From: a virus
Taxonomy: Duplodnaviria > Heunggongvirae > Uroviricota > Caudoviricetes
Length of the DNA stretch: 8,530 bases
Direction: 5' to 3' (one strand)
IMG/VR virus record: IMGVR_UViG_2690316166_000017
Shown: in pieces, positions 1 to 8,530 of the stretch
Numbering within the stretch: position 1 is the stretch's first letter
How the letters are laid out: the number at the start of each line of letters is the position of its first letter
Translations under genes and position numbers: made by a program
The notes under the pieces: generated by a model
The model's database searches: none
Told to the model about the DNA's origin: nothing
Seen by the model: the letters and a program-made list of their open reading frames with translations, nothing else

Positions 1-2811
1 CATGAGTATGGTTGCCAGAACTGAACCCGGACCCGCAGAGGACGACATCACCGACACCGAAGATGGCGATACCCGTATTTCANNNNNNNNNNNNNNNNNN
101 NNNNNNNNNNNNNNNNNNNNNNNNNNNNNNNNNNNNNNNNNNNNNNNNNNNNNNNNNNNNNNNNNNNNNNNNNNNNNNNNNNNNNNNNNNNNNNNNNNNN
201 NNNNNNNNNNNNNNNNNNNNNNNNNNNNNNNNNNNNNNNNNNNNNNNNNNNNNNNNNNNNNNNNNNNNNNNNNNNNNNNNNNNNNNNNNNNNNNNNNNNN
301 NNNNNNNNNNNNNNNNNNNNNNNNNNNNNNNNNNNNNNNNNNNNNNNNNNNNNNNNNNNNNNNNNNNNNNNNNNNNNNNNNNNNNNNNNNNNNNNNNNNN
401 NNNNNNNNNNNNNNNNNNNNNNNNNNNNNNNNNNNNNNNNNNNNNNNNNNNNNNNNNNNNNNNNNNNNNNNNNNNNNNNNNNNNNNNNNNNNNNNNNNNN
501 NNNNNNNNNNNNNNNNNNNNNNNNNNNNNNNNNNNNNNNNNNNNNNNNNNNNNNNNNNNNNNNNNNNNNNNNNNNNNNNNNNNNNNNNNNNNNNNNNNNN
601 NNNNNNNNNNNNNNNNNNNNNNNNNNNNNNNNNNNNNNNNNNNNNNNNNNNNNNNNNNNNNNNNNNNNNNNNNNNNNNNNNNNNNNNNNNNNNNNNNNNN
701 NNNNNNNNNNNNNNNNNNNNNNNNNNNNNNNNNNNNNNNNNNNNNNNNNNNNNNNNNNNNNNNNNNNNNNNNNNNNNNNNNNNNNNNNNNNNNNNNNNNN
801 NNNNNNNNNNNNNNNNNNNNNNNNNNNNNNNNNNNNNNNNNNNNNNNNNNNNNNNNNNNNNNNNNNNNNNNNNNNNNNNNNNNNNNNNNNNNNNNNNNNN
901 NNNNNNNNNNNNNNNNNNNNNNNNNNNNNNNNNNNNNNNNNNNNNNNNNNNNNNNNNNNNNNNNNNNNNNNNNNNNNNNNNNNNNNNNNNNNNNNNNNNN
1001 NNNNNNNNNNNNNNNNNNNNNNNNNNNNNNNNNNNNNNNNNNNNNNNNNNNNNNNNNNNNNNNNNNNNNNNNNNNNNNNNNNNNNNNNNNNNNNNNNNNN
1101 NNNNNNNNNNNNNNNNNNNNNNNNNNNNNNNNNNNNNNNNNNNNNNNNNNNNNNNNNNNNNNNNNNNNNNNNNNNNNNNNNNNNNNNNNNNNNNNNNNNN
1201 NNNNNNNNNNNNNNNNNNNNNNNNNNNNNNNNNNNNNNNNNNNNNNNNNNNNNNNNNNNNNNNNNNNNNNNNNNNNNNNNNNNNNNNNNNNNNNNNNNNN
1301 NNNNNNNNNNNNNNNNNNNNNNNNNNNNNNNNNNNNNNNNNNNNNNNNNNNNNNNNNNNNNNNNNNNNNNNNNNNNNNNNNNNNNNNNNNNNNNNNNNNN
1401 NNNNNNNNNNNNNNNNNNNNNNNNNNNNNNNNNNNNNNNNNNNNNNNNNNNNNNNNNNNNNNNNNNNNNNNNNNNNNNNNNNNNNNNNNNNNNNNNNNNN
1501 NNNNNNNNNNNNNNNNNNNNNNNNNNNNNNNNNNNNNNNNNNNNNNNNNNNNNNNNNNNNNNNNNNNNNNNNNNNNNNNNNNNNNNNNNNNNNNNNNNNN
1601 NNNNNNNNNNNNNNNNNNNNNNNNNNNNNNNNNNNNNNNNNNNNNNNNNNNNNNNNNNNNNNNNNNNNNNNNNNNNNNNNNNNNNNNNNNNNNNNNNNNN
1701 NNNNNNNNNNNNNNNNNNNNNNNNNNNNNNNNNNNNNNNNNNNNNNNNNNNNNNNNNNNNNNNNNNNNNNNNNNNNNNNNNNNNNNNNNNNNNNNNNNNN
1801 NNNNNNNNNNNNNNNNNNNNNNNNNNNNNNNNNNNNNNNNNNNNNNNNNNNNNNNNNNNNNNNNNNNNNNNNNNNNNNNNNNNNNNNNNNNNNNNNNNNN
1901 NNNNNNNNNNNNNNNNNNNNNNNNNNNNNNNNNNNNNNNNNNNNNNNNNNNNNNNNNNNNNNNNNNNNNNNNNNNNNNNNNNNNNNNNNNNNNNNNNNNN
2001 NNNNNNNNNNNNNNNNNNNNNNNNNNNNNNNNNNNNNNNNNNNNNNNNNNNNNNNNNNNNNNNNNNNNNNNNNNNNNNNNNNNNNNNNNNNNNNNNNNNN
2101 NNNNNNNNNNNNNNNNNNNNNNNNNNNNNNNNNNNNNNNNNNNNNNNNNNNNNNNNNNNNNNNNNNNNNNNNNNNNNNNNNNNNNNNNNNNNNNNNNNNN
2201 NNNNNNNNNNNNNNNNNNNNNNNNNNNNNNNNNNNNNNNNNNNNNNNNNNNNNNNNNNNNNNNNNNNNNNNNNNNNNNNNNNNNNNNNNNNNNNNNNNNN
2301 NNNNNNNNNNNNNNNNNNNNNNNNNNNNNNNNNNNNNNNNNNNNNNNNNNNNNNNNNNNNNNNNNNNNNNNNNNNNNNNNNNNNNNNNNNNNNNNNNNNN
2401 NNNNNNNNNNNNNNNNNNNNNNNNNNNNNNNNNNNNNNNNNNNNNNNNNNNNNNNNNNNNNNNNNNNNNNNNNNNNNNNNNNNNNNNNNNNNNNNNNNNN
2501 NNNNNNNNNNNNNNNNNNNNNNNNNNNNNNNNNNNNNNNNNNNNNNNNNNNNNNNNNNNNNNNNNNNNNNNNNNNNNNNNNNNNNNNNNNNNNNNNNNNN
2601 NNNNNNNNNNNNNNNNNNNNNNNNNNNNNNNNNNNNNNNNNNNNNNNNNNNNNNNNNNNNNNNNNNNNNNNNNNNNNNNNNNNNNNNNNNNNNNNNNNNN
2701 NNNNNNNNNNNNNNNNNNNNNNNNNNNNNNNNNNNNNNNNNNNNNNNNNNNNNNNNNNNNNNNNNNNNNNNNNNNNNNNNNNNNNNNNNNNNNNNNNNNN
2801 NNNNNNNNNNN

Positions 2812-3238
2812 TATCTGGAATAACGAAGCACGCACGCTGAAAAACTGGCATCACGACACGGGGAAATACGGGCGAACCATCACCGGGTGGGATGAGGATA
2901 AAAACAATATCCGCACGTTTTACCGGGATGACATCGACCGTTTTCTGGAAATACGCACCCGGCGCATCAACCAGGACAGCACCAGGCGCGTCTCCATGTT
3001 CGTAAAACTGCGCACCGCCCGCTACCTGAAAGCCCGTGCAGATGCTTCCGGTGTGACGGTGGGTTACAGCGGCGTGGCCGCACGTATTGCACGCGTTCAT
3101 CAGTTCGGTGAGCGCGATCAGGTTGCGCCGGGCATTTTCACCGATTACCCGGTACGTGAGCTGCTGGGTATCAGCCAGGCAGATGAGCGCCTGATTTATA
3201 ACACGGTGCTGGGCCGGATTGCGGAGGCTGTACGATGA
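2812..3238 (+). CDS. Phage tail completion / virion morphogenesis protein (P2 gpS-like); 5' end hidden in masked block, so start is unknown
   Basis: Open frame (frame 2) of 142 visible codons ending at TGA 3236-3238, which overlaps the ATG of the gpV-like gene (ATGA), i.e. the position P2 gene S occupies directly upstream of V. The C-terminal motif ...HQFGERDQVAPGIFTDYPVRELLGIS... resembles, from memory, the conserved HQFG / R-x-F-L-G-(L/I)-S region of the phage virion morphogenesis family. There is no in-frame ATG near the visible 5' edge, so the start is within or at the edge of the masked block. Family assignment is from memory, not a search. Confidence 0.5.
3223..3227 (+). promoter_or_regulatory. 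Shine-Dalgarno (GGAGG) for gpV-like gene
   Basis: GGAGG lies 7 nt upstream of the ATG at 3235. Confidence 0.6.
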
Positions 3239-3876
3239 GCGCAGAACTCATGCGACTGCTGAGCAATATCATCCGCACCGGGATCATCTCTGAAGTTGAT
3301 GAGGAATCCTGGTGCGTGCGCGTTCGCAGCGGCGAACTGGAAACAGGCTGGCTGCGCTGGAACACCACGCGCGCGGGAGACTTCAACGTGTGGTTTCCGC
3401 CATCACCAGGCGAACAGGTGGCAATTGCCTGCATCGGCGGCAACCCGGAAACCGCCATGATAATCNNNNNNNNNNNNNNNNNNNNNNNNNNNNNNNNNNN
3501 NNNNNNNNNNNNNNNNNNNNNNNNNGGCAGCCTGTGGAGTGATGCCATTCCGGCACCCGGCAAAAGCCTGAAAGAAATCGTGGTCAGCGCGCCGGACGGC
3601 GCGGTGTTCCGCTACGACGCGGACGCAGGCGCACTGAGCGCAAGCGGCATGAAAACGGCCACTTTGCAGGCATCCATCAGCGTGACACTGAACACGCCTG
3701 TCGTGGAATGCACAGACCTTCTGAGAACAGCGACGCTTGACGTCACAAAAGGGGGAACGATGAGCGGCAATATCACGCACAGCGGCGGCGATTTCACCTC
3801 AAACGGCATCACAGTGCATACGCATAAGCACGGTGGCGTTAAAGGTGGCAGCGATTCGACAGGAGGCCCGCAGTGA
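3235..3876 (+). CDS. V: Baseplate central spike / baseplate assembly protein V (P2 gpV-like, gp5/VgrG-type spike)
   Basis: 213-codon ORF, ATG 3235 to TGA 3874-3876, with codons 3466-3525 masked in frame. N-terminal ...LLSNIIRTGIISEVD... and C-terminal ...KGGTMSGNITHSGGDFTSNGITVHTHKHGG... align with the P2 gpV sequence as I recall it (NMIRTGIIVETD...; QKGGTMRGNIEHTGGELSSNGKVLHTHKH). HxH motif near the C-terminus. SD GGAGG upstream; start overlaps the upstream stop. Confidence 0.9.
   Translation: MSAELMRLLSNIIRTGIISEVDEESWCVRVRSGELETGWLRWNTTRAGDFNVWFPPSPGEQVAIACIGGNPETAMIIXXXXXXXXXXXXXXXXXXXXGSLWSDAIPAPGKSLKEIVVSAPDGAVFRYDADAGALSASGMKTATLQASISVTLNTPVVECTDLLRTATLDVTKGGTMSGNITHSGGDFTSNGITVHTHKHGGVKGGSDSTGGPQ
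3861..3866 (+). promoter_or_regulatory. Shine-Dalgarno (AGGAGG) for gpW-like gene
   Basis: Perfect AGGAGG lies 6 nt upstream of the GTG start at 3873, inside the 3' end of the V coding sequence. Confidence 0.65.
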
Positions 3877-4223
3877 CAACCCGCTACACAGGAATGAACC
3901 CGGACGGGACGGGAAACCTGAACGATATGGCGCACCTGAAACAGTCAGTCAGGGACATCCTGACCACCCCGCTGGCAAGCCGGGTTATGCGACGGGAATA
4001 TGGCAGCCTTGTGCCTGATTTGATTGACGAACCCATGAATAACACCACGCGTCTGCAATGCATGAGTGCTACCGTGATTGCACTGACACGATGGGAACCA
4101 CGCATTGCCCTGAACGCCATCGACGTTGTCTGGAAGGCAGGAGGCCACGCCGGGGTGACGCTGTCGGGCACTGTCATGCAGACCATGCAGAATGTTGAAT
4201 TAACCATCACGCTGAGGGAGTAA
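3873..4223 (+). CDS. W: Baseplate wedge protein W (P2 gpW / T4 gp25-like, GPW_gp25 family)
   Basis: 116-codon ORF with a GTG start at 3873 that overlaps the V stop (GTGA), ending at TAA 4221-4223. MTTRYTGMN...RVMRREYGS...TRWEPRI... matches the P2 gpW pattern as recalled (MTARYLGMN...RVMRRDYGS...KWEPRV). Size and position between V and J are as in P2. Confidence 0.9.
   Translation: MTTRYTGMNPDGTGNLNDMAHLKQSVRDILTTPLASRVMRREYGSLVPDLIDEPMNNTTRLQCMSATVIALTRWEPRIALNAIDVVWKAGGHAGVTLSGTVMQTMQNVELTITLRE
4214..4220 (+). promoter_or_regulatory. Shine-Dalgarno (GAGGGAG) for gpJ-like gene
   Basis: GAGGGAG lies 6 nt upstream of the ATG at 4227, overlapping the end of W. Confidence 0.55.
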
Positions 4224-4226
4224 ATC

Positions 4227-5231
4227 ATGCCTGCCGTTGACCTTTCCCAGTTACCGGAACCCGCCATCATCGCGGAGCCTGACTTTGAGGCAATTCTGGC
4301 TGACACAAAGGCCATGATGATTGCAGCTTATCCCGCCGAACAGCGTGAAGTCGTCTCCGCCGCACTGGAACTGGAATCGGAACCCCTGAACGTTATCGCT
4401 CAAACCATGTCGTTTCGTGAAATGCTGTTACGCCAGCGGGTCAATGAGGCCGCACGCGCCTGCATGTTGAGCCACAGCGCCGGAACAGACCTGGACAACC
4501 TCGCGGGCAATATGAACACAAAGCGCCTGGTTATCACTCCGGCAACGGATACCACCGACGTGGTGATGGAGAACGACACCTCGCTGAGACTGCGGGCGCA
4601 GCGGGCGTATGACGGCCTGAGTGTTGCAGGCCCGTCAGGCGCATACGAGTATTTTGCCCGCAGCGCCAGCGGTCTGGTGCGCGATGCGCGGGCCATCAGT
4701 CCGTCTCCGGCAAATGTGACGGTTTCCATCCTGTCCACTGAGGGCGACGGCACAGCAACGGAGGCGTTGCTTAATACCGTTCGCGCCGTTCTGAATGCAG
4801 AGGATACCCGCCCGGTGNNNNNNNNNNNNNNNNNNNNNNNNNNNNNNNNNNNNNNNNNNNNNNNNNNNNNNNNNNNNNNNNNNNNNNNNNNNNNNNNNNN
4901 NNNNNNNNNNNNNNNNNNNNNNNNNNNNNNNNNNNNNNNNNNNNNNNNNNNNNNNNNNNNNNNNNNNNNNNNNNNNNNNNNNNNNNNNNNNNNNNNNNNN
5001 NNNNNNNNNNNNNNNNNNNNNNNNNNNNNNNNNNNNNNNNNNNNNNNNNNNNNNNNNNNNNNNNNNNNNNNNNNNNNNNNNNNNNNNNNNNNNNNNNNNN
5101 NNNNNNNNNNNNNNNNNNNNNNNNNNNNNNNNNNNNNNNNNNNNNNNNNNNNNNNNNNNNNNNNNNNNNNNNNNNNNNNNNNNNNNNNNNNNNNNNNNNN
5201 NNNNNNNNNNNNNNNNNNNNNNNNNNNNNNN
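4227..5231 (+). CDS. J: Baseplate protein J (P2 gpJ-like); 3' end lies inside masked block 4818-5336, end coordinate is an estimate
   Basis: ATG at 4227, 3 nt after the W stop. The visible 197 codons (MPAVDLSQLPEPAIIAEPDFEAILADTKA...ESEPL...RQRVNEAARA...GLSVAG..GAYEYF...SPSPANVTVSILS...EDTRPV) align along their length with P2 gpJ as recalled (MPIIDLNQLPAPDVVEELDFESILAERKA...RQRVNEAARAVML...GLSVAGSVGAYQYH...SPSPACVTISVLS...EDVRPV). The true stop is hidden; the end is inferred from where the gpI-like gene must start and could be up to ~100 nt earlier. The track's continuation to 5441 is a masking artefact. Confidence 0.8.
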
Positions 5232-5791
5232 NNNNNNNNNNNNNNNNNNNNNNNNNNNNNNNNNNNNNNNNNNNNNNNNNNNNNNNNNNNNNNNNNNNNN
5301 NNNNNNNNNNNNNNNNNNNNNNNNNNNNNNNNNNNNGGTCGCCGGACACCTGCCCGGTGCATCTGCTGCCTTATCTCGCCTGGGCGTTTTCCGTTGACCG
5401 CTGGGATCGCAACTGGCCGGAAGAGACAAAGCGACAGGTGATTCGTGATGCATGGCTGATACACCGACACAAAGGAACCATCAGCGCCCTGCGACGGGCC
5501 ATTGAGCCGCTGGGATACCTCATTCGCGTGTCTGAGTGGTGGGAGTTCAACGGCGAACCCGGAACATTCAAGATTGATGTTGGCACGCTGGACAGTGGCG
5601 TGACGGAGGAAATGTATCTGGAAATGGAGCGGTTGATTGCTGATGCCCGCCCGGTCAGCCGCCACATNNNNNNNNNNNNNNNNNNNNNNCACATGACAGG
5701 GCTGAATATCATTCAGGAGATTCAGGGAGATATTTTCGCGGCAGCAGCAACTTACGACGGTGAAGTCATTACCATTTATCCGGACGATTAA
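5228..5791 (+). CDS. I: Baseplate / tail formation protein I (P2 gpI-like); 5' end inside masked block, start coordinate is an estimate
   Basis: Frame-2 reading from 5339, SPDTCPVHLLPYLAWAFSVDRWDRNWPEETKRQVIRDAWLIHRHKGTISALRRAIEPLGYLIRVSEWWE...MERLIADARPVSRH...GLNI...YDGEVITIYPDD, aligns with P2 gpI as recalled (NPDTCPANLLPWLAWAFSVDRWDEKWPEATKRAVIRDAYFIHCHKGTIGAIRRVVEPLGYLINVTEWWE...). Stop TAA at 5789-5791. About 37 N-terminal codons are hidden; the start is estimated from the alignment. A 22-nt masked block (5668-5689) lies inside the gene, in frame. Confidence 0.8.
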   Translation, partial: XXXXXXXXXXXXXXXXXXXXXXXXXXXXXXXXXXXXXSPDTCPVHLLPYLAWAFSVDRWDRNWPEETKRQVIRDAWLIHRHKGTISALRRAIEPLGYLIRVSEWWEFNGEPGTFKIDVGTLDSGVTEEMYLEMERLIADARPVSRHXXXXXXXXHMTGLNIIQEIQGDIFAAAATYDGEVITIYPDD

Positions 5792-5793
5792 GC

Positions 5794-8328
5794 ATGAGTA
5801 CCACAACACGAAAATTTAAAACCATTATCACCGATACGGGTGCAAAAAAATTAGCGCAGGCAACCGCGCCAGATGGGAAACCTGTCCGCCTGACACATAT
5901 GGCCGTGGGTGACGGCGGCGGTACTTTACCCACGCCAGACAGTAAGCAGACCCGTCTTGTGCATGAGGTGTGGCGACATACCGTTAATCGCGTCACCCTG
6001 GACGCAACACATCAGAACCACATTATTGCGGAGCTGGTTATTCCTCCTGAAACGGGCGNNNNNNNNNNNNNNNNNNNNNNNNNNNNNNNNNNNNNNNNNN
6101 NGTGTGTTTGATGAGCACGGCGATTTGATCGCGGTAGGCAATACTGCCGAAAGTTACAAGCCAACCGTTGCCGAAGGATCCGGACGTGCACAAACATNNN
6201 NNNNNNNNNNNNNNNNNNNNNNNNNNNNNNNNNNNNNNNNNNNNNNNNNNNNNNNNNNNNNNNNNNNNNNNNNNNNNNNNNNNNNNNNNNNNNNNNNNNN
6301 NNNNNNNNNNNNNNNNNNNNNNNNNNNNNNNNNNNNNNNNNNNNNNNNNNNNNNNNNNNNNNNNNNNNNNNNNNNNNNNNNNNNNNNNNNNNNNNNNNNN
6401 NNNNNNNNNNNNNNNNNNNNNNNNNNNNNNNNNNNNNNNNNNNNNNNGGCAGAGGATATTGCATCCGCCGTGGCGCTTGAGGATGCAAGTACGACGAAAA
6501 AGGGGATAGTACAGCTCAGCAGTGCGACCAACAGCACTNNNNNNNNNNNNNNNNNNNNNNNNNNNNNNNNNNNNNNNNNNNNNNNNNNNNNNNNNNNNNN
6601 NNNNNNNNNNNNNNNNNNNNNNNNNNNNNNNNNNNNNNNNNNNNNNNNNNNNNNNNNNNNNNNNNNNNNNNNNNNNNNNNNNNNNNNNNNNNNNNNNNNN
6701 NNNNNNNNNNNNNNNNNNNNNNNNNNNNNNNNNNNNNNNNNNNNNNNNNNNNNNNNNNNNNNNNNNNNNNNNNNNNNNNNNNNNNNNNNNNNNNNACCAA
6801 CAGCACGTCTGAAACGCTGGCAGCGACACCAAAAGCCGTTAAGGCAGTAATGGATGAAACGAACAAGAAAGCCCCATTAAACAGCCCGGCACTGACCGGA
6901 ACGCCAACAACACCAACTGCGCGACAGGGAACGAATAATACCCAAATCGCAAGCACGGCTTTCGTTATGGCTGCGATTGCCGCACTTGTAGACTCTTCGC
7001 CTGATGCACTGAACACACTGAACGAGCTGGCGGCGGCGCTGGGCAACGACCCGAATTTTGCGACCACCATGACTAACGCGCTTGCGGGTAAGCAACCGAA
7101 AGATGCCACTCTGACGGCGCTGGCGGGGCTTGCTACTGCGGCAGACAGGTTTCCGTATTTTACGGGGAATGATGTCGNNNNNNNNNNNNNNNNNNNNNNN
7201 NNNNNNNNNNNNNNNNNNNNNNNNNNNNNNNNNNNNNNNNNNNNNNNNNNNNNNNNNNNNNNNNNNNNNNNNNNNNNNNNNNNNNNNNNNNNNNNNNNNN
7301 NNNNNNNNNNNNNNNNNNNNNNNNNNNNNNNNNNNNNNNNNNNNNNNNNNNNNNNNNNNNNNNNNNNNNNNNNNNNNNNNNNNNNNNNNNNNNNNNNNNN
7401 NNNNNNNNNNNNNNNNNNNNNNNNNNNNNNNNNNNNNNNNNNNNNNNNNNNNNNNNNNNNNNNNNNNNNNNNNNNNNNNNNNNNNNNNNNNNNNNNNNNN
7501 NNNNNNNNNNNNNNNNNNNNNNNNNNNNNNNNNNNNNNNNNNNNNNNNNNNNNNNNNNNNNNNNNNNNTAACCATCCTTACTGGATGTGCAAAGGCTCAT
7601 GGGCTTATGCAAATAATAAGGTCATTACAGATACAGGTTGCGGAAATATTTGTCTTGCAGGTGCTGTGGTGGAAGTTATTGGCACTCGCGGCGCAATGAC
7701 CATACGCGTTACCACGCCGAGCACGTCCAGCGGTGGCGGAATTACTAACGCTCAATTCACTTATATTAATCATGGTGATGCTTACGCTCCTGGCTGGCGA
7801 CGAGACTACAACACGAAAAATCAACAACCTGCATTTGCTTTAGGGCAAACAGGAAGCACTGTCGGAAATGATAAAGCTGTTGGCTGGAACTGGAATAGCG
7901 GGGTCTATAACGCAAACATTGGTGGCGCATCGACATTAATCCTCCACTTCAATATGAATACGGGGAGCTGCCCTGCTGTACAGTTCCGCGTGAATTACAG
8001 GAACGGCGGTATTTTTTATCGTTCAGCGCGTGATGGTTATGGCTTTGAAGCTGACTGGTCAGAGTTTTACACCACAACCCGCAAACCCTCTGCGGGAGAT
8101 GTTGGTGCATATACGCAGGCAGAATGTAACTCAAGGTTTATTACAGGTATTCGCCTTGGTGGTCTGTTATCTGTTCAGACATGGAATGGTCCCGGATGGT
8201 CTGACAGGTCAGGTTATGTTGTTACCGGTTCCGTTAACTCAAACAGAGATGAACTAATTGATACAACTCAGGCAAGGCCAATTCAGTATTGCATTAATGG
8301 GACGTGGTATAACGCGGGGAGTATTTAA
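5794..8328 (+). CDS. H: Tail fibre protein (P2 gpH-like N-terminus and shoulder, lambdoid Stf-like repeat region, divergent C-terminal receptor-binding domain); interrupted by four masked blocks, with apparent frame changes at two of them
   Basis: ATG at 5794, 2 nt after the I stop. The N-terminus (...[26 protein letters not shown]...[13 protein letters not shown]) matches P2 gpH as recalled ([27 protein letters not shown]...[14 protein letters not shown]). Later segments ([22 protein letters not shown]; [20 protein letters not shown]; [44 protein letters not shown]) match the P2 H / E. coli side-tail-fibre shoulder. The C-terminal ...[15 protein letters not shown] resembles the P2/Mu fibre tip (IQKYINGTWYN). 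Stop TAA at 8326-8328. The reading frame is 1 for 5794-6058, 2 for 6102-6538 and 1 for 6796-8328, so the continuous-ORF interpretation assumes the hidden blocks restore frame. Confidence 0.8.
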
Positions 8329-8330
8329 CG

Positions 8331-8530
8331 ATGATGCACTTAAAAAACATTTCTGCTGGTAATCCTGAAACAAAAGAGCAATACCAGCTAACGAAACAAT
8401 TTAACATCAAATGGCTTTATACAGAGGATGGGAAAAACTGGTATGAGGAACAAAAGAACTTTCAGCCTGATACGTTGAAAATGGTCTATGACCACAACGG
8501 CGTTATTATTTGTATTGAAAAGGATGTTTC
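8331..8530 (+). CDS. Tail fibre assembly chaperone (Mu gpU / P2 gpG / Tfa family), 5' part only; runs off the window end
   Basis: ATG at 8331, 2 nt after the H stop, with GGGGAG ~10 nt upstream. Translation [66 protein letters not shown] has the N-terminal signature of Mu U / P2 G-type chaperones as I recall them ([19 protein letters not shown]...W...[15 protein letters not shown]). It is not in the ORF track because no stop falls inside the window. Confidence 0.8.

Follow-up and report, generated by a model that had tools for sequence, protein, structure and literature searches.

A low-GC fiber tip and chaperone region of a P88-like prophage is very probably half of a Mu G segment–type invertible host-range cassette

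Results

The low-GC region at positions 7569–8530 of the window (the whole 8,530-nt stretch of phage DNA analyzed here) is, with a probability that we put at about 0.93, the Sv′-U′ half of an invertible host-range cassette of the Mu G-segment type. It is carried by a P88-like prophage of the P2 family, and its Sv′ part is fused in frame to the fiber gene H. Fiber cassettes of this kind (G, C, and P types) have featured in textbooks since about 1980. The window is interrupted by eight N blocks and ends at 8530; the other half of the segment, the second crossover site, and the invertase are ascribed to it from identical or near-identical contigs.

Positions 5794–7177 on the plus strand, interrupted by N blocks, hold the constant N-terminal portion of H, a tail fiber gene of the P2 type. 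It makes up the promoter-proximal, baseplate-attached portion of the fiber and is joined to the variable end that currently faces it. Its unmasked pieces were 100% identical to the contigs L006 and L001, and the full-length H orthologue in a further contig, L002, matched Pfam Phage_tail_fib (1.1e-53) and Phage_fiber_2 repeats. On the same strand, positions 7569–8328 encode Sv′, the receptor-binding C-terminal part of the fiber, which is variable and here of the Mu S′ (G(−)) type. Since Sv′ is in frame with H, it is in the expressed orientation. The Sv′ protein was identical at 249 of 252 positions to residues 237–488 of PDB 8JU3_A (E = 6.9e-172), an entry entitled “Tail fiber protein S,Tail fiber protein S'”; the structure was reportedly described by Mori et al. 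2024 (Virology). Profile matches were to Pfam gp37_C (1.2e-5) and PHROG tail fiber families. At the DNA level, Sv′ was 95.4–96.7% identical to regions of Mu, D108, and P7 annotated as S′/Sv, and an SfMu region annotated as S′/U′ of the G or C segment was also among these matches. The identity with Mu S′ and structure 8JU3 support the original prediction that the C-terminus of H is the host-range determinant. The further statement that it is the least conserved protein segment in the window does not hold: the protein is 99% identical to Mu S′, and the segment is 97.2 and 96.7% identical to the related prophages L002 and P88, respectively, compared to 92.7% for the N-terminus of H (5690–6058). 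Receptor data for the 8JU3 fiber are cited second-hand, through PMC11821841.

The gene for the cognate tail-fiber assembly chaperone, U′, starts 3 nt past the H stop codon, directly 3′ of the fiber gene. The window holds its first 200 nt (8331–8530, plus strand; 66 codons), and the gene extends beyond the window end. Of the encoded residues, 64 of 66 are identical to Mu U′. These 66 residues, which are N-terminal to the Pfam domain, gave no Pfam match; the full-length U′ orthologue matched Caudo_TAP PF02413 (2.7e-36) and PDB 5YVQ_B, Mu U (E = 1.3e-63). In PHROG, U′ matched a tail fiber chaperone family (6.2e-42), and the 66 residues in the window matched tail fiber chaperone and assembly families. 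The coding content of the region, the C-terminus of H with its terminal residues followed by the start of the chaperone gene (tfa), had thus been read correctly from the start. Two minus-strand open reading frames (ORFs), at 7597–7827 and 7949–8134, had no family matches. A search of 7569–8530 for sigma-70–like promoters or terminators found none, consistent with expression from upstream. When the 200 nt at 8331–8530 were searched for exact matches, seven IMG/VR contigs, L006 included, were found, and there was no match among GTDB species-representative genomes.

The transition from constant to variable H falls in a masked block (7178–7568, plus strand), whose content was reconstructed from L006. 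Within the span of this IMG/VR contig, all unmasked window sequence is matched at 100%, barring a 91-nt island (6448–6538) that the contig lacks; its counterparts of the window N blocks are shorter. Judging from L006, the block should hide the last 63 nt of constant H, a 26-bp gix site, and the first ~185 nt of Sv′. The H-side gix, at L006 4142–4167, reads TTATCGAATACC-TC-GGTTTACAGGAA and encodes ..AAVIEYLGLQETVN.. in frame; H of L006 is a single 656–amino acid (aa) ORF (3142–5112) that reads through it. The block is 391 nt long and the matching stretch in L006, L001, and L002 is 274 nt, so window coordinates inside the block are unreliable. The 91-nt island itself, found in 3,440 genomes, is a ubiquitous repeat of the lambdoid stfR type.

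Crossover sites of the Din family were sought as two inverted 26-bp sites with the consensus TTATCNAAAACC-NN-GGTTT... flanking a segment. L001, L002, and L003 each have two such inverted sites at a distance of ~3.1 kb. The site inside H reads TTATCGAATACCTCGGTTTACAGGAA, and the one beside the invertase gene reads TTATCTAAAACCTCGGTTTACAGGAA. They match the Mu gix, present as TTATCCAAAACCTCGGTTTACAGGAA at both annotated G-segment boundaries, at 24 of 26 positions on the H side and at 25 of 26 on the other. Between the sites, U-Sv lies on the strand opposite to Sv′-U′, the two Caudo_TAP genes converging mid-segment. Constant H reads through gix into Sv′ in L006 and into the other variable part in L001 and P88. 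The region 7569–8530, originally described as a low-GC cassette, is only half of a ~3.1-kb segment whose second chaperone and tip are on the other strand. L001 and L002 differ from each other in the second slot of the segment.

The adjacent serine invertase, which in relatives lies in sequence outside the span of the window, matched Pfam Resolvase (1.1e-50) and HTH_7 (7.4e-13) and was 86% identical to Mu Gin. Its gene was identical to gin at 471 of 592 nucleotides (196 of the first 200) and to cin of P1/P7 at 391 of 594, making Cin the more distant relative. Sequence comparison also revealed a 68-nt stretch corresponding to the enhancer annotated in P7 cin, and this stretch is identical in L001 and Mu gin.

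It is quite possible, at somewhat under even odds, that the window’s own cassette is a remnant locked as Sv′-U′ by destruction of the distal crossover site or the invertase. At the distal gix of L006, the contig that matches the unmasked stretches of the window, an IS600 end, located 4 nt beyond the core, takes the place of the outer half-site; the contig ends inside IS600. The switch of the L006 genome is therefore probably frozen in the Sv′-on state. Related loci show decay as well, with IS600 within Sv′ of L007, L009, and L010 and within U′ of L013; in L007, L009, and L010, the outer half-site is deleted. However, the 91-nt island missing from L006 leaves it uncertain that the window derives from the L006 genome, and rare inversion might still be possible through the 16 bp left of the site and a Din-family invertase acting in trans. 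Even if frozen, the element would still be a G-type cassette, so that this variant refines the main explanation.

Natural prophages occur with the segment in both orientations. Across 4,182 nt of flanking sequence and the 3,096 nt of the segment itself, E. coli FDAARGOS_943 and L006 are 99.9% identical, but the segment runs in opposite directions; in FDAARGOS_943 it adjoins a Gin-like invertase. The joint between the two was mapped to a ~25-nt interval that holds the gix core. L006 and L001 carry the segment in opposite orientations, and L006 4079–4352 (274 nt) is the exact product of in silico inversion of L001 at the gix core. In the O145 strains RM9467-C1 and RM9872, a 3.3-kb inverted segment lies between two 2,966-nt flanks that are 100% identical. 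Among 5,426 E. coli genomes, the H::Sv′ junction of the window was found in 106 and the invertase-side::Sv′ junction in 129. Phase-variable inversion in P2-like E. coli prophages (EPEC) has been documented by sequencing and PCR (Goldberg et al. 2014, PMC4272514). RecA-mediated recombination between inverted repeats is an unlikely source of these flips, since the inverted repeats in L001 are merely 65 nt long and 80% identical and the joint is confined to the ~25-nt interval with the gix core.

Composition marks the same boundary. GC content was 44.6% in unmasked 7569–8530 compared to 57.0% in 3,297 unmasked upstream bases (chi-square 45.4, p = 1.6e-11), and means of 100-nt bins were 0.452 and 0.570 (Mann-Whitney p = 6.5e-5). 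The low GC content originally estimated for the region by hand is thus borne out: the counts of 36–52% are close to the 0.32–0.58 of computed 50-nt bins, and the ~60% sampled in V and J agrees with 59.5 and 59.9%. The drop is concentrated in third codon positions, with GC3 of 0.407 in the H C-terminus and 0.424 in the tfa start compared to 0.686, 0.675, 0.670, and 0.613 in V, W, J, and I. The low GC covers the entire ~3.1-kb segment and runs on into the invertase gene. The maximum-likelihood GC change point, at L006 4142 (support 4043–4232), is the first base of gix and lies 64 nt beyond the equivalent of window 7177; its likelihood ratio was reached by 0 of 200 block shuffles. The unmasked twin contig L006 thus confirms that the break is hidden in block 7178–7568, as originally proposed. 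In L002, change points at 8857/8910 and 12399 accompany gix sites at 8910–8935 and 12213–12238. The break falls exactly at gix, which we attribute to the low-GC cassette traveling between unrelated phage families as a unit.

The original prediction explained this break by exchange of the receptor-binding domain together with its chaperone at a recombination joint on the fiber shoulder. In its strict form, a single swap by homologous or illegitimate recombination that left a now-static locus, this account is very unlikely. It is favored by the sharing of the module across Mu-like, P1-like, and P2-like phages at 89–97% identity and by phages 503458 and 520873, which have the same upstream genes and match only positions 301–962 of the 962-base query, at 87%. 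Together with the second-slot polymorphism, such partly different tips indicate that replacement does occur on evolutionary time scales. Yet the joint coincides to the base with gix, a 26-bp site for a Gin/Cin/Pin-type serine invertase rather than an arbitrary shoulder position; a second, inverted gix and a Gin homologue flank the segment; and otherwise identical prophages differ in orientation only, the two junction types being about equally frequent. Replacement accounts for the origin of the cassette but not for its present architecture or flips. What stands of the co-exchange proposal is therefore a foreign module that pairs tip and chaperone on the evolutionary scale; it missed the inversion switch, and near-identical prophages differ by site-specific inversion, not by cassette replacement.

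That the low GC merely reflects the Gly/Asn/Trp/Tyr-rich composition of fiber tips or local selection, and not foreign origin, is barely credible: amino-acid content is skewed in fiber tips and the constant part of H is already intermediate (GC3 0.45–0.55, below V, W, and J), but GC3 falls to 0.41 in the tip while GC2 (0.53) stays at the level of V and constant H, low GC extends to both chaperones, the second tip, and the invertase gene, the break at gix is a step and not a gradient, and GC is equal in the Mu G segment (0.452, compared to 0.45 for the segment here). Amino-acid composition as the source of the low GC is ruled out by the unchanged GC2 of the H C-terminus set beside its GC3.

The closest known system is the Mu G segment, likewise ~3.1 kb long, which has the same gene content and order (Sv′-U′, opposite-strand U-Sv, adjoining invertase). 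DNA identity is 89% over the whole segment (L006 4139–7235), and the S′ tip is 99% identical. At the DNA level, the similarity of L006 to Mu is confined to this interval: it starts 3 nt before gix and is absent upstream of the site. Mu differs by a patch of ~200 nt within Sv and in being a transposable phage, whereas the phage here is a P2-family myovirus (Xuanwuvirus/P88-like). In place of Sc, the Mu constant part of ~170 aa, the latter has an N-terminus of the P2 gpH type, ~340 aa long and containing Phage_fiber_2 repeats.

The C segment of P1 and P7 works on the same principle, a constant 5′ fiber gene being read into alternative ends across a crossover site. P7 Sv/Ua and P1 Sv′/U′ are 95.6 and 88.7% identical, respectively, to window 7569–8530. 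In contrast to the cassette described here, the segment is ~4.0–4.2 kb long, the cix sites (TTATCCAATACCTTGGTTTAAGAGAA) differ in sequence from gix, and similarity does not begin at the site (cix crossover, L005 3193) but well within the segment (L005 3834). Overall, the module is common to Mu, D108, SfMu, P7, P1, and D6 at 89–97% DNA identity, and nothing else is shared. Related Din-family systems include e14 Pin, p15B Min, and Salmonella Hin.

P88 (KP063541, Xuanwuvirus) shares the backbone of the window, with 93–98% identity over V-W-J-I-H, and has the same cassette with an annotated DNA invertase. It differs in having been deposited in the opposite orientation, with Sv′ silent. The P88 host-range paper does not mention inversion (PMC5285337).

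Discussion

By analogy with Mu, P1, and e14, the invertase, aided by Fis bound to the enhancer within the invertase gene, would exchange strands at the central TC of gix, and exchange at both sites would flip the segment. Transcription and translation would come in from the constant part of H, so that the only fiber tip and chaperone produced would be the pair facing H. Particles in a lysate would then carry one of two receptor specificities. In the orientation of the window, the expressed tip would be of Mu G(−) type. Through recognition of the lipopolysaccharide core, Mu G(−) has a host range that leaves out E. coli K-12 and takes in E. coli C, Citrobacter freundii, Shigella sonnei, Enterobacter cloacae, Serratia, and Erwinia; these host ranges, those of G(+), and the role of Gin have been described (PMC4406740, PMC10434027). 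The SfMu tip is 99% identical, yet SfMu behaves unlike Mu G(−) on Shigella (PMC4406740), indicating that host range cannot be read from identity alone.

Since the similarity to Mu starts within 3 nt of gix on the H side and covers the invertase gene on the other side, there is a small chance that the cassette, with its gix, two tip/chaperone pairs, second gix, and gin, is a self-contained plug-in. In this reading it would pass from one unrelated phage family to another when the invertase recombines gix sites of different molecules, rather than by general recombination, and would then have been locked by IS600 in the distal gix in some lineages, such as that of L006. IS600 insertions, if they freeze the switch, could account for fixed host ranges in some lineages.

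The biology of the cassette is ordinary, already known and understood: the same cassette is annotated in P88 and in hundreds of E. coli prophages, and the structure of the tip has been solved. Host-range prediction from a single assembly captures just one of its two states. When a GC break is encountered at a fiber shoulder, gix and an invertase should be sought before a one-off cassette swap is invoked. In pipeline annotations, the silent half appears as “hypothetical protein” or “tail fiber protein,” and the recombinase is called no more than “recombinase family protein.”

Fiber tip and chaperone at 7569–8530

The window contains eight N blocks, and the 7569–8530 stretch is entirely unmasked. 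When this stretch was used as a megablast query, all full-length matches were annotated as the variable fiber end and chaperone of an invertible G or C segment: S′/U′ in D108 (96.7% identity) and Mu (95.4%), Sv/Ua in P7 (95.6%), Sv′/U′ in P1 (88.7%), and tail fiber/assembly protein in the related prophage P88 (96.7%). The product of 7570–8328 (Sv′, the variable tip of the P2-type fiber gene H) is identical to the Mu fiber S/S′ (PDB 8JU3) at 249 of 252 residues. The residues encoded from 8331 (chaperone U′) match Mu U′ at 64 of 66 positions, and the full-length orthologue is a Caudo_TAP protein, a relative of Mu U in PDB 5YVQ. The original prediction, a receptor-binding domain followed by its chaperone, was thus right.

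The remaining window genes (S-like, V, W, J, I, and H) are those of a P2-family prophage resembling P88 (Xuanwuvirus); megablast revealed no similarity to Mu in this part of the window. In P88 and E. coli prophages, H with one variable end is followed by tfa, an opposite-strand tfa, an opposite-strand variable end, and a resolvase-family recombinase gene; inverted repeats border the segment in relatives. Since the window stops within U′ and its crossover site (gix) is masked, we infer what follows from contigs that are identical or nearly so. The silent variable end is polymorphic (10974–12089 in the related prophage L002 and 8252–9367 in L014 versus 7711–8687 in E. coli FDAARGOS_943, L001). 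It is Mu S-like in L001, P88, and the IMG/VR contig L006; in L002 and O145 strains, it is an unrelated 371–amino acid “hypothetical protein” with no more than faint similarity to Gp34_trimer. The Sv′-U′ half remains 97% identical.

GC content changes at the crossover site

The GC content is 44.6% in 7569–8530 versus 57.0% in 3297 unmasked upstream bases (chi-square P = 1.6 × 10−11), and the means of 100-nt bins are 0.452 and 0.570, respectively (Mann-Whitney P = 6.5 × 10−5). GC3 is 0.407 in the H C terminus and 0.424 in the tfa start compared to 0.61 to 0.69 in V, W, J, and I, while GC2 of the H C terminus (0.53) is not decreased. The drop therefore sits at synonymous positions. The low GC noted originally is correct, as are the coding assignments, H C terminus and then tfa start.

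The boundary hidden under block 7178–7568 can be read in L006 (IMGVR_UViG_2713897140_000015), retrieved by an exact-match scan of IMG/VR. All unmasked window pieces in its span are present at 100% identity with order and orientation kept, except a 91-nt island at 6448–6538; window piece 1–82 falls outside the locus compared. The L006 counterpart of the masked block is 274 nt long, carries the H-side gix at 4142–4167, and consists of the exact letters predicted beforehand from an inversion of L001 between cuts at its gix cores. H is a single 656–amino acid open reading frame running via ..AAVIEYLGLQETVN.. into Sv′. By maximum likelihood, a single GC change point falls at 4142, the starting base of gix (support, 4043 to 4232), with GC of 0.573 to the left and 0.453 to the right; its statistic was matched by 0 of 200 block shuffles. 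The boundary does lie inside the masked block, as had been proposed. For L002, the change point on the left falls at 8857/8910 (gix at 8910–8935), and the one on the right, 12399, is slightly beyond the other gix (12213–12238). GC is 0.45 in the whole segment, 0.48 in the invertase gene, and 0.452 in the Mu G segment, and blastn similarity of L006 to Mu covers 4139–7235 and essentially no other stretch. Therefore, the low-GC stretch is the cassette itself, of which the window covers merely the first third.

Contrary to the original claim, the cassette is not the least conserved part of the window: it is 97% identical to related prophages, compared to 95 to 97.5% for V-W-J-I and 92.7% (to both L002 and P88) for the H N terminus (5690–6058), the least conserved readable piece, whose GC3 is intermediate (0.50).

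The window is not provably L006, since L006 lacks the island and its counterparts of the N blocks are all shorter. Blocks 3466–3525, 4818–5336, 5668–5689, and 6059–6101 exceed those in L006 and L001 by 60, 118, 27, and 22 nt, the pair flanking the island (6198–6447 and 6539–6795) by 425 nt, and 7178–7568 by 117 nt. Block 6059–6101 shifts the H frame in window coordinates, while H is intact, as one open reading frame, in L006. Window coordinates and reading frames across masks cannot be trusted. The island, also missing from L001, lies within H, matches lambdoid stfR-type “prophage tail fiber N-terminal domain” genes at 100% identity, and was found in 3440 of 5426 E. coli genomes. This Phage_fiber_2-type repeat unit is common to P2-like H and lambdoid side-tail-fiber genes; the repeat number varies among L001, L002, and P88.

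Crossover sites and inversion

In relatives, the gix core is TTATCGAATACC-TC-GGTTTACAGGAA within H and TTATCTAAAACC-TC-GGTTTACAGGAA beside the recombinase gene, while Mu has TTATCCAAAACC-TC-GGTTTACAGGAA at each annotated G-segment boundary. The recombinase shares 86% identity with Mu Gin; its gene matches gin at 196 of the first 200 nt and is identical to it in the stretch annotated as enhancer in P7. Another IMG/VR contig, L012, has three gix-like sites (1–26, 2953–2978, and 4944–4969), of which two carry an H-type outer half and the third an invertase-type one; this suggests a multi-site arrangement resembling that of a P2-like prophage of EPEC with three repeats (PMC4272514).

L006 and L001 are 99.9% identical over a 4182-nt flank and a 3096-nt segment, which is reversed; the inversion joint was narrowed to ~25 nt that include the gix core. 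At one shared chromosomal position, the O145 cattle isolates RM9467-C1 and RM9872 differ by the inversion of a 3.3-kb segment, with two 2966-nt flanks 100% identical. Of 5426 complete E. coli genomes, 106 have the H::Sv′ junction (the state of the window) and 129 have the invertase-side::Sv′ junction. Inversion has been experimentally demonstrated in E. coli P2-like prophages (PMC4272514). The locus is a classic host-range switch by DNA inversion, of a kind described before. The proposed cassette exchange holds for its origin, given the matches to Mu, D108, P7, and P1 (88.7 to 96.7%), but overlooked that the present locus is an inversion switch.

The proposed mechanism follows the Mu, P1, and e14 paradigm, of which only the parts are observed here. 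A Gin-type invertase, aided by Fis at the enhancer, would pair both gix sites, and strand exchange at the central dinucleotide would flip the segment. Since no promoter-like or terminator-like sites were found within 7569–8530, expression is taken to enter from the H constant part, so that the H-facing tip/chaperone pair alone would be made. In Mu, the S′/U′ state yields G(−) particles, whose hosts are E. coli C, Citrobacter freundii, Shigella sonnei, Enterobacter cloacae, Serratia, and Erwinia; K-12 is not infected (PMC4406740). Each of the two Mu fibers recognizes a different part of the LPS core (PMC11821841). A P2-type particle may have a Mu G(−)-like host range, although identity is not a sufficient guide: the 96%-identical SfMu tip differs in behavior (PMC4406740).

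IS600 insertions

In L006, the distal (invertase-side) gix is interrupted 4 nt beyond the core by an IS600 end that replaces the outer half-site; the final 63 nt of the contig (7235–7297) are this terminal end (98% identity to annotated IS600, NZ_CP025842.1). The insertion probably locks this genome in the Sv′-on state and probably also breaks the assembly at this point. Three Mu-like prophage remnants (L007, L009, and L010) have an invertase-side gix without the outer half-site (AGAAACGGCCCC-TC-GGTTTACAGGAA) and carry IS600 inside Sv′ (6614–7813, 2910–4173, and 6563–7826, respectively); in the P88-like prophage L013, IS600 lies inside U′ (9548–10811).

Follow-up and report, generated by a model that had tools for sequence, protein, structure and literature searches.

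A tail-fibre locus that very probably forms part of a PinB/bix-type invertible segment in a P88-like prophage

The tail-fibre locus at the right end of the 8,530-nt viral DNA analysed here (the window, IMG/VR record IMGVR_UViG_2690316166_000017) raises the question of whether it is a fixed locus of the P2 H/G type or one arm of an invertase-operated switch whose other half lies beyond the window end. The fibre gene starts at 5794, and the ORF at 6850..8328 (+ strand) represents its 3' portion. The constant part of the gene (5794..7177, +), comprising the N-terminal region and shaft, is P2-H-type, contains blocks of N and would lie outside the invertible segment. It is followed by a masked block of 391 N (7178..7568, +), by a variable C-terminal receptor-binding tip of the Mu S'/P7 Sv type, here called tip A (7569..8328, +), and by the 5' 200 nt of a tail-fibre assembly chaperone gene of the Mu U' type (8331..8530, +), which begins with an ATG at 8331 and continues past the window end; tip and chaperone would both lie inside the segment. 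A sequence-only reading of this DNA had proposed an invertase-switched tail-fibre locus of "Gin/Cin/Pin-type". The switch is supported by the identity of tip and chaperone, by the crossover sites, by the invertase and by the occurrence of both orientations in relatives. As to type, a Din-family switch is borne out, though not a generic one: it appears to be specifically PinB/bix (the Shigella B segment), with Mu Gin/G as its nearest counterpart. In our reading, window 7178-8530 very probably represents the left ~38% of a ~3.08-kb PinB/bix-type invertible segment in a P88-like prophage. Tip A continues the reading frame of the constant part and would thus be in the ON state.

Residues coded by 7570-8328 are identical to the C-terminus of Mu S' at 249 of 252 positions (98.8%); tip A also gives a weak Pfam match to gp37_C. 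At the DNA level, 7569-8530 displays 95-97% identity to S'-U' of Mu and D108 and to Sv-Ua of P7, and the tip A DNA is 100% identical to a silent copy in FDAARGOS_943 that adjoins a recombinase. The 66 readable residues of the chaperone match Mu U' at 64 positions and Mu U at 44; in relatives the protein is 177 aa long (tfa-177), and the full-length homologue is recognised by Pfam Caudo_TAP (E = 7e-37). The earlier description of the chaperone as "Mu U type" is therefore correct and can be narrowed to the U' (G-minus) type. The accompanying view that the readable sequence "cannot discriminate" between a switched and a fixed locus was too pessimistic, since DNA nearly identical to the readable tip and chaperone occurs within the G and C invertible segments, while P2 H/G is of the other tip type.

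Relatives were collected by exact look-up of gpW, which yielded ten near-identical prophages. Three of these loci (L007, L012 and L013) are collinear with the window at 100%, apart from 6448-6538, and supply the downstream half; in a megablast search of complete E. coli genomes, the best collinear match of the whole window reached only 96.5%. The readable stretches of the constant part are 100% identical to L001 and L006-L013, and the N-terminus is that of the L001 fibre, which carries Pfam Phage_tail_fib and Phage_fiber_2. The 91 nt at 6448-6538, in the fibre shaft, are the sole readable stretch absent from these otherwise ~100% matching relatives: they occur in none of the ten gpW-matched prophages and have no exact match in species-representative genomes, and the two IMG/VR contigs that contain them exactly share that mosaic stretch alone with the window. 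The same 91 nt are present in 3,440 genomes, within lambdoid stfR-type fibre genes, and are therefore not diagnostic.

We rejected the possibility that the lengths of the N blocks are true indels, because genes with flanks 100% identical to intact homologues would then be out of frame. No nucleotides (0 nt) take the place of the 60 N at 3466-3525 in any relative, and the 43 N at 6059-6101 stand for 21 nt, so that a false frameshift appears. Likewise, the interval homologous to the 391-N mask at the end of the constant part is 274 nt in relatives; by homology, the mask would cover the last ~75 nt of the constant part, the left crossover site (bixL) and the first ~200 nt of tip A. In L007, L012 and L013, window position 7177 corresponds to 12713 and 7569 to 12988, and a 26-bp site at 12777-12802 falls between them, beginning 64 nt beyond window 7177 and within the fibre gene. 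The mask length is not faithful to the relatives' interval, so that two coordinate ranges are given for bixL in the window, 7241-7266 if one starts from the left edge of the mask and 7358-7383 if one starts from the right edge. We expect the masked DNA to hold TTATCGAATACCTCGGTTTACAGGAA ~64 nt past 7177, followed by the tip A flank ACGGTAAATCAGG. The sequence-only reading had placed the constant/variable junction inside 7178-7568; this is where it falls in every relative and, through the 26-bp site in the three matching loci, where it would fall in the window.

In the relatives bixL reads TTATCGAATACC-TC-GGTTTACAGGAA and codes for VIEYLGLQET within the fibre ORF; for the window itself its presence follows from this homology, as the site falls in the masked block. 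Its partner lies ~3.08 kb away on the opposite strand, and the pair reads TTCCTGTAAACC-GA-GGTATTCGATAA and TTCCTGTAAACC-GA-GGTTTTAGATAA. Both are 26-bp sites consisting of 12-bp half-sites around a 2-bp core, inverted with respect to each other and sharing the same core dinucleotide. They correspond exactly, as reverse complements, to the published bixL and bixR (Table 3 of PMC3241671). Relative to Mu gix, the two bix sites have one and two mismatches, with the central dinucleotide and the inner half-site shared. A scan of species-representative genomes with a degenerate gix/bix 26-mer returned no match, a result that is no measure of how widespread the system is.

Beyond the point where the window ends, the matching prophages contain the rest of tfa-177, an inverted chaperone gene (tfa-175), an inverted promoterless second tip (tip B), the second 26-bp site and an invertase gene. 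The gix-like site with two 12-bp half-sites at the junction, the oppositely oriented tfa'/fibre-tip pair and the serine invertase downstream, all predicted from the window sequence, are thus present in the 100%-matching prophages, the invertase following the inverted pair. The two cassettes stand in opposite orientation, tip A with tfa-177 being of the Mu S'/U' type and tip B with tfa-175 of the Mu S/U and P2 H/G type; both chaperones are Caudo_TAP proteins. Three loci (L008, L010 and L015) are deletion derivatives that have no invertase and carry a tail gene (gpU in L008) immediately after tfa; these retain tip B and not the tip A of the window. A locus lacking the site, the inverted pair and the invertase, with tfa running straight into structural genes, had been named as evidence against a switch, and is not what this prophage type displays; its nearest resemblance is to these deletions, which keep the other tip. 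The host phage of the relatives has a sheath-to-gpU operon convergent with the fibre operon and, judged from sequence, is a P88-like (Xuanwuvirus) P2-family prophage, not P2 proper. Owing to this convergence, the suggestion that the downstream space might hold accessory cargo, as in P2-like prophages, does not apply here.

The invertase encoded by the 100%-matching relatives is a protein of 195 aa with Pfam Resolvase (E = 1e-50) and HTH_7 domains, and it matches the Gin crystal structures 4m6f and 3uj3 at E ~1e-100. It is 81% identical to Gin overall and ~99% identical over the catalytic domain, with two substitutions in aa 1-120 and an identical VRVSTNDQ motif; identity to Cin is 72%. The C-terminal DNA-binding domain has diverged from that of Gin, and its recognition helix is nearer to that of Hin. 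Over nt 1-90 the gene agrees with Mu gin at every position (100%), and the annotated cin enhancer corresponds to nt 19-90. In databases the protein is named only "recombinase family protein" or "DNA invertase".

Both orientations of the segment, the occurrence of which had been put forward as a check, were found by comparing near-isogenic genomes. The prophages of E. coli O145 RM9467-C1 and RM9872 share a left flank of 5,902 nt with 0 mismatches; their right flanks differ by a single 1-nt gap, and the 3,305-nt segment in between is an exact reverse complement. Window-type prophages likewise occur in opposite orientations (L009 and L006 versus L013 and L007). The exchange falls exactly at the 26-bp sites, the outer half-sites being stationary and the inner flanks swapped. 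Among complete E. coli genomes, the tip-A-expressed junction was counted in 106 and the tip-A-silent junction in 129, a ratio of ~1:1 over 235 genomes. Furthermore, Goldberg et al. 2014 (PMC4272514) showed by sequencing that both orientations of a fibre segment coexist in clonal cultures in P2-like prophages of EPEC E2348/69, and the same study used PCR to confirm inversion at the e14 locus.

These observations bear directly on the other ways in which the locus could be explained. A fixed P2-type H/G locus with a relic crossover site, and with no partner site, second cassette or invertase, has a precedent in P2 H itself, which has a single site with one mismatch to bixL and neither partner site nor invertase, and the fibre constant part of the window is P2-H-like. 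However, the tip and chaperone of the window are of the Mu S'/U' type and not P2 H/G, all seven of the tip A carriers among the ten loci examined (which share the same gpW and the same fibre constant part) also possess the second cassette and the invertase, and 235 complete E. coli genomes carry one of the two junctions, which makes a fixed locus very unlikely. Still less probable is the notion that the orientation differences reflect assembly error or RecA-mediated recombination between inverted repeats instead of a site-specific invertase. The segment ends are indeed inverted repeats, perfect over 22 nt in the window-type prophage and over 70 nt in the O145 prophage. Repeats of this size should be far too short to confuse complete long-read assemblies, and RecA exchange usually requires a length equal to or greater than theirs. 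Moreover, the 26-bp site at which exchange occurs is identical to the target of a characterised recombinase; a Gin-like invertase, itself intact, and a putative enhancer region lie alongside; the two junctions are nearly balanced over the 235 genomes; and inversion in P2-like prophages was detected inside clonal cultures (PMC4272514). A multi-site shufflon with more than two alternative tips, of the Min/p15B or the three-repeat EPEC P2-like kind, would have as its precedent the one EPEC E2348/69 P2-like prophage reported to contain three repeats and four variants (PMC4272514). It is equally improbable: no third crossover site was found in the loci, which have two sites each even at up to 7 mismatches in the 26-mer or up to 2 in the inner 14-mer, and just two tip/chaperone cassettes are present.

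A more serious contender is that the element is the same and the switch is dead here, frozen with tip A ON, either through an IS600-type insertion that splits bixR or through loss of the half that encodes the invertase. All three of the 100% collinear loci (L007, L012 and L013) contain an IS600-type element that interrupts the outer half-site of bixR at a distance of 4 bp from the crossover dinucleotide, and L007 and L012 have a further IS inside tfa-177; derivatives lacking the invertase exist as well (L008, L010 and L015). The split site keeps GGTT of the outer half-site (5 nt with the matching first IS base), so that the intact outer sequence GGTTTTAGATAA is replaced by GGTTTGAGGTGT, with 8/12 matches counting the IS end. 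The switch may consequently be impaired in the lineage of the window, for which the closest relatives are probably Shigella. On the other hand, the identical IS, in the same position and orientation, is found with tip B ON in L006 and with tip A ON in L007, L012 and L013, in flanks at least 99.97% identical, most simply explained by inversion after insertion. In addition, the four IS-bearing loci share an intact invertase ORF of identical sequence, the known deletion derivatives hold tip B and not the tip of the window, and the window does not derive from any of these loci. We thus consider a dead switch possible but doubtful. It is a tentative idea that PinB can still invert by using a bixR split 4 bp from the crossover point, with an outer half-site that is largely IS end; if true, Din invertases would accept a defective half-site in vivo, or else the IS end would act as a mimic of a half-site.

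The data presented above are consistent with a model, for a PinB/bix-type segment, in which the constant fibre part lies outside the segment and would be transcribed with the late baseplate operon (V-W-J-I-H), while bixL forms part of the reading frame where the constant and variable regions meet. The segment would comprise two divergent cassettes, each a fibre C-terminus with its own chaperone, with bixR and the gene for the 195-aa serine invertase just past its far end. Invertase dimers would bind both sites, assisted by an enhancer within the 5' end of the invertase's own gene, which is Fis-dependent in Gin, Hin and Cin. Cleavage at the central GA/TC dinucleotide and strand rotation would flip the segment and fuse the other tip and chaperone to the constant part, presumably giving mixed progeny with two receptor specificities and hence bet-hedging on host range. 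Catalysis by this invertase and the effect of the switch on host range are suggested by homology; the enhancer region is conserved in sequence, and Fis/enhancer dependence may be expected. By analogy with the relatives, we infer that the downstream half is still present in the genome from which the window comes.

The system is already known and was described decades ago; as a textbook Din-family switch it adds no new principle, and its importance lies mainly in annotation and interpretation. RefSeq labels its parts "tail fiber protein", "hypothetical protein" and "recombinase family protein", which do not indicate a switch. An assembly records a single orientation out of a mixed population, and host-range prediction from the annotated fibre misses the second specificity, also for phage P88.

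The closest known system is the PinB invertase with the invertible B segment of Shigella boydii (GenBank D00660; Tominaga et al. 1991, via PMC3241671). Both 26-bp sites are letter-identical to its published sites, and the D00660 interval listed for these matches ~3.08 kb, a likeness in sites and segment size. The content is Mu-G-like, and the P1 annotation gives 93% identity of its U'/U region to D00660; the P88-like P2-family prophage context comes from the present comparison and not from the 1991 paper. Escherichia phage P88 (Xuanwuvirus P88, KP063541) has the same gene order, including the convergent sheath-to-gpU operon, and the same bixL and bixR. Its invertase, annotated "DNA invertase", differs by 3 aa, and its tip A, 96.7% identical, is silent in the record but expressed in the window; the P88 host-range paper makes no mention of inversion.

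The Mu G segment shares the order of site, S-type tip and U, inverted U' and S'-type tip, site and invertase. Tip A (98.8% to S'), the chaperone (64/66 to U'), the invertase gene over its first 90 nt (identical to gin), the central dinucleotide and the inner half-site are likewise Mu-like. In contrast to Mu, the outer half-sites differ from gix by 1 and 2 nt, the window-type invertase has a diverged C-terminal DNA-binding domain, the constant fibre part is P2 H-type and not Mu S, and the host is a P2-family myovirus instead of a transposable phage. The P1 C segment (Cin/cix) and the e14 P segment (Pin) follow the same Din-family logic as this locus: a crossover site lies where the constant and variable parts of the fibre meet, the alternative tips are accompanied by chaperones, and the invertase gene holds an enhancer, which in the present locus is putative. 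Differences are that identity to Cin reaches only 72%, that the core of the cix sites is AA and their half-sites are not the same, and that the P1 C segment measures 4.2 kb (4,256 bp in the P1 annotation) compared with ~3.08 kb.

P2 H/G has a homologous fibre constant part, a tip and chaperone ~87% identical to tip B and its tfa, and a relic bixL-like site (1 mismatch) at the same place. As had been pointed out from the window alone, P2 has homologous H/G without inversion: it has no second site, second cassette or invertase. There, the gene after G is 900 nt long and annotated "hypothetical protein"; we take it to be Z/fun, and a co-oriented sheath gene comes next. The phase-variable P2-like prophages of EPEC E2348/69 (PMC4272514) resemble the present locus in that both orientations of a fibre segment occur in a P2-like setting.

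The window covers the late region of a P2-family prophage, with the gene order head completion, lysis genes, R/S, V, W, J, I, fibre and chaperone, broken by several blocks of N (83-2811, 3466-3525, 4818-5336, 5668-5689, 6059-6101, 6198-6447, 6539-6795 and 7178-7568). The constant part of the fibre gene extends from 5794 to its last readable base at 7177, where 391 N hide the constant/variable junction; the fibre C-terminus (tip A) is readable at 7569-8328, and the chaperone gene starts with the ATG at 8331 and runs past the window end, leaving 66 readable residues. The N blocks do not keep the true lengths, as shown by relatives with 100% identity to the window on either side of a block: where the window has 60 N at 3466-3525, all relatives have 0 nt, and the counterparts of the 43 N at 6059-6101, the 391 N at 7178-7568 and a block of 2729 N measure 21, 274 and 2646 nt, respectively. 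These wrong lengths produce spurious long ORFs, the 43-N block introduces a spurious frameshift in the fibre gene, and coordinates within or spanning the masks should not be trusted. The readable 91 nt of fibre shaft at 6448-6538 are missing from all near-identical relatives found; the stretch is 99-100% identical to lambdoid stfR-type ("prophage tail fiber N-terminal domain") genes and occurs in 3,440 E. coli genomes, which suggests an additional Phage_fiber_2-type repeat, gained through mosaic exchange in the source genome.

The identity of the tip and chaperone is already informative. The readable tip matches the Mu S' C-terminus at 249 of 252 residues, and the chaperone matches Mu U' at 64 of 66 readable residues versus 44 of 66 for Mu U, upholding the observation from the sequence-only reading that the chaperone is of Mu U type. 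That reading also held that the readable sequence could not discriminate between an invertible locus and the non-inverting P2 H/G genes. The readable DNA does in fact discriminate better than this, since 7569-8530 shares 95-97% identity with Mu and D108 DNA from the S'-U' half of the G segment and with Sv-Ua in the C segment of P7, and the P2 H/G tip is the counterpart of the other cassette rather than of the window's tip. The Mu-S'/U'-type cassette is the one that is ON in the window.

E. coli FDAARGOS_943 carries all readable parts of the window at ~100% identity, except 6448-6538. Its tip and chaperone lie ~2 kb off on the opposite strand, as a promoterless fragment that adjoins a "recombinase family protein" and faces a second chaperone and a full-length fibre. 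An exact-protein look-up with gpW gathered ten near-identical prophages (L006-L015). Three of these (L007, L012, L013) show 100% collinearity with the window and encode a 656-aa fibre with tip A at its C-terminal end. Next come a 177-aa chaperone (tfa-177) and, in inverted orientation, a second chaperone of 175 aa and a promoterless tip B, then a 195-aa protein with Resolvase and HTH_7 domains; the inverted chaperone/tip pair and serine invertase sought downstream of the chaperone are present in these relatives. L006, L009 and L011 are in the opposite state: tip B ends their 678-aa fibre, and tip A is silent. In L014 tip A (98.6% identical) is the silent one, and the invertase and both chaperones are there too; no fibre gene is called, and the interval is ~0.8 kb longer than in the other loci. 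L008, L010 and L015 are deletion derivatives: the silent cassette, the invertase-side crossover site and the invertase are all gone, and the tip-B fibre and its chaperone are followed almost directly by gpU (about 14342-14572), with a 63-aa tfa-177 remnant retained in L015; their switch is frozen with tip B ON. Identical layouts are found in more distant relatives, JNE120393 (96%) and phage P88. Silent promoterless tips (L001 5874-6617; L002 9614-10729) appear in RefSeq as CDSs named "tail fiber protein" or "hypothetical protein" that start at internal ATGs, and the annotation of these two segments marks neither the invertible segment nor its sites or enhancer.

A 26-bp site is present in exactly two copies per locus, on opposite strands and ~3.08 kb apart. 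The fibre-gene site, TTATCGAATACC-TC-GGTTTACAGGAA, encodes ..VIEYLGLQET.. and maps, from the relatives, 64 nt beyond 7177 in the window frame, within the masked block where a crossover site had been predicted; the invertase-side site is TTATCTAAAACC-TC-GGTTTACAGGAA. Reverse-complemented, the two match letter for letter the bixL and bixR sites tabulated for the Shigella boydii PinB/B-segment system (PMC3241671). They differ from Mu gix at 2 (fibre-gene) and 1 (invertase-side) outer half-site positions, while sharing its inner half-site and central dinucleotide; gix itself falls at the annotated boundaries of the G segment. When genomes in the two states are compared, the outer half-sites are fixed and the inner flanks are exchanged (...GGTAAATCAGG for tip A, ...GGTAAACAAGG for tip B), placing the exchange point within the site. 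A third crossover site was absent from each locus even at relaxed stringency, indicating a two-state switch; a shufflon was rejected on the same count.

Over its full length the invertase shares 81% identity with Gin, from which it departs at just two positions in residues 1-120, and it shares 72% with Cin; its top solved-structure matches are Gin structures (4m6f, 3uj3; E about 1e-100). The C-terminal HTH has diverged from Gin, and its recognition helix, GIGISTIYRY, is nearer that of Hin (GIGVSTLYRY). In L001 (5005-5592, minus strand) the invertase is thereby a mosaic of Gin-like residues 1-120 and a diverged C-terminal DNA-binding domain; JNE120393 and the two O145 strains described below have a 199-aa variant whose C-terminal tail differs. 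Since the gene and gin share 100% identity over nt 1-90 and the annotated recombinational enhancer of P1 cin is nt 19-90, we infer that the enhancer is conserved.

Inversion itself is recorded in closely related genomes. E. coli O145 RM9467-C1 (5,385,895 bp) and RM9872 (5,385,924 bp) carry, at the same coordinates, a prophage ~96% identical to the window and encoding the 199-aa invertase. Their left flanks (5,902 nt) show 0 mismatches, the 3,305-nt segments between the core dinucleotides are exact reverse complements, and the right flanks (5,901 nt) differ solely by one 1-nt gap. Among window-type prophages, L009 and L006 have the segment inverted relative to its orientation in L013 and L007, and the flanks agree at 99.97% identity or more. 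In complete E. coli genomes, the constant part-site-tip A junction was found in 106 and the invertase side-site-tip A junction in 129, a near-1:1 ratio expected from random sampling of a freely switching segment. Both orientations have been shown experimentally to coexist in clonal cultures for P2-like prophages of EPEC (PMC4272514). The O145 segment is longer (3,305 nt), with 70-nt perfect terminal inverted repeats and another, longer alternative tip (798-aa fibre); it shows cassette replacement within one switch scaffold.

An IS600-type element (ends TGAGGT..., 3-bp GTT target duplication) interrupts bixR within its outer half-site, at 4 bp from the core, in all of L007 (17119-18410), L012 and L013 (equivalent positions). 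L006 has the identical insertion in position and orientation (15852-17140) with the segment in the other orientation, and all four share an identical, intact invertase ORF. Either inversion went on after the insertion, leaving the element in both segment orientations, or the same insertion occurred twice or was moved by recombination. A frozen switch in the window's own copy is less likely than not. L007, L012 and L013 are probably Shigella, as they are IS-rich and fall outside the E. coli collection. A second IS copy in L007 and L012 (14163-15578) splits the expressed chaperone tfa-177, truncating it to 137 aa, and probably disables tip A fibre assembly.

A classical Din-family switch is the best explanation of the element. 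The late operon would transcribe the constant part of the fibre, and the cassette (tip and chaperone) facing it would be the one expressed. Dimers of the PinB-type invertase on bixL and bixR, acting with the enhancer inside the invertase's own gene, would carry out the strand exchange at the GA/TC core that inverts the segment. In Mu, the LPS core that is recognised differs between S'/U' and S/U fibres: E. coli K-12 is the host of G(+) particles, and G(-) particles have Citrobacter, Shigella sonnei and Enterobacter as hosts. Because of this difference, induced progeny of the present prophage may be a mix of two host ranges. The invertase-switched fibre locus proposed from sequence alone is supported, with the two-site switch, inverted cassette, invertase and both orientations all present in relatives. 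Its value lies mainly in annotation, as public records leave the switch unmarked; a P88 host-range study does not mention it.

P2, in contrast, retains in H a single relic site, TTATCGAATATCTCGGTTTACAGGAA (L018 3473-3498), with 1 mismatch to bixL and the same codons (VIEYLGLQET), and lacks a partner site, second cassette or invertase. After its G gene come a 900-nt gene with the annotation "hypothetical protein", which we take to be Z/fun, and then a co-oriented sheath gene. In the P88/Xuanwuvirus layout, shared by the present prophage, the sheath-to-gpU and fibre operons instead converge, and the segment and invertase occupy the space between them, so that the accessory cargo position suggested from P2-like prophages does not apply. 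The comparisons support identification of the element as a PinB/B-segment (Mu-G-type) fibre switch, already described, in a P88-like prophage.

Follow-up and report, generated by a model that had tools for sequence, protein, structure and literature searches.

Does the tail fibre gene of this module change reading frame twice, as a literal reading of its runs of N implies, or are those runs simply of the wrong length? The window (the whole stretch of DNA analysed, 8,530 nt, IMG/VR record IMGVR_UViG_2690316166_000017) contains eight such runs (83-2811, 3466-3525, 4818-5336, 5668-5689, 6059-6101, 6198-6447, 6539-6795 and 7178-7568); together they cover 4,271 nt, and the other 4,259 bases are visible. 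These show the late tail module of a P2-like prophage, recognised from the annotation of the E. coli relative L001, from gene calls for the relatives L002-L011 and from Pfam matches, with its parts in the order head-completion gene start, S end, V, W, J, I, H and fibre chaperone gene start (Table 1); the order J, I, H, chaperone is supported by the L001 annotation, the L002-L011 gene calls and 100% DNA identity. Our answer, drawn from comparison of sequences, is that the double frame change very probably reflects N runs longer than the DNA they replaced, and that H would really be one continuous frame in a P2-family tail module.

Reading frames of the fibre gene

Translation of 5794-8328 bore out the frame assignments of the original prediction (1 to 2 to 1), with frame 2 covering 6104-6538. 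Frame 1 runs as fibre sequence from the ATG at 5794 to 6058, ending ...VIPPETG; carried past the 43-N run, it reads CV and meets two successive stops (6109-6111 and 6112-6114), with a further stop at 6478-6480. Frame 2 from 6104 gives 31 aa, then 250 N, then 30 aa, to 6538, and frame 1 restarts at 6796 and reaches the stop at 8326-8328. Direct reading likewise agreed with the prediction that the N runs 3466-3525, 5668-5689, 6198-6447 and 7178-7568 preserve the frame of their genes.

Table 1 Features of the fibre region and adjoining genes in the window
Feature	Positions	Strand	Observations
V	3235-3876		Baseplate gene
60-N run in V	3466-3525	.	Natural gap 0 (L003 9653 directly followed by 9654; L001 and IMG/VR loci likewise)
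W	3873-4223		Sole fully visible gene
J	from 4227		Baseplate gene
I	to 5791		Baseplate gene
22-N run in I, CACAT either side (5663-5667, 5690-5694)	5668-5689	.	Flanks overlap by 5 nt in relatives
H (P2-type tail fibre), apparent span including four N runs	5794-8328	+	ATG 5794, stop 8326-8328; PF12571, PF03406, gp37_C
H N-terminal piece, frame 1	5794-6058	+	100% identical to L003 11777-12041; PF12571 profile 3-84
N run, 43 nt	6059-6101	.	Relatives: 21 nt (GATTCTGGATCCGGGAAATTG); excess +22
H piece, window frame 2	6102-6197	+	100% identical to L003 12063-12158; PF12571 profile 93-123
N run, 250 nt	6198-6447	.	Stands for 173 nt (L003 12159-12331) jointly with the 91-nt piece and the 257-N run
91-nt stf-type piece, lambdoid side-tail-fibre, 30 aa	6448-6538	+	100% identical to stf genes
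N run, 257 nt, between copies of the 11-nt ACCAACAGCAC	6539-6795	.	Direct reading
H shaft piece, frame 1	6796-7177	+	100% identical to L003 12332-12713; PF03406
N run, 391 nt	7178-7568	.	Relatives: 274 nt; +117, frame kept
H C-terminal receptor-binding part, Mu S' / P1 Sv' type	7569-8328	+	100% identical to L003 12988 onwards
Tail fibre assembly chaperone gene start, U' type, leaves window	8331-8530	+	PF02413 Caudo_TAP in relatives

The two pieces either side of the 43-N run belong to the same gene and have the same natural frame: 5794-6057 matches positions 3-84 of the PF12571 profile (E 2e-26) and 6104-6196 matches positions 93-123 (E 1e-6). Eight profile positions are missing between them, so 24 nt would be expected, against 46 nt between codon boundaries in the window, and the relatives have 21 nt at the run itself; the suspicion that 43 nt is too long for about eight residues was thus well founded. 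Further along, the PF03406 fibre repeat matches 6796-7176 (E 1e-11). The frame-1 stops at 6109-6114 and 6478-6480 would accordingly be out-of-frame readings of normal sequence.

Spacings in near-identical relatives

Relatives were found by exact-protein look-up with gpW, which gave ten chromosomal loci, and IMG/VR contigs were also compared. All visible bases except 6448-6538 (4,168 of 4,259) are 100% identical to L003, L009 and L014; L008 differs from the same bases at 1-2 positions, and the parts that the window shares with L002, L004, L005 and L018 are also 100% identical. In the identical relatives the distances that the window hides are, in order, 2646, 0, 401, -5, 21, 173 and 274 nt. The corresponding window distances are 2729, 60, 519, 22, 43, 598 (250 N, the 91-nt piece and 257 N) and 391 nt, an excess of +83, +60, +118, +27, +22, +425 and +117; every run is over-long and none is short. 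Modulo 3 these excesses are 2, 0, 1, 0, 1, 2 and 0, residues that look random, as expected for arbitrary lengths, and four of the six in-gene runs keep frame (P ~0.1).

H of L003 (11777-13747) is a single ORF of 656 aa, and among the 100%-identical relatives the product is 656 or 678 aa. The L003 product reads ...PPETG-GFWIREIG-VFDEHG... and ...GRAQT-FRTILTV... uninterrupted at the places where the window changes frame. An excess of 22 nt at 6059-6101 produces a +1 shift, from frame 1 to frame 2, and an excess of 425 nt across 6198-6795 (+2 modulo 3) cancels it and returns the reading to frame 1. The two compensating frameshifts proposed under 1:1 masking, whether by indels, decay or recoding, are not supported, as relatives read identical visible H bases in one frame, and the alternative offered alongside them, that the two mask lengths are not true lengths, matches what the relatives hold (21 and 173 nt, against 43 and 598 nt in the window).

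The natural spacings are conserved well beyond the closest relatives. Those of 0, -5 and 21 nt are also kept in more distant relatives at 91-97% identity, and the 21-nt spacing at 6059-6101 is kept in every relative examined, at 91-100% identity. Twelve IMG/VR contigs carry the natural 21-nt junction, and no IMG/VR contig has the 6059-6101 flanks spaced 22-52 nt apart. The window's own spacings across the V run, the 6198-6447 run and the 6059-6101 run had no match in IMG/VR. An exact 71-mer (5690-5760) was absent from the GTDB genome set and JGI metagenomes and occurred in only three IMG/VR contigs, all ordinary relatives.

At every run the flanks are contiguous or otherwise spaced in finished genomes, and at three of them the adjacent pieces abut (3466-3525) or overlap (by 5 nt at 5668-5689 and by 11 homologous nt at 6539-6795). 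The V flanks of the 60-N run are directly contiguous in all relatives, as at the L003 junction in Table 1. CACAT occurs both before and after the 22-N run in I and in a single copy in the relatives, and the 11-nt ACCAACAGCAC occurs at 6527-6537 and again at 6796-6806, either side of the 257 N. Such abutting and overlapping flanks mean that the window is not L003-like sequence in which intervals were overwritten by N; separately assembled pieces joined with padding can give this pattern. Taken literally, the 60-N run would add 20 codons to V, and none are present there in L001 (~96% identical) or in any closer relative. Tandem duplication, a transposon scar and an epitope tag were considered as sources of the 27- and 60-nt excesses and rejected: a simple duplication would not give these flanks, and no common size links the seven excesses.

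Several relatives have disrupted genes of their own. Many tail and head genes of L006 and L034 (NCTC assemblies) are split by 1-nt indels that look like long-read errors. One such product, P0001 (98 aa), was considered as a parallel because its frame shifts in the same 21-nt stretch that lies under 6059-6101, but the cause is a 1-nt insertion in L034, an extra G in TTCTGGATCC (NCTC assemblies). At L010 11777-14590, H is interrupted by IS1, with InsA and InsB readable in frames 3 and 2, and no H gene is called there because of this interruption.

The stf-type piece and the invertible fibre end

The original prediction took all of 6102-6538 as homologous fibre sequence. Its last part, 6448-6538, is indeed fibre-like, but it is not P2-type H sequence and matches lambdoid stf: it is identical at 91 of 91 or 90 of 91 positions to stf in many E. 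coli genomes, and its homologue lies in frame within the Stf of L012 (1176 aa). It is absent from all ten gpW-matched chromosomal relatives (L002-L011), and none of 5,426 complete E. coli genomes holds 6102-6197 and 6448-6538 within ~600 nt of each other. An exact 56-mer of the piece was found in nine IMG/VR contigs, and an H N-terminus of P2 type is present in none of them (0/9). In every one of the nine, the last 11 nt of the 91-nt piece are already the start of the homologue of 6796 onwards; the two are thus continuous, and the 257 N between them in the window have no natural counterpart. Judged by these junctions, the piece is most simply read as the stf-type upstream neighbour of a module common to stf and H.

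The receptor-binding end of H is also shared across phage groups. Window positions 7569-8530 are 95-97% identical to the S'-U' block of Mu, D108, SfMu and P7, and in L002, L005, L007 and L010 this block lies inverted downstream (~14700-16450), beside an invertase gene with Resolvase and HTH_7 domains. A crossover inverted repeat is present in L005 (12773-12837 and 15817-15881), and the left crossover repeat would fall under the N run at 7178-7568. The arrangement is a putative Gin/Cin-type host-range switch in a P2-like prophage, with the block in either orientation among the relatives. The invertible fibre segment of L003 and L008 also holds two copies of an IS3-family element (HTH_Tnp_1 and rve; 14220-18336), and the chaperone gene of both is shortened to 137 aa.

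The natural DNA under three of the runs (L003 10946-11346, 12042-12062 and 12714-12987) is 98-100% identical among divergent P2-like prophages, whereas the visible neighbours of these stretches are only 93-97% identical among the same prophages; hidden stretches more conserved than their neighbours are as expected for unresolved repeats. An independent draft contig in the same database offers a second example of an N join in such a gene. In L023 (IMGVR_UViG_2695420708_000013), a single N at position 10309 joins P2-type H to stf-type alanine-rich sequence, with H in frame 1 up to ...KDATL and the stf-type sequence and 91-nt piece in frame 3; the scaffold join in this public viral contig appears to be chimeric.

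On the favoured reading, the run at 6059-6101 would be 22 nt too long and would move the downstream sequence by +1, and the stretch 6198-6795 (two N runs and the 91-nt stf fragment) would be 425 nt too long and would restore the frame. The N runs may be joins of separately assembled pieces, either scaffold gaps of estimated size or other padding unfaithful to length. The breaks in the fibre region may stem from repeated modules and an invertible segment common to P2 H, Mu/P1 S and lambdoid Stf, sequence of a kind at which gaps would be typical of short-read assemblers, and a small stf contig was perhaps set beside the shared module. The underlying arrangement is already familiar, a P2-type fibre gene H with a Mu/P1-type invertible end, and the frame change would not reflect biology.

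Competing readings and known systems

Two observations count against over-long N runs as the explanation: the excesses are all positive, whereas noisy gap estimates should go both ways, and the net frame is kept in V (+60), I (+27) and H (+564), which has a chance of ~1/27, a figure calculated post hoc. Preservation of net frame in these three genes fits slightly better with masks that are faithful to length. On that alternative, which we regard as decidedly unlikely, the source DNA would truly have 22 nt inserted within PF12571 and ~425 extra nt that include the stf segment, through assembly or sequencing errors or true decay, and H would be a frameshifted pseudogene whose shifts cancel. Decay of the fibre module is known among relatives, as in the IS1 inside H of L010, the IS3-family elements that L003 and L008 carry in their invertible segment, and the 1-nt indels that split tail genes in L006 and L034, and the protein collection holds short frameshifted H N-terminal fragments. 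However, these known events are IS insertions and 1-nt indels, not insertions of 22-118 nt. The net-frame point is outweighed because masks faithful to length need seven length changes (+22 to +425 nt), all of them insertions, with zero substitutions in 4,168 bases relative to L003 and L009; none of the seven occurs in any relative, and the extra length in V, J and I would fall at sites where no examined relative varies in length. No record exists of the predicted 105-aa product, in which ...CV follows 88 natural residues: exact-protein look-ups of the X-containing ORFs (V 213 aa, H N-terminal 105 aa and J 404 aa) returned none, and a protein search with H residues 1-88 returned only short fragments with other frameshifts, with no 100%-identical truncated fragment among them. 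We consider it very improbable that a real 22-nt insertion in the N-terminal fibre domain coexists with a ~425-nt stf-derived frame-restoring insertion and in-frame insertions in V and I. If this were true, the fibre and baseplate module would be heavily remodelled, and the fibre would be dead or dependent on two recoding events.

Recoding itself, in which a full-length fibre would arise by a +1 ribosomal shift near 6059-6101 and a return shift near 6539-6795, is barely conceivable; the frame pattern is all that speaks for it, and the same residues are encoded in one frame by all relatives. Read on the relatives' bases, the natural 21 nt with its flanks (CCT GAA ACG GGC GGA TTC TGG ATC CGG GAA ATT GGT GTG TTT) contains no in-phase X XXY YYZ heptamer. 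A two-frame arrangement is not conserved in the relatives, the intact ones being single-frame with the 21-nt spacing, and we know of no precedent in tail fibre genes for two compensating shifts in a folded N-terminal domain. A different possibility is that the 91-nt piece is genuine, H being a mosaic formed by recombination with an stf-type gene, and that excess length (+22 and +269) is confined to the two flagged runs. Such a reading departs from the favoured explanation in one respect, the membership of the 91-nt piece in H, and we think it fairly unlikely. Removing the +22 and +269 excess gives one ORF of 747 codons; the piece is in frame with 6104-6197 across the 250 N and runs on, in natural genes, into the homologue of 6796; and the module is common to P2, Mu, P1 and lambdoid fibre genes, and engineered P2-P1(S') fusions are functional (PMC9942202). 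Agreement of frame across the 250 N is, however, a one-in-three chance, the piece occurs in none of the 100%-identical relatives, and it is never found near the H N-terminal piece in the complete E. coli genomes (~600 nt) or together with a P2-type H N-terminus in the nine IMG/VR contigs that carry it.

If the N runs are indeed over-long, their lengths here are no guide to reading frame, gene length or indels. We caution that other findings resting on the lengths of this window's N runs need the same check.

Programmed frameshifts are known in phage tail genes, namely lambda G/GT and P2 E/E+E', each a single -1 shift in tail assembly chaperone genes that is conserved among relatives. The window resembles these in that two frames are apparently used in a tail-related gene; it differs in that its relatives use one frame and the shift here corresponds to an excess of N-run length. 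Lambdoid Stf (stfR-type 'prophage tail fiber N-terminal domain-containing protein') is matched by 6448-6538, which encodes 30 in-frame Stf residues, but the window has no Stf N-terminal domain and no alanine-rich region, and the neighbours of the piece are P2-type, not lambdoid. The L023 draft scaffold likewise has an N join between P2-type H and stf-type sequence at which the frame changes; its join is one N long, in contrast to the window's runs of 22 to 2729 N, which may be assembly gaps.

The closest likeness is to the P2 gpH-type fibre of Peduovirus-type prophages such as L003, with which the window shares PF12571, PF03406, the J-I-H-chaperone order and 100% identity in visible H DNA, and from which it differs in N runs longer by 22, 425 (including the 91-nt piece) and 117 nt and in the extra stf-type piece. 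At the distal end, the S'-U' block, together with the invertase gene and crossover repeats of the relatives, is as in Mu (S'/U', Gin) and P1/P7 (Sv'/U', Cin); unlike in those modules, the block is fused here to a P2-type constant part, and the window does not reach the invertase or the alternative segment.
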